A stretch of 64,000 nt of DNA, taken from an uncultured Trueperaceae bacterium (GTDB lineage: Bacteria; Deinococcota; Deinococci; Deinococcales; Trueperaceae). Under the pieces are notes generated by a model. The model did no database searches. It was not told the origin of the DNA and was given only the letters and a program-made list of their open reading frames with translations. Location: the NCBI GenBank assembly GCA_963815215.1, contig CAWFFU010000004.1, forward strand, positions 96,001-160,000. Direction: 5' to 3'. Shown piece by piece: positions 1-64,000 of this stretch. The position numbers and the translations under genes are program-made. Numbering within the stretch: position 1 is the stretch's first letter; each line of letters opens with the position of its first letter.

Positions 1-1611
1 CCGCGCGAAGCGCTGCTGGACGCCGCCCTGCGGGCGGCAGCCGGCCTGGCCGCGGGAAGGTGGAGGCGCCCGCCGGTGCGCCGCCGGCCGGCGCAGCGGC
101 TGCAGCAGACGGCGCTGGCGCGCCCACTGGTATGGCGCAGCGCCGAGCGCAGCGTGGCGCGGGCGTCCGGCGGCCACTACCCGGCGCCGGCGCGGATCCT
201 GCGAGCGGTGCGCGACGGGGTCGAGCACGGCGCCGCGGCGGGGTTCGAGGCCGAGGCCAGCGCCTTCGCCGAGTTGCTGTTCACCCCTGAGGCGCGCGCC
301 CTCATCCACCTGTTCTTCGCGCAGTCCGCCGCCCGCAAGAACCCTTTCCGGGAGCTGGCGGAGCCGAGGCCGGTGGAGCGCATGGCGGTGATCGGGGCGG
401 GCCTGATGGGCTCGGGTATCGCGCAGGTGAGCGCGGAGCGGGGCCTGCGCGTGCTCCTCAAGGACCGCGAGCTGGCGCTGGCCGCCAGAGGCAAGGGCAT
501 GGTCTACCGGGGTCTTTCGCGGCGCGTGGGCAAGGGGGTCACGCCGTTCGAGCGCGACCGCGCGGTGGAGCGGGTGACGCTCGTCGACGATGACGCCTCG
601 CTGGCCGGCGTCCAGCTCACCGTCGAGGCGGTGTTGGAGGATGTCGAGCTCAAGCGCGAGGTGCTGCGAGCGGTGGAGGCCGCCACCGTCTCGGACCCCG
701 CCGCGCCCCCCGTCTACGCCAGCAACACCTCGGCCATCCCCATCGCGCACCTGGCGCAGGCGGCGACGTACCCGGAGGCCGTCGTGGGGATGCACTACTT
801 CTCGCCGGTGCCGCGCATGCCGCTGCTGGAGGTGGTCGTCACCGACGTCACCGCCGACTGGGCGACGGCGACAGCGGTGCAGGTCGGGCTCGACCAGGGC
901 AAGACCGTCATCACCGTTTCCGACGGCCCGGGCTTCTACACCACGCGGGTGCTCTCGCGCTACATGGCCGAGGCCCTGGCCTGCCTGCGGGAAGGCGCCG
1001 ACGTGACGCTGATCGACGAGGCCATGCGCCGCTACGGCTTCCCCATGGGTCCGTTCGAGCTGCTCGACGAGCTCGGCATCGACGTGGGGGCCAAGATCCA
1101 AGAGGTGCTGCAAGACGCCTTCGCCGGGCGCGGCGTGCCCCAGGACGACACGCTGCGGCGCCTCGTCGCCGCCGGGTTCAAGGGGCGCAAGGGGGGCAAG
1201 GGCTTCTACCGCCGCAAGGGCCGCGGACGCGCGCACGAGGTCGACCGCGGCGTGTACGCGGCGGCGGGTCTCGGCGCGCGGCGCTCCCTGCCCGAGGCCG
1301 AGGTGCGGGAGCGGCTGTCGCTGGCGATGCTGGACGAGGCGGTGCGCTGCCTCGACGAGGGCGTGCTGCGCTCGCCGGTCGACGGCGACGTGGGCGCCGT
1401 CTTCGGCTTCGCCTACCCTCCGTTCCTGGGCGGCCCCTTCTTCGAGGCCGACCGTGTGGGCGCGGCGGCGCTGGTGGAGCGCCTGCACGCGCTCGCGAGC
1501 CGCTACGGCGAGCGCTTCGAGCCCGCCGCCGGGCTGGTGCGCCGCGCCCTCAGCGGCGAGCGGTTCCACGCCGCGGGGTCCGGAGGCGATCGGGCGCCGG
1601 CCCCGCCCTGA
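1..1611 (+). CDS. fadJ: Fatty-acid oxidation multifunctional enzyme (enoyl-CoA hydratase / 3-hydroxyacyl-CoA dehydrogenase), 5'-truncated by the window
   Basis: Frame 1 is open from base 1. Motifs GHYPAP, VIGAGLMGSGIA, EAVLED, ASNTSAIPI, GMHYFSPV and GFPMGP, plus a duplicated 3HCDH C-terminal domain. Confidence 0.9.
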   Translation, partial: PREALLDAALRAAAGLAAGRWRRPPVRRRPAQRLQQTALARPLVWRSAERSVARASGGHYPAPARILRAVRDGVEHGAAAGFEAEASAFAELLFTPEARALIHLFFAQSAARKNPFRELAEPRPVERMAVIGAGLMGSGIAQVSAERGLRVLLKDRELALAARGKGMVYRGLSRRVGKGVTPFERDRAVERVTLVDDDASLAGVQLTVEAVLEDVELKREVLRAVEAATVSDPAAPPVYASNTSAIPIAHLAQAATYPEAVVGMHYFSPVPRMPLLEVVVTDVTADWATATAVQVGLDQGKTVITVSDGPGFYTTRVLSRYMAEALACLREGADVTLIDEAMRRYGFPMGPFELLDELGIDVGAKIQEVLQDAFAGRGVPQDDTLRRLVAAGFKGRKGGKGFYRRKGRGRAHEVDRGVYAAAGLGARRSLPEAEVRERLSLAMLDEAVRCLDEGVLRSPVDGDVGAVFGFAYPPFLGGPFFEADRVGAAALVERLHALASRYGERFEPAAGLVRRALSGERFHAAGSGGDRAPAPP

Positions 1612-1650
1612 GTCGCGGGGAGGGGGTCGCCGCGGGGGGCGGCGACGTCC

Positions 1651-2301
1651 TCACCCCTTCACGGCCAGCAACTCGCGGACCTCGGCGTCGGAGGTCTGCG
1701 GGAAGTCGCGGTACCAGCGGCCCACGGCCAGGAAGTCGTGGGGCGTGCCGAGGCACACCACCTCATCGGCCTCGCGGCGCAGCGCATCCGCCGCATCCGG
1801 GGCGGCGACCGGCGTGGCTACCACCAGGCGGGCAGGGGAGCGCCCGGGCGTAGCGCCGCGTAGCGCCGCCACCGCCGAACGCATGGTGGCGCCGGTCGCG
1901 ATGCCGTCGTCGACAAGCACCACGATCTTGGCACCGACGTCCGGTGCGGGGCGGTCGCCCCGGAACGCCCGCTCGCGGCGAGCGAGCTCGGCGGCCTCGG
2001 CGCGCGCGACCCGCTCGATGGTCGCCTCGCCCAAGCCCAGGTCGCGCACGATCGAGTCGTTGAGCACGCGGAACCCCCCACTGGCGACGGCGCCCAGCGC
2101 CAGCTCCTCGTGGCCGGGCACGCCGAGCTTGCGGACCACCAGCACGTCGAGCGGCGCGTGCAGCGCGCGCGCGACTTCCGCCGCCACCGGCACGCCGCCC
2201 CGCGGCAACCCCAGGACGATCACGTCTTGACGGTCCGCATAGGCCCTGAGGCGCCGGGCGAGCTCGCGGCCGGCTTCGCGGCGGTCCTCGAACGGCATCA
2301 T
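1651..2301 (-). CDS. Phosphoribosyltransferase family protein
   Basis: F.DR.EAG, LGLPRGGVPVA, VRKLGVPG.EELA.GA and the PRPP-binding VLVDDGIATGATM. Confidence 0.9.
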   Translation of the reverse strand: MMPFEDRREAGRELARRLRAYADRQDVIVLGLPRGGVPVAAEVARALHAPLDVLVVRKLGVPGHEELALGAVASGGFRVLNDSIVRDLGLGEATIERVARAEAAELARRERAFRGDRPAPDVGAKIVVLVDDGIATGATMRSAVAALRGATPGRSPARLVVATPVAAPDAADALRREADEVVCLGTPHDFLAVGRWYRDFPQTSDAEVRELLAVKG

Positions 2302-2458
2302 GAGTCAACCCCCGTCCGGAGTGCGACGTTCAAGGGCGGGTCTCGTGCCGCTCACCCCACGCGAGGCCCGGCCCGGTGACACAGATGTCTCCTCTGGCCC
2401 CAGTGAAGCACAGCCGAGCCCGGCGCGGGTCCCTAGAAGTCCGACAGCGAGGTGGGGC

Positions 2459-3676
2459 TCAGTCCGCCAGGTGGCCCAGCTTCGCGATCTTGGTGTTGAG
2501 GTAGCGCTCGTTGTACGGATTGTGGCCCGCGTGGAGCGGCACGCGCTCCACGATCTCCATGCCGTAGCCCTCCAGCGCGGCCACCTTGCGCGGGTTGTTG
2601 GTCAGCAGGCGGATCTTCCGGACCCCCAGATCGGCGAGGATCTGTGCGCCGATGCCGTAGTCGCGCAGGTCGGGCGCGAAGCCGAGCTGCTCGTTGGCCT
2701 CGACCGTGTCCGCCCCTTCGTCCTGCAGGCGGTAGGCGCGGATCTTGTTGAGCAGGCCGATGCCGCGCCCCTCCTGACGGAGGTAGACCAGCACCCCCCG
2801 GCCCGCGTCCGCGATCGCCTTGAGCGCGGCATCGCGCTGCGACCCGCAGTCGCAGCGCAGGCTGTGCAGGGCGTCGCCGGTCAGGCACTCGGAGTGCATG
2901 CGCACCAACACCGGATCCCCGCTCGACACGTCGCCGAGCACCATGGCGACGTGCTCGTTGTCGTTGAGCTCGTCGCGGTAGCCGACCACCGTGAACTCCG
3001 CCCAGGGCGTGGGGAGGCGGGCGCTGTCGACCCGTCGCACGAACACCCCCTTGCGCAAGCGGTAGGCGATGAGGTCGGCGATGGAGCCGACCTTCAGGCC
3101 GTGATCGGCGGCGAAGGCGCCGATGGCGGGCAAGCGCATCATCGAGCCGTCGTCGTGCATCAGCTCCGACAGGGCCGCCGCCGGCTTCATCCCGGCCAGC
3201 GCGCACAGGTCGACGGCGGCCTCGGTGTGGCCGGCACGCCGCAGCACGCCGCCCTGGCGGGCCCGCAGCGGGAACACGTGGCCGGGGCGCGCGAGATCGG
3301 CGGCGCTGACGCCGTCGCGGATCGCCGCCTGGATGGTGGTGGCGCGGTCCTTGGCGCTGATGCCGGTGGTGACGCCCTCCCTGGCCTCGATGGTGACCGT
3401 GAAGGCGGTGCTCCGGCGCGCCGTGTTGTGGGCCACCATCGGCGGCAGGTCGAGCCGGTCGGCCTGCTGGTCGGTCAGCGCCAGGCACACCACGCCGCCG
3501 GTGTAGCGGATGACGAAGGCGAGGTTCTCGGTGGTGACCCGCTCGGCCGCGATGATGAGGTCACCCTCGTTCTCGCGGTTCTCGTCGTCGACGAGGATGA
3601 CCGGGCGACCCGCGCGGAGCTCCTCGACGAGCTCCTCCACGGGCGCCAGCTCGGTGCGGGGTGTCGCGTCGTCCAT
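2459..3676 (-). CDS. ribBA: Bifunctional DHBP synthase / GTP cyclohydrolase II
   Basis: [47 protein letters not shown] and LLTNNP. Start taken at the ATG (MDDAT...) next to the ribE stop. Confidence 0.96.
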
Positions 3677-3677
3677 G

Positions 3678-4403
3678 TCAGCCCTCCCCGCCGGCGGCGA
3701 CCGCGACCGAGGCCCGCCCGGTCGCGCCCGCACCGTCCTTGTGCGTGTCGCCATCGCCCGCGGCAGGATCATCGACGGCGCCGTCGTCGTCGAAGGCCAG
3801 CAGGCGTTCGACGTGGCGCGCCAGCACGTCGGCCTCCAGGTTGACCAGGCTGCCCGGCTCGAGCTCGCCCAGCGTGGTCACCTCCAGCGTGTGCGGGATC
3901 AGCCACAGCGTGAACTCGTTCGCCGCCAGCGCCCCGTCGCTGCCCGCAGGCCCGCCCACATCGACGACCGTCAGGCTCACCCCGTCCACCGTGACGGAGC
4001 CCTTGGGGATGAGGTAGCGCGCCAATCGCTCCGGCGCGCGCACGCTCAGCACGAACGCGCCCGGCTCGCTGCGTTTGGTCAGCACCTCGCCGGCGCCTTC
4101 GACGTGCCCGCTCACCACGTGCCCGCCGAAACGCCCGTCGGACCTCAGCGCCCGTTCCAGGTTGACGCGGCTGCCCGGCGTCCAGCGGGGCGCCGTCCTG
4201 GCAACGCTCTCCTTGGAGAGCTCCACCTCGAAAGCCCCGTTCCCGACGCTGATCGCGGTGAGGCAGCAACCGGAGACCGCGACCGAGTCGCCGATGCCAA
4301 GGTCCTCCAGGACCCGGTCCGCTTCGATGCCGACGCGCACGTCGCCGCCGTCGTCGACGGCGGTGCGCACCACGCCTACTTCTTCGATGATGCCCGTGAA
4401 CAT
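3678..4403 (-). CDS. ribE: Riboflavin synthase (alpha chain)
   Basis: Starts [48 protein letters not shown] and IPHT. Confidence 0.96.
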
Positions 4404-4404
4404 C

Positions 4405-5595
4405 TCAGGCCTCCTTCGTTCCATCGGGGTCGACCGCCGCGGGCTGCGGGTAACGCACCCGGCCGGTCACCAGCAGGTCGTCGTCGAGCGTCTCGGTCAC
4501 AACATCGGACAGCGTCAGGGCGTCCTCCATGCGGGCGACGCCGATGCCGCCGAGGGGGCTGGCGCCCGCTCCGCCGAGCAGTTTGGGACCGACGAACCAG
4601 GCCACGCGGTCGACCGCCTGCGCTTCGAAGAACGCCCAGGCCAGGGTGCCGCCCCCTTCCAGCAGCAAGCTGGTCACGCCGCGCTCGAGCAGCGCCGGCA
4701 GGGCGGCGCGCACGTCGGTGCGCCCCTGCGTCTCGTCGGTCGTGATGATGTCGGCGCCCCGTTCGCGCAGCGCCGCCAGGCGCTCCGGTGACGCCTTGCG
4801 GGTGACGAACAGCAGGACCCGGGCCGGCACGCCGCGGTCGTCCGGCTCGAAGAGCCGGGCCGTCACCGGTGTGCGCGCCACCGAATCGAACACCACCTTG
4901 ACCGGGGTGCGCCCCCCCTCGATGCGGCTGGTGAGCAGCGGATCGTCGAGCAGCACGGTGTTGATGCCGACCGCCACGGCGTCGAGCTCGTCGCGCCAGC
5001 GCTGCACGCGTTCGCGCGAGGCCTCGCCCGTGATCCAGCGCGAGCGGCCGGTGCGCGTAGCGATCTTGCCGTCGAGCGTCATGGCTGTCTTGTAGAGCAC
5101 GAAGGGTCGGCGCTCGAGCTGGGCGATGCGGAACACCTCGTTCTGAGCCTCGGCCCGCTCCCGGCCGAGCCCTACCTCGACCTCCACCCCGGCCTCGCGC
5201 AGCCGTCGCACGCCGGCCCCGTCGGTGACAGGGTTGGGATCGAGTGCCGCGACCACCACGCGGCGCACGCCGGCGGCGATCAGTGCCTCGCTGCACGGCG
5301 GGGTGCGACCGCTGTGGTCGCAGGGCTCGAGGGTGACGTAGGCCGTCGCCCCTCGGGCGCGCTCGCCCGCCGCCCGCAGCGCCTCCGCCTCGGCGTGGGG
5401 TTCGCCCGCGCGGCGGTGCCAGCCTTCGCCCACGACGGTGCCGCCGTTCACCAGCACGCAGCCCACCATGGGGTTGGGCGACACGCGCCCGCGCCCGTGC
5501 TCGGCCAGCGCCAGCGCGCGCTCCATGTGGAGCGCGTCGGCGGCCGGCGGGGAGCCTTCCCGCGTCGGTGCATGGTCGTTCTCGCGTTCAGCCAT
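4405..5595 (-). CDS. ribD: Diaminohydroxyphosphoribosylaminopyrimidine deaminase / reductase
   Basis: SPNPMVGCV, HAE, TLEPCDH.GRTPPC, K.AMTLDGKIA and LLEGGG. Start is uncertain: ATG 5595, or in-frame GTG/CTG at 5631/5628. Confidence 0.95.
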   Translation of the reverse strand: MAERENDHAPTREGSPPAADALHMERALALAEHGRGRVSPNPMVGCVLVNGGTVVGEGWHRRAGEPHAEAEALRAAGERARGATAYVTLEPCDHSGRTPPCSEALIAAGVRRVVVAALDPNPVTDGAGVRRLREAGVEVEVGLGRERAEAQNEVFRIAQLERRPFVLYKTAMTLDGKIATRTGRSRWITGEASRERVQRWRDELDAVAVGINTVLLDDPLLTSRIEGGRTPVKVVFDSVARTPVTARLFEPDDRGVPARVLLFVTRKASPERLAALRERGADIITTDETQGRTDVRAALPALLERGVTSLLLEGGGTLAWAFFEAQAVDRVAWFVGPKLLGGAGASPLGGIGVARMEDALTLSDVVTETLDDDLLVTGRVRYPQPAAVDPDGTKEA

Positions 5596-5632
5596 TCGAA
5601 CCCGCGCCCGGCGATCGCCGCGGCGCAGCACA

Positions 5633-5786
5633 CCTCCTTCTCTCATCCGGACTGTCACCGTCGGTACCGGAATCGCACCGGTTCGGGCCCGCCACTCGGC
5701 GAAGGCTTCGCGGACTCGGACGCGCGCAGTCGGGCTGCGCACCGTCCTCACCGCCGGTCGGGAATTTCACCCTGCCCTGAAGGATG
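5633..5786 (-). ncRNA. FMN riboswitch (RFN element)
   Basis: Minus strand reads ATCCTTCAGGGCAGGGTGAAATTCCCGACCGGCGGT...AGTCCGCGA...CCGGTGCGATTCCGGTACCGACGGTGACAGTCCGGATGAGAGAAGGA. These are the conserved RFN blocks, directly upstream of ribD-ribE-ribBA. Confidence 0.96.
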
Positions 5787-5979
5787 TCGAGTTGTGGAGG
5801 CCGTCATCGGCCTCGCACCCATTGTAGGCGAGGCGCGCGCGCCGGGTGTAGTCGGAACGTCCCGTCCGAGCCGCCGATCGCTCCGGTCGTGGGCGCGGAG
5901 ACGGCTCCGCGCCGTCGGCACCGGCCGCTGCCGACGGCGGCGCGCACGCCGCCGGGAGGCTTGGTAGCATCGCCCCACG

Positions 5980-7232
5980 ATGACCCACCCCGATGCTCCG
6001 GCTCCCTCCGATGGCGCGGCCTTCGAGGCGCGCCTGACCACCTACGCCGACCTGCTCGTGAAGGTAGGCGTGAACCTGCAACCCGGTCAGGGCCTGCTGG
6101 TGCGGGCCCAGACCGAGGCCGCCCCGCTGGTGCGCAAGGTCGTCGAGACGGCCTACCGGTTGGGCTCGCCGCTCGTCGACGTGTCCTGGTCCGACGACGA
6201 GGTGACGCGCGCGCGCTTCCTGCACGCTCCCGCCGACAGCTTCGAGCGCGTGCCGACGTGGCGCGCCGACGGCCACCTGGCGATGGCGCAGCAGGGTTTC
6301 GCCTCCCTGGCCATCCTCAGCGACGACCCCGACCTGCTGGCCGGCACCGAGCCGGAGCGCTGGGCCACCTACGCCCGCGCCTGGCAGCGCGCCAACCGCG
6401 CCTACCAGCAGATCGCGATGAGCGACGGCATCGCCTGGAGTGTGGCCGGCAACGGCGGGCTGGCCTGGGCGCGCAAGGTGTTCCCCGGCGTCGAGGACGG
6501 CCAGGCCGTCGCCAGCCTGTGGGATGCGATCTTCGCCGCCAGCCGGGTGACCGCGTCGGACCCGGTGGCGGCGTGGGAGCAGCACAACGCCCGCATCAAG
6601 GGCTGGGGGGCGCGGCTGAACGCCCGCCGCTACGCGGCGGTGCGCTTCCGCGGCCCCGGCACCGATCTGCGCGTCGGCCTCGCCGACGGCCACAGTTGGG
6701 AGGGCGGGAGCGCCGCGACCCCCGACGGCACGCGCTTCATGCCCAACATGCCCACCGAAGAGATCTTCACCGCGCCCCACCGCGAGCGCGTCGACGGCGT
6801 CGTCAAGGCCAGTATGCCGCTGGCCAACGGCGGCTCGGTCATCGACGACTTCACGCTGCGCTTCGAGAACGGCGCGGTGGTTCAGGCGCGCGCCGGCACC
6901 GGGCAGGCCGCGCTGGACCGCATCCTCGACACCGACGAGGGTGCCCGGCGGCTGGGTGAGGTCGCGCTGGTGCCGGCCTCCAGCCCCATCGCCCGCACCG
7001 GGGTGCTGTTCTTCGAGACCCTGTTCGACGAGAACGCCGCCAGCCACATCGCGCTGGGCCGCGCCTACCCGACCACGGTGGAGGGCGGCGCCGCCATGCG
7101 CGAGGAGGACGCCCGCGCGGCCGGCCTCAACGACTCGCTCGCCCACGTCGACTTCATGATCGGCTCGGCCGCGATGGACGTCGACGGCGAGACCGCGGAC
7201 GGGCGGCTCGAGCCCGTGATGCGCTCGGGAGA

Positions 7233-7248
<16 letters not shown>
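5980..7248 (+). CDS. Aminopeptidase, M29 family (AmpS/AmpT type)
   Basis: [39 protein letters not shown] and [12 protein letters not shown]. Confidence 0.92.
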
Positions 7249-9623
<2,375 letters not shown>

Positions 9624-9636
9624 GGCCCGGCGTCGC

Positions 9637-11604
9637 TCAGCGCACCTCGCTGCCGTCGGGGAGGTCCGCCTCGAGCGTGGCCACGCTCAGGTTGCCCCCC
9701 TCGTCCTCGGCGGCCAGGATCATCCCCTCGGAGCGCACGCCGCGCAGCGTCACTGGCTTCAGGTTCGCCACCAGGATGAGCTTCTTGCCCACCAGGTCCT
9801 CGGGCGCGTAGTGCTCCCGGATGCCCGACACCACGGTGCGGGTCTCGGGACCCATGCGGACGCTGAGCACCAGCAGCTTGTCGGCGTTGGGGTGAGGCTC
9901 GGCCTTCTCGACGGTGACGACGCGTAGCTCGACCTGAGAGAAGTCGTGGATGGAGATCTCCGCCTTGTGCTCGAGCGGTTCGACCTCGGGCTCGGCCATG
10001 GCCTTCTCGAGGGCCTCCAGGTCGATGCGCGGGAACAGCGGCTCGCCGGGCGCGGTGTGGGTGCCGGCCGGCACCAGGCCCCACTGCGCAGCGCTGTCGA
10101 GATCGAAGGGCGCGCGCTTGATGCCGAGCTGCTTGCGCAGCTCGCGGGCCTTGCCTGGGATCACCGGCTCGAGCAGGATGCTGGCGCAGCACAGCGCCTC
10201 CACGCAGGTGTTGAGCACGGTATCGAGGCGGGCACTCTGGCCGGGATCCTTGGCGAGCTCCCAGGGAGCGGTCTCGCTGATGTACTTGTTGGCCTTGCGC
10301 ACCGCTTCCATCACCGTCTCCAGGGCGCGGTCGAACTGGAGGTCGTCGAAGCGCCGGCTCACCTGTTCCGGCAGCGCGGTGAAGCTGGCCTTCAGCTCCT
10401 CGTCGATGGGGCTTAGCTCGCCCGCGGCCGGGACCACCCCGTCGCGGTAGCGCGCCAGCATGCCGAGGGTGCGGTTGAGCAGGTTGCCGAGGTCGTTGGC
10501 CAGGTCGGCGTTGATGCGCTCGGCGATGCCGGTCTCGCTGAAGCTGGCGTCGAGGCCGAAGTTCATGTCGCGCATCAGGAAGTAGCGGAAGGCGTCGTTG
10601 CCGTACTTGCGCTGCAGGTCGAGCGGCCGGATGACGTTCCCCAGCGACTTGCTCATCTTGCGCTCGTTGACGAGCCAGTAGCCGTGCACGTTCAGGTGGT
10701 GGTACAGCGGGATGCCGGCGGCCTTGAGCATGATCGGCCAGAACAGACCGTGGGGCTTGACGATGTCCTTGGCGATGAAGTGCTCCACGTGGGGCCAGTA
10801 GCGCGCCTCCAAACCCTTGGAGGCGAGCGCCGAGTAATAGTTGATGAGGGCGTCGAACCACACGTAGGTGACGTGCTCCTCGTCCCACGGCAGCGGGATG
10901 CCCCAGGGCACGCGCTTGCGCGGCCTGCTGATGGAGAGGTCCCCGATGGGCTCGCGCAGCATGGCGAGCACCTCGTTGCGGTAGCGCTCGGGGCGGATCA
11001 GCTCGGGGTTCTCCTCCAGCGTCTCGCGCAGCCACGGCCGGTACTTCTCCATGCGGAAGAAGTAGTTCGCCTCGGTGCGGTACTCGGGCGGCTCGTCGGA
11101 GTCGGGGCACTTGCCGTCGACGATCTCCTTCTCGGTCACGAAACGCTCGGCGCCCACGCAGTAGAGGCCGGAGTACTCGCCGTAGAAGATGTCGCCACTG
11201 TCGTAGACGCGCTGCAAGACCTCGCGCACCACCTTCTGGTGGCGCTCCTCGGTGGTCCGGATGAACTCGTCGTACTGGATGCCGAGCCGGTCCCAGGTGG
11301 CCCGGAACTGCGCTGCCACGTCGTCGACGTACTGCTGCGGCGTCTTGCCCGCCTTGTCCGCGGCCTTGGCGACCTTCTCGCCGTGCTCGTCGGTGCCGGT
11401 CAGGAAGAAGGTGTCGTCGCCGCGCAGCCGGTGGAAGCGGGTGACGACATCGACCAGCGTGGTCGTGTAGGCGTGGCCGATGTGGGGCGCGGCGTTGACG
11501 TAGAAGATCGGCGTGGTGGCGTAGAAGGTGCCGCGCCGGCGCTCCTCCTGGGTGTCGCCGTACCGGTCGGGTCGCGTGTCCACTGGGGTCTCGGCTGTGT
11601 CCAT
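9637..11604 (-). CDS. metG: Methionine--tRNA ligase with C-terminal tRNA-binding (Trbp111-like) domain
   Basis: TTPIFYVN..PHIGH, LTGTDEHG, YVWFDAL, KMSKS and C-terminal HPNADKL...NLKP..LRG..SEGMIL. SD GGAGG precedes ATG 11604. Confidence 0.96.
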   Translation of the reverse strand: MDTAETPVDTRPDRYGDTQEERRRGTFYATTPIFYVNAAPHIGHAYTTTLVDVVTRFHRLRGDDTFFLTGTDEHGEKVAKAADKAGKTPQQYVDDVAAQFRATWDRLGIQYDEFIRTTEERHQKVVREVLQRVYDSGDIFYGEYSGLYCVGAERFVTEKEIVDGKCPDSDEPPEYRTEANYFFRMEKYRPWLRETLEENPELIRPERYRNEVLAMLREPIGDLSISRPRKRVPWGIPLPWDEEHVTYVWFDALINYYSALASKGLEARYWPHVEHFIAKDIVKPHGLFWPIMLKAAGIPLYHHLNVHGYWLVNERKMSKSLGNVIRPLDLQRKYGNDAFRYFLMRDMNFGLDASFSETGIAERINADLANDLGNLLNRTLGMLARYRDGVVPAAGELSPIDEELKASFTALPEQVSRRFDDLQFDRALETVMEAVRKANKYISETAPWELAKDPGQSARLDTVLNTCVEALCCASILLEPVIPGKARELRKQLGIKRAPFDLDSAAQWGLVPAGTHTAPGEPLFPRIDLEALEKAMAEPEVEPLEHKAEISIHDFSQVELRVVTVEKAEPHPNADKLLVLSVRMGPETRTVVSGIREHYAPEDLVGKKLILVANLKPVTLRGVRSEGMILAAEDEGGNLSVATLEADLPDGSEVR

Positions 11605-11643
11605 GTCGTCCTCCGAGGTTCGGCCGGGAAGGGCCCACGAGCC

Positions 11644-11674
11644 AAGAAAGAAGGGCGCCGTCCAGACGGCGCCC
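11644..11674 (-). terminator. Intrinsic terminator in the metG leader
   Basis: Minus strand GGGCGCCGTC-TG-GACGGCGCCC followed by TTCTTTCTT, 40 nt upstream of the metG start. Confidence 0.8.
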
Positions 11675-11697
11675 ACGACCCTACCGAGCGTGCCCGC

Positions 11698-11739
11698 TCA
11701 GTCGGATCCAGGGCGGCATCCCGTCATTCGCCGGTTCAT
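11698..11739 (-). CDS. Putative leaderless leader peptide MNRRMTGCRPGSD (metG attenuator uORF)
   Basis: TAGACT -10 box (11747-11752), 7 nt, ATG, then 13 codons and TGA. Followed by a hairpin and the terminator. Confidence 0.6.
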   Translation of the reverse strand: MNRRMTGCRPGSD

Positions 11740-11924
11740 GGCACCGAGTCTAGCAGACGGCGAGCACGGTGCGCTGTCGGATCCGACGGCGGGCGGCGGC
11801 CGCTCCGTCGGGCCGGCTCGCGGACGGCGACGGGCCCGGGACCTCGCCCTCCCGGCCCATCGCCGTCGTCGTGCGCCCCGTGCGCCCCGTGCGCGCCCGC
11901 GGCACACGGTGGCACAATGTAGGC

Positions 11925-15099
<3,175 letters not shown>

Positions 15100-15166
15100 C
15101 GGTATCCGCGCGGCGGGTGCCGGACCTGCACACGCCTTCGGGCCATCGGCCCCGTACAATGGTCCC

Positions 15167-15541
15167 ATGATCATGACTCCCGACGAGCGCGTCCTCGAGG
15201 CTCGTGCCGCGGTGTTGCGCGTTGCCGTCCCGGCCGGTGTCCGGGTGAGTTTCGGAGACGGGCGCCGGCGCAGCGATCTGACGCTGGCGCTGCTTCGTGG
15301 CGAGCGGCTGTCGGTGTTGACGTTGGCACCGCGCCTGCTCGAGCAGGTCCCCGCCGACATCGAGATCGTCCGGAGCGCGCACGTCGGCCAGAGTTACGAG
15401 CTGATGATGGCGCTGACCGAGAGGCTCGAGCAGCAGCCGTTGCGCTCGCCCGAGCGGCGGGCCAAGCTGCGTCAGCTCGCCGAGGAGCCGGTGCCCGACG
15501 ACGAGACGGCCACCCTCCTCGAAGCCGGCGATCCGGCCTGA
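15167..15541 (+). CDS. Hypothetical protein (124 aa)
   Basis: Leaderless TACAAT-6-ATG and plausible globular sequence. No family recognised. Confidence 0.6.
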   Translation: MIMTPDERVLEARAAVLRVAVPAGVRVSFGDGRRRSDLTLALLRGERLSVLTLAPRLLEQVPADIEIVRSAHVGQSYELMMALTERLEQQPLRSPERRAKLRQLAEEPVPDDETATLLEAGDPA

Positions 15542-15639
15542 GCGGCGGCCGGTCCCGACCCCCCGGTCCAGCCGAATGTCCGTCGTGAACGCGTGCCGGC
15601 GTCCCGGGGCGCGAGCGCCCGGCGCGTACGCATACCCTA

Positions 15640-15668
15640 TTGCATAAGCCGTAACCTCGTGCTAGAAT
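15640..15668 (+). promoter_or_regulatory. Strong sigma70-type promoter
   Basis: TTGCAT, 17 nt, TAGAAT, with an extended -10 TGn. Confidence 0.8.
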
Positions 15669-15743
15669 CTTTCGCCGGGGACGAAGGTCCCCTAGCGGCG
15701 GCCCACAAGGGCCCCAGCCCACGACAGCAAGGAGGTGAGGTCG

Positions 15744-15908
15744 ATGATCGAGATCATGGTTGTGCACGCTTCGGAGTCCGTCCGTTGCGCCGTCGGCCTG
15801 CGCCCCTTCGCCGACGTCGCCCAGACGGGCGCCGGAGCGGCCGGCTGGGGCGCCGGTGCACGCCGCTCGCTCGAGGAGGGTCCTCCCCAGGACCGCGGGT
15901 CTGCCTAG
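15744..15908 (+). CDS. Putative leader peptide (uORF), 54 aa, MIEIMVVHAS...SLEEGPPQDRGSA
   Basis: Strong SD AAGGAGGTGA before the ATG. The stop lies inside the hairpin GGTCTGC-CTA-GCAGACC and a terminator follows. Not in the supplied ORF track (<60 aa). Confidence 0.6.
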   Translation: MIEIMVVHASESVRCAVGLRPFADVAQTGAGAAGWGAGARRSLEEGPPQDRGSA

Positions 15909-15937
15909 CAGACCTCGACCCGACACCCGTTGTCGGC

Positions 15938-15969
15938 CCTCGGCGAGCTCTTCGCCGAGGTTCTTTTTT
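15938..15969 (+). terminator. Intrinsic terminator (attenuator-like)
   Basis: CCTCGGCGA-GCTCT-TCGCCGAGG followed by TTCTTTTTT. Confidence 0.85.
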
Positions 15970-16010
15970 GCCCCCCACCCGTATCCCGGGATCCGACCTA
16001 GGAGGTCCAC

Positions 16011-16154
16011 ATGAACACCTACATGCTCGTACAGTTCACCCGCGCCCGTGCCGGCCAGCTCCGGCGCGAGCCCAACGCCGAGCGCCTGCGCCGCGCCGGC
16101 TATGCCGACGGTGAGCGCGTGCCCCGCATCGCGCGCCACTGGGCCAACCGCTAG
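16011..16154 (+). CDS. Small protein, 47 aa (MNTYMLVQFTRARAGQLRREPNAERLRRAG...)
   Basis: SD AGGAGG-5-ATG, GC3-rich codons and TAG stop. N-terminus resembles the next ORF. Confidence 0.65.
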   Translation: MNTYMLVQFTRARAGQLRREPNAERLRRAGYADGERVPRIARHWANR

Positions 16155-16223
16155 AGCGCCGCACCGTTTTGCGCGCGCGGCGCCGAAGCGGAGGCCGGCA
16201 ACGGACGCCCTGAGGAGGGCAGC

Positions 16224-16478
16224 ATGAACGGATGGTTGTATGGCGCCACCGTCGCCGCACGCGACCGGATGAACGACTACCGACGCCAGGCTGAGGATGC
16301 CCGGGCGCTACGCCTGGCCCGCGAGCGCGGAGGCATCGCCGACCGCGGGTGGGTCCTGGCCCGACGCCGGGCCGCGAGCGCCCTGCACGGCCTCGCCGAC
16401 GTCGTGGCTCCGCGGACGACCCACGGTTCCGACGCGCTGCATCGCAGCCGGGAGGCCGGAGGACGGCCGATCGCCTGA
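16224..16478 (+). CDS. Small protein, 84 aa (MNGWLYGATVAARDRMNDYRRQAEDARALRLAR...)
   Basis: SD GAGGAGG, an Arg/Ala-rich helix and a downstream hairpin. Confidence 0.65.
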   Translation: MNGWLYGATVAARDRMNDYRRQAEDARALRLARERGGIADRGWVLARRRAASALHGLADVVAPRTTHGSDALHRSREAGGRPIA

Positions 16479-16532
16479 GGCAGGGCCTCGTCGTCCCGGT
16501 CCGGCCGGGAGTGACGGGGCACGAACGGCGAC

Positions 16533-16574
16533 GTGAGCGGGCCCGCAGCCTTTCGAGGCTGCGGGCCCGCTCAC
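16533..16574. terminator. Perfect 18-bp hairpin between convergent genes
   Basis: GTGAGCGGGCCCGCAGCC-TTTCGA-GGCTGCGGGCCCGCTCAC. Confidence 0.75.
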
Positions 16575-16598
16575 GGGGAGGGAGGGAGTCGGGGGGTC

Positions 16599-16868
16599 TC
16601 AGCCGCGGTCGTTCATCAGCCGCCCCAACCAGAACGAACGCGTCGGGAAGGCGGCGAAGGGGTTGTCGATGCGAACGGGCTCGCCGTGGAAACGGCGCAG
16701 CATGGCTTCCACCTGCGCCAGCTCCAGCTCGGCCGATGGCGCCGGCGCAGGAGCGCGTCCCGCGATCCGGCCCGTGACGCGTCGCGGGTACGAGCGTTCG
16801 GGAGCGCGTTCGCTCACGGGCAGCGGCATCCCGGCCAGCGTGCGAAGAACGGAGGGAAGCGACCTCAT
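16599..16868 (-). CDS. Hypothetical protein (89 aa)
   Basis: Leaderless TACCCT-6-ATG. Ends just before the shared hairpin. Confidence 0.55.
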   Translation of the reverse strand: MRSLPSVLRTLAGMPLPVSERAPERSYPRRVTGRIAGRAPAPAPSAELELAQVEAMLRRFHGEPVRIDNPFAAFPTRSFWLGRLMNDRG

Positions 16869-16973
16869 GAGCGCAGGGTAGAGCGCGACTCCTTTCGGTT
16901 CTCTTACCCGGGCCGGGAGAGCGGCCGCACCGCGTCGCGATCCGTGCCGATGGAGTCGGGGACGCGCCGCCGG

Positions 16974-17828
16974 TCACGACAGCGCCAGCAGGGCGACGCC
17001 CACGACCATCCCGAGCGCCCCTGCCAGGCGCCTCGATCCCTGCCCTTCGGCCAGCAGCCTCGTTCCCATCAGGGTCCCGACCAGGATGCTGATCTCGCGC
17101 GCCGGCGCCACCAGGCTGATAGGCGTGAAGGTCATGGCGGTGAGGACCAGGATGTAGGCCAGTGGGCTCAACACGGCGATGCCCCAGGCCGCCCCGCGGC
17201 TGTCACGCCAGGCCCGCGCCACCGCAGCACGCCCGCGCCACGCCAACGGGGCCAGCAGCAGCGCGCGCCCGGCCTCCGAGAGGTAGCTGTACAGAAGCGG
17301 TGACGCCCCCAGATGAGCCACCGCATACCCGTCCCAGACGGTATACCCACCGATGAACACGCCCGTCGTGAGGCCGTAGAACAGCGCCGGACGACCGGCT
17401 CCGCCGCGCGCGCCACCCCCCGTGAGCACGAACACGCTCAGCACCACCAGGGCCCCGCCGGCGAGCCCCAACGGACCGGGCCGCTCGCCCAGCACGGTGA
17501 TCGCCAGCAGCGCCGCCAGCGCCGGCCCGCTGCCGCGCGCCAGCGGATACACCAGCGACAGGTCGCCCACCCGGTAGCCGCGTTGCAGGGTCACGAAGTA
17601 GGCGACGTGGATGAGGCTGCTCACCGCAGCGAAGCCCACCACGACGGGGCGCAGCGTCGGGTGCGCCAGCACCGCGTAGACCGCGACCGCCGGCGCGTAG
17701 GCCACCAGGGTGAGGGTGGCGAAGAGCCAGACGAACTCCACGCCCCCCTGCGCGCGCTTGGCCAGCAGGTTCCAGCTCGCGTGGAGCAGCGCGGCGGCGA
17801 GGACGAGGGCCAGGGCGAGGAGCGTCAC
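16974..17828 (-). CDS. DMT/EamA family transporter
   Basis: LHASWNLLAK, GDLSLVYPLARG and VAPAREISI, about 10 TM segments. GTG start at 17828. Confidence 0.9.
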   Translation of the reverse strand: MTLLALALVLAAALLHASWNLLAKRAQGGVEFVWLFATLTLVAYAPAVAVYAVLAHPTLRPVVVGFAAVSSLIHVAYFVTLQRGYRVGDLSLVYPLARGSGPALAALLAITVLGERPGPLGLAGGALVVLSVFVLTGGGARGGAGRPALFYGLTTGVFIGGYTVWDGYAVAHLGASPLLYSYLSEAGRALLLAPLAWRGRAAVARAWRDSRGAAWGIAVLSPLAYILVLTAMTFTPISLVAPAREISILVGTLMGTRLLAEGQGSRRLAGALGMVVGVALLALS

Positions 17829-17851
17829 GCGCCGTCGCCGCGGCCGGGGGC

Positions 17852-18310
17852 CTAGGCTTCCTCCTCCAAGCTGCGTGCCAGGTACGCCTCCAGGTCGGCG
17901 TGCTCCGCGCGCAGCACGGTCTCGACCCAGGCGTCGCGCTCGAAGGCCAGCAGCCGCAGGTCCCAGACGTCGGCGGAGAGCTCGGAGCCGGACACCGGCT
18001 CGAGCAGGAAGCTCCCGCTCGACGGCCGCATGTAGGTCTGCGACCGCAGCTCCGTCTCGTAGGCCCAGTGGGCGACGGTGACGAAGTCGTAGCTCGAGCC
18101 CTGGTGCACGGCGATGAAGCCCACCCCGTAGCGGTCGGGGGTGCTCGCCGGTTGCGGCAGCGATGCCAGCGCGGTGTCGCGTGCGGCCTGCAGCAGCGCG
18201 TCGAGGGGCTCCTTGCTGTGGTGAAGGATGTTGTAGACCTTCAGCCGCCACCCCTTCGCCTGCTCGAGCCCGACGAAGCGGATGCGGCGGGGACGGTAGG
18301 GAACCTCCAT
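17852..18310 (-). CDS. Conserved hypothetical protein
   Basis: Leaderless TAAGAT-6-ATG. Globular-looking sequence (WRLKVY, GFIAVHQG, VWDL.LLAFERDAW). Function unknown. Confidence 0.7.
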   Translation of the reverse strand: MEVPYRPRRIRFVGLEQAKGWRLKVYNILHHSKEPLDALLQAARDTALASLPQPASTPDRYGVGFIAVHQGSSYDFVTVAHWAYETELRSQTYMRPSSGSFLLEPVSGSELSADVWDLRLLAFERDAWVETVLRAEHADLEAYLARSLEEEA

Positions 18311-18361
18311 GCCGCCATCTTACGGGGTCCGCCGCCTCCGTCGACTGGCATACTACGGGGC

Positions 18362-19009
18362 ATGGCCAGCATCGTCGCACTCTACGCGGGTCGGATCGAG
18401 ACCCGGCAACTGGCGGGCCGTGAGGCTGCCACCGCGATCGGCAAGACGCCCGCGCACGGGCCTGTGCGGCTGGGCACGCTGGGGCTGGAGGGCGACCAGC
18501 AGGCGGACACCAAGAACCACGGCGGTCCCGACCGGGCCGTGTGCGTCTACGCCGACGAGCGCTACCCGTACTGGGAGGAGCGTCTGGGGCGGCCGCTGCG
18601 GACCCCGGCGTTCGGGGAGAACGCGCGCGTGACAGGGCGCCTCGAGGAGGACGTGGTGCTGGGTGAGGTGTGGCGGGTGGGGGGCGTCCGGCTGCAGGTC
18701 ACCGAGCCGCGCGTGCCGTGCTGGACGCCGGCCGCCCTCAACGGCGAGCTGCAGCTCACGGCGTGGATGTCCCAGACGGGTTACACCGGCTACCTGCTGC
18801 GAGTGCTGCAGGAGGGCGCGCTCGAGCCCGGCGCCGAGATCGAGGTGGTCGATCGTCCCCCGCAGCCGCTCTCGGTGATGGAGCTCAACCGGCTGTACTT
18901 CCGCGATCGCGACGACGTCGAGGGCCTGCGGCGGGCCCTGGCCTGCGACGGGCTGCTGCCCGACTGGCGTGGGCTGCTCGAGGAGCAGCTCGACCGCGCC
19001 GGCGGCTGA
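18362..19009 (+). CDS. MOSC domain protein (YiiM-like)
   Basis: TAIGK, GLEGDQQAD..NHGG.DRAV, AFGEN, VTEPR.PC and GY.LRVL..G, plus a C-terminal 3-helix domain. Confidence 0.9.
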   Translation: MASIVALYAGRIETRQLAGREAATAIGKTPAHGPVRLGTLGLEGDQQADTKNHGGPDRAVCVYADERYPYWEERLGRPLRTPAFGENARVTGRLEEDVVLGEVWRVGGVRLQVTEPRVPCWTPAALNGELQLTAWMSQTGYTGYLLRVLQEGALEPGAEIEVVDRPPQPLSVMELNRLYFRDRDDVEGLRRALACDGLLPDWRGLLEEQLDRAGG

Positions 19010-19127
19010 GCGCCGGCACGCCGCACCGGCACGCCGCAGCGTCGACGGCAACGGCGTCCAACGGCAGCTCCCGTTCACGAGAACGCCCCGCAGGGCGGGC
19101 CTGCGGGGCGCGGAACGCGAACGAAGC

Positions 19128-20081
19128 TCAGTCGACGTAGGTCAGCCAGGAGTCGAAGACATCGAGGCGGCCGTGGACCACGTCGAGGTAGGTCTTGCGC
19201 ATGGTGAGCGCGTACTCCCCGGCCACGCCGTCGCCGATGGGGCGGCGATCGATCGAGGCCACCGGTGTCACCTCGGCCGCCGTACCCACCATGAACACCT
19301 CGTCGGCGGTGTAGAGCTCGTCGCGCGTCGCCATGGTGCTCTGCACCTCGGTGCCCATCCACTCGGCGATCCGGATCACGGTGTCGCGGGTGATGCCGCG
19401 CAGGTTGACGGAGTGCGCGATGGGGTAGAGGACGCCGTCCCGGACCATGAAGAGGTTCTCGCCCGAGCCCTCGGCCACGAACCCTTGCTTGTCGAGCAGC
19501 AGCGCTTCGTCGTAACCGTTGGCCCTCGCCTCCTGATTGGCCAGCACCGAGTTCACGTAGTTGCCGCCGGCCTTCGCCTTGGTCGGCAGGATGTCGCCCG
19601 AGCTGCGGCGCCACGAGCTCGTCATCAGCGCCACGCCCTTCTGCACGCCCTCGTCGCCCAGGTAGGTACCCCAGGGCATGGTCGCCACCATGAAGTGCAC
19701 GCGGTTGCGGCCCGGGTTCACGCCCAGCGACTCGGAGCCGTACCAGAACAGCGGGCGGATGTAGCACGACGTGCGCTTGTTGGCGCGGATCGTCTCCAGG
19801 ATGGCGTGGTCGATCTCATCGGCGGTGACCGGCGAACGCATGCCGAGGATCTTGGCGGAGTCGAGCATGCGCCTGGTGTGCTCCGGCAGGCGGAAGACCG
19901 CGGCGCCGCGCTCGGTCTCGTAGGCGCGGATCCCCTCGAACACACTGGTGCCGTAGTGCAGCGCGTGGGTGAGGACCGATACCGTGGCCTCTTCGGGCGC
20001 GACGAGCTTGCCTTCGAACCAGATCTGGCCGGAGTCCACGGCCGAGGTACTGGTGGGTGCGGGTTTGGATGGGACCGCCAT
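19128..20081 (-). CDS. ilvE: Branched-chain amino acid aminotransferase
   Basis: THALHYGTSVFEGIRAY, YIRP, KAGGNY.NS, EGSGENLF, GITRDT and GTAAEVTP. SD AGGAGG. Confidence 0.95.
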   Translation of the reverse strand: MAVPSKPAPTSTSAVDSGQIWFEGKLVAPEEATVSVLTHALHYGTSVFEGIRAYETERGAAVFRLPEHTRRMLDSAKILGMRSPVTADEIDHAILETIRANKRTSCYIRPLFWYGSESLGVNPGRNRVHFMVATMPWGTYLGDEGVQKGVALMTSSWRRSSGDILPTKAKAGGNYVNSVLANQEARANGYDEALLLDKQGFVAEGSGENLFMVRDGVLYPIAHSVNLRGITRDTVIRIAEWMGTEVQSTMATRDELYTADEVFMVGTAAEVTPVASIDRRPIGDGVAGEYALTMRKTYLDVVHGRLDVFDSWLTYVD

Positions 20082-20229
20082 GCGAACCTCCTGGGATGCT
20101 CCGTTCATCATACGGCCCGGCGCCGAACCAGCCTCCGACGCCGAGCGACAACAGGACGCGTGTCGAGCCTGTTCTGAACGGAGCTCGACGCGCCGGCAGG
20201 CGAGGGCCGGGCGCGGGTACACTACCGAC

Positions 20230-21210
20230 ATGGACATCCTGGTGACCGGCGGTGCCGGCTACATCGGCAGCATCACCACCGAGCGGCTGCTGGAGCGCGG
20301 CCATCGTGTGGTCGTCCTCGACAACCTGTCGACCGGCCATCGGGACGCCGTCCCGGACGGGGCGGCCTTCGTGGAGGCGGACGTCGCGGACCCGGACCGG
20401 GTCGGCGCCGCGATCCGGGAACACGGCGTCGAGGCCGCGCTGCACTTCGCCGCGGTATCGCTGGTCGGGGAGTCGATGGAGCGGCCGCTGGCGTATTTCC
20501 GCAACAACACCGCCGGCAGCCTGGCGCTCGTCGAGACCCTGCTGGCGCACGATGTGCGTCGCTTCGTGCTGTCGTCGACCGCGGCGCTGTTCGGCACGCC
20601 CGAGGCCGTGCCCATCCCGGAGGACGCTCCGGTGCGGCCGGAGAGCGTCTACGGCGAGTCGAAGGCCCTCGTCGAGCGCATGCTGCACTGGCTGCAGCGC
20701 ACCGCCGGCCTGGGGTACACCGCGCTGCGGTACTTCAACGCCGCCGGCGCCAGCGACCGGCTGGGGGAGGACCACCGGCCGGAGTCGCACCTGATCCCGC
20801 TGGTGCTGCAGGTGGCGGCCGGGCGGCGCGAGCACATCGCGGTGTTCGGCGACGACTACCCCACGCCGGACGGAACCGCGGTGCGCGACTACGTCCACGT
20901 GCTGGATCTGGCCGAGGCCCACGTGCTGGCCGTGGAGGCGCTGGCGCCGGGCGAGGCGCACGCCTACAACCTCGGCAACGGGCAGGGCTTCTCCGTGCGC
21001 GAGGTCATCGAGGCTTGCCGGAGCGTCACCGGCCAGCCCATCGGCGAACGGCTCGCTCCGCGGCGTGCCGGCGATCCGCCGGTGCTGGTGGCCGATTCCC
21101 GGCGCATCCGCGACGAGCTAGGCTGGCGGCCGGCGCACGCGCGGCTGGAGGCGATGGTGGCGTCGGCGTGGTCATGGGCACAGGCGCACCCGCACGGCTA
21201 CGCTGCCTGA
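20230..21210 (+). CDS. galE: UDP-glucose 4-epimerase
   Basis: ILVTGGAGYIGS, HFAA...GES, YG.SK, LRYFNAAGA, DYPTPDGT.VRDYVHV and RRAGDP. Leaderless TACACT-6-ATG. Confidence 0.95.
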   Translation: MDILVTGGAGYIGSITTERLLERGHRVVVLDNLSTGHRDAVPDGAAFVEADVADPDRVGAAIREHGVEAALHFAAVSLVGESMERPLAYFRNNTAGSLALVETLLAHDVRRFVLSSTAALFGTPEAVPIPEDAPVRPESVYGESKALVERMLHWLQRTAGLGYTALRYFNAAGASDRLGEDHRPESHLIPLVLQVAAGRREHIAVFGDDYPTPDGTAVRDYVHVLDLAEAHVLAVEALAPGEAHAYNLGNGQGFSVREVIEACRSVTGQPIGERLAPRRAGDPPVLVADSRRIRDELGWRPAHARLEAMVASAWSWAQAHPHGYAA

Positions 21211-21387
21211 AGGAATGCACAAGGCCCGGGTGCCGGTTCTCATCGGTCCGTGTGTTATGACTGTGCGGTCACGGCAGAGCCCGCCGTTAGCGCCCAGGAC
21301 GTAACTCGCTCCGGCGCGCGCGGGCCAGGGAAGGCGGGTGTCCGCTCGCGAGGCGCCATGCTAAGCTGTGCTGATTTGGAGAATGCC

Positions 21388-21990
21388 ATGAGACGACTCG
21401 TGTTCTCGCTCGTGCTGGTGCTGGCGTCGGCGGCGTTCGCCCAACAGAGTGCCGAACTGAGCGGCATCGTGAAGAGCGAACAGACGCTTCCAGATGGAAC
21501 GCGCGTTGCCATCCACGTGGTCGACAACAACAACGTGTGGGGTCTCGAGGTCGCCAGCGTGGCGCCCGTCGGCGGGACCTTCAAGCTCACCGCGAAGCCC
21601 ATCCCCCAGGACCAGCTGCGGCCCTTCCGCAGCGGCGCGGTCCTGCTGCCAGGCCTCCAGAACGAGTACACCGTCAAGCCGGCGGATGCCGGCAGCGGCG
21701 AGGTCAACTTCGCGGTCGGGCGCATCAACATGTACGTCGACAAGAATGGCAACGGCGTGTTCGATCGCGTCACCGATCCGTGGTTCATCGGAGTGCCCAG
21801 CCTGGAGAAGCCGGTCGGCTTCTTCAGCTTGATCTACGTCGATCGCGCCGCCGTGCTGACCGGCGGCGGCACCACCCTCGACCTCCAGAAGGGCTGGAAC
21901 GTCTTCACCGTGCGCTTCCCCGGCGACAAGCCGGTGTACGCGGTGCAGCCGAGCGTCACCGACATCGCCCTGGACGTGTTCCTGCCCTGA
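21388..21990 (+). CDS. Secreted hypothetical protein
   Basis: Signal peptide MRRLVFSLVLVLASAAFA. Contains a DxNxNG Ca-binding-like motif (YVDKNGNGVFD) and LQKGWN. Confidence 0.75.
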   Translation: MRRLVFSLVLVLASAAFAQQSAELSGIVKSEQTLPDGTRVAIHVVDNNNVWGLEVASVAPVGGTFKLTAKPIPQDQLRPFRSGAVLLPGLQNEYTVKPADAGSGEVNFAVGRINMYVDKNGNGVFDRVTDPWFIGVPSLEKPVGFFSLIYVDRAAVLTGGGTTLDLQKGWNVFTVRFPGDKPVYAVQPSVTDIALDVFLP

Positions 21991-22069
21991 GGCCCGGCGC
22001 GCCGGTACAGCGGCACGAGTCCGTGCTCGCCGACAGTCGCGTTGGCGCCCGCCCTGCTAGGCTTGGGCC

Positions 22070-22540
22070 ATGAGCGTCTTCGAGGGGACCTTCCAGGCTT
22101 CCGGCCTGCGCTTCGGCATCGTCGCCAGCCGTTTCAACGATCTCGTCACCCGCAGGTTGCTGGAGGGCGCCCGCGACGGGTTGAGGCGTCACGGCGTCGA
22201 CGATGCCTCCGTCGACGTGGCGTGGGTGCCCGGCGCCGCCGAGATCCCCCTGGCCGCCAAGCGCATGGCCGAGACCGGTCGCTACGCGGCGGTGCTCACG
22301 GTGGGGGCCGTGATCCGGGGCGCCACCAGTCACTACGACGTGGTCTGTTCCATGGTGGCCGGCGGCGTGTCGCGCGCTGCGCTCGATTCGGGCGTGCCGG
22401 TCGTCTTCGGCGTGCTCACCACCGACACGCTGGAGCAGGCGTTGGAGCGCTCCGGGAGCAAGGCCGGCAACAAGGGGTTCGAGGCCGCCATGGCCGCCCT
22501 CGAGATGGCCACCCTGCTCGGCACGCTGGATCAGGGGTAG
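22070..22540 (+). CDS. ribH: 6,7-dimethyl-8-ribityllumazine synthase
   Basis: [34 protein letters not shown] and GNKG. Confidence 0.96.
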
Positions 22541-22583
22541 CGACGCGCCGGCTAGTGGACAGCGGCGCGAGGGGAGGCTGAGC

Positions 22584-23363
22584 ATGGGACGGTTCGGTCT
22601 GGCACAAGTGGCGGTCCTCCTGGCGTACCTCGGCACCGTGGCCGTGAACGCGCTGGCGATCCTCCTGCCGATCGGTGGGAGGACCACGCAGGAGGTCTCC
22701 GCGCTATACCCGGCGTTGTTCGTGCCCGCGGGGTACGTGTTCTCGATCTGGAGCGTGATCTACCTCGGTCTGGCGGTGTATGCCGTGGCGCAGGCGGTGC
22801 CGCCGCTGCTGCGCGACGAGCGGGTGCGCTCGGTGGCCTGGTGGTTCGTGCTGTCCGGCGTGCTGAACAGCGTGTGGCTGGTGCTGTGGCAGACGCTCCG
22901 CATCTACTGGACGGTACCGGTCATGCTGGCGCTGCTGCTCACGCTCATCGTCATCTACCGCGGTCTGCGCGTCGGACGCGGCGCCGGGCGGGCCGAGACC
23001 TGGATGGTCCGCCTGCCCTTCAGCATCTATCTGGGATGGATCAGCGTCGCCACCATCGCCAACGTGAGTGACGCCCTGCTCCATGCGCAGTGGGGTGGCT
23101 GGGGGATCTCCGACGTGGCCTGGGCCGTGATCATGCTGGCGGTCGCCGCCCTGCTCGGCACCGTGATGCTGCTCCGTGAGCGCGACGTTGCCTACGCCCT
23201 GGTGCTGGTCTGGGCGTTCGTGGGGATCGCGGTGGCGCAGCGCCCCGAACCCGTGGTCGCCGGCGCGGCGCTGGCGGCGGCGGCGCTGGTGGCGCTGGCG
23301 ACGCTGGCCTTCGGAGGGCGGCGGCGCTCCGGCGGGCGTTCGTCTTCGCGCCGCGCCGCCTGA
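22584..23363 (+). CDS. TspO/MBR-related tryptophan-rich membrane protein
   Basis: VS..YP.LF.PAGY.FSIW..IY, LN..WL and PFSIYLGWISVA. Multiple TM segments. Confidence 0.75.
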   Translation: MGRFGLAQVAVLLAYLGTVAVNALAILLPIGGRTTQEVSALYPALFVPAGYVFSIWSVIYLGLAVYAVAQAVPPLLRDERVRSVAWWFVLSGVLNSVWLVLWQTLRIYWTVPVMLALLLTLIVIYRGLRVGRGAGRAETWMVRLPFSIYLGWISVATIANVSDALLHAQWGGWGISDVAWAVIMLAVAALLGTVMLLRERDVAYALVLVWAFVGIAVAQRPEPVVAGAALAAAALVALATLAFGGRRRSGGRSSSRRAA

Positions 23364-23417
23364 GGGCGGGCGTTCCCGCAGGTCCGGACGGGCGGGCGGC
23401 GGTATACTCGGGGCGAG

Positions 23418-23801
23418 GTGAGCGAAGAGCCGAAGCACACCTACACCGCGCTGGAGATCGTGCAGGAGTTCTTCCCTGCGACTCCGGCGCGGTTGGTCCC
23501 GCGTGACCATGCCTACCGGCTCGAGCGCGACGGGAGCGGCGACCTGAGGGTGATGGACGCCGCCGGCACGGTCCGACTGCGGATGACGCCGGTGGAACGC
23601 GCCGGCAGGGAGTCGGTCCAGGTGTTCTGCGACCTCTGCCACACCAGCTCGCCGCGTGAACACCTGCACCTGATGCGGTCCGAGGTGCCCGAATCGGCCG
23701 GGCGGCGCTTCCGCTACCTGATGGCCTGTCGCGACACCGACGCCTGTGATGCGCGCCGGTTCGACGACCGCAGCGTCGAGGTCCTGCTCCGCAAGCCCTA
23801 G
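23418..23801 (+). CDS. Small Cys4 zinc-finger protein, FBP_C (FusB C-terminal treble-clef)-like
   Basis: CDLCHT...AGR...ACRDTDAC. A TATACT -10 box precedes the GTG. Confidence 0.55.
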   Translation: MSEEPKHTYTALEIVQEFFPATPARLVPRDHAYRLERDGSGDLRVMDAAGTVRLRMTPVERAGRESVQVFCDLCHTSSPREHLHLMRSEVPESAGRRFRYLMACRDTDACDARRFDDRSVEVLLRKP

Positions 23802-23862
23802 CCGGCCGGCTGCGGCCGCCCCGGTCCCGACAACGGCCCGCTCTCCGCTCGTGCCGCCAGCC

Positions 23863-24678
23863 TCACAGCGTTCGCTGCAGCGCCTTCGTGCGCTCGGGGA
23901 AGCGCTGAGCCAGCCGCGCCTTGTGTGCGTTCTCCCGTGCGATCCAGAGCGCGTCCGGGTCGCCGCTGGCGATCAGCTCATCCAGCAGCGCGAAGCCGGA
24001 ATCCGGCCGGGCGACCGTCACCACGCTCAAGGAGTATCCCAGGGCCTGTCGCAGCGTGCGTACCGCGCTCGAGCTGCGCTCGGTCGACGCCAGCAGGCGC
24101 GCCAGGACGTCGCGGTGCAGGCCCACGGCTGCGTCGGCGAGTTCGGGCACGGCCAGCACCGAGGGCTCGGCCAGCGCAGCCACCACCCCGCGGAGCTCCA
24201 GCGGCCGCCCCTCCCGCACCCAGGCTCGCAGCTCCGTCAGGGTCGGCTCGCGACGCGCCAGCAGCAGGCGCTGCAGCGCCATGGCCGCGGCCTCGCGCAG
24301 GCGCCAGCGAGGATCGCCCGCCGCGTTGCGCGCGATGGCGAGCGCGGACGCCGTCCGCTCGCCGACGACGCACGCCACCGCCGCGGCGCCCAGCGTGCCG
24401 CAGAAGGCCACGAACTCGCCGGGGTCGCCGGTCGGGGCGCGCTGCGCCGACAGGCCGGCCAGAGCGTTGCACAGGTCCCACCAGGGCGCCGGTTCCTGTG
24501 CCGCTCGCTCTGCCACCTCCTCGCCGAAGAGGGCGGCCAGGGCCAGGTTGCTGCGGGGGCCCGGCAGTTGGCTGTACTCCAGCAGCACGCTCCGCACCGG
24601 CGCGTCCGCCAGGGACACGCGATAGTGGTCCAGGGCGGCGTGGAGCGCCGCCGTCTCCGGCCGAGGCCTCGTAGGCAT
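23863..24678 (-). CDS. HEAT-repeat protein
   Basis: SQLPGPRSNL, DPRWRLREAAAMALQ, LRQALGYSLSV and WIAREN. Leaderless CACACT-5-ATG. Confidence 0.75.
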   Translation of the reverse strand: MPTRPRPETAALHAALDHYRVSLADAPVRSVLLEYSQLPGPRSNLALAALFGEEVAERAAQEPAPWWDLCNALAGLSAQRAPTGDPGEFVAFCGTLGAAAVACVVGERTASALAIARNAAGDPRWRLREAAAMALQRLLLARREPTLTELRAWVREGRPLELRGVVAALAEPSVLAVPELADAAVGLHRDVLARLLASTERSSSAVRTLRQALGYSLSVVTVARPDSGFALLDELIASGDPDALWIARENAHKARLAQRFPERTKALQRTL

Positions 24679-24917
24679 GCCTCAGTGTGGCGCTCGGCGG
24701 GCCCGCGGGGGCGCACGCAGATCACCTCGCGCGGCGGTGCCATGAGCTGCCCCCGCGGCGCCGTCGCCACGCCGTGGCAGCGGTGCCGCGATCGCGGCGT
24801 TCCCCGACGCAGGGCAGGGAGCGGGCGAGGGAACTAAGCTGGGCCCAGGCCCGTCGCTCCCACCTGCGGCGCGCCGGTGCGACGCCACACAACGGTGGGG
24901 GAGGGACGGTGCGTCCG

Positions 24918-26036
24918 ATGTCGGAGCAGCCGCCACGGCAGGGAACGCGCCTGGGGCGCGAACGCCTTCTCGAGCACTGGCAGGACGAGGGAGACTCGGC
25001 TTTCCTCTACGACGGCCTCGCCCGGCGCATGAAGGACGGCGAGGCGCGCACGACGTTGCTGCGTCTGGCGCAGGACGAACGAGCGCACCAGCAGGTGTTC
25101 GCCTCGCTGCTGGGACAGGCCCCGCGCTTCGCACCCTCGGCGCGCACGCGCATGCTGCTGGCCGGCTCCCGGCTGCTGGGGCCGAGGCTGGTCCTGGCGC
25201 TGGCCACGAGTGAGGAAGGGAACGAGGTCGCGCGCTTCCTCCAGGAGGCCCGGGACGGCGTCGATGAGCCGTGGGTGAAGCGGCTGGCGCGCGAATCGGC
25301 GCACCACGCCAGTGTGCTCGGCCGGCTCAGCGGCACCTCCGGCGATCCGTGGCATCACATCGACTCCGGCGGTCGCCTGCGGAATCTCGTCTATGGCTTC
25401 AACGACGGCCTCACGGCCAACTTCGGCCTCATCGCCGGCATGCTGGGTGCCGCCATCCACCGCGACGTGGTGTTGCTGAGCGGTTTCTCCGGCTTGCTGG
25501 CGTCCTCGTTGTCGATGGCGGCCAGTGGCTACCTGGCCTCACAGAGCCAGCGCGAGGTCGATGCCAACGAGATCAACACCCAGCGCGCCGAGTTGATGTT
25601 GTTCCCCCAGCGCGAGGAGGACTACCTCGCCGGCCTGTACGAGGAGAAGGGGCTCACCGGGGACGAGGCCCGCAGCGCGGCGCGCCGGGTGATGGCCGAC
25701 CCCGACGTGGCGCTGCGCGAGCTGGCGCGGGAGAAACTCAAGATCAGCGAGGAGAGCGATCCACCGCTGGTGGAGGGGGCGACGACCGGGCTGGCGACGG
25801 TGTTCGGCGCGTTGGTCCCGATCGTGCCGTTCTTCTTCGGGGGTGGTGCCGTGGCCGCCTGGAGCGCCTTCGCCCTCGCCATGGCGATGCACTTCGTGGT
25901 CGGCGCGGCGCGCAGCGTGTTCACCGGCCGGCCCTGGCTGCGCAGCGGCTTCGACATGTTCGTGGTCGGCCTCGGCGTGGCCGCCTTCGGCTATCTGCTG
26001 GGCTTCGTTCTCACGGGCGTGTTCCCGACCGGTTGA
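24918..26036 (+). CDS. VIT1/CCC1 iron/manganese transporter with N-terminal rubrerythrin-like domain
   Basis: N-terminal E...LY..LA...E..H and ES.HH. VIT1 motifs VYGFNDGL..NF and SMA.SGYLA. Confidence 0.9.
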   Translation: MSEQPPRQGTRLGRERLLEHWQDEGDSAFLYDGLARRMKDGEARTTLLRLAQDERAHQQVFASLLGQAPRFAPSARTRMLLAGSRLLGPRLVLALATSEEGNEVARFLQEARDGVDEPWVKRLARESAHHASVLGRLSGTSGDPWHHIDSGGRLRNLVYGFNDGLTANFGLIAGMLGAAIHRDVVLLSGFSGLLASSLSMAASGYLASQSQREVDANEINTQRAELMLFPQREEDYLAGLYEEKGLTGDEARSAARRVMADPDVALRELAREKLKISEESDPPLVEGATTGLATVFGALVPIVPFFFGGGAVAAWSAFALAMAMHFVVGAARSVFTGRPWLRSGFDMFVVGLGVAAFGYLLGFVLTGVFPTG

Positions 26037-26122
26037 CGGCCGCGGCCGGCGGCGACTGCTAGGGTGGAAGGTGCGATGCGAGTCCCTCTGCCGAACCACG
26101 CCGATCCGGAGCCTCGGTCCTG

Positions 26123-26410
26123 ATGGGCCGCTTCCGGGCATCGTCGCTGGGAGCGGGTGCCGTCATCCTGGCGCTGCTGCTGCTGATCCTGCACCGCTTC
26201 GGCACGTTCCTGCTGTTCCTGGTGATCGGAGTCGGGCTGCTGTGGTACGGCCGCATCCAGCGCGACGCGCAGGAGAGCGCGGCCCGGAGAGGTGGGGACG
26301 AGGGCGCCGAGTCGGGGAGCGCGCCGTCGGGGAGCGCGCCGTCCGAGAGCGTGCCGTCCGAGAGCGACGACGCCTCGGGACCGGAACGCCGCCACGACAG
26401 CGGGGGCTGA
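26123..26410 (+). CDS. Small membrane protein (2 TM)
   Basis: Two hydrophobic helices followed by a low-complexity tail. May really start at ATG 26076 through a 1-nt frameshift. Confidence 0.55.
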   Translation: MGRFRASSLGAGAVILALLLLILHRFGTFLLFLVIGVGLLWYGRIQRDAQESAARRGGDEGAESGSAPSGSAPSESVPSESDDASGPERRHDSGG

Positions 26411-26489
26411 GGTCGCCGCGCCGCGCCGCCTGCGCTCGCTGAGGCAGGCCGTAAGAAGACCGTTAGTCCCCCGCTGCTAGGCTGCCGGC

Positions 26490-26759
26490 ATGAAGGAAGG
26501 GTCTCGCACCATGAAGCGTTGCTCGGACACCGAGCTCGAGGCGATGGTGACGCGTTATGAGCGCGCGCTGTTCGCCGGGACCTCCAGCCACCGCGACGTG
26601 GTCAAGCTGATCGCGGCGGAGCGGGAGATCCTGCGACGCGAGGCGAAACGGGTCAAGCACACGGTGCACGAGGAGCGTCGTGCGCGCACGGTGTCGAGCG
26701 GCGAGGGATGGCTGTCGGTCACGCCAGAGGCGAACGCCAAGCATCGAGCGCCGAACTGA
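26490..26759 (+). CDS. Hypothetical protein (89 aa)
   Basis: Leaderless TAGGCT-6-ATG. Helical sequence. Confidence 0.55.
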   Translation: MKEGSRTMKRCSDTELEAMVTRYERALFAGTSSHRDVVKLIAAEREILRREAKRVKHTVHEERRARTVSSGEGWLSVTPEANAKHRAPN

Positions 26760-26796
26760 GCGGGCGGGCGTAGGGGCTCCGGTCGGTCGATCGGGC

Positions 26797-28569
26797 TCAG
26801 CGCTGCGCCGCGCCGCTCCCGGCTGCCTCGTTCACCAGGGTCATCCCCGCGAGAACGGGATCGTGGTCCGACGCCCGGTACGGCGCCGGGTCCGGCGGCA
26901 CGGTCGGGCGAGCAGTCGCGAAGGCGCCGACGAGTGGCGACTCGTCGGCATCGATGTGCCAGATGGTCGTCCCAGCGAGTTGCGGGGCCAGCGAGGGGGT
27001 CGCCAGCAGGTAGTCGAGCGTCCCAGAGCGTCCGGCGTAGACGTAGCTGTAGCGCTCCGCGGCGGGCAGGACGTGCGCCGCGTCGACGAGACCGGCGGCT
27101 GCCAACAAGCGCAGTGGCGGCTCGGCGGCGTAGCTGTTGAGATCACCGGCCACCAGCACGTCGGGGTCACCGGCGACCCGCTGGAGGCGGGTGACGAAAT
27201 CGAGCACCGCCTGCGCCTGGGCGCTGCGCCGCAGGTTCCAGCAACCGAACCCGCGGTCCACGTCGCCGGCGGCGGGACAGCCGCTCTTGGCCTTGAAGTG
27301 CAGTGCCACCAGCGTGAACACGCCGCCCTCCCGGTCGCGGAACGTCGCCGCCACGGGCGGGCGCTCGAACACGGGGCGCGGGTCGCTGGCGGACGACAGC
27401 AGCTCGAGCGCCGCCGGACGGTAGAGCAGCGCCTGCTTGATGCGGTCGCCGCCCACGCCCGCAGGCGGGTCGGGCACGGCGGCGTACACGGGACCGCCGA
27501 GCCGGGCGTTGAGCGCCGTCACGAGCGCGGCCTCGCTGCGCATGCCGTCGTTCTCGACCTCCTGCAGCGCGATGGCGTCGGCGTCCAGGGCGACCAGGGC
27601 GGAGACGAGCTTGGCGCGTTGCAGCGCGCGCTGAGCGGCGCTGCGCGCCCCGCGGTCAGCGAGCGTGGTGAAGAGGTTGTGGACGTTGAAGGTGGCGACC
27701 CGCAGCGCGCCCCCGACGGTCGTCGGGACCGGCGGCCGGGGGTTGGCGGCGATGAGCTCGGGGGCGACGACGGGCTCGAGCCGGTAGCGCGCCGGCCCTA
27801 CCCCCATCACCACCGCCGTGACGTCGCGCAGCTCGTCGCCCACGCGCGGCGGCCGTCCGTCCCGATAGCGGTAGGGGAGCGGCCGCGGGTTCTGTCGGCG
27901 GCTGCCGTCGTCGAGAACGACGCTGCGGAGTCCCGAGGCGTCGGCGGTGGCCGTGGGCGTTCCCGGCGCGGGCGTTCCCTGTGGGGTCGCGAAGAGCCGG
28001 GCATCGGCCAGCTCCAGCTCGCCGTAGCGCGCCAGGGCCTCGACACCGGTGACGACGAGCGGCCCCGGCAGCCGCACCAGCATGCCCTCGAGCGCCTCCC
28101 AGTCGGCCGCGCCCGAGACCGGCAGGCGCACCACGCGGGGCTGCGGGAGCTTCGCCCGGCCACAGCGCTGGAGTAGCGTGAGCGAGCCGAGCGTCGTCAT
28201 GCCGTACGCCTCGCTCACGGTGCCGACGGCCCGCACCTCGTCGCCGGGGCGCGGCGTGGCTTGCCCGCCGGCGGTCCTGACGAAGATCCCGTCCGAGGTG
28301 GCGGGGTCGCCGTCGCCCCGGGCATCCTGCAGGAAGAAGCCGGACAGGCCATCGGCGCCGGGGAAGGCGGCCGTCACCACGCCGCGTAAAGCGACGGTCC
28401 GGCGCTTCATGGGGGAGGACGGCCCGTCGCCCTGGACGGCGGCGATGGTGGTTCCGGCCGCGTCCGCGGGACAGGCGGCCGCGTAGCCGGGGGCGGCGGC
28501 GCTGAGCACGGCCAGCGCCGCCAGCGGCGCCAGCGCGGGGAGCGCCGACGGGAGCGATGGACCTCGCAT
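26797..28569 (-). CDS. ExeM/NucH family extracellular endonuclease (OB-fold + EEP domain)
   Basis: Signal peptide. [61 protein letters not shown] and ASDHDPV. Leaderless TACACT-5-ATG. Confidence 0.92.
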
Positions 28570-28671
28570 GGCGTAGTGTACCGGCCGCCAGAGCGCCGAC
28601 CGGGACCCCGGCGCCGGACCCCGGCGCCGGACCCCAGCGGCCGTCGCCTGCGGGCCGCTGTAGTCTGGGGC

Positions 28672-29488
28672 ATGCCGATCCGCGACGACTTCATCCTGCG
28701 GATGCTCGACCAGGTGGCGGAGGCGATCGCCCGCGTGCTGACCGGCCGCGGTCCGGCCGCGCTGACGCTCGCCGAGCAGGAACTCGCCAGTGCCTACCTG
28801 GAGCTGACCGGCTCCAGCCGTTCGCTGGTGGCTAGCCTCTCCTCGGAGCAGTTGCTGGCGATCCTGGGCGCGCCCACGCGCTTCCATCGCGAGCGCGGCT
28901 ACGTGTTGGCACGGTTGCTGGAGGCCGATGCCGCGCTCCTCGAGCGGAGCGGCGCTCAGGGCGGGACGGCCGCGCCCGATACGGACGTGAAGGATGGGGC
29001 CGCGCCCGACCTGGCCGCGCCAGACCTGGCCGCGCCCGACGGGGGCGTGGCCGACGGGGGCGTGGCCGACGGGGGCGTGGCCGATGCGGCCGCGGCACGA
29101 CGCGGCGGTGGCGCGGCTCAAGGCGCTCGACCTCTACCTGGAGGCCTCCAAGGCCGGGCTGGACGAGGAGGATCTGGAGGAGCGCCTCGCCAGGCTCCTG
29201 GGCGCGCTGGCCGACCTGCAGATCCCCGCGGACAGTCACTGGCGGGTGTTCGAGCACGCCGCCGCGGAGGGCCACTACGCGGCGGCGGAAGACCTGCTCT
29301 TCGAGGGGCTCGAGCGCTTCGGGGCCGGTCGCGACGTCGCCGAGCGCGGCCGTACCTTCTACCGCACGCTCGAGGCCCTGCCGGACGCCGATCTGGCGGC
29401 CGGAGCGCTGCCGCGCTCGGAAGTGGGCGAGGGCAGGGCGGCGTTCGAGGGCGAACTGGGACGGGCACCCCAGCCGGGTGCGGAGTGA
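28672..29488 (+). pseudogene. DUF6483-like helical protein, frameshifted near 29095-29100
   Basis: N-terminal [18 protein letters not shown] is in frame 1. C-terminal [12 protein letters not shown]...FYRTL...D.DL..G.LPR.EV.EG is in frame 2. Removing one base gives a 271-aa protein. Confidence 0.65.
28999..29085 (+). repeat. In-frame 15-bp tandem repeats
   Basis: About 3 copies of GCCGCGCC(C/A)GACCTG, then 3 copies of GACGGGGGCGTGGCC (AAPDL and DGGVA repeats). Confidence 0.85.
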
Positions 29489-30675
29489 GCGCCGCGGTGC
29501 TGGGTCGCTGGGCCTCGAAACGCGCGCGGGCGATGCCCGCCAGCGTCTTCGCCACCATGGATGCCGCCAAGGCCGCCGCCCGCGGTGAGGGCGTCGACGT
29601 CATCGATCTGTCGATCGGCTCCTCCGACCTTCCGCCGCCGCCCGGGGCCGTCGACGAGTTGCGGCGGACGGCCGACGACCCGGCCGGCTACGGCTACTGC
29701 CTGCAGGCCTGCACGCGCCCGCTGCGGGAGGCGGTGGTGCGCTGGCACGCGCGCCGCTACCCGGGGGCGCCCGCCCTCGACCCCGACGCCAACGTTCTAC
29801 CCCTGATCGGGTCGCAGGAGGGGCTCGCCCATCTGCTGCTGGCGGTCACCGATCCCGGAGACGTCGTCCTGATGCCCGAACCGGCGTACCCTTCGTACTT
29901 CGGAGCGGCGGCGCTGGCGGGCGTGCGCCGGGTGGTGTTGCCGCTGCTCGAGGCGAACGGGTTCCTGCCGGATCTCGCGGCCGTACCCGAGGAGGCGGCC
30001 GCCCGCGCCCGGGCGATGGTGCTCAACTATCCCAACAACCCCACCGCCGGAGTAGCGGACGACGCCTTCTTCGACAGCGCCCTGCGCTTCGCTGCGGATC
30101 GTGGGATGCTCCTGGTGCACGACTTCCCCTACGTCGACACGGTGTTCGGGGACTACCAGGCGCCGTCGCTGCTGGCCCGCCCGGGCGGCCTGGAGACGGG
30201 CATCGAGCTCTACTCCTGCTCCAAGAGCTTCCATCTGGCCGGGCTCCGGATGGGCTGGGCAGTGGGGAACGAGGAGGCGATCGCCGCCCTGGCTCGGGTC
30301 AAGGGCGCCGTCGACTTCAACCAGTACCTGGGCGCCCAGCGGGCGGCGATCGCCTCCCTGGAGCAGCCGCACGAGCGCCTGCGCGCCGACGCCGAACGGT
30401 TCCGGGAGCGTCGCGATGCGCTGGTCGAGGCGCTCAACGACAGCGGCTGGGCGACGCCCTCGCCGCAAGCCAGCATGTACGTCTGGACCCGGCTGCCTGC
30501 CGGCCGCAGCGACTCCTTCGCCTTCTGCCTGGAGCTGGTGAGCAACGCGGGCGTGGCGCTGGCGCCGGGACGCGCCTTCGGGGAGGGCGGCGAGGGCTAC
30601 GTGCGCTTCGCCCTGGTGCAGGAGCCGGAGCGGCTGCGCGAGGCCGTCGAGCGGATCCGGCGTTCGCTGGACTGA
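29485..30675 (+). CDS. PLP-dependent aminotransferase class I/II (LL-DAP aminotransferase-like)
   Basis: [39 protein letters not shown] and GEGYVRFAL. The GTG overlaps the upstream TGA. Confidence 0.9.
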
Positions 30676-30682
30676 GCGGCGC

Positions 30683-31315
30683 TCAGGCGCGGTTACGGTC
30701 GTCGACCGCGGGCTCGGCGGGTTCCGGCCCGCCTTCGGGTGCAACGTCGGTCTCGACGTCGGTCTCGACGTAGGCTGACGAGCCGACGTCCGGAGCGGGC
30801 GCACGGCGTTGTCGGACCTCCCACAGGCCCTGGAGGTTGATGCCGAAGTGCGCCACCATGGCGGGCAGCAGGCTGCCGCTGACCTGCGTGAGCGCGCCGA
30901 ACGCGAGGCCGGCGAGGGCCGCGAACGCCGGATAGGCCCAGCCGCGGCGCGGCACCGGGTGGAACAGCCCGAACAGCAGCGCCTGCGCGACCAGCCCCAC
31001 CAGCGGCAGCAGGGCCCCCCGGAAGAAGACCTCCTCCGCGCTCGCGGTGACGGCGGCGAGCAGCAACGCCGTGCCGGGCGGCAACTCGACCGAACGGAGC
31101 GCGTTCTCGAGTAGCTGGCTGGCGTAGCGGAACGACGGCACGGTCCGTTCCAGCAGCCAGGCCGCGCCCAGCAGCAATGCGCCGGTCAGCACGCCGGCGA
31201 CGAGCTGTCCGCCGAGAGCGAGGTGGGGCTGGTAGGGGAAGGGGCGCAGCAGCAGCCACACGCCGCCGAGGACGCCGAGCGCCAGGCTGGGCACGAAGAG
31301 CAGGGCGCGGCGCAC
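30683..31315 (-). CDS. CPBP (CAAX protease-like) intramembrane metalloprotease
   Basis: AEEVFFRG, LFGLFH and VAHFGIN. Confidence 0.88.
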   Translation of the reverse strand: MRRALLFVPSLALGVLGGVWLLLRPFPYQPHLALGGQLVAGVLTGALLLGAAWLLERTVPSFRYASQLLENALRSVELPPGTALLLAAVTASAEEVFFRGALLPLVGLVAQALLFGLFHPVPRRGWAYPAFAALAGLAFGALTQVSGSLLPAMVAHFGINLQGLWEVRQRRAPAPDVGSSAYVETDVETDVAPEGGPEPAEPAVDDRNRA

Positions 31316-31324
31316 GGGGCCAGT

Positions 31325-32671
31325 CTACGACCGCCAGCCCTGCGCCTCGGCGTAGCCGCGCAGCAGCGCCCGGGCGTCCTCGGGGGTGGTGATGTCGCCG
31401 ACCGCTTCGGCCTCGCGCAGGAGCTCGAGGGCCTCGCCCACCCGGGGGCCGGCCGGGATCGAGAGCAACTGCATCACCGCCTCGCCGTCGAGCAGCGGGG
31501 GTGTGGGCGTAGGCTCGTCCAGGATGGCGAGCACCTGCGCCAGCGCCAGCCGGTAGGCGTTCCGCCCGGCTTCGCTGGCGAGGGGGCCGCGGGCGGCCTC
31601 GCGATCGGCGATCATCAGCTTCAACAGGTCCGGCAGGAGCGCGCCGCGACGGTGGACGAAGCGTCTCGCCTCGCGCTCGCCGCGGGGCAGCGGAAGCATG
31701 TGGTAGCGCACCAGCGCCCCGACCCGATCGGCGCGTGCGCGCGGTTGACGCAGTCGCGTGAGCGCCGACTGCGCCAGTCGCTGGCCCAGCCGGGCATGGC
31801 CGTAGAAGTGGGTGCGCCCGTCCTCGCCCGGACCCCGGGTGGCGGGCTTGCCGATGTCGTGTAAGAGCGTGGCCCAGCGCAGGGCGGCGTCCGCTTCGGG
31901 GAAGCCCTGGACCAGCTGGTTCAGCGCCTCCAGCGAGTGGCGCAGGACATCGAGATGGTGGAAGCCTCCCTGCTCGACGCCGCGGCAGGCGGCGAGCTCG
32001 GGGAGCGTGGTGTCGAGGAGGCCGAGCTCGTCGGCCAGCGCAACGCCGTGGCCGGCGGAGGGATCGAGGAGCACGAGGTCGAACTCGTCCCGGATGCGCT
32101 CCCATGCCGGCGGAGCGTCCTCGCCCTCGGCCTGCCGGCGGGCCAGGCGGCGCACGGCGTCGCGGGTGGCGGCGTCGAACGTCAGGCCCAGGGTGGCGGC
32201 GAGGCGCACGCCGCGCAGCGGACGCAGCGGGTCGTCGGCCAGGGAGGTCTCCGAGGTCATGCGCAGGCGCCGCGCCCGCAGGTCGCTCACGCCGCCGAGC
32301 GGATCGTGGAGGCGGCCGTCGAGTCCGGCGGCCATGGCGTTGACGGTGAAATCGCGGCGGCGCAGGTCGTCCTCGAGGGTCCCCGTCAGCGGCGCGTAGT
32401 CGCAGGTGAGCGCGTCCGCCGCCACCCGCCAGTGGCCGCGCTGCGGGTCCAGGGCGAAGGCGCTGGCGTTCTTCCCGGCGGCCGCCAGGGCGTCCGCGGC
32501 GCGGTGCGCCTCGGCCTCCGGGCGCTCCACCAGCCAATCGACATCGTGAGGCTCGCGGCCTTCCAGGGCGTCGCGCACGGCGCCGCCCACCAGGTAGCCG
32601 CTGCCGGGCAGCGGCGTAGACTGGGGCATGGCGATGCGCTCCGGTGACGACGAGCGACGCAGCCAGCGCAT
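31325..32671 (-). CDS. Class II tRNA nucleotidyltransferase with HD domain, probably CC-adding
   Basis: YLVGGAVRD...DVD, EDDL.RRDFTVNAMA, DP.GG..DL, DDPLR.LR, ERI.DE and LLHDIGKP. The flexible loop is absent. Start may be ATG 32629. Confidence 0.85.
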   Translation of the reverse strand: MRWLRRSSSPERIAMPQSTPLPGSGYLVGGAVRDALEGREPHDVDWLVERPEAEAHRAADALAAAGKNASAFALDPQRGHWRVAADALTCDYAPLTGTLEDDLRRRDFTVNAMAAGLDGRLHDPLGGVSDLRARRLRMTSETSLADDPLRPLRGVRLAATLGLTFDAATRDAVRRLARRQAEGEDAPPAWERIRDEFDLVLLDPSAGHGVALADELGLLDTTLPELAACRGVEQGGFHHLDVLRHSLEALNQLVQGFPEADAALRWATLLHDIGKPATRGPGEDGRTHFYGHARLGQRLAQSALTRLRQPRARADRVGALVRYHMLPLPRGEREARRFVHRRGALLPDLLKLMIADREAARGPLASEAGRNAYRLALAQVLAILDEPTPTPPLLDGEAVMQLLSIPAGPRVGEALELLREAEAVGDITTPEDARALLRGYAEAQGWRS

Positions 32672-32707
32672 GGCTCCAATTACAGCACGAGCGTCCCGGG
32701 ATCGCCG

Positions 32708-33322
32708 GTGAGCCTTCGCGTCGGCGTCACCGGCAACATCGGCTCCGGCAAGTCGAGCGTGGCCCGGCTACTGCAACAGCGGGGAGCGGCGCTCATCGAT
32801 GCCGATGCGCTGGCGCGCGAGGCCACGGAGGACGCCGCCGTGCTCGCTGCCATCGTCCGCGACCTCGGCCCCGAGCTGGTGCGGGACGGTCGCCTGGACC
32901 GCGCCGCCACCGCACGGCGGGTGTTCGACGATCCGGTCGCGCGCGGTCGTTTGAACGCCATCGTCCACCCCTGGGTGCGACGCGCGTCGGCCCGCCGCGC
33001 CGCGGCGCTGGAGGCCGCCGACCCTGCACCACCGATGATCGTGTTCGACATCCCGCTTCTCTACGAGAACGGGCTGGAGCGCGGCATGGACGTCGTGGTG
33101 GTGGTGAACGCGCCACTCGAGCCGCGGCTGGCACGGGTGCGTGACCGCAGCGGTCTCGACGCCGCGGAGGTCCGTGCCCGAGACGGCGCTCAGATGCCGC
33201 TCCCGGACAAGATGGCGCGCGCCGACTTCGTGGTGGACAACAGTGGCTCGCCGGAGGCGCTGCACGACCGGGTCGACTCGCTGTGGCGCACGCTGCTCGA
33301 GCGTTCGGCGCAGCAGACCTGA
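32708..33322 (+). CDS. coaE: Dephospho-CoA kinase
   Basis: VGVTGNIGSGKS, IDAD, LDR, LNAIVHP, DIPLLYE and AD.VVDN. Confidence 0.95.
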   Translation: MSLRVGVTGNIGSGKSSVARLLQQRGAALIDADALAREATEDAAVLAAIVRDLGPELVRDGRLDRAATARRVFDDPVARGRLNAIVHPWVRRASARRAAALEAADPAPPMIVFDIPLLYENGLERGMDVVVVVNAPLEPRLARVRDRSGLDAAEVRARDGAQMPLPDKMARADFVVDNSGSPEALHDRVDSLWRTLLERSAQQT

Positions 33323-33483
33323 TCCGTCCGGGCCGGGGCGCGGCCGCGTCGGCCATGGTCCGCTACGACGGCTGCCGCTCCCAAGCGAGCGGGCGGCCGC
33401 CCCTTTCTCATGTCGGGGCGGCCGCCCGTTACCTTCGGATCAACGGCGCAGCGTTCGGGGCGCTCGCCGGAGCGCCCGGGCGC

Positions 33484-35253
33484 CTACCAGCTCACCTGCG
33501 TCAGGCCGCGGCTGGTGACGGTGCCGCCCGAGGTCTGCTGGTAGCTGTAGCTACCACCGAGGTGGGCGGCGACGAAGTCGAGGAACTTCTGGAGGGCGTC
33601 GGTGGCGACCTTCACCTTGGCGATGTCGAGGTTCTGCGATCCGCTCATGCCTGCGAAGGTCTGCACGCCCGTGACCAGCGAGGCGCTGGAGTTCTGCATG
33701 GTGGCCTTGGCGTCGGTCACCGAGAAGCTGTGGGCTCCCGCGGGCACCTTGGCGCGCATGCCGGCGAGGGTGGCAGGCATGGAGCCGCCGCTCTGCGCCG
33801 CCTGCAGTACGTCATCCAACGCTTTGGCGCTGGTGCCGATGAAGGCGTGGCCCTTCGCCACGGCGTAGGACAGCTTCACGGTCGGGGCCAGCGTCATGGT
33901 GGTCACCGTCACGCCGCCCGCCTGATGCGTGTCGGTCGAGGGCGCGGCGGCTTTGCCGGAGGTGTTGCTGAGGCCGGCGGCCTGCGTGCCGAGCTTGGTG
34001 AACAGGTCGCTCAAGCCCTTGGCCGCCGCCGCGTCGTCCTTGCTCTTCAACACGAACACGGTGGAGCCGAGCACGTCGCTGCTGGGCATTCCCGCTTGTA
34101 GCGGTGCCGGCGAGGGGGTCGAGACGATGGCCACGTTGCCGGCCGACCAGTCGAAGAGGTCGGCCTTGAGGTCGACGCCGACCATGGCCTGGACGAACTG
34201 GTTCAGATCGGTCACGCCGAGTTGCGGGACGCTGGCGACGAGGCCGCCGAGGAAATCCCACCATGCGCCCAGGTCGACGGCGCTGCTGTTGACGCTCAGC
34301 GCGTCGGACGGGGTGAAGCCCAGAGGGTCGGTCGAGGCCGGTGTGGACGACGACAGCAGGGCGTACAGGGCCGGGTCCTTGTCGGACGGGCCCAGCTTGC
34401 GGATGCTGTGCGTCTCGGTGCCGCCGGCCGTGAAGACGGTGACCCCACCGCTGGTGCCGAGGGTCGTCAGGGCGTTGGCGAGGCGTTGGGCCAACGCGTC
34501 CATGCCCTGCGCGTTGAGCAACGGCTGCGCCAGCGAGGCGACCGGGGCGAGGTCGGTGTAGGTCACGATGTTACCGTTCCCGACGGCGCCGAGCGTGGCC
34601 TTGTAGCCCGCGCTGTCGGTGAAGGAGGGCTCGCTGGCCCCTTGCTGCCGGCGGAGCACGCCGCGCACCGCGTCGGGGTTGTTCGACACGGTGACGAGTG
34701 CGCCGTCCTGCGCGTAGGCGAACTGCGTGGTGTTGCCGTTGCCGTTGCCGTTGTCGACGGTGGCGACGTAGAAGGCGACCTTGCCTTCGGTGAGCTTCTG
34801 CACCTCGGGTTTGGCGGCCTCCTTGGCGAGCATGGCGGAGAACGCCTTCTGCGCCTTGGCATCGACGTTGGCAACGAAGATCACGGCCGGGATCGGGTTG
34901 CCCTGGCGCAGGGCGACCGCCAGGTACGCCTCGTTGCCCAGGATGTCGAGCGCGCCGAGCCCCTTCAACTCCGCCGGCAGCTGACCGACGTCGGGCAGCT
35001 TGGCGGACTTCTGAGCCTGCTTCTCGGTCGATGCGAAGGCGTCCTGGAAGGCCTTCGCAACGCCCAGCCGCTCGAACTCGTCGATGAACGGCTGGATCTT
35101 GGCCTGCTGGCCACTGAGTCCCTGGACCCCGATGGCGGCGACCGTGTCGGCCGGCAGCAGGGAACGCAGCGACTGGGCCAACGCGCCCGAGAAGGCTGCG
35201 AGGACCAGGGCGACGAAGACGGTGGTGACGAATCCGGTGGTGAGGCGCTTCAT
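33484..35253 (-). CDS. Large secreted hypothetical protein (DUF3352-like)
   Basis: Signal peptide MKRLTTGF...GALA, then SLLPADT and GVDL..DL.DW. SD GGAGG. Confidence 0.7.
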   Translation of the reverse strand: MKRLTTGFVTTVFVALVLAAFSGALAQSLRSLLPADTVAAIGVQGLSGQQAKIQPFIDEFERLGVAKAFQDAFASTEKQAQKSAKLPDVGQLPAELKGLGALDILGNEAYLAVALRQGNPIPAVIFVANVDAKAQKAFSAMLAKEAAKPEVQKLTEGKVAFYVATVDNGNGNGNTTQFAYAQDGALVTVSNNPDAVRGVLRRQQGASEPSFTDSAGYKATLGAVGNGNIVTYTDLAPVASLAQPLLNAQGMDALAQRLANALTTLGTSGGVTVFTAGGTETHSIRKLGPSDKDPALYALLSSSTPASTDPLGFTPSDALSVNSSAVDLGAWWDFLGGLVASVPQLGVTDLNQFVQAMVGVDLKADLFDWSAGNVAIVSTPSPAPLQAGMPSSDVLGSTVFVLKSKDDAAAAKGLSDLFTKLGTQAAGLSNTSGKAAAPSTDTHQAGGVTVTTMTLAPTVKLSYAVAKGHAFIGTSAKALDDVLQAAQSGGSMPATLAGMRAKVPAGAHSFSVTDAKATMQNSSASLVTGVQTFAGMSGSQNLDIAKVKVATDALQKFLDFVAAHLGGSYSYQQTSGGTVTSRGLTQVSW

Positions 35254-35407
35254 GAGACCTCCGCTGGGGTGTCGACGTGACCTCGGCGACATGACCATGG
35301 CGCCGTGCGTCACGGCGCGTTCCCAACTACTATACGGGCCGCCGCGGAGCAGACCGGGGGCGTGTGTCGCATCGCACGTCCCCTTCGATGCCCGGGGCGG
35401 TCGTACG

Positions 35408-35438
35408 CCAGGGGAGCGCGCCAGACGCGCTCCCCTGG
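35408..35438. terminator. 13-bp hairpin downstream of tkt
   Basis: CCAGGGGAGCGCG-CCAGA-CGCGCTCCCCTGG. Confidence 0.65.
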
Positions 35439-35447
35439 CCGTGGTCG

Positions 35448-37475
35448 TCAGGCCCGGCGGGCCCGGCTCAGGCTCTCGCGGGCGGCCTCGACGACGTGCT
35501 CCGGGGTGAAGCCGTACTCCTTCATCAAGCGGCCACCCGGCGCTGACTGCCCGAAGCGGTCGATGCCCAGGATGACGCCGGCGTCGCCCGCGTAGCGTTC
35601 CCAGCCGAGCGAGGCGCCGGCCTCCACGGTGACGCGCGCACGCACCGAGCGCGGCATCACCGACTCGCGGTAGTCGGCGTCCTGGGCCTCGAACCACTCC
35701 CAGCTCGGGAGGCTGATGACGCGGGCGCGAACGCCCTGTTGTGCCAGCACGGTCTGCGCTTCGAGGCACAGGGACACCTCGGAGCCGGTGGCGATGAGGA
35801 GCGCGTCGGGCGTGCCGTCGCCGTCCTCGCGCGAGAGCACGTACCCGCCTCTGGCCACGCTGCCGTCGGGCACGTCGAGCGCGGGCACGTTCTGGCGGGT
35901 GAAGGCGAAGGCCACGGGGCCGGTGGGGTGCCGCATCGCCGCCGCCCAGGCCTGCGCCGTCTCGTTGGGATCGGCCGGGCGGACCAGCGTGAGGTTGGGG
36001 ATCGCGCGCAACGCCATGAGCTGGGCGATCGGCTGGTGGGTGGGGCCGTCGCCTCCGAGCGCGATGCTGTCGTGCGTGAACACGTAGAGCACGCGCTGTC
36101 CCATCAGTGCCGACAGCCTCAGAGCGGGGCGCAGGTAGTCGGAGAAGATCAGGAAGGTGGCCACGAACGGGCGCACCCCGCCGTGCAGGGCGAGCCCGTT
36201 GCCGATGGCGGCCATGGCGTGCTCGCGGATGCCGAAGTGGATGATGCGGCCGCCCATCGCGCGCGGCGCGATGGCGGCGGCGCCTTCGATGTCGGTGTAG
36301 TTGGAGCCGGCAAGATCGGCCGAGCCGCCGATCAGCTCGGGGACGCGCGGCGCCAGGCCGTTGATCGCCTTCTGCGAGGCCTTGCGGGTCGCCAGCTGCG
36401 TGCCCGGCTCGAAGGTCGGCAGGTCGGCGTCGAAGCCCTCCGGAAGGTCACCGGACAGGGTCCGCTCGAGTTCGGCGGCGAGGTCGGGGTGCGCCGCGCG
36501 GTAGCGCTCCATGAGCGCCTCCCACGCCTGCTCGGCGCGCTGCCCCTCCTCCCGGGCGGACCGGTAGTGCTCCGCGACGTCATCGGGAACGGTGAACGGA
36601 GCCCAGTCGATGGCGAGGTTGCGCTTGGCGGCCTCCGCTTCCTCGTCGCCCAGGACGGAGCCGTGCACGGCCGAGGTGCCCTGCTTGTGGGGAGCGCCGA
36701 AGCCGATGACGCTGCGCACGGCGATGAAGCTCGGGCGCAGCGCCTCGCGCCGGGCCTCGGCCACAGCGGCCTGCAAGGCTGCGACGTCGTTGGCATCGTC
36801 GACCGACTGCACGTGCCAGCCGTAGGCGCGGTAGCGCTCCTGGACGTCCTCGGTGAAGGTGATGTCGGTCGAGCCGTCGATGGAGATGCCGTTGTCGTCG
36901 TACAGCACGATCAGCTTGCCGAGCCCGAGGTGGCCGGCGAAGGACGACGCCTCCCCGGAGACGCCCTCCATGAGATCACCGTCGGAAGCGATCACGTAGG
37001 TGTGGTGGTCGATGACCTCGAAGCCGGGCCGGTTGAAGCGAGCGGCCAGGTGGGCCTCCGCAAGCGCCATGCCGACCGCGGTGCTGATGCCCTGCCCGAG
37101 CGGTCCGGTGGTCGTCTCGACGCCGGGGGTGTGGCCGTACTCCGGGTGTCCGGGCGTCTTGCTCCCCCATTGACGGTAGCGTTCGAGCTCGGCCATCGGC
37201 AGGTCGTAACCCGTCAGGTGCAGCAGGCTGTACTGGAGCATGGAGCCGTGACCCGCCGACTGCACGTAGCGGTCGCGGTCGGGCCAGGAGGGGTTGCTCG
37301 GGTTGTGCTTCATCACGTGGCGGTACAGCACGTAGCCGACCGGGGCCATGCCCATCGGCATGCCCGGGTGGCCGTCGCCCGCCGCCTGGGTGGCGTCGAT
37401 GACGAGCGCTCGGATGGCGTTGATCGCACGCTGCTGGAGCGTGTCGCTGCTGTCCTTGGTGGTGACGTCGGTCAT
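35448..37475 (-). CDS. tkt: Transketolase
   Basis: [41 protein letters not shown] and [14 protein letters not shown]. Confidence 0.97.
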
Positions 37476-37589
37476 GCTGCCTCCTCGTCGGGACGCGGGG
37501 CCAGACCGCTCCCGACCGACCCACCATAGCAGCGGCGGTCCGGGACGCAGGTCACGTCGTCCACGCGTTCCTGAGCGGTGGCGTGGTTC

Positions 37590-38093
37590 TCAGGCCGTGC
37601 CTTCCGCGGCGTCCCCCTTGCGCTCGCGTCGCCGCAGGATGTCCTGGCGGACGCGCTCGCCGGTCTCCCAGTGACGCTTCTCCAGCGCGGTCTCCACCCG
37701 GAGCTGTGGCACGGGGGTGGGCCGGCCGTCCTCGCCGATGGCCACGAAGTTGAGGTGGCCGATGGTACACAGCCGGCGCTCGCCGGTGATGGGGTTCTCA
37801 CCGTGCACCTCGCTGCGCACGATCATGCTGGTCCTCCCCGTCCAGGCGACGCGGCTCTTGAGCTCGACGATCTCGCCGACATAGATGGGGTTGCGGAAGT
37901 CGACCGGCTCGGTCGAAGCCGTCACCGATGCCTGACGGCAGAAACGCACGCAGGCGACGCTGGCGTTGATGTCCATCCACTGCAGCACCACTCCGCCGAA
38001 GAGGGTACCGAGCGGGTTGACCTGGTTCGGGAACACCGTGTCGACGGTGACCACCCAGTCGGACACACGGATCTCGCTGGGATCGATGGGCAC
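37590..38093 (-). CDS. Acyl-CoA thioesterase (hotdog fold)
   Basis: VFP...N..GTLFGG..L.WMD, VTAS, F..PI..G and GRTSM. Leaderless TATACT-6-GTG. Confidence 0.9.
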   Translation of the reverse strand: MPIDPSEIRVSDWVVTVDTVFPNQVNPLGTLFGGVVLQWMDINASVACVRFCRQASVTASTEPVDFRNPIYVGEIVELKSRVAWTGRTSMIVRSEVHGENPITGERRLCTIGHLNFVAIGEDGRPTPVPQLRVETALEKRHWETGERVRQDILRRRERKGDAAEGTA

Positions 38094-38098
38094 GGTTT

Positions 38099-38151
38099 CA
38101 GTATAGGGGGGCCAGTATAGGGGGGCCAGTACAGGGGGCCAGTACAGAGGC
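38099..38151. repeat. Four tandem 12-14 bp repeats containing the -10 box
   Basis: CAGTATAGGGGGGC twice, then CAGTACAGGGGGC and CAGTACAGAGGC. Confidence 0.85.
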
Positions 38152-38236
38152 GCGCGCCCCCGGCGTTCGCGTTGGCCCCTTGTATACTCGGCGGCGACGC
38201 GGGAGCACCACCCCCGCGGCTCGTGGAGGTCGAACC

Positions 38237-38824
38237 ATGGCAAGCCGAGCGCTCTCGACGACGCTCATCGAACGGATCCTTCCCGACCGGCGAGACCGCA
38301 GCGCCTTGCGGGCTGCGCTCCAGGTCGTGGTCGGCGTGGCCTTCCTGGCCGCGTTGGCGCAGGTGCGGCTCCAGCTCGGGCCGGTGCCCTTCACCGGCCA
38401 GACGCTCGGCGTGCTGCTCCTGGGCACCGCTTACGGCCTCGGCCTCGGCACGCTCACTACTGCGGCCTACGTGGCGCTGGGCGCGCTCGGCCTGCCGCTT
38501 TTCACCGGCTGGCAGGGGGGCCTCGCCCACCTGATGGGACCGACCGGCGGCTACCTGATCGGCTTCGTGCTGGCGTCGGCGCTGCTGGGCGGGCTGGCCC
38601 GACGCGGTTGGGATCGCAGCTACGGGCGTACGGTCGCGGCCATGCTGCTGGCCGAGCTCGCTATCTACCTGCCGGGGCTGCTGTGGTTGCACGGCGTGCT
38701 GGGCGGGAGCTGGGCGCAGACGCTGGCGTTGGGACTGGTGCCGTTCCTGATCGGGGACGCGATCAAGATGCTGCTGGCCGTCGGCCTGCTGCCGAGCGCC
38801 TGGCGGGCGCTGGGCGAGCGCTGA
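38237..38824 (+). CDS. bioY: Biotin transporter BioY (ECF S component)
   Basis: PVPFTGQT, Y...G..GLP.F, GPTGGYLIGF and PFL.GD..K. SD GGAGG. Confidence 0.92.
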   Translation: MASRALSTTLIERILPDRRDRSALRAALQVVVGVAFLAALAQVRLQLGPVPFTGQTLGVLLLGTAYGLGLGTLTTAAYVALGALGLPLFTGWQGGLAHLMGPTGGYLIGFVLASALLGGLARRGWDRSYGRTVAAMLLAELAIYLPGLLWLHGVLGGSWAQTLALGLVPFLIGDAIKMLLAVGLLPSAWRALGER

Positions 38825-38843
38825 GCGGGCGCTGAGCGGGGGG

Positions 38844-39728
38844 ATGGCGAAGCGCGACGCAGACCCCGATTCCGGGGCGCAGGCCGACGCGGGTGCCTCG
38901 ACCGATGCGGTCGACGAGGTGGCTGTGGCGCGAACGCAGCAGCGCGCGCGAACGCGCTTCGCGGCGTCGGCACAGGCGTACGTGACGAGCGTCTCGCACG
39001 CCAGGGGGGACGAGCTGCCGCGTCTGGTGGAGGCGGCTCGCTCGCGCCTGGGTGACCTTGCGGGGCGCCGCGCGCTCGACGTCGCCACCGGCGGCGGGCA
39101 CACGGCACGAACCCTGGCGGTGGCCGGCGCGCATGTCACCGTCTCCGACCTGACGCCCGAGATGCTGGCCGCAGCCGAGGCGCACCTGCGCGAGGCCGTG
39201 CCGGCCGCGGCGTTGACGTTCGTGGTGGCCGCAGCCGAAGCGCTGCCGTTCGACGACGGTGCGTTCGAGGTCGTGAGCTGCCGCATCGCGGCGCACCACT
39301 TCGGCGACCCGCGTGCCTTCCTGGCCGAGGCGCGGCGCGTGCTGGCGCCGGGCGGGGTGCTCCTGCTGGTGGACAACGTGGCGCCGGAGAACCCGCGGCT
39401 GGGCGAGGCGATGAACGAGGTCGAGCGCCTGCGCGACCCGAGCCACGTCGAGGCCTACCGGGTGTCCACCTGGACGGGTTGGCTGGGGGAGGCGGGGTTG
39501 GAGCCGTACCTGCTCGAGCGCTTCTGGCGCGTCAAGCCGCTGGCCTCGTGGCTGCGGCGGGCCGACACCTCACCGGAGAGCGAGACGGCGCTGCGGGCGT
39601 TGCTCGAGGGTGCCGACGAGGCGGTGCGGCGCTACCTGATCGCGCCGGACGCCGGGGCGGGCAGGGCGTCCGAGCCCGAGCTCCGGCACGAGGTCATGCT
39701 GCTGGCCGCGTCCGCGGGACCGGCCTGA
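38844..39728 (+). CDS. Class I SAM-dependent methyltransferase
   Basis: YVTS..HA.G, LDVATGGGH, AEALPF.D..F, RIAAHHF and RDPSH. Confidence 0.9.
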   Translation: MAKRDADPDSGAQADAGASTDAVDEVAVARTQQRARTRFAASAQAYVTSVSHARGDELPRLVEAARSRLGDLAGRRALDVATGGGHTARTLAVAGAHVTVSDLTPEMLAAAEAHLREAVPAAALTFVVAAAEALPFDDGAFEVVSCRIAAHHFGDPRAFLAEARRVLAPGGVLLLVDNVAPENPRLGEAMNEVERLRDPSHVEAYRVSTWTGWLGEAGLEPYLLERFWRVKPLASWLRRADTSPESETALRALLEGADEAVRRYLIAPDAGAGRASEPELRHEVMLLAASAGPA

Positions 39729-39829
39729 GCCGACGTCGCCGCGACGGCGCGCTGTGTCCGGGCGTACCGAACGACGGAAACGCGCCCCCCAGCCTGAGCC
39801 GGGGAGCGCGCCGGTAACCCGCCAGAATC

Positions 39830-39946
39830 TCGAGGGAACCCTGAGGTTCCTTCTGAACTCAAGAAGGCGGTCCTGAGTTACCCTCGACGGGTACCTCCAC
39901 TGGTCTCTTTACTCGTATGTATTAGGACCACCTCCTTTCCGTGGTG
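39830..39946 (-). ncRNA. Candidate structured small RNA / micro-ORF transcript
   Basis: TTTAAA-17-TATATT promoter. AAAGGAGGTGGTCCT is complementary to the downstream AGGACCGCCTTCTT. Two 3' hairpins. No long ORF. Confidence 0.45.
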
Positions 39947-39970
39947 CGTCCAATATACTCCTGGCTCGAA

Positions 39971-40020
39971 GCAATTTAAAGCGGTGTTGCTGCAATTTAA
40001 CGTGGTGTTGGGAGCAATTA
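39971..40020. promoter_or_regulatory. Three direct repeats with 21-22 bp period (probable regulator sites)
   Basis: GCAATTTAAAGCGGTGTTGCT / GCAATTTAACGTGGTGTTGGGA / GCAATTA. Confidence 0.55.
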
Positions 40021-40130
40021 GACAGGGATCTAGAGATTAGGGGTGCTCGGGTTCTGGACTTCCCAGACGCTGAGGGTCGTGCGTTCGCCCTGGTTGTGGT
40101 TGCTGGATGTCGCTTCAGGTCCAAGGAGGT

Positions 40131-40155
40131 CAGGTTCGAGTCCTGCGCGTCCCAC
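40131..40155 (+). other. tRNA 3'-end-like fragment (T-arm + acceptor strand), possible att remnant
   Basis: CAGG-TTCGAGT-CCTG-C-GCGTCCC-AC. No intact D-arm or anticodon arm upstream. Confidence 0.45.
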
Positions 40156-40457
40156 TTCAGCTTGGCGGAGCATCCTTGAGGGCACGGTCTAGGACTTGCG
40201 CATTGCGCGTCGAGCGCGACATGACGTCTTCGGATCGCTCGACAGGGCGCGGGTGACTGCGTCCTTCATTAGGTCTAGAACTCGCTCGTGAACCGTCCTG
40301 AGTTCTGTGGACGCCTTCATGTTTCGCAAGCTGCCCAAGCACGTCCAACCGAGATCCGGGCCGTACCGTCGGGTGCGGCCCCCTTGGTTGCCGGAGTGGT
40401 GTGCCGGAGGTGGGTCCTAGGGATCGAGTCTGCCCCGCGCGGGGCGATCGGGGAGCG

Positions 40458-41561
40458 TCACTGGTAGTACGTGATGGTTCGGGTCGTGACGGAGCCGTAG
40501 TCGCTGCTGAGCTCGTGATGGACCGGGTCCTGCAGTTGGCACGTGCGGGTCTGCCAGTTGCCGTACGTGTCGCGATCGCCGTAGGTGCAGCGTTGGGTGG
40601 GGGTGCCGTTGCTGTCGAACTGCGTGCTGCGAAGCGGCTGGTAGACGTTGTAGCTGAAGGTCGTCCGTTGGCCCAAGGTAGCGCTTCCCGGAAGGTAGCT
40701 ACGGGTGGAGGTCTCGCGTCCGTCGCGATCGTAGTGGGTAACCGAGCTCAGGATGCCATCGCGGAGAGTGGTCACGGACTCGGGGGTGCCGCCCGGGTAG
40801 TAGGCGTGCAGCTCGACGATGTGGGAGGTGCCGTAGTAGGCGGGATGGGCTTCGCCGGGCACGGGCCAGTTGCCGTTGGCGGGCTGAAGGTAGTCCATGC
40901 GGAGCAGAAGCGGCGGGTGGCCCGGGCGGTCGTGGCTGTAGGCGAAGGTCTGGGTCCGTTCGCCGTCCCTGCCCGGGTAGGTGACGTGACGCTGGGTGAG
41001 CAGGCCATGGTCATCGTAGGTGAGGGTGGCGATCGCGCGAGGTCGCGACGGCTGGCGGTGCGGATCGTACCAGCCTGGAAAGCGTTCGACGCGTAGCGGT
41101 TTGCCCTCGTCGTCGAGGGTCGTGATGTCGTAGTACGAGGGTGGGCTGCCGCCGGCGTTGTCGAACTCGAGCAGCCGGTGGTGGGCGTCGAGCTTCTTGA
41201 TGGTGACGCCGGTCTCGTAGGACGCCAGGCGGTGCGTGTAACCGAGGTAGATCCCATGGTCGTAGTGGTAGGTGTATGCCACGACTTCGTTGCCGTCGCG
41301 GTCGCGGTACGTGACCTGCGTGAGCCGACCTCCTGCATCGAAGTGGAGGGTGAAGAGCTGGACGTGGCGGCTGGAGTCCATCCCCTGGGTAGTCAGCGTC
41401 TTGACGGGGCCTAGGAGGGCGACGTCGGTGGTGGTGAGGGCAGAACGTTGGTCGAAGGCCAGCGCGCCCTGCCAGGCCAGCGGATCCGTGATCCCGTGCT
41501 GCGCCGCCGCATAGGCGAGCACCAGCGCGCCAGCGAAGGGAAGGAGACGGAACATGGACAT
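40458..41561 (-). CDS. Secreted YD/RHS-like repeat protein
   Basis: Signal peptide, LLGPVKTL, and repeated FD..GR, YD..G.L, YDRDGR and DTYGNW. Ends TRTITYY. Confidence 0.7.
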   Translation of the reverse strand: MSMFRLLPFAGALVLAYAAAQHGITDPLAWQGALAFDQRSALTTTDVALLGPVKTLTTQGMDSSRHVQLFTLHFDAGGRLTQVTYRDRDGNEVVAYTYHYDHGIYLGYTHRLASYETGVTIKKLDAHHRLLEFDNAGGSPPSYYDITTLDDEGKPLRVERFPGWYDPHRQPSRPRAIATLTYDDHGLLTQRHVTYPGRDGERTQTFAYSHDRPGHPPLLLRMDYLQPANGNWPVPGEAHPAYYGTSHIVELHAYYPGGTPESVTTLRDGILSSVTHYDRDGRETSTRSYLPGSATLGQRTTFSYNVYQPLRSTQFDSNGTPTQRCTYGDRDTYGNWQTRTCQLQDPVHHELSSDYGSVTTRTITYYQ

Positions 41562-41628
41562 GATGGCCTTTCGGTGGGTGGCGCCCCGGCAGGAGCGCCA
41601 CCCACATGCGGTGACGAAGTGGGCTCCG

Positions 41629-43341
41629 CTACTGACAGACTAGACCGATGGTGTTGAAGGTGATCGTCTCGGCCGCCTGAGGGTCTGAGTTGCTTGTCGC
41701 CAGGACGGTAGTCGTGGCATGGGTCTGGGTCTCGCCGCTGTTGTAGCAGGGTAGTGTCGGTGCCGTGAAGTGCACGATGTCCACGGTTGGCGCCGACCAA
41801 GCGGTTCCGTTGGGTATGTGTTCGCGCGTCGATGAAAGCGCGCCTTGCCCGGAGGTCACTTCAAGGGTGGCTCCTTGCCCGCTGAAGTCGTTGCTGGTGA
41901 TGCTGATGTCCTTTGTCTGCCCCGGGCCGACAGAGTAAGAGTACTCCAGGTTCCCCACGCTGCAGCCTCCGGCATCGCCCTCGCACGCCAACAAGGTCAA
42001 GGTGTTCAGGTGGCTGTCGATGTCGTACGTGACGTCGGGTTGAGCGATGCTGTGGACGCGCAGGGTGAAAGGGGCGCCGTCCGCGTAGCCCGCCGTGGGC
42101 GCAGTGTAGTAGGTTGCTGGCTCGCCGCCTGGCCCCTGCCCGATGCTGATGGTTCCGGGTCCTGTGGCGATCGCCCACCCCACGCTTTCATCGAGGGTCG
42201 AGTCGTACACGTTGGTCACGCGCCCATCGAGCAGCAGCGTCTGGCCCGGATTCACAACAGATGCGGACCCCGACACCGGTTGTCCGTCCACGTAGGTTGT
42301 GGCGTTTCCACTGACCTCCAATTGGTAGCAGAGCACGGTGATGGGCACGGGCCCGAGCGGGCTGTCCGGATCATCACTCGTGATCGTCACCGTCCCACTC
42401 GTGTCCCAATCCACCGCGCTTGGACAGGTACCCGCCAGGGGAATCTCGGTACCTCGGCCTGGGTCTACGGCTCCGGACGTCGGGGCGTTCGTGCTGAGCC
42501 CTACGGCGCCTCCGTTGACGGACACCTCGTAGTGCAGCGTCGCGTCGCCGTTGTTCTCGAGCCCGAGCATGGTGCTGAAGGGCCGTCCCATGTTGCTGAC
42601 GGCATTGCGTTGGTAGTAGATGGCTGCATGCGGACCACAGTGCACGCCGAAGTAGGACGGCGGAAGGTCCGGAATCCCCATCGGGAAGATGGGCACATCA
42701 TTGCACGGCGGCGGCGTGTGCACGTCGGGCCGCAGAATGTCGATGGTCACCGCCGCTGCTCCATCTGGGTTGTCCGCCGCTGAGCTGCCGTCCTCGATGC
42801 TGCCACCGGAATCGAGCCAGTACGCATCACCGGGATACAGCTTGGGGCAGAGCACTTGGAAGGCGTACGACAGGCTGTCGGTGCGAGGATCATCGAAGAT
42901 GTTGATCGGGGTTGCGGAGCCCTGGTTCGCGCCGGCCTTCAGGTTGTTGATGAGAGAGTAGGGGAGCTTGGTGCCGACAGTGGGGTCGGTATCGTTCTTG
43001 CCGAGATTGAACTGAACGGACAGAACGTTGTCGCTCGAGTTCTGCGCGAAGCCGACCACGTGCCCGCTGCCATCAACACCGCCAAGAGAGATGCTAGACC
43101 GGTAGAGTTGGGGGTCCGGCGTGTAGTTCGGGTCGGCCGCGGCGTGGCTGCCGTCGGTGATGGCGGTGGCGAAGCCGATCACGTGGGGTGCGGGGGTGTC
43201 GCTGAGAGCGAGGACGATGGCGTCGCTGCCTTCCAGGATCCGTAGGTGGGTCTCGGGTGTGGGTGGGTTGGGCCAACCCTCGAAGAATCCCTGGAGCTGG
43301 TCCGGTCGGATGTGAGCGGCGGAGTGACGGTAGGTGACCAT
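41629..43341 (-). pseudogene. In-frame chimera: N-terminal half of a GNAT acetyltransferase fused to the C-terminal part of an Ig-like-domain surface protein
   Basis: SD GAGGAG, then MVTY...GFFEGWPNPP.PETHLRIL.GS...VIGF.TAITDG. The GNAT stops before its acetyl-CoA motif. A Thr/Ser/Gly/Asp-rich Ig-like region follows (ENNGDATL.Y.V, GTVTITSDDPD). Confidence 0.65.
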
Positions 43342-43377
43342 GGTGGCTCCTCTCGTTCGGTTCGGCCATAATGCCGC

Positions 43378-44088
43378 ATGATCGAGGACCGATGGGGGGA
43401 TCAGGATGGGGTTCAGCTTCACTACGTCATCCAGCGGGGGGCCGCGGACCGGGTGCCTCTCGTGTACGTGCCGGGCAGCCTTGGAAGGGCGGAGGAGTTC
43501 CGGGCGGAGATGGGGCGTCTGGCTCCGCGCGCCACGCTCGCAGTGGACAAGCGGGGTGTGTTCGAGGGGGAAGATGCTCCGCAGCGCGGGTACGCGTTCG
43601 AGGATCGGGTCGCCGATCTCGAGGCCGTCCTTGCCGGCGCGGGCCTGGGCCCGGCATGCCTGATGGCGTTCTCGTTGGGGGTTCCGGTCGCCATCAGGTT
43701 TGCCGTGCGTCATCCGGATGAGGTGCGTGGATTGATCCTGCTGGACTACCCCGCTCGCTACCAGGCTAGAGACGATGCCTGGCTCGAGCGGGCGCTGCCG
43801 TTCGCCCGCGAGCGGGGGATCCCGGAGCGGGTGGTCCGCGCCATCTATCGCGAGTCCGCGCCAGTTGAGTTGTGGAGTGAGTTAGGAACCTTGAGCTGTC
43901 CCGTGCTGTTGGTGGTGGGCGGCAAGAGCCGGAGCGTGTCGGGCGCGGACCTCGAGCGCTACCGGGACGCGCTCCCGGACCTCCGGGTCGAGGTCTTCGA
44001 GGACGCCGGCCACGAGGTGTTCCGGCCGGACTACGAGCGCTTCATGCGGCTGGTCGAGGGGTTCCTTGCGGAGCTGGACGCGCTCTGA
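43378..44088 (+). CDS. Alpha/beta fold hydrolase
   Basis: VYVPG, VDKRG, nucleophile elbow AFSLG, VRGLILLD, PVLLV.G..S and DAGH. Leaderless CATAAT-5-ATG. Confidence 0.85.
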   Translation: MIEDRWGDQDGVQLHYVIQRGAADRVPLVYVPGSLGRAEEFRAEMGRLAPRATLAVDKRGVFEGEDAPQRGYAFEDRVADLEAVLAGAGLGPACLMAFSLGVPVAIRFAVRHPDEVRGLILLDYPARYQARDDAWLERALPFARERGIPERVVRAIYRESAPVELWSELGTLSCPVLLVVGGKSRSVSGADLERYRDALPDLRVEVFEDAGHEVFRPDYERFMRLVEGFLAELDAL

Positions 44089-44142
44089 GGGGCAGCCCGG
44101 CTTCACGGTCACGGCCGCCCGATCTCCTATGCTGGCTTGACC

Positions 44143-44853
44143 ATGGCTGATGGAGGTCGCGAGGACTGGGGCTTGCCCGACTATTGGCTTCCCCGACCCG
44201 GGACAAACGGCGCGGGTAAGCTGCGGGTCGCGCTTCGTAACGTCTTGGACGCGTACGTCCTGAACGGGACGGGTGGCTGGGTCCCGACACCGCTGCCGCG
44301 CCCTGCCTGGGTCTTCCTGACGTGGCTGGGTGAGGAGATGGGCCTGATGCTCCATGGGAGCGGTCATCCGGCGATCGAGTCGTTCACTCCCAGGGCGCCG
44401 AACGACAGGTCCCCGGATGCGTTCAGCAAGCAGCGTGCCGTCTTCGCGACCACCGACGGCATCTTCGCGATCTTCTACGCCATCCTCGACCGGAGGACGA
44501 AAGGGTTCAGCTTCCTCGACGCCGCCCTGCAGTTCGCGGACGCCAACGGCGGCTGGTCGCCGACGCACTACTACTTCTCCGTCTCGCAAGACGCTCCGCC
44601 AGCTCCCTGGCGGCCCGGCGCCGTGTACATCCTTCCGGCGGAGGGCTTCCGGCAGCAGCCGGCCTACCGCGTCGGCGACCGCATGGTGCTCGACCCGCAC
44701 TTCGCGCGCCAGGCGCCAGTGCGTCCCCTTGCGAAGCTGCGTGTGGAGCCCACGGACTTCCCGTTCCTCGGCCGCGTCGCGCGGCATGATCGCGAGCTCG
44801 TCGACGCAAGGTCCGTCGAAGAGCCGGTGGCCTTCCCCTGGCGTGAGCCCTGA
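44143..44853 (+). CDS. Hypothetical protein, possible ADP-ribosyltransferase (Arr-like) fold
   Basis: LHGS, AVFATT..I.A.FYA, GAVYILP.EGF and PVRPL. Confidence 0.55.
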   Translation: MADGGREDWGLPDYWLPRPGTNGAGKLRVALRNVLDAYVLNGTGGWVPTPLPRPAWVFLTWLGEEMGLMLHGSGHPAIESFTPRAPNDRSPDAFSKQRAVFATTDGIFAIFYAILDRRTKGFSFLDAALQFADANGGWSPTHYYFSVSQDAPPAPWRPGAVYILPAEGFRQQPAYRVGDRMVLDPHFARQAPVRPLAKLRVEPTDFPFLGRVARHDRELVDARSVEEPVAFPWREP

Positions 44854-44932
44854 TGACGATGGCTCCAGCGCGCGACAGCGCTGCGCGGATGGTGGCCGAA
44901 GCCTTGCCTACCACTGCTCCGAACTGTCGTGT

Positions 44933-45049
44933 CTACCTGATTGGCCGGCGTACACGGTGGGCACCAGGGCGACGATGATCTTGGACGACGTCAACCGCGT
45001 TGCCGACGATCCTGACGGGGCGTTGATGAAGGCAGCCGGCGCCCTCTGA
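44933..45049 (+). pseudogene. C-terminal remnant of a type-B carboxylesterase
   Basis: LPDWPAYT..TRATMILD....V.DDP, the typical COesterase C-terminus, with no upstream body. Confidence 0.6.
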
Positions 45050-45103
45050 GTCGGACCATGCAGCGCCGGGTTGCGGAGGCGCGGCCAGCGCTCATGACAA
45101 CGA

Positions 45104-45132
45104 AGCGGGCCGGCCCTCGTGGCCGGCCCGCT
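45104..45132. terminator. 12-bp hairpin between convergent genes
   Basis: AGCGGGCCGGCC-CTCGT-GGCCGGCCCGCT. Confidence 0.65.
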
Positions 45133-45152
45133 AGCGCGGGTGTGCGCGAAAC

Positions 45153-46610
45153 TCAGGGTCTGTATACGAGGTAGCGGTAGTTGTTCTCGTCGGCGACGAT
45201 CAACGCCTGGTCGGTGAGCAGGAACCCTGCCGGGTTGTCGAGCGTGCGCGCGGTCGGCGTGCCGGACGTGCCCGTCTGGGCGTCATCGTCGGAGGTGACG
45301 TGCGTGAAGTCGCTCTGCCCAAGGACGTGCACGGCACTGGCGCCGTTCGTCGTGGGGATGCCGTCGAAGATCAGGACGCGGTTGTTGTTCGCATCGGCGA
45401 CGAAGAGCTGGTTCCCGTTGCTCGCGAGGAAGTATGGACCGTCCAACCCGGCTGCGCCGGCGGCGGCAATGTTCCCGGTCATGGTCGACTGACCGACGAC
45501 CACGTCGGCGGGCTGGAGGTCGCTGGTGGGGAAGGTGTTCCAGATGAGGACGCGGTTGCTGTTCCTGTCGACCACGATGAGGCGGGTGCCGTCCGACCAG
45601 ACGTCGCTCGGGTAGTCCAGCGTCGCGGCAGTGACGGTGGGGCTGTCGGCTCCGACGCCGGCGTTCTTGTAGCAGCTGGTGAGGCTGCTCTGACCGAGCA
45701 CGAGGTCGGCTGCGGCGCCGTTGCTAGTGGGGATGCTGTTGTAGATCAGTACCCGGTTGTTGTGGCTATCGGCGACGATGAGCTTGCCGTCCACGGTGAA
45801 GATGCTCTCGGGCTCATCGAGCCCCGTGGCGGTGCACGCAGTGCTGCTACTGCCGAAGCCGGGCTGCCCGACCACCAGATCGGCGGGAACCTGTGTGCTG
45901 GTCGGGATCGTGTTCCAGATGAGCACACGACTGTTGCTGTATCCGTCCACGAGAAGTTTGCCGCCCGCGCTCACCACGGTTTGCGCCCCGGCCATGCCAT
46001 CGGCGGTGGAGCTGGTGGCGGACGAGGTCATGTCGGGCTGGCCGAGCACGAAGTCGGCGCTGGCGCCGTTGCTGGTCGGGATGCCGCTCGAGAAGCCGAG
46101 CACCCGGTCGAAGCCGTAGTCAGGGAGGTACAGCACGCCGTTGACGAGTGCCGGGTTGCCGTAGGGGTGCCCTACCGACGTCGCGGTCGCCGAGGGGAGC
46201 TGGGCGTTGGTGGACATGTCGGGTTGTCCGATGACCACCGAGGCGTTCTGGAAGTCGGTGAAGGCGAGGAAGGGGTAGACCAGGGTGAGGGTGCTGGTCG
46301 AGGTGCCTGCGCTCGAGGTGGCGGTGACGACGATGCTGTTGCTGCCGTCGGCCAGCGTGAGCGGCGCGCTGAAGCTACTGCTGGTGTGGGTCGTGCCGCT
46401 GACGGCGGTGCCGTTGAGCTTCACGCTCACGGCCGTGGCGGGTCCGCCGCTGAGGGTGCCGGCCAGCGTCAGGCTGCGGCTCCCCACGACGCGTTGACCG
46501 TCGGTGTTAGACGTCACGCTGATGGACACTTTGCTCGATGTCGAGCAGCCGGCAAGGACGAGGGCAAGAGCGAGCAGAGAAGCATAGGCGAGTAGCTTCG
46601 GTCGCATCAT
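45153..46610 (-). CDS. Lipoprotein with Ig-like domain and NHL-repeat beta-propeller
   Basis: Lipobox LAGC and Ig-like L.DG.N.I.VTAT. About 6 repeats of (V/L)GQ.D/S...L..P...L.VAD..NNRVLI(W/F/Y). TACAAT promoter and GGAGG SD. Confidence 0.85.
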   Translation of the reverse strand: MMRPKLLAYASLLALALVLAGCSTSSKVSISVTSNTDGQRVVGSRSLTLAGTLSGGPATAVSVKLNGTAVSGTTHTSSSFSAPLTLADGSNSIVVTATSSAGTSTSTLTLVYPFLAFTDFQNASVVIGQPDMSTNAQLPSATATSVGHPYGNPALVNGVLYLPDYGFDRVLGFSSGIPTSNGASADFVLGQPDMTSSATSSTADGMAGAQTVVSAGGKLLVDGYSNSRVLIWNTIPTSTQVPADLVVGQPGFGSSSTACTATGLDEPESIFTVDGKLIVADSHNNRVLIYNSIPTSNGAAADLVLGQSSLTSCYKNAGVGADSPTVTAATLDYPSDVWSDGTRLIVVDRNSNRVLIWNTFPTSDLQPADVVVGQSTMTGNIAAAGAAGLDGPYFLASNGNQLFVADANNNRVLIFDGIPTTNGASAVHVLGQSDFTHVTSDDDAQTGTSGTPTARTLDNPAGFLLTDQALIVADENNYRYLVYRP

Positions 46611-46878
46611 GTTTTGCCTCCAGAGCGATTGTAGTCGGCATGCCAGCCTCCTCAGGGACGCGGCTCACAAGACCGAGGAGCACTCGCTTTCGACGTGCTT
46701 GAGTCCGTAGATCTTCCCTCTGAATTCGCGATCGAGCAAGGTCGCGGCCCGGGCCGTTCGCGGTCCGTTCGCCTCCGGGGGTCGCGGGCCGTAGGTCTTC
46801 CGGGTGGGCTTGCGCCAGCGAAGCCGTCACCGCGTAGGGTCGCGCCTCGAGGCGAGAACCTCGGCGCCCGCAGCGGGC

Positions 46879-48108
46879 TCAGTAGAGCAGCGCCAGCGCC
46901 GAAGGATCCTCCACCAGCTCCAGCAGCCGGTCGGCCCACGCCGCCGCCGCGCCGAGCTCGACGCGGGAGCGGTCGAACGCCAGGCGCAGGGTCAGCGCGG
47001 TACGGACCGCTGGAGCCCCGTCGACGGCGAGGACGCGTTCGGCCAGCCTGCCGGCGACCAGGCTCACGACGCCTTCGTGCGGCGCGCTCTCGCCGGACAG
47101 CTCGGTGCGAGCGCGGGTGAGGTCGAGCAGCGAGAGTGCGGGAACGGAATCCGTCTCCGCCGACCCGGCATCCCGCGCGGCAGCAGCCTCCCGCGCACTC
47201 ACGACGGCGTTCAGGCCGACCGAGCCGGCGTCTTCGAGGCGCGCGTCGCTCAGGGAGCCGTCGGCCACGCGGCGGTATCGCAGGCCGTGCGGCGTACCCG
47301 CGTGGGTTTCGACCAGAGGGTTGCGCGCCCACACGGCGGCCAGGAACCGTGCCAGCAGGTCGCCGACGTCGACCCCTGCGGTGTCGCCCGCCCCGCCTGT
47401 CGGCGTCCGGCGTCGCGCCCAGGCCACCACGGCCAGGAGCGGCGCGGCGTCGACCTCCCGGACGAACTCCGTCCAGCTCCCTGGCGCGAAGGGAGCGCCG
47501 AGGTAGGTCGGGGAGGGACGGGGAGCCCGCTCCGCCGCCCGCAGCACGTCCGCGGCGAGCACGGCACCCTCCGGCCCGCTCCCCTCGAGCACGGCCACAT
47601 CCAGTCCGCGCTCCGACGCCAGCCGACGCGCCTTCGGGGACGCCGGGGTGAGGCGGTACGGACCTGGGCGGTCGCTGGCGGCAGGGAGAGCGGTTCGTGG
47701 CGCGGCGGCCATCGATGGGCTGCCGGTGGTGGGCGCGCCCGTGGTGGTGGGCGCGCCCGTTCCGGGCTGCACGGGGCCGTTGGCCCCCGGTCGCGGGGTC
47801 CCGGCCGGTGCCCGCTCGGGCGTGGCAGTGTCCGGCTTCGGGGGGCGCCCGGAGGTATCCGCAGCTTCCCCTGCTGCGAGGATCACGGCGATGACGCTCC
47901 CCACCTTCACCTCGTCGCCGGCTGTGGCCGTGACGCGGGCGAGGGTGCCGGAGGCGGGCGCGTCGAGCTCCATGGTGGCCTTGTCGGTCTCGACCTCCAT
48001 GATGGGCTCGCCCTGCTCGACCTGCTCCCCCTCCTGCTTGAGCCAGGAGAGGAGCACGGCGGTGTCCTGGTTCATCCCCAGGACCGGCATGATGACGTCC
48101 TTGGCCAC
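46879..48108 (-). CDS. Dihydrolipoamide acyltransferase (E2)-like protein with degenerate catalytic domain
   Basis: Lipoyl domain (VETDKATMEL) and E3/E1-binding domain (ASPKARRLA...GSGPEG.V...DV). The catalytic DHRxxDG is replaced by FDRSRVELG. Confidence 0.8.
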   Translation of the reverse strand: MAKDVIMPVLGMNQDTAVLLSWLKQEGEQVEQGEPIMEVETDKATMELDAPASGTLARVTATAGDEVKVGSVIAVILAAGEAADTSGRPPKPDTATPERAPAGTPRPGANGPVQPGTGAPTTTGAPTTGSPSMAAAPRTALPAASDRPGPYRLTPASPKARRLASERGLDVAVLEGSGPEGAVLAADVLRAAERAPRPSPTYLGAPFAPGSWTEFVREVDAAPLLAVVAWARRRTPTGGAGDTAGVDVGDLLARFLAAVWARNPLVETHAGTPHGLRYRRVADGSLSDARLEDAGSVGLNAVVSAREAAAARDAGSAETDSVPALSLLDLTRARTELSGESAPHEGVVSLVAGRLAERVLAVDGAPAVRTALTLRLAFDRSRVELGAAAAWADRLLELVEDPSALALLY

Positions 48109-48135
48109 GGCTCTCCTTCGTCGCTCGCGCGCAGG

Positions 48136-49519
48136 CTAGTGCTTGCCGTCCGGACCGACCGCGCCCGTGTCGGCGGCGGCCGGCGCGCCCGGCACGCCGG
48201 GCTTGCCGTCGGGGAAGATGCGGCCGTTGTTGTAGTTCGACTCGGTCTCGCGCACGCCGGGGAGATCGCCGAGCGCGGTGTAGTACTTGGGCCCGGCGAC
48301 CATCAGCTCTTCGGCGGGGAATCGGCTGATGACCTCGCAGCCGTCCTTGGTCACCACCAGCTCTTCCTCGATGCGGGCGGCCGACCAGCCGTCGCTGGCG
48401 GGCCAGAAGGTCTCGAGCGCGAACACCATGCCCTCTTCGATGACCTCGGGGTGGTCGAGGCTGAACAGCCGGCTGAAGATGGGCTTCTCCCAGATGTTGA
48501 GGCCGAGCCCGTGGCCGTACTGCAGGGCGAAGGCGAGCTCCTCGTTGGGGAAGCCGAACTCCTGGGCCTTGGGCCAGATCGACACCACTTCGGCGGTGGT
48601 GACGCCGGGCTTGATGAGGCTGATGGCGTGGTCGAGCAGGTCGCGGCACTTGGCGTAGGCGTCGACCTGGGCCTGGCTGGCGCTGCCGACGGCGAAGGTG
48701 CGGTAGTAGCAGGTGCGGTAGCCCATGTAGCTGTGCAGGATGTCGAAGTAGGCGGGGTCGCCGGGACGCAGCATGCGGTCGGACGCGACGTGGGGGTGGG
48801 GGTTGCAGCGTTCGCCGCTGATGGCGTTGACGCCCTCGACCATCTCGCTGCCGTGGCGGTAGAGGAAGTCGCTCACCAGGCCCGACCAGATCGTTCTCGC
48901 GCACGCCAGGGCGGAGCTTCTCGTAGAGCTGGTCGTAGGCGGCGTCGACCATGGAGGAGGCGTGGGTGAGCAGCATGATCTCGTCGACCGTCTTGATCTT
49001 GCGGGCCTCGAGCATGAGCTGCTGGCCGTCGATGACGGTGATGCCCGCCTTCTGCAGCGCGAACAGCACCGGCGGCTCGACGATGTCGATGGCGACCGGG
49101 TCGCCGGCCAGGCCGCGCTGGTCGAGCTCGTCCTTGATCCAGCGCGCCACTTGCTCGGCGCGGCCCATCTCGGGGCTGATGGTGCCGCGCAGCATCGACA
49201 CGCCGGGTCGCGAGCGCTTCTCGCCGTCGAGCCAGGGGGCGTAGAGCTGGTGGTGCTTGGCCGCCGAGCCGAAGTCCCACAGGATGGGCTCGTCGTTCTG
49301 CGGCAGCAGGGTGAAGCGCGCCACCTTGTCCTGCGCCCAGGTACCGATGTGGGTGGCCGTGATGTAGCGGACGTTGTTCATGTCGAAGCACAGCAGGGCT
49401 CCGGCCTCGGACTCCGCCAGCACCTTCTTGATGCGTGCCAGTCGCTCGTTGCGGAGGCGCTCGAAGTTGACGCGCTCCTCCCAGTCGACCGCCATGACGC
49501 CGTGGGTATGAATGGCCAT
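48136..49519 (-). pseudogene. M24 (Xaa-Pro peptidase / creatinase-fold) enzyme with a 1-nt frameshift at 48881-48883
   Basis: N-half (DWEERV.F.RLR, ARKIKT.DEI, PGVREND) and C-half (NPHPH, FDI, YRTCYYRTF, GHGLGL, FALET, RIEE) are in different frames. Deleting one G of GTCGGGCCTG restores ...DLVGLVSDF... (460 aa). Confidence 0.8.
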
Positions 49520-49562
49520 CAGGATTCCGCCTCCCTGGTACGGGGTGGGGTGCGCTTCCGCG

Positions 49563-50582
49563 TCAGGCGGGAGGGCACATCTCGCGCGCGAGCGCGGTCA
49601 GTTGCTTGGGCGTGGGGACGGTGACGTCCTCGAGGACGGGGGAGAAGGGCACGGGGACGTCCATCGCGCCCATCCTCCGCACCGGCGCGTCGAGGTGATA
49701 GAAGGCGCCGTCGGCGATGACCGCCGCCAGCTCGGCGCTGGCGCCGTAGCTCTGGTGGCCTTCGTCCACCACCACCACCCGGCCGGTCTTCCTGGCCGAC
49801 GCGATGAGGGTGTCGGCGTCGAGTGGCGCGAGCGAGCGCGGGTCGACCACCTCGGCGGAGATGCCGTGGGCCTCGAGCTGCTCGGCCGCCTGCAGCGCCA
49901 CCAGGACCATGCTGCTGGTGGCGACGAAGGTGATGTCGGTGCCGGCACGCTTGACCTCGGCCTGGCCCAGCGGGATGATCAGCTCGCCCTCGGGCACCGG
50001 CCCCTTGTCCTGGAAGCTGAGCTTGTCCTCGACGATCACGACCGGGTTGTCGTCGCGGATGGCCGCCTTCATCAGGCCCTTGGCGTCCCGCGGCGTGGCG
50101 GGCAGCGCCACCTTCAGCCCCGGGATGTGGCTCACCCAGGCGTGGAGACTCTGGCTGTGCTGGGCGGCGCTCCTGCGGGTGGCGCCGAGGGTGGTGCGGA
50201 GCACCATCGGCACCTTGAGCTTGCCGCCGGACATGTAGTGCGTCTTGGCGGCCTGGTTGACGAGCTGGTCCATCACCAACGTCAGGAAGTCGCCGAACAT
50301 GAGGTCGACCACCGGACGCATGCCGGTCATGGCGGCGCCGACCGCCACGCCGGTGAAGCCGGCTTCGCTGATGGGCGTGTCGCGCACCCGTTCGGGGCCG
50401 AACTCCTCGACCAGGCCGGAGAGTACCTTGAACGGGGTGCCGGCCTCGGCGACGTCCTCGCCCAGGATGAACACGCGCGGGTCGCGGCGCATCTCCTCGG
50501 CGAGCGCCTCGTTGACGGCCTGGGAGAAGGTGATGGTGCGGGCCGGACCCTCCTTGGAGAGCGTGCGGCTAGGCGTAGACAT
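49563..50582 (-). CDS. TPP-dependent 2-oxoacid/acetoin dehydrogenase E1 beta subunit
   Basis: GEDV, RVRDTPISE, RPVV..MF.DF, AAQHSQ and EVVDPRSL.PLD. Confidence 0.92.
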   Translation of the reverse strand: MSTPSRTLSKEGPARTITFSQAVNEALAEEMRRDPRVFILGEDVAEAGTPFKVLSGLVEEFGPERVRDTPISEAGFTGVAVGAAMTGMRPVVDLMFGDFLTLVMDQLVNQAAKTHYMSGGKLKVPMVLRTTLGATRRSAAQHSQSLHAWVSHIPGLKVALPATPRDAKGLMKAAIRDDNPVVIVEDKLSFQDKGPVPEGELIIPLGQAEVKRAGTDITFVATSSMVLVALQAAEQLEAHGISAEVVDPRSLAPLDADTLIASARKTGRVVVVDEGHQSYGASAELAAVIADGAFYHLDAPVRRMGAMDVPVPFSPVLEDVTVPTPKQLTALAREMCPPA

Positions 50583-51609
50583 GCAGCGTGACCTCGCTCT
50601 CGTCGGGGTAGGGCGCTTCGAGCCCGAAGGCCACGGCCGCCTCGGCTTCGGCCCGGACCTCGGCCTCGACGGCCTCGAGCTCGGCGGCGGTGACGATGCC
50701 CCGCTCCGTCAACCAGGCGGCATACAGGGTGAGGGGGTCGCGCTCGCTCCTCCAGTGCGACTCCTCGTCCTTGGAGCGGTAGTAGTCGCGCTGGATGTCG
50801 CCGACGTGGTGCCCGTAGTAGCGGTAGGTGTGGGCCAGCAGGAACGAGGGCCCGTCGCCCCGACGCGCCCGGGCCACCAACTCGCCGGCCACCGCGCTGA
50901 CGGCGGTCACGTCCTGCCCGTCGACCTCCGCGGTGTGGATGCCGAAGGCGCGAGGGCGGTCGAGGATGGCGCCGGCGGTGGTCTCCTCGAAGTGGGTGTA
51001 CTCGTTGTAGAGGTTGTTCTCACACACGTAGAGCACGGGGAGCTTCCAGAGCTGCGCCATGTTCATGACCTCGTACAGCAGCCCCTGCCCGAGCGCGCCT
51101 TCGCCGAAGAAGCACACGGCCACGCGGTCCGTGCCCTGCATCCTGGCCGACAGCGCCGCGCCGGTGGCGATCCCGGCGCTGCCGCCGACGATGGCGTTGG
51201 CTCCGAGGTTGCCGTTCTCCTGGTCCGCGATATGCATGCTTCCGCCCTTGCCGCGGTTGTAGCCGGACGCCTTGCCCAGCAGTTCGGCGAACATCAGGTC
51301 GACCCGCGCGCCCTTGGCGATGCAGTGACCGTGCCCCCGGTGGGTGCTGGTGATGTAGTCCTCACGGGTGAGAGCGTCGCACACGCCGACCGCGACGGCC
51401 TCCTCCCCTGCGTACATGTGGGTGAGGCCGGGCATCTTGGCGCTCAGGTAGAGGTCGTTGGCGTGCTCCTCGAACACCCGGATGCGCATCATCTGCCGGT
51501 AGCTGTAGAGGTGCCGCGGTGGGTCGGAGTCGGCGGACACGCCGGCCCCCGGCGCCTTGCGGCCCGCCCTTTCATTGGAGGACGTGCTTGCTGTGGGTCG
51601 ACCCTTCAC
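50569..51609 (-). CDS. TPP-dependent 2-oxoacid/acetoin dehydrogenase E1 alpha subunit
   Basis: H.Y.GEEA, STHRGHGH, GKGGSMH, FFGEGA...CENN and TYRYYGH. GTG start with SD AAGGAG. Confidence 0.92.
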   Translation of the reverse strand: MKGRPTASTSSNERAGRKAPGAGVSADSDPPRHLYSYRQMMRIRVFEEHANDLYLSAKMPGLTHMYAGEEAVAVGVCDALTREDYITSTHRGHGHCIAKGARVDLMFAELLGKASGYNRGKGGSMHIADQENGNLGANAIVGGSAGIATGAALSARMQGTDRVAVCFFGEGALGQGLLYEVMNMAQLWKLPVLYVCENNLYNEYTHFEETTAGAILDRPRAFGIHTAEVDGQDVTAVSAVAGELVARARRGDGPSFLLAHTYRYYGHHVGDIQRDYYRSKDEESHWRSERDPLTLYAAWLTERGIVTAAELEAVEAEVRAEAEAAVAFGLEAPYPDESEVTLHVYA

Positions 51610-51661
51610 GCGGTGCTCCTTCCCCATGGAGCGGGAGCCGGCCGGGGCCGCGGATGGCGGC

Positions 51662-52411
51662 TCAGGCGGCGTCACCGTCCGGCTTGTCGTCGTGGTCGCT
51701 GGTCTCGGGACCGGTCGTCTTGAGGGCCTGCCGGCTGTCCTCGCGCACCTGTGCGAGGTGGGCCAGCATCGCTGTCCGGGCGGCGTCCGCGTCCCCCGCC
51801 TCGATGGCGGCGAGGATGACGCGATGGTGGCGCTGGCCGCGCGTCGGGCCGCCGCTCACCTGGAAGATGTGCCCCCTGAGTTCCTGCAACAGATCCACGA
51901 CCGAGTCGAGCAGGCGGGGGACGAAGTGGTTCTGGGTGGCGACGGCGAGGGCGACGTGGAAGCGGTTGTCGGCCTCGATGAAGGTCTTGGCGTCGTCCAG
52001 TGCGAGGTCCATGGCGTGGACGGCGGCCCGCAGGCTCTCGAGATCGGCGTCGCTGCGCCGCAGGGCGGCGCGGGCGGCGATCTCGGGCTCCAGCAGCTCC
52101 CGAACCTCGACCATGCCGCCGATACGCTCCTCGGAGGCGAACCCCATCATCAGGCGCAACGACTGCGTGAAGGCCTTGGCGGTGCCGTCGACGACGAACG
52201 TGCCTTGGCCGCGGCGCACCTCGACCAGGCCGTTCTGGATGAGCGTCTTCATGGCCTCGCGGATGACGGTCCGGCTGACGCCGTAGCGTTCCCCGAGGCT
52301 GCGCTCGTTGGGCAGCTGGTCCCCGCTCGTGAGCTCGCCCGAGAGGATCTGATGGCGGATCCTCTCCACGACCTGCTCGTAGAGCTTGCGGTGTTGAAGC
52401 ACATCCGTCAT
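51662..52411 (-). CDS. GntR/FadR-family transcriptional regulator (FCD domain)
   Basis: GD.LP.ER.L...YGVSR.VIREA...GLV..R.G.GT.V, EVR..LE, FH..LA and H..I..AI...D. Confidence 0.93.
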   Translation of the reverse strand: MTDVLQHRKLYEQVVERIRHQILSGELTSGDQLPNERSLGERYGVSRTVIREAMKTLIQNGLVEVRRGQGTFVVDGTAKAFTQSLRLMMGFASEERIGGMVEVRELLEPEIAARAALRRSDADLESLRAAVHAMDLALDDAKTFIEADNRFHVALAVATQNHFVPRLLDSVVDLLQELRGHIFQVSGGPTRGQRHHRVILAAIEAGDADAARTAMLAHLAQVREDSRQALKTTGPETSDHDDKPDGDAA

Positions 52412-52425
52412 AGTGCAAACCCATG

Positions 52426-52711
52426 CATCAGATGAAATCTCTTGCAGGAGGTATGGTGGTAATACCTCTGTTGGGATGGAGCGAACCTAGCATGTGCCAA
52501 GGCGCCCTGTCAAGGAAACGAGGGGGTGCGAGGGGTTTGACACGCCCATCTCGGTGTGCTAACGTTGGGCGCGTCCACAACTTGATTATGTAGGCTTTGC
52601 GATTCCTTGCGAGCCGGCGCGTCCAGCCCTGTCCGGGGCGGAGATCCGGCCCAACCAGAAGGGTGGTCCAGGCGCCCGAAGTGATCGTTTCCGTTCGGTG
52701 GTATGACCACC
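52426..52711. promoter_or_regulatory. Divergent control region with FadR-type operator palindromes
   Basis: CATCAGATG (52426-52434), GAGGTAT-N7-ATACCTC containing TGGTAATACC (52448-52468), and GGTGGT-ATG-ACCACC (52697-52711). Confidence 0.7.
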
Positions 52712-52838
52712 ACACCACTAATAGTTATCGAGCGTGCGTTGCCGAGTCCGGGGCGGTCGGAGCCGCAGCCTGCGGGGCATCGCAGGCGTCCGAGCGCGCC
52801 GGCGACACCGTCGCGGACAGCGTGGAGGAGAACGTGAC

Positions 52839-53717
52839 ATGGCGAGACTAGGATTCGTTGGCCTCGGGGTGATGGGCGGCCGCGTGGCCAAGCGGTTGAT
52901 GGATGCGGGCCACACGGTCACCGGCTACAACCGCACGCGCGCCAAGGCGCGCTGGCTGGAGGATGCCGGCATGGCCTGGGGCGCCACCCCGCGGGCGGTC
53001 GCCGAGGCCTCCGACATCGTGTTCACGATGGTGACCAACACGACCGCCCTGGAGGCCGTGACACAGGGCGAGGACGGCGTCCTGGCCGGACTCGTCGAGG
53101 GCAAGATCTACATCGACATGAGCACGGTCAGCCCGGCCTACAGCCGGGATCTAGCCGCCAGCGTCAAGCTGCGCGGCGCGACCATGCTCGATGCGCCGGT
53201 GTCGGGCAGCGTGGAGACCCTCGAGCAGGGCAAGCTCACCTTCATGGTGGGCGGCGAGCGCAGCGACTTCGAGAAGGTCGAGCCCATCTTGCTGAACGTG
53301 GGGCCGAAGGCTACGCACGTCGGTGCCAACGGGCTGGCGGTGACCATGAAGATCGCCACCAACCTGAGCCTGGCCGTGCAGATGCTGGCCTTCAGCGAAG
53401 GGCTGCTGCTGGCCGAGCGCAGCGGGATCGCCCGGGAGACGGCGACGGAGGTGTTGCTGAACAGCGTCATCGCCTCCCCGATGGTCAAGTACCGTGGCCC
53501 CTTCGTGCTGGCGATGCCGGACGAGGCCTGGTTCGACGTGAACATGATGCAGAAGGACATGAACCTGGCCCTCGAGCTGGGTCAGGAGGTCAACGTCATG
53601 TTGCCCACCACGGCCGCGACCAACGAGATGTTGACCGCCGCCCGCGGGCTGGGGCTGGACAAGCAGGACTTCGCCGTCGTGTTCGAAGTGCTCTCGCGTC
53701 TCTCCGGGGGGAGCTGA
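52839..53717 (+). CDS. Beta-hydroxyacid dehydrogenase (3-hydroxyisobutyrate dehydrogenase family)
   Basis: GFVGLG.MG, YNRT, IDMSTVSP, LDAPVSG, K...N and KDM.LA. SD GGAGG. Confidence 0.9.
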   Translation: MARLGFVGLGVMGGRVAKRLMDAGHTVTGYNRTRAKARWLEDAGMAWGATPRAVAEASDIVFTMVTNTTALEAVTQGEDGVLAGLVEGKIYIDMSTVSPAYSRDLAASVKLRGATMLDAPVSGSVETLEQGKLTFMVGGERSDFEKVEPILLNVGPKATHVGANGLAVTMKIATNLSLAVQMLAFSEGLLLAERSGIARETATEVLLNSVIASPMVKYRGPFVLAMPDEAWFDVNMMQKDMNLALELGQEVNVMLPTTAATNEMLTAARGLGLDKQDFAVVFEVLSRLSGGS

Positions 53718-53721
53718 GCTC

Positions 53722-55212
53722 GTGGCAGCGGAGCGACTGCGTAGCGATTCGGGCGAGCGCCGCACATCCGCCTCCGGCGGGCAGCCCCGGCTGGGCGAGT
53801 TCGGGTGCTACGTGGCCGGGCAGTGGGTCCGCACGGGTGATCGGCTGGAGGTCCTGAGCCCCTTCGACGGCAGCCTGGTGGCGGTCGTACATCGTGCCGG
53901 CCCGGAGCAGATCGAGGCGGCCATCGCGCAGGCCACGGCGGCGTTCCAGGCCACCCGCCACATGCCGGTGTGGAAGCGGTCGGAGGCGCTGGAGGCCATC
54001 AGCGCCGGCATCCGCGAGCGCCGCGAGGACCTCGCCCAGACCATCGCGCTGGAGGCCGGCAAGCCGGTCTCGGCGGCGCGCGGCGAGGTCGACCGCGCGG
54101 CCTTCACCTTCAAGGTGGCGGCCGAGGAGGCCAAGCGCATCTACGGCGAGATCGTTCCTCTCGACTGGATCCCCGGCCTGGAGGGGCGCGAGGCGCAGGT
54201 CCGTCACGTCCCGCTGGGACCGGTGGCGGGCATCAGCCCCTTCAACTACCCACTGAACCTGGTCGCCCACAAGGTCGCGCCGGCGTTGGCCGCCGGCGAC
54301 GCCATCGTGCTGCGCCCTGCCAGCCAGACGCCCTTGAGCGCGTTGAAGCTGGCCGCCATCGTGCAGGAGTCCGGCTTCCCGGAGGGCGCCTTCAGCGTGG
54401 TCCCCAGCCGCACGGCCGACGCCGCGCCGCTCGTCGAGGACGAGCGCATCCGTTTGCTGACCTTCACCGGCAGCCCGGCGGTCGGCTGGTCGCTCAAGGG
54501 ACGGGCCGGCCGCAAGCGCGTCACGCTGGAGCTCGGCGGCAACGCCGGGGTCATCGTCCACAAGGACGCCGACCTGGCATTCGCGGCCGAGCGCGTGATC
54601 TGGGGCGGCTTCCAGTACTCGGGCCAGTCGTGCGTATCGGTGCAGCGCGTCTACGTGCACGAGGACGTCTACGACGCCTTCCGCGAGGCGTTGGTGCCAC
54701 AGGTCGAGGCGCTGAGGGTGGGTGATCCACTCGACGACGCCACCGACGTGGGTCCGGTCATCGATGCCGATGCCGCCGAGCGGATCGAGGCGTGGGTGGC
54801 CGAGGCCATCGAAGGCGGAGCGCGCCTGCTCGCCGGCGGCACCCGACGGGGCAACCTGTGGCCGCCCACGCTGCTCGAGGCCATCACGCCCTCGATGAAG
54901 GTGTGCAACCAGGAGGTCTTCGCGCCCATGATCGGGCTGTACCGCTACGCCGACGTGCTCGAGGCGATCGACGCCGTCGACGCCAGCGACTTCGGCCTGC
55001 AGGCGGGCCTGTTCACCAACGACACGCGCGTCATCCGCGAGGCCTTCGACCGCATCGAGGTCGGAGGGCTCAACATCAACGACGTCTCCACCTTCCGTGT
55101 CGATCACATGCCGTACGGCGGCGTGAAGCAGTCGGGCGCGGGACGCGAGGGGCTGCGTTACGCCATCCAGGAGATGAGCGAGATGAAGCTGCTGACGCTC
55201 AACCCCCGGTAA
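53722..55212 (+). CDS. Aldehyde dehydrogenase
   Basis: SPFNYPLNL, FTGS, LELGGNA, GQSCVS, EVFAP and MPYGGVK.SG.GREG. Confidence 0.94.
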   Translation: MAAERLRSDSGERRTSASGGQPRLGEFGCYVAGQWVRTGDRLEVLSPFDGSLVAVVHRAGPEQIEAAIAQATAAFQATRHMPVWKRSEALEAISAGIRERREDLAQTIALEAGKPVSAARGEVDRAAFTFKVAAEEAKRIYGEIVPLDWIPGLEGREAQVRHVPLGPVAGISPFNYPLNLVAHKVAPALAAGDAIVLRPASQTPLSALKLAAIVQESGFPEGAFSVVPSRTADAAPLVEDERIRLLTFTGSPAVGWSLKGRAGRKRVTLELGGNAGVIVHKDADLAFAAERVIWGGFQYSGQSCVSVQRVYVHEDVYDAFREALVPQVEALRVGDPLDDATDVGPVIDADAAERIEAWVAEAIEGGARLLAGGTRRGNLWPPTLLEAITPSMKVCNQEVFAPMIGLYRYADVLEAIDAVDASDFGLQAGLFTNDTRVIREAFDRIEVGGLNINDVSTFRVDHMPYGGVKQSGAGREGLRYAIQEMSEMKLLTLNPR

Positions 55213-55354
55213 CCGGGGTCGAGCCGTTCATGCCACGCCGCATCCCCGGAGGGAGGTGACCGCGACCACCTGAGCGAACCGTACGCCGAGGGGCACGGAT
55301 GGATCGAGACAGCCGAGGATCCGACCGGAAGACGCAGGACCTGGAGGTAGTGAG

Positions 55355-56545
55355 ATGTTCAAGAGACTTGCACTCGTGATCGCGGCGAGCGTGTTCGCCG
55401 TGACCGGGCTCGCCATGGCGCAGGGTCCCATCAAGATCGGGATCTCGCTCCCCCTGACGGGCATGTTCTCGCAGCCGGGCGGAGCTGCGCAGAAGGGCTA
55501 CAAGGTCTGGCAGAAGATCATCAACGACAACGGCGGGCTGCTGGGACGCCAGGTGGACCTCGTCATCAAGGACGACGCCAGCGACCAGAACAGCATCGTG
55601 TCGGACTACAACCGACTGATCACGCAGGACAAGGTCGACCTCGTGCTCGGCACCTTCTCGTCGCTTCTCAACCTGCCGGCCTCGGCGGTCGCCGAGAAGT
55701 ACCACATGGTGTACGTCGAGCCCGCCGGTGGCGCGCCCAAGATGTTCGAGCGCGGCTTCCAGTACCTGTTCTTCGCGCAGCAGGCGACGGCTACGCATCA
55801 GGGCGACCAGTTCGTGAAGTGGGTGCTCTCGCTGCCGGCCGATCAGCGACCGAAGACGGCCGCCTACCCCACCCAGGACGACCCCTTCACCAAGCCGGTC
55901 ATCGAGGGGATCCGCGCGCAGCTCGAGGCGGCCGGGATCAAGACCGTCTACCAGACGACCTACCCGCCCGACACCTCGAACTTCGACACCATCGCCAGCG
56001 CCATCAAGAACAGCGGCGCGGACCTGGTCGCCGAGGGTGCGGTCTTCCAGGACGGCGTCAGCATCATCCGCTCGTTCCAGAAGCTGGGCTACAGCCCCAA
56101 GGTGCTGTTCGAGACGTCGGCGCCCTCCGAGAGCGAGCAGTTCGCCAGCGGCATCGGTGCGGCCAACACCGAGGGCATCTTCTACGCGGTGAGCTGGCAC
56201 CAGGATCTCACGACGCCGATGAACAAGCAGTTCGTCGACACCTACCAGCAGATGTACGGGGCGGACCAGATCCCTGCCGAGGACGCCGCCGACGCGTTCG
56301 CTTCGGCGCAGGTGCTGCAGACGGCGGTCACCGCGGTCGGCTCCCTCGACCAGACCAAGATCAAGGACTACCTGCACGCCAACACCGTCCCGACCATCCT
56401 CGGACCGCTGTCCTGGGACAAGACGGGCGCTCCGCAGTCCAACTTCCTGCTCGCCCAGTGGCAGAAGGGCAAGGCGGAGATCGTGCTGCCGCGCGACGTC
56501 GCGACGTCGCCGACGATCACCTTCCCGAAGCCTGGGTGGAAGTAG
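55355..56545 (+). CDS. Liv-type ABC transporter substrate-binding protein
   Basis: Signal peptide, PIKIG.SLPLTG, GGLLGRQV.L...DD.S and D.VLG.FSS. Confidence 0.9.
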   Translation: MFKRLALVIAASVFAVTGLAMAQGPIKIGISLPLTGMFSQPGGAAQKGYKVWQKIINDNGGLLGRQVDLVIKDDASDQNSIVSDYNRLITQDKVDLVLGTFSSLLNLPASAVAEKYHMVYVEPAGGAPKMFERGFQYLFFAQQATATHQGDQFVKWVLSLPADQRPKTAAYPTQDDPFTKPVIEGIRAQLEAAGIKTVYQTTYPPDTSNFDTIASAIKNSGADLVAEGAVFQDGVSIIRSFQKLGYSPKVLFETSAPSESEQFASGIGAANTEGIFYAVSWHQDLTTPMNKQFVDTYQQMYGADQIPAEDAADAFASAQVLQTAVTAVGSLDQTKIKDYLHANTVPTILGPLSWDKTGAPQSNFLLAQWQKGKAEIVLPRDVATSPTITFPKPGWK

Positions 56546-56560
56546 GCCTCTCGCATATGC

Positions 56561-56595
56561 GCGGAAGGGGCCCCCGCAGGGGGGCCCCGCTCCGC
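56561..56595 (+). other. Intra-operon GC hairpin after the binding-protein gene (mRNA stabiliser / partial terminator)
   Basis: GGGGCCCCC-loop-GGGGGCCCC flanked by GCGGA/TCCGC. Confidence 0.5.
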
Positions 56596-56660
56596 CTCAG
56601 GACCCCGCCGGCGGGGCGCGTCCTGGTGGACGTCCCCAGCGCCGGCGCACGAGGAGTTCC

Positions 56661-57542
56661 ATGACGCTGTTGGTCCAGACGATCTTCCTGGGGTTGCTCA
56701 TCGGGGGGGTCTACGCCCTGTTCGCGTCCGGTCTCACGCTGGTCTTCGGGGTCATGGGGATCGTCAACGTGGCGCACCCCGCGTTCCTGGTGCTGGCCGG
56801 CCTCTTCACCTACGAGCTGTGGTCCCGTCTGGGGGTGGACCCGCTCCTCCTCACGCTGGTCACCACGCCGGTGATGTTCGCGCTCGGATGGCTGGTCTAC
56901 AAGGGACTCATCGCGCGGGTGCGTTCGGGACCGGTCTCGATGTCGGTCGTGCTGACCTTCGGCCTCGCCATCGCGCTCGAAGGCGCCATGGGGATGACCT
57001 GGAAGAACGTCTTCCGTTCGGTCACGCCCCCCTATTTCAACCAATCGTTCCACCTCGGGGCACTGGTGTTTCCCAAGGCCCAGGTCTTCGGTTGCATCGC
57101 CGCCGTGGTGGTCCTGCTGCTGCTCTATCTGCTGCTCACCAAGACCTGGATCGGGCGCGCCATCCGCGGCGCGTCGGAGAACCCCGAGGGGGCGCACCTC
57201 GTCGGCATCGACATCGGTGCGGTGGCGGCGCTGACGTTCGCCATCGGCGCCGCCACCGCCGGCGTGGGCGGATCGGTCATGTCGATCCTCTACCCGATCT
57301 TCCCGGCCTCCCAGTACGTATGGATCTCCCGCACCCTCGGCATCATCGTGCTGGGCGGCATGGGGAGCCTGCCCGGGGCCGTGTTGGGGGCGCTGATCCT
57401 GGGCGCCGCCGAGACCCTGACCGCCACCTACATCTCCACGCAGTGGGCGGTGGTGGTCTTCTACCTCGTCATCCTGGTGGTGCTCATGGTGCGCCCGGAG
57501 GGCCTGATGGGCGCCCGCGTGCGGAAGGACGTGGTGGCGTGA
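56661..57542 (+). CDS. Liv-type ABC permease (LivH-like)
   Basis: GG.YAL.A.GLTLVFG, VN.AH, GRAIR, LGGMGS..G and RP.GL.G. Confidence 0.92.
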   Translation: MTLLVQTIFLGLLIGGVYALFASGLTLVFGVMGIVNVAHPAFLVLAGLFTYELWSRLGVDPLLLTLVTTPVMFALGWLVYKGLIARVRSGPVSMSVVLTFGLAIALEGAMGMTWKNVFRSVTPPYFNQSFHLGALVFPKAQVFGCIAAVVVLLLLYLLLTKTWIGRAIRGASENPEGAHLVGIDIGAVAALTFAIGAATAGVGGSVMSILYPIFPASQYVWISRTLGIIVLGGMGSLPGAVLGALILGAAETLTATYISTQWAVVVFYLVILVVLMVRPEGLMGARVRKDVVA

Positions 57543-59401
57543 CCGCGAACCCCCGAGCCGCCGCGCCGCGCCGGTCGTTCCTCACCTGGCGCAACGTGGC
57601 GCTCGCGCTCGCCGGGGCGGCGCTGGTCGCCTTCCCGCTGGTCCGGCCCGGTGACCAGTACTACCAGACCGTCCTCATCCTGATCTTCGTGCTCGGGGTG
57701 ATGGCGACCGGTTGGAACGTGATCGCCGGCTTCACCGGCTACATCTCGCTGGGCCAGAGCGCCTTCCTGGGGCTGGGCGCGTATACCGTCGGTCTGCTCA
57801 CGCGGGTCGTGCACGTCTCGCCTTTCGTGCTGGCGCCGCTGGGCGGCATCGTGGCGGCGGTGGTGGCGGCGCTGCTGGGCTCCACCATCATGCGTACCCG
57901 CGAGCACGCCTACGTGATCATCACCATCGCCTTCCTGTTCCTGATGCAGGCCATCGGTCTGAACGCGCCCGGTCTCACCGGCGGTTCGGACGGCATCACG
58001 CTCCCGCTCCCTTCATGGGGTCTCGGCATCGGCAACATGCCGTTCTATTACGCGCTGTTCGGGCTCATGCTGTTGTCGGTCCTGATGACGTGGTGGATCC
58101 GCCGGACCAAGTTCGGGATGGGCCTGATCGCCATCCGCGAGGACGAGGACAAGGCGGCCGCCATCGGCGTGCGGACCAGCGTCTACAAGATCCTCGCCAC
58201 CGTTGCCAGCGGCGTGCTCATCGGCGTGGCCGGCGGGGTGTACGCGTACTTCCTGACGTTCATCGACCCGCGCGGCATGTTCGCCATCCTGGTGAGCGTC
58301 CAGATCGTGCTGGCGACGTTGTTGGGCGGCCTCGGAACGATCTGGGGTCCCGTGCTCGGCGCCTTCCTGGTCGTGCCCATGAACGAGGTGACCAACAACG
58401 TCATGGCGGCACAGGGCGTGCACCTGTTCGTGTTCGGCCTGGTACTGATGGCGGTGGTGATGTTCCTGCCGCGCGGGCTCATCCCGACCCTCCGTGGCTG
58501 GGTCGAGAGCCGACGCAAGTCCACTGTCGCCTTCGAACGGCGGCAGAGCGTGCCGAGCGTGCTCGAGCTCAGCACGCCGCCGATGGCGGTGGGGCGGGAC
58601 CGCGGGTCGCCGCGGGCAGCCGGTGAAGGTCCGCCGCTGTTGCAGGTCGACGGGCTGGTGAAGCGCTTCGGCGGCATCACCGCTGTCGACGGGTGCTCGT
58701 TCAAGGTGGCAGACGGCAGCCTTACCGGCCTCATCGGCCCCAACGGCTCGGGCAAGACCACGGTGTTCAATCTCGTCAGCGGGATGATGCGTGCCAACGA
58801 GGGCGTCATCCGGCTCGCCGGCGAACGCATCGACGCGCTGCAACCCTGGGACCGGGCGTACCGCGGGCTGGGGCGCACCTTCCAGAGCACCCGGCTGTTC
58901 CCCAAGCTGACCGTGATGGAGAACGTGGTGGCGCCCCTCAAGCGCTTCGACTGGTCGCTGCTCCCGGCCGACGCCGTGAGCGGGCGCGAGGCCAAGCGGG
59001 GGCTCGAGCTCCTCGACTTCGTGGGGCTGGCCGACTTCGGGCAGCAGCCGGCGTGGCAGCTCTCCTTCGGGCAGAAGAAGCTGGTCGAGCTGGCGCAACT
59101 CCTCATGCTCGAGCCCCGCCTGATCCTGCTCGACGAGCCGGCCGGCGGCATCAACCCCGGCCTGATCGAGCGCATCTCGGACACCATCCGCGCCCTCAAC
59201 AAGCAGGGCCTCACCTTCGTGATCGTGGAGCACAACATGCCGATGGTCCTCGACCTGTGCGATTCGATGCTGGTGATGGCGCGCGGCAGCGTGATCGCCG
59301 AGGGCAGTCCCGACGAGATCCAGAGCAACCCGGTGGTGCTCGACGCCTACCTGGGCGAGGACTGGAACCGCGAGGCCGAGCTCGAGGAGGCGAGGGCCTG
59401 A
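57539..59401 (+). CDS. Fused Liv-type permease (LivM-like) + ATPase (LivG-like)
   Basis: WN...G.TGY.SLGQ.AF, AIREDE and LGG.GT, then [22 protein letters not shown] and VEHN. The GTG overlaps the upstream TGA. Confidence 0.9.
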
Positions 59402-60135
59402 TGGCGGCCGTCCTCGAGTTGGCGGGCGTGGTGTCGGGCTACCACGGAGCTCGCGTCCTGCAGGGCGTCGACCTGGCGCTCGAGTCCGGCGCCATCACCT
59501 GCGTGGTGGGGCCGAACGGCGCAGGCAAGTCGACGCTGCTCAAGACGATCAGCGGCGTGTGCCGGGCACTCGAGGGGACCGTCCTGCTGAACGGCTCGGA
59601 CATGCTCTCGACGCTGTCGCCCAGCCAGATCCTGGCGCTCGGCGTGGTCCAGGTGCCGCAGCAGAACGCCCTGTTCCCCAGCCTCACCGTCAAGGACAAC
59701 GTGCTGATGGGCGCCTACATCCTGCGGGGCAAGCCGGGGCTGGTACGCAAGCGTTACCGCGAGGTCGAGGAGCTCATCCCGCTGGTGCACGACCGCGCCT
59801 CGGACAAGGCGGGCAACCTGTCGGGCGGGCAGCGGCGTGCCGTCGAGTTCGCGCGCAGTCTCATGCTCGACCCCAGCCTGGTGCTGCTCGACGAGCCCTC
59901 GCTGGGCCTCGACCGCAAGAGCCTCAAGCAGGTGTGGGACCTCATCGCCGGCATGCGCGACCGCGGCCGCACCATCCTGCTGGTGGAGCAGAACGTCCGG
60001 CTGGGCCTGGGCTCGGCCGACTACGGGGTGGTGTTGGAGGGCGGCCGCGTGCGCCTCAACGGCCCCGCGCGGGAGGTCCTCGAGCATCCCGAGATCGCCG
60101 ACCTCTACCTCGGCGGCACCGTCCGAGATGCCTGA
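59401..60135 (+). CDS. Liv-type ABC ATPase (LivF-like)
   Basis: [28 protein letters not shown] and YLGG. Confidence 0.92.
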
Positions 60136-60222
60136 ACGCCGGCCGCGCCACGCCGGTCGGCGTCGCCTCCCGCGGCGCCCGGCCGCCTGGGGGCGGAGGC
60201 CGCTCGCCGGGAGGCGGCAACG

Positions 60223-61155
60223 GTGACCGGTGTGCTGTGGGCGGCCCTCGCGGGCGTGGCCTACGGGGTGTTCCAGGCGGTGAATCGTGGCACGCTCGTC
60301 GACATGGGCGTGCTGGAGTCGACGTTCATCCAGCTGCTGGTCAGCTCGCTACTGCTCGTACCCCTGGTGCTGGGACTGCGCGGCGTGGCGCTGGCGCAGA
60401 TCCCGGGCGCCGCCGTGCTGTACTTCGGCCTGGCCGGGATCGTCCACTTCCTGGGCGGCTGGACGCTGCTCAACCACAGCCAGAAGCTGCTCGGTGCGGC
60501 CCGTACCAGCCCGCTGCTGGCGTCGGTGCCGCTGTTCGGCACGGCCCTGGCGCTCGTCGTCCTGCGCGAAGTGCCGAGCCTCGCCGCCATGGCGGGCATG
60601 ACGACCATCGTCGTGGGCGTCTACGTGGTGCAGCTCGACCGGGCGCGTCGCCAGGCGCGCGCGGCGGCGGCCGGCGGGCCGGCGGCCGGCGGCGGCTGGA
60701 AACGGGCGCTGGCGTCGTCGCGCTTCGGGCTGGGAGCGGCGCTGTGCTGGTCGATCAGCCCGCTGTTCATCCGGCGCGGGCTGGACGCCATGGACGCGCC
60801 CATGGTGGGGGTCACGCTCGGGTTGGTCGCTGCCACGCTGGCCTATGGGGGGATCCTCGCCGTTCGCCGCCGCGCCCCGTGGCGCGGCGTGCCGGCTCGC
60901 GCCATGAGCTGGAAGATCGTAGCCGGCGTGCTGGTGGGGTTCGCGACCTGGACCCGCTGGTACGCCTTGTCGCTCAACCCCGTGACGGTGGTGCTCAGCC
61001 TCGGGCTGCTCTCCGTGCCCACCGTTATCGCTCTGGCCCCGCTGTTGGCGGGCCGCCACCTGGAGCAGGTGAGCCGCGCCGTGGTGCTGGGCTCGGCGCT
61101 GGTCGTGGTGGGTGCGCTGGTGCTGGTCGCGCCCGGTGTGAGGAGTTCGATGTGA
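60223..61155 (+). CDS. DMT/EamA family transporter
   Basis: About 10 TM segments in two repeats, with GAAR.SP and L.E motifs. Confidence 0.8.
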   Translation: MTGVLWAALAGVAYGVFQAVNRGTLVDMGVLESTFIQLLVSSLLLVPLVLGLRGVALAQIPGAAVLYFGLAGIVHFLGGWTLLNHSQKLLGAARTSPLLASVPLFGTALALVVLREVPSLAAMAGMTTIVVGVYVVQLDRARRQARAAAAGGPAAGGGWKRALASSRFGLGAALCWSISPLFIRRGLDAMDAPMVGVTLGLVAATLAYGGILAVRRRAPWRGVPARAMSWKIVAGVLVGFATWTRWYALSLNPVTVVLSLGLLSVPTVIALAPLLAGRHLEQVSRAVVLGSALVVVGALVLVAPGVRSSM

Positions 61156-62159
61156 ACGTAGACGTCCATTGCCATGCCATCGTCCCGGAGATGTTGCGAG
61201 GGGCGGCTGGTGACGAGCCCTGGCGACCGTCGGTCACATGGGAGGACGGCGCCCAGGTGGTGGCCTACCGCGGTAAGCGCATCCGCTCCGCAGTGCGCGA
61301 GTTCGTGCGGGTCGACCGCATGCTGGAGGAGGCGGCGGAGGAGGGCGTCGACCACGTGGTGCTCTCACCGTGGGTCAACTTGCTCCCCTTGGGCCTCGCG
61401 GTCGACGAGGCGCTGGAGGTGTGCGGTCTGCAGAACGAAGCGCTGTCCAGCGCGGCCCGCGCCCATCCGGGCCGGGTGAGCGGGCTCGGCGCCGTGCCGA
61501 TGCAGGATCCGGAACGTGCCGCCGAGGAGCTGGAGCGCGTCATGGCGCTTCCCGGCATGCTGGGTGTGGAGACCAGCGCCAGCGTGCAGGGCGCCTACCT
61601 CGGCGACGATCGCTTCCTCCCCTTCTGGGAGGCCGCCGAGCGCCTCGGTGCGCTGGTGTTCGTCCACCCGACCACCAAGGGTTTCGGGCTGCCGGTGTTC
61701 GAGGACTACTACATGTGGAACACGGTCGCCAACCCCATGGAGACCGCGGTCACGGCCGCGCACATGGTGATGGCCGGAGTGATGGAGCGCCATCCGGAGC
61801 TGCGGGTGCTGCTCGCGCACGGCGGCGGTGCGCTCCTGGCTCTGCGCGGCCGGCTGCGCCACGCCGCGTCCTTCCAGCCGCAGGCACGATCGCGGTTGCA
61901 GGGCGCCTTCGACGATTCGCTGCGACGCTTCTACTACGACACCGTCACCTTCGACGGCGACCTGCTCCGTTCGCTCGTCGACTACGTCGGACACGAGCGC
62001 GTGCTGCTCGGGACCGACCGGCCCTTCGACATGGGGACCACCCGCTCGGTTCAGGAGGTGCGCGCGCTGCAGCTCCCCGAGGCGCAGGAGCAGGCCCTGC
62101 TGGGGAGCAACGCCGAGCGGCTGTTCGGGTTGTCCGCCTCCGTGCGGGCGGCGGGCTGA
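61152..62159 (+). CDS. Amidohydrolase_2 family protein (ACMSD-like decarboxylase/hydratase)
   Basis: DVHCH, VPMQDP, FVHP, NP.ET, AHGGG and GTD.PFDM. Confidence 0.88.
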   Translation: MNVDVHCHAIVPEMLRGAAGDEPWRPSVTWEDGAQVVAYRGKRIRSAVREFVRVDRMLEEAAEEGVDHVVLSPWVNLLPLGLAVDEALEVCGLQNEALSSAARAHPGRVSGLGAVPMQDPERAAEELERVMALPGMLGVETSASVQGAYLGDDRFLPFWEAAERLGALVFVHPTTKGFGLPVFEDYYMWNTVANPMETAVTAAHMVMAGVMERHPELRVLLAHGGGALLALRGRLRHAASFQPQARSRLQGAFDDSLRRFYYDTVTFDGDLLRSLVDYVGHERVLLGTDRPFDMGTTRSVQEVRALQLPEAQEQALLGSNAERLFGLSASVRAAG

Positions 62160-62199
62160 TGATGGGCCTCGATCGCTCCTGGGAACGCACGGTGCCGGC

Positions 62200-63780
62200 A
62201 TGAGCGAGGCCTTCGACGTCGTCGTCGCCGGGGCCGGACACAACAGTCTGGTCACCGCCGCCTACCTCAGCAAGGCGGGCTTTCGCTGCCTGGTGCTGGA
62301 GTCCCGCGACGAGGTGGGGGGCGACACCAACACCGAGGCGCTCACCCTGCCCGGCTTCCGCCACGACGCCTGCTCGACGGCGCATACGTTGCTGCAGAGC
62401 AGCCCGCTGCTGCAGGGTGACGAGCTGGGCCTCGAGCGCTACGGGCTCAGCTACCTCCACCCCGACCCGGTGGTGCACGTCCCCTTCCCGGACGGCACCT
62501 CGATCACGCAGTGGCGCGACCCGGAACGCACGGCCGCGGAGCTGGCGCGTTTCTCCGAGCGCGACGCGGCCGCCTATCTGCGGGCGCTGGCCGAGTACGA
62601 GGAGGTGGCCCCGGTGTTCGGAAGCCACCGCTACACCCCCATCGGCTGGGGGCCGACGCTGGCCGAGCGGCTGGCCGAGCACCCGCACGGCAACCGCTGG
62701 CTGCGCCGCCAGGCCATGAGCGCGCACGAGATCATCGAGGACACCTACGAGAGCGAGCCGGTGCGGGCGTTCATGCTGTGGATGGCGTTCATGACGATGC
62801 AGCCGCCCGAGCGCCCGGGCACCGGGCGGCTGGCGTACTCGCTGGTGTACGGCCGTCAGAAGCACAGCTGGACGTTGCCCAGGGGCGGGTCCGGCTCGCT
62901 GCCGGCCGCGCTGGCGCGGCTGATCGAAGAGCGGGGCGGGGTCATCCTCACCGGCCGCCGCGTACACCGGCTGGTGCTCGAGCACGGGCGTTGCGTCGGC
63001 GTGGTCACCGAGGACGGGGAGGAGCACCGCGCGACGAAGGCCGTGCTCTCGACCGTCCACATCAAGCACCTCATCGACATGGCCCCGGCCGAGGCCTGGG
63101 GCGAGGACTTCCTCTACGGGGTGCGCACCTGGAAGGCGGGGGTGTCGATGTTCGTCACCCACTACGCCACCAGCGAGCCGCCGAAGTTCGCGGTGGAGGG
63201 CGGCACCCTGACGGCGTCGGCCAGCGGTACGCCGGGCTCGGTGGCGCGCATGCTGCGCGTCGCGCCCGAGTTCAGCCGCGGCACCGTGGCCGCCGACGAC
63301 CCGGTGCTGCTGGTGCTGTGCCAGACGGTGGCCGACCCCTCGCGCGCGCCGGAGGGCAGGCACACCCTGAAGGTGGTGGGCTTCCAGCCCTACGAGTTGC
63401 CGGAGGGGCCGGAGCGCTGGGACGCGCTCGAGCAGGAGGTGTCGGAGGCCAACCTGGCGCAGCTCCGGCGCTACGCTCCCAATCTCACGGAGGACACCAT
63501 CCTGGCGCGCGTGATCGAGAGCCCGTTGGGGCTCGAGCGCTTCAACGAACACAACTGGCACGGCTCCTGCCACGGCGGCGACGCCTCGCCGGCGCAGTCC
63601 GGCGCGCTGCGCCCGGCGCCCGGCTGGGCGGGCCACCGCACCCCGATCGAGGGGCTCTACCAGACCGGCGCCACCACCCATCCCGGGGGGTCGGTGTCCG
63701 CCGGGCCGGGCCGCAACGCGGCCATGGTCATGCTCCGGGATCTCGGAACCAGCCTCGAGGAGGTCGTTCAGCGTGCCTGA
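62200..63780 (+). CDS. FAD-dependent oxidoreductase, phytoene desaturase (PYROXD2-like) family
   Basis: VVAGAGHNSL.AAYL, E....VGG, P.GG, and TPI.GLY.TGA.THPGG.V...GRNAA. Confidence 0.88.
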   Translation: MSEAFDVVVAGAGHNSLVTAAYLSKAGFRCLVLESRDEVGGDTNTEALTLPGFRHDACSTAHTLLQSSPLLQGDELGLERYGLSYLHPDPVVHVPFPDGTSITQWRDPERTAAELARFSERDAAAYLRALAEYEEVAPVFGSHRYTPIGWGPTLAERLAEHPHGNRWLRRQAMSAHEIIEDTYESEPVRAFMLWMAFMTMQPPERPGTGRLAYSLVYGRQKHSWTLPRGGSGSLPAALARLIEERGGVILTGRRVHRLVLEHGRCVGVVTEDGEEHRATKAVLSTVHIKHLIDMAPAEAWGEDFLYGVRTWKAGVSMFVTHYATSEPPKFAVEGGTLTASASGTPGSVARMLRVAPEFSRGTVAADDPVLLVLCQTVADPSRAPEGRHTLKVVGFQPYELPEGPERWDALEQEVSEANLAQLRRYAPNLTEDTILARVIESPLGLERFNEHNWHGSCHGGDASPAQSGALRPAPGWAGHRTPIEGLYQTGATTHPGGSVSAGPGRNAAMVMLRDLGTSLEEVVQRA

Positions 63781-64000
63781 CAAGAAGATCGAGTCCGCCA
63801 TCGCCAACTGGGCCCCGCGCTTCACTTCGCAGGGCGTCGACTACAACGACTTCGTGCGCGTCACCGCGGGTCTGGAGCGCTGGGAGGAGTGGCTCGACGC
63901 CTGGTGCGCCAACGGCGACGTCCACGCCGAGCTCGCCGGCCAGGCCGAGGAGCGGGGGCGCGCGCTGTCGGCCGGTGAGGCGTGGGTGCGGGCCGCGCTC
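63773..64000 (+). CDS. Alpha/beta hydrolase, 2,6-dihydroxypseudooxynicotine (DHPON) hydrolase-like, 3'-truncated by the window
   Basis: GTG start overlapping the upstream stop, with SD GAGGAGG. Reads MPDKKIESAIANWAPRFTSQGVDYNDF...W.EW..AW...G..H...A..AE..G...SAGEAW.RAAL. Not in the supplied ORF track. Confidence 0.7.
   Translation, partial: MPDKKIESAIANWAPRFTSQGVDYNDFVRVTAGLERWEEWLDAWCANGDVHAELAGQAEERGRALSAGEAWVRAAL

Follow-up and report, generated by a model that had tools for sequence, protein, structure and literature searches.

A conserved RNA element of the Trueperaceae with an extended Shine-Dalgarno sequence and a putative non-AUG mini-ORF

The translational operator of infC, the gene for IF3, has a non-AUG start codon that IF3 discriminates against, as reportedly described for Escherichia coli by Butler in 1986, and long-range sequestration of a Shine-Dalgarno (SD) sequence by pairing between the 5′ and 3′ untranslated regions (UTRs) is said to occur in icaR. 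Small RNAs (sRNAs) of Gram-positive bacteria use CU-rich segments as seeds and, to our knowledge, few regulatory RNAs have been described in the Deinococcota. In Staphylococcus aureus, non-canonical starts, including the AUA of infC, come with extended SD motifs (PMC13009471). Leader-peptide attenuators of the trp type and uORF switches such as the one in S. aureus (PMC13009471) rely on a short frame whose ribosome occupancy remodels alternative helices. In dual-function sRNAs and type I toxin mRNAs of the hok kind, a small RNA bears an open reading frame (ORF), and a remote segment resembling an anti-SD can lock its SD. In the STAB-SD system of cry3A in Bacillus, the 16S rRNA 3′ end finds its complement in a GAAAGGAGG-type sequence near the 5′ end of the mRNA, and the bound 30S subunit blocks 5′-to-3′ decay by RNase J1; STAB-SD lies within a protein gene's long 5′ UTR and directs no initiation there (PMC4113751).

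The element described here lies on the minus strand of a 64-kb window (the whole stretch of 64,000 nucleotides that was analyzed) from an uncultured Trueperaceae bacterium, and its conserved RNA covers ~170 nt (39776..39945, minus strand). The covariance model R1 matches positions 39774-39945 (144.6 bits, E = 8.6e-46), and the element occurs as a single copy in its own genome (3.3 Mb). By blastn it was found in 19 of 24 other Trueperaceae genomes and in none of 16 genomes from four other families; a pattern search of genome contigs returned 84 matches, 83 of which are true elements, and the homolog-bearing records are titled Trueperaceae (Deinococcota). A search with R1 detected it in 35/36 genomes of the Trueperaceae (f1), 18/19 of a sister family (f5) and 1/36 of a third family (f2), in which it is confined to one genus. 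Two further families, f3 and f4, gave weak R1 matches (E between 3.5e-6 and 9e-3); the two that were inspected (L125 and L126) turned out to be coding DNA or a plain SD site, and on this basis all were counted as false. More than 100 genomes carry the element from the predicted +1 through the covarying terminator. Comparison between genomes indicates that the ~170-nt element is vertically conserved within the Deinococcales, in the Trueperaceae as well as in one or more sister families.

At gathering thresholds, Rfam 15 recognized only an FMN riboswitch (5631-5788) in the whole 64-kb window and assigned the element to no family; a permissive Rfam scan of 39300-40700 gave CC2171 (19.6 bits against a threshold of 75, E = 0.14) and sbrA (16.5 bits against a threshold of 45). 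In the literature outside subscription journals on Truepera small RNA, Trueperaceae ncRNA and anti-Shine-Dalgarno or 30S decoy sRNAs, no description of the element was found. A sequence-only reading of the locus had proposed a stand-alone RNA of ~115 nt and had named BLASTn and Rfam/Infernal as routes to its relatives. Homologs do exist, across the Trueperaceae and the sister family, and they show no longer gene of which the locus could be the decayed 5′ end, the opposite case raised in that reading. The stand-alone unit holds, running from a conserved predicted +1 to a covarying terminator in more than 100 genomes, whereas the length has to be raised to ~170 nt, because the RNA continues to a hairpin (39812-39779) followed by UUUCC.

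Upstream of the RNA, a promoter-like site (39952..39980, minus strand) comprises a −35 hexamer TTTAAA (39980-39975), a 17-nt spacer and a −10 hexamer TATATT (39957-39952), at the very place given by the sequence-only reading; it is the one and only site returned by a promoter scan of 39600-40200 (9/12 matches, with 0.0 expected in shuffles). In a 19-genome alignment, a TAnnnT box stands at a constant distance from the first conserved base and the flanks differ. Conservation begins ~7 nt past the −10 box, at 39945, and the +1 is predicted at about A39945. Two longer ORFs were rejected as genes: one of 71 aa (39909-40124) matches no Pfam family, and for both this ORF and another of 76 aa on the minus strand (39632-39862) conservation starts only at 39945.

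At the other end, the terminator (39776..39812, minus strand) is a GC-rich hairpin whose arms comprise 15 bp each, with a short T-rich tail. All 11 pairs change on both sides among homologs, the structure-fitted alignment included, and cognate arms pair better than swapped ones (z = −27), although permutation tests of this kind, here and below, treat related sequences as independent and their z values are therefore inflated. Of 88 unique homologs, a simple scan assigned 79 a hairpin plus T-rich tail, four of these picks being partial or wrong; a strict terminator scan passed over the copy in the window on account of its short T tail. Only two metatranscriptome runs, both of one study, yielded short contigs of a close relative (151 and 139 nt) over 39821-39949, one of them with 21 more letters past the predicted +1, and DNA carry-over is possible. 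The word shares of these runs were small, and one unrelated piece matched the window besides the two contigs over the element; the runs show neither transcript start nor level. Transcription of the element is inferred.

An extended SD, GGAAAGGAGGUGGUCC (39925..39940, minus strand), occupies positions 6-21 of the predicted RNA, near its 5′ end, and can pair with the 16 terminal nucleotides of the 16S rRNA encoded in the same genome. Complementarity over 15 positions had been noticed at the outset: GAAAGGAGGTGGTCC at 39939-39925 faces the 16S 3′ end ...GGTTGGATCACCTCCTTTCT, and the genome's own tail gives even more, an additional G39940 lengthening the match to 16 contiguous pairs, two of them G-U (−27.8 kcal/mol). 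Among the 12,291 GGAGG sites of the 3.3-Mb genome, 16 contiguous pairs are reached only here and antisense to the end of the 16S gene, and the next-best sites (two) reach 14. This 16-nt complementarity to the 16S tail is more than chance. In 84 sequences, substitutions within the SD are, by eye, only A/G or C/U, and pairing with the 16S rRNA is kept.

Eight nucleotides past GGAGG in the window's copy, the codon AUA (39922-39920) opens a mini-ORF (39878..39922, minus strand) of 14 sense codons ending at UAA (39880-39878), with the predicted peptide (M/I)HTSKETSGGTRRG; start, spacing and length are as first proposed. Homologous frames count 12-15 codons, and comparison reveals a strict non-AUG rule: among 75 unique variants the start is ATT in 39, ATC in 19 and ATA in 17, and none begins with ATG, GTG or TTG. 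GGAGG and the start codon are 8 nt apart in 61 of the 75 variants and 6-9 nt apart in every sequence. In the sister family, 9 of 11 loci have a CUG as the start, likewise 8 nt from GGAGG, as does the f2 locus. An in-frame GUG within the SD was ruled out as the start by the spacing variants and by five variants that have an in-frame TAG immediately upstream of the ATH codon. In-frame stops are absent from all 75 variants, composition-shuffled variable regions having a mean probability of 0.68 each of staying open, and indels among homologs preserve the reading frame. The non-AUG micro-ORF suggested by the sequence-only reading is thereby borne out as an open frame under selection, with AUH in 75/75, and this mini-ORF is probably translated.

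The same design of initiation site recurs at infC. In all 24 Trueperaceae genomes used as a positive control, infC has GGAGG followed, after 6-10 nt (8 nt in 18 of them), by an in-frame non-AUG start (ATA in 19, ATC in 4 and ATT in 1) and then by conserved ARELK codons. Element and infC operator have in common GGAGG(UG), a gap of ~8 nt and AUA, AUC or AUU, in 75/75 variants and 24/24 genomes, respectively. On the other hand, complementarity to the 16S tail extends over 16 nt in the element and over ~8-10 nt at infC, and the element encodes neither IF3 nor a protein domain; it is an orphan RNA of 12-15 codons with its own terminator, and the actual infC sits at a separate locus of the same genome. 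Since the element shares the initiation design of infC, its start would, by analogy, depend on IF3, and initiation is probably gated by this factor.

The absence of in-frame stops (0/75, against 46/75 and 41/75 in the other frames), the frame-preserving indels, the near-cognate start kept 6-9 nt from GGAGG in every sequence and the identical architecture of Trueperaceae infC all argue against a purely non-coding structured sRNA. Such an RNA would bind proteins or base-pair in trans, its SD-like end would be a STAB-SD-type stabilizer or a structural strand, and its open frame would be incidental. We consider it rather unlikely, although several observations lean its way: nucleotides are invariant at synonymous positions across genera, the peptide is variable, and the RNA contains a CU-rich segment, CCGCCUCC, of the kind that serves as a seed in Gram-positive sRNAs and that is not universal among homologs. 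STAB-SD itself is a precedent, being a 5′ SD-like sequence that binds 30S and stabilizes the RNA without initiation (PMC4113751). In contrast with STAB-SD, the element has a conserved start and frame at normal spacing, from which comparison suggests initiation, and it has no downstream protein gene.

The encoded peptides (e.g., IHTSKETSGGTRRG and LLHIKLVGGGARRG) are hydrophilic, variable and 12-15 residues long, and hence no small hydrophobic or membrane toxins; the orphan type-I-TA-like mRNA, one of the options initially entertained, is not supported. A micropeptide gene, in which a 12-15-residue peptide ending in (S/G)GG(A/T)R-x-G would be the product and RNA structure would only tune its synthesis, is distinctly unlikely. 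The reading frame is conserved and the C-terminal GG(A/T)R-x-G is common to the Trueperaceae and the sister family, with the last Arg and Gly codons changing synonymously between families (CGA GGG to CGG GGC). Their 3′ partner also changes, from CCCUC to AGCCC or AGUCCC by hand reading, and the synonymous changes also fit a conserved peptide. By contrast, the N-terminal 6-8 residues are unconstrained, third codon positions do not vary within the family despite saturated flanks, the penultimate codon reads (by eye) R, L, Q, P or H, and the conserved codons coincide exactly with strands of the helices P1, P2a and P2b. At two loci of the sister family (L120 and L121), the conserved frame is interrupted and the CUG frame runs in another register over 24 codons (hand reading); a fixed stop position is therefore not universal. 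As judged from these alignments, the peptide is not the constraint on the mini-ORF.

Helix P1 (39897..39944, minus strand), in which CCAC (39944-39941) pairs with GUGG (39900-39897) and UGGUC (39930-39926) with GACCA (39905-39901), holds the SD core in its internal loop and the start codon with the variable codons in its apical loop. It belongs to the RNAalifold consensus of 18 and of 84 sequences, with 97-100% of cells paired and columns almost invariant within the family; inclusion of the sister family, in an alignment fitted to structure, adds a few two-sided changes. The long-range helix P2a joins a 5′ strand, GGUACCCGUC (39886..39895, minus strand), formed by ORF codons 10-13, to a 3′ strand, GGCGGGUUACC (39813..39823, minus strand), which adjoins the terminator on its upstream side; in the consensus, codons 10-13 read GGURCCCGYC and have their complement in GGCGGGUAACC, immediately ahead of the terminator. 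The second half of the ORF, stop codon included, supplies one strand of a long-range helix that covaries among homologs. Cognate P2a duplexes are more stable than swapped ones (an inflated z of −5.0, 0/2000 permutations). At column 64/153 of the 84 sequences, C-G occurs 33 times, U-G 41 times and U-A 10 times, and C-A never; CCUGU:ACAGG in L123 corresponds to CCCGU:ACGGG in L124, and all 11 outgroup sequences examined contain the partner strand. Classical covariation is thin in P1 and in most of P2a because they are nearly invariant within the family, and a two-sided change is seen in only 1 of 10 P2a pairs (alignment A2). When folding is constrained to leave the SD unpaired, the prediction contains P2a in 54 of the 84 sequences, and imposing this helix costs a median of 2.2 kcal/mol. 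Comparative folding points to P2a as the universal long-range helix of the element.

A variable hairpin region (39832..39860, minus strand) contains GGAACC (39850-39845) opposite GGUUCC (39840-39835), flanked by CUUGAG/CUCGAG, and its 3′ strand, GUUCCCUC, has an alternative partner in GAGGGUAAC, where the ORF ends. Cognate strands beat swapped ones both in the hairpin (z = −10.6) and in the pairing of the ORF end with the hairpin 3′ strand (z = −5.8), both values being inflated as above; the CCTTCT/AGAAGG and GGAACC/GGTTCC alternatives recognized initially are both present, and competing pairings exist. By our own reading of the dot-brackets, the inner region has a rod-like minimum-free-energy fold in 33 of 42 sequences. 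Two other helices were rejected: the one between the post-ORF and pre-terminator segments is weak (−11.3 kcal/mol), with cognate pairing no better than swapped (z = +0.3), and the inner rod helix CCGCCUC:GAGnCGG is non-significant (z = −1.3).

Just past the stop codon lies an anti-SD mimic, AGGACCGCCUUCUU, i.e., AGGACCGCCTTCTT (39861..39874, minus strand), for which pairing with the SD over 14 nt had been predicted. The pairing is present over 13 bp in the RNA of the window (−22.2 kcal/mol), within the minimum-free-energy fold (−86.7 kcal/mol, z = −5.2 versus 200 shuffles), but it is not universal. Across 84 Trueperaceae sequences it averages −17.8 kcal/mol versus −10.5 with shuffled partners, with z < −2 in 67% of them; some clades pair weakly (−7 to −13 kcal/mol), and of 11 outgroup sequences three pair strongly. 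In combining an ORF with an SD that a distant anti-SD-like segment could lock, the element resembles dual-function sRNAs and hok-like toxin mRNAs, from which its short, hydrophilic and variable peptide sets it apart.

The 16-bp duplex with the 16S tail (−27.8 kcal/mol) is stronger than this internal pairing and is the longest anti-SD complement in the genome, as would suit a 30S decoy or 16S-tail cap that would hold idle 30S subunits, buffering the free-30S pool or shielding the 16S 3′ end. The non-AUG rule agrees with such a role, the held 30S not being committed because the start codon is weak. However, the gene is single-copy, and a pure decoy would need neither the open frame nor the P2 helices; we hold this function to be very unlikely.

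With leader-peptide attenuators and uORF switches such as that of S. aureus (PMC13009471), the element shares a short frame, presumably translated, whose ribosome occupancy would remodel alternative helices. Its ORF overlaps a strand of such helices just before an intrinsic terminator, an arrangement in which translation of the mini-ORF could decide terminator formation and control a downstream gene. Neither antiterminator complementarity nor a conserved regulated gene was found, however, and transcription attenuation of this kind appears extremely improbable. The segment that translation would free, GGCGGGUAACC, has no preferred pairing to its own terminator 5′ arm (cognate −8.1 versus permuted −8.7 kcal/mol, z = +4.2, a value inflated like the others), and an antiterminator helix was rejected on this result, cognate pairing being worse than swapped. 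No supported gene lies 3′ of the element on the same strand in the window, as had been read, and the next gene is a convergent methyltransferase (38844-39728, plus strand). Convergent downstream genes are also found at L008 (methyltransferase), L014 and L015 (both BioY) and L018 (aminotransferase), which makes five examined loci with the window; besides these, the downstream gene varies by locus (GGDEF, 4HBT, unknowns).

The DNA under study has a GC content of 72%, with 75% to the left of 39830 and ~65% over 40000-49500. Such a GC content might suggest an actinobacterial origin, which was rejected because the 16S end and the titles of the homolog-bearing records point to the Trueperaceae. A mobile-element end or att site at this GC drop was rejected, a tRNA being absent; the element is conserved independently of the low-GC block, which is therefore a mere neighbor. 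As a single syntenic copy, the element differs from mobile or repeated toxin loci. An ancestral Fe-S/CCG neighbor gene was absent among the 11 window ORFs (32.8-35.8 kb and 52.7-63.8 kb) that were compared with Pfam.

The explanation that we favor, with confidence slightly better than even, is an independently transcribed RNA gene of ~170 nt that would work as a translated initiation-sensing switch, acting via the ribosome and not via a conserved peptide. [quoted passage not shown] An initiating ribosome would then read the 12-15 codons and would have to open P2a and P2b, long-range helices made up of the ORF's 3′ half, its stop codon and segments before the terminator. In many lineages, the post-ORF anti-SD mimic would compete with the ribosome for the SD, and the RNA is for this reason proposed to be bistable. 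Such an RNA would report or exploit the status of translation initiation (free 30S, IF3), and its SD would double as a protective 5′ ribosome-binding site.

A further, unlikely reading makes the RNA a ribosome-status sensor or effector that pairs with the whole single-stranded 16S tail. Free 30S would dock by forming the 16-bp duplex, and IF3 would keep it there uncommitted, given a start that is never AUG; docking would flip the SD-sequestered form to the P1/P2 form and free the CU-rich anti-SD-like strand. If so, the RNA would keep the pool of free 30S and IF3 in balance as a homeostat, protect idle 16S 3′ ends as a cap or act as a trans competitor for other SDs, and would represent a new class of ribosome-binding regulatory RNA.

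The element is a well-defined, order-level RNA family of the Deinococcota, with a promoter-like site, a terminator, a covariance model (R1) and occurrences in more than 100 genomes. Three features, each rare, come together in it, namely an SD complementary to the whole 16S 3′ tail, an obligatory non-AUG start (AUH or CUG according to the family) and a putatively translated mini-frame whose codons double as strands of the main helices; we know of no previous description of this combination. Since its initiation site copies the design of infC, the element would offer a second read-out of IF3 and of start-codon discrimination, this one protein-free. The idea of a small RNA that monitors initiation fidelity or 30S availability is testable in cultivable Truepera or with Thermus-type components in vitro. 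If the mini-frame merely serves to unzip the RNA, the family would offer a natural case of translation as an RNA-remodeling motor outside attenuation.

The minus strand of the window holds, at 39945-39776, a conserved element of ~170 nt, which the comparative evidence shows to be a real RNA gene. It lies behind a promoter-like site (-35 TTTAAA at 39980-39975, a 17-nt spacer and -10 TATATT at 39957-39952) that is the sole match of a promoter scan of 39600-40200, with 0.0 expected. From a predicted +1 at ~A39945, six bases past TATATT, the RNA begins with ACCACGGAAAGGAGGTGGTCC, and its mini-ORF runs from ATA (39922-39920) through 14 sense codons to TAA (39880-39878). There follow the post-ORF segment AGGACCGCCTTCTT (39874-39861), a GGAACC/GGTTCC hairpin, the pre-terminator strand GGCGGGTTACC (39823-39813) and a 15-bp GC hairpin with TTTCC, the end being at 39776. 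The terminator scan made no call on this GC hairpin because its T tail is short. All features that the sequence-only reading had named are present. Its interpretation is partly right, in proposing a switch and an RNA that stands alone and carries a micro-ORF with a non-AUG start; the length it gave (~115 nt) and its key helix, a long-range stem locking the Shine-Dalgarno (SD) sequence, need revising.

The complement to the 16S rRNA tail is real and exceptional. The 3′ end of the genome's own 16S gene reads ...GGTTGGATCACCTCCTTTCT, and GGAAAGGAGGUGGUCC in the element pairs with all 16 terminal nucleotides (two G-U, -27.8 kcal/mol). The 3.3-Mb assembly has 12,291 GGAGG sites, counting both strands, and 16 contiguous pairs are reached only here and in the antisense of the 16S end; the next-best sites offer 14 pairs (two sites) and 13 (eight sites). 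Across homologs, the SD of the element is shown by comparison to be invariant and tail-length.

The 301-nt query has one copy in its own genome, and within its family blastn recovers the element from 19 of the 24 other genomes, and from none of 16 genomes that represent four further families of the order; the matches start at query 114-116 (39945-39947) and continue as far as the terminator. A search of 185,579 species genomes with a 24-nt degenerate pattern, taken from the conserved core of the ORF, matched 84 loci, 83 of them with the whole element and, where record titles name a taxon, almost all from Trueperaceae, Truepera or Deinococcota; the match at L053 was rejected as a chance occurrence in coding DNA. 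A covariance model (R1) built from 84 unique sequences and searched against 151 Deinococcales genomes detects the element in 35 of 36 Trueperaceae, in 18 of 19 genomes of the sister family f5 (full length, E from 1e-10 to 1e-15) and in one of 36 genomes of family f2 (E = 1e-23). Families f3 and f4 gave only weak matches, and both of those inspected were false. No Rfam 15 family matches the element, and no published description was found in the literature searched.

Among 16 loci whose neighbors were run against Pfam, 9 have a divergent gene for a ~700-aa Fe-S/CCG membrane protein, a neighbor lost from the element's vicinity in the window's genus. The downstream gene varies among loci and is often convergent, as is the next real gene in the window, a plus-strand SAM-methyltransferase (38844-39728) preceded by BioY. 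A transcription attenuator is disfavored because the RNA lacks an antiterminator and the gene downstream is not conserved. Judged by its genomic setting, the element appears to be an ancient intergenic gene passed on by vertical descent. GC content changes from ~75% left of 39830 to ~65% between 40000 and 49500, and the window contains no tRNA. The lower-GC block at ~40000-49520 (64-68% vs. 70-76% in its surroundings) carries five large minus-strand ORFs (367, 694, 301, 485, and 955 aa), four of them without a Pfam family and the 485-aa one with Ig-like domains and NHL repeats; the block could be a surface-protein cluster that was acquired and inserted beside the sRNA gene. A minus-strand direct repeat at 39971-40000 (TTAAATTGC, 11 nt, TTTAAATTGC) overlaps the -35 region; three genomes of the same genus (L002, L003, L005) share this repeat (TYAAATTGC type) upstream of the element, other genera do not, and it could serve as the operator of a regulator specific to the genus. 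The sole Rfam match of the window is a full-length FMN riboswitch (RF00050, 5631-5788, minus strand, 104.7 bits).

The SD-to-ORF region occurs in 75 unique variants, whose in-frame start codon is ATT (39), ATC (19) or ATA (17), 5-9 nt past GGAGG (8 nt in 61), and never ATG, GTG or TTG. None of the 75 has an in-frame stop within the variable codons, whereas 46 and 41 have stops in the other two frames, and shuffled variable regions would each stay open with probability 0.68. The reading frame survives length changes of 3 or 6 nt, and also of 1 nt where the spacer compensates. An upstream in-frame GTG was excluded as the start, since TAG immediately precedes ATH in five variants. CTG occupies the same 8-nt spacing in the sister family and the one f2 genus, and the frame that it opens spans 13-15 codons at the f2 locus and at 9 of the 11 f5 loci examined. 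Two f5 loci (L120, L121) have the conserved frame interrupted; by hand reading, their CTG frame continues for 24 codons in another register. These two also carry GGAUCGCCUCC after the ORF core, one base off the 16S tail GGAUCACCUCC and a near-exact anti-SD copy within the RNA. As judged from the variants, selection acts on the mini-ORF, which has a non-AUG start, its frame shown to be kept open and its weak start obligatory. The predicted peptide is not well conserved: variation is free over its first 6-8 residues, the penultimate position can be R, L, Q, P or H, and the codons of the sole recurring motif, (S/G)GG(A/T)R-x-G, coincide exactly with the helix strands. There is no support for a toxin mRNA, and a functional peptide, like a pure decoy, is a minority reading.

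The non-AUG start of infC is the classical target of IF3 discrimination in E. coli. infC was located in the window's own genome and 24 family genomes, and all 24 loci examined (L129, at 1468-1500 of contig C3 of the window's genome, and L130-L152) show GGAGG, 6-10 nt (8 nt in 18) and an in-frame ATA (19), ATC (4) or ATT (1), followed by conserved (A/S)(R/K)(E/D)(L/M)K codons. The V/I codon further on is not conserved as a start. In all 24 Trueperaceae genomes examined, infC appears to start at one of these codons, which automatic annotation would probably miss. With its extended SD, UUGGAGGUGRAGUYC, and AUH at 8 nt, infC thus follows the design of the element in the same organisms. In S. aureus, extended SD motifs have been described as directing non-canonical starts, infC AUA among them (PMC13009471).

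The RNAalifold consensus of 84 sequences comprises P1 (CCAC:GUGG and UGGUC:GACCA), with the SD core in its internal loop and the start and variable codons in its apical loop, the long-range helix P2a (GGURCCCGYC, codons 10-13, with GGCGGG(U)AACC immediately before the terminator) and, third, the terminator. In the MAFFT alignment, paired cells reach 88.3%, vs. 82.7% when shuffled and 32-50% with partners slid; both sides change in 11 of 11 terminator pairs, P1 is nearly invariant, and P2a column 64/153 holds C-G (33), U-G (41) and U-A (10), never C-A. Since alignment is poor in the middle part of the RNA, an alignment-free test compared duplex energies of cognate strand pairs with those of pairs swapped between genomes. 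The resulting z values, inflated because related sequences are not independent, though flat for two control pairings (+1.0, +0.4), are -27 for the terminator, -10.6 for the GGAACC-type hairpin with flanks, -5.8 for the ORF end GAGGGUAAC with GUUCCCUC, -5.0 for P2a, +0.3 for the post-ORF with the pre-terminator segment and +4.2 for the latter with the terminator 5′ arm. Outgroups supply clean cases: P2a reads CCUGU:ACAGG (L123) vs. CCCGU:ACGGG (L124), and, by hand reading, the sister-family ORF end GGGGCU with AGCCC or AGUCCC replaces GAGGG:CCCUC. The pairing of the SD with its anti-SD mimic averages -17.8 kcal/mol, vs. -10.5 for shuffled partners; it is clearly over background in 67% of the 84 sequences, but some clades have it only in weak form, and of 11 outgroup sequences only 3 have it in strong form. 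The conformers are predicted to differ little in energy: the SD is sequestered in the minimum free energy structure of 34 of the 84 sequences, and that structure contains P2a in 22. With the SD held open, P2a appears in 54, and imposing P2a carries a median cost of 2.2 kcal/mol (6.5 for the window's copy). Comparison shows that ORF codons double as strands of covarying helices and that competing pairings exist. Extra segments of 30-120 nt that separate the ORF end from the pre-terminator strand, in a low-GC Trueperaceae genus (L019, L025, L035, L065) and f5 loci L111-L121, give RNAs of 200-290 nt; the P2-enclosed domain is therefore an expandable module.

Short contigs from a close relative, with 2-3 differences, cover 39821-39949 and 39821-39919 and come only from two sediment metatranscriptome runs of one study; one contig reaches 21 letters beyond the predicted +1, and a transcript and its ends are not established thereby. 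We infer that the RNA would recruit 30S subunits very tightly, that initiation at the mini-ORF would be IF3-gated, as at infC, and that the translating ribosome would unzip P1, P2a and P2b, thereby switching the RNA's conformation. By analogy with STAB-SD, in which a 5′ SD-type sequence protects against 5′ decay (PMC4113751), the 5′ SD may also stabilize the RNA. The element is a new Deinococcales RNA family, in which known principles are combined in a way undescribed in the sources searched.
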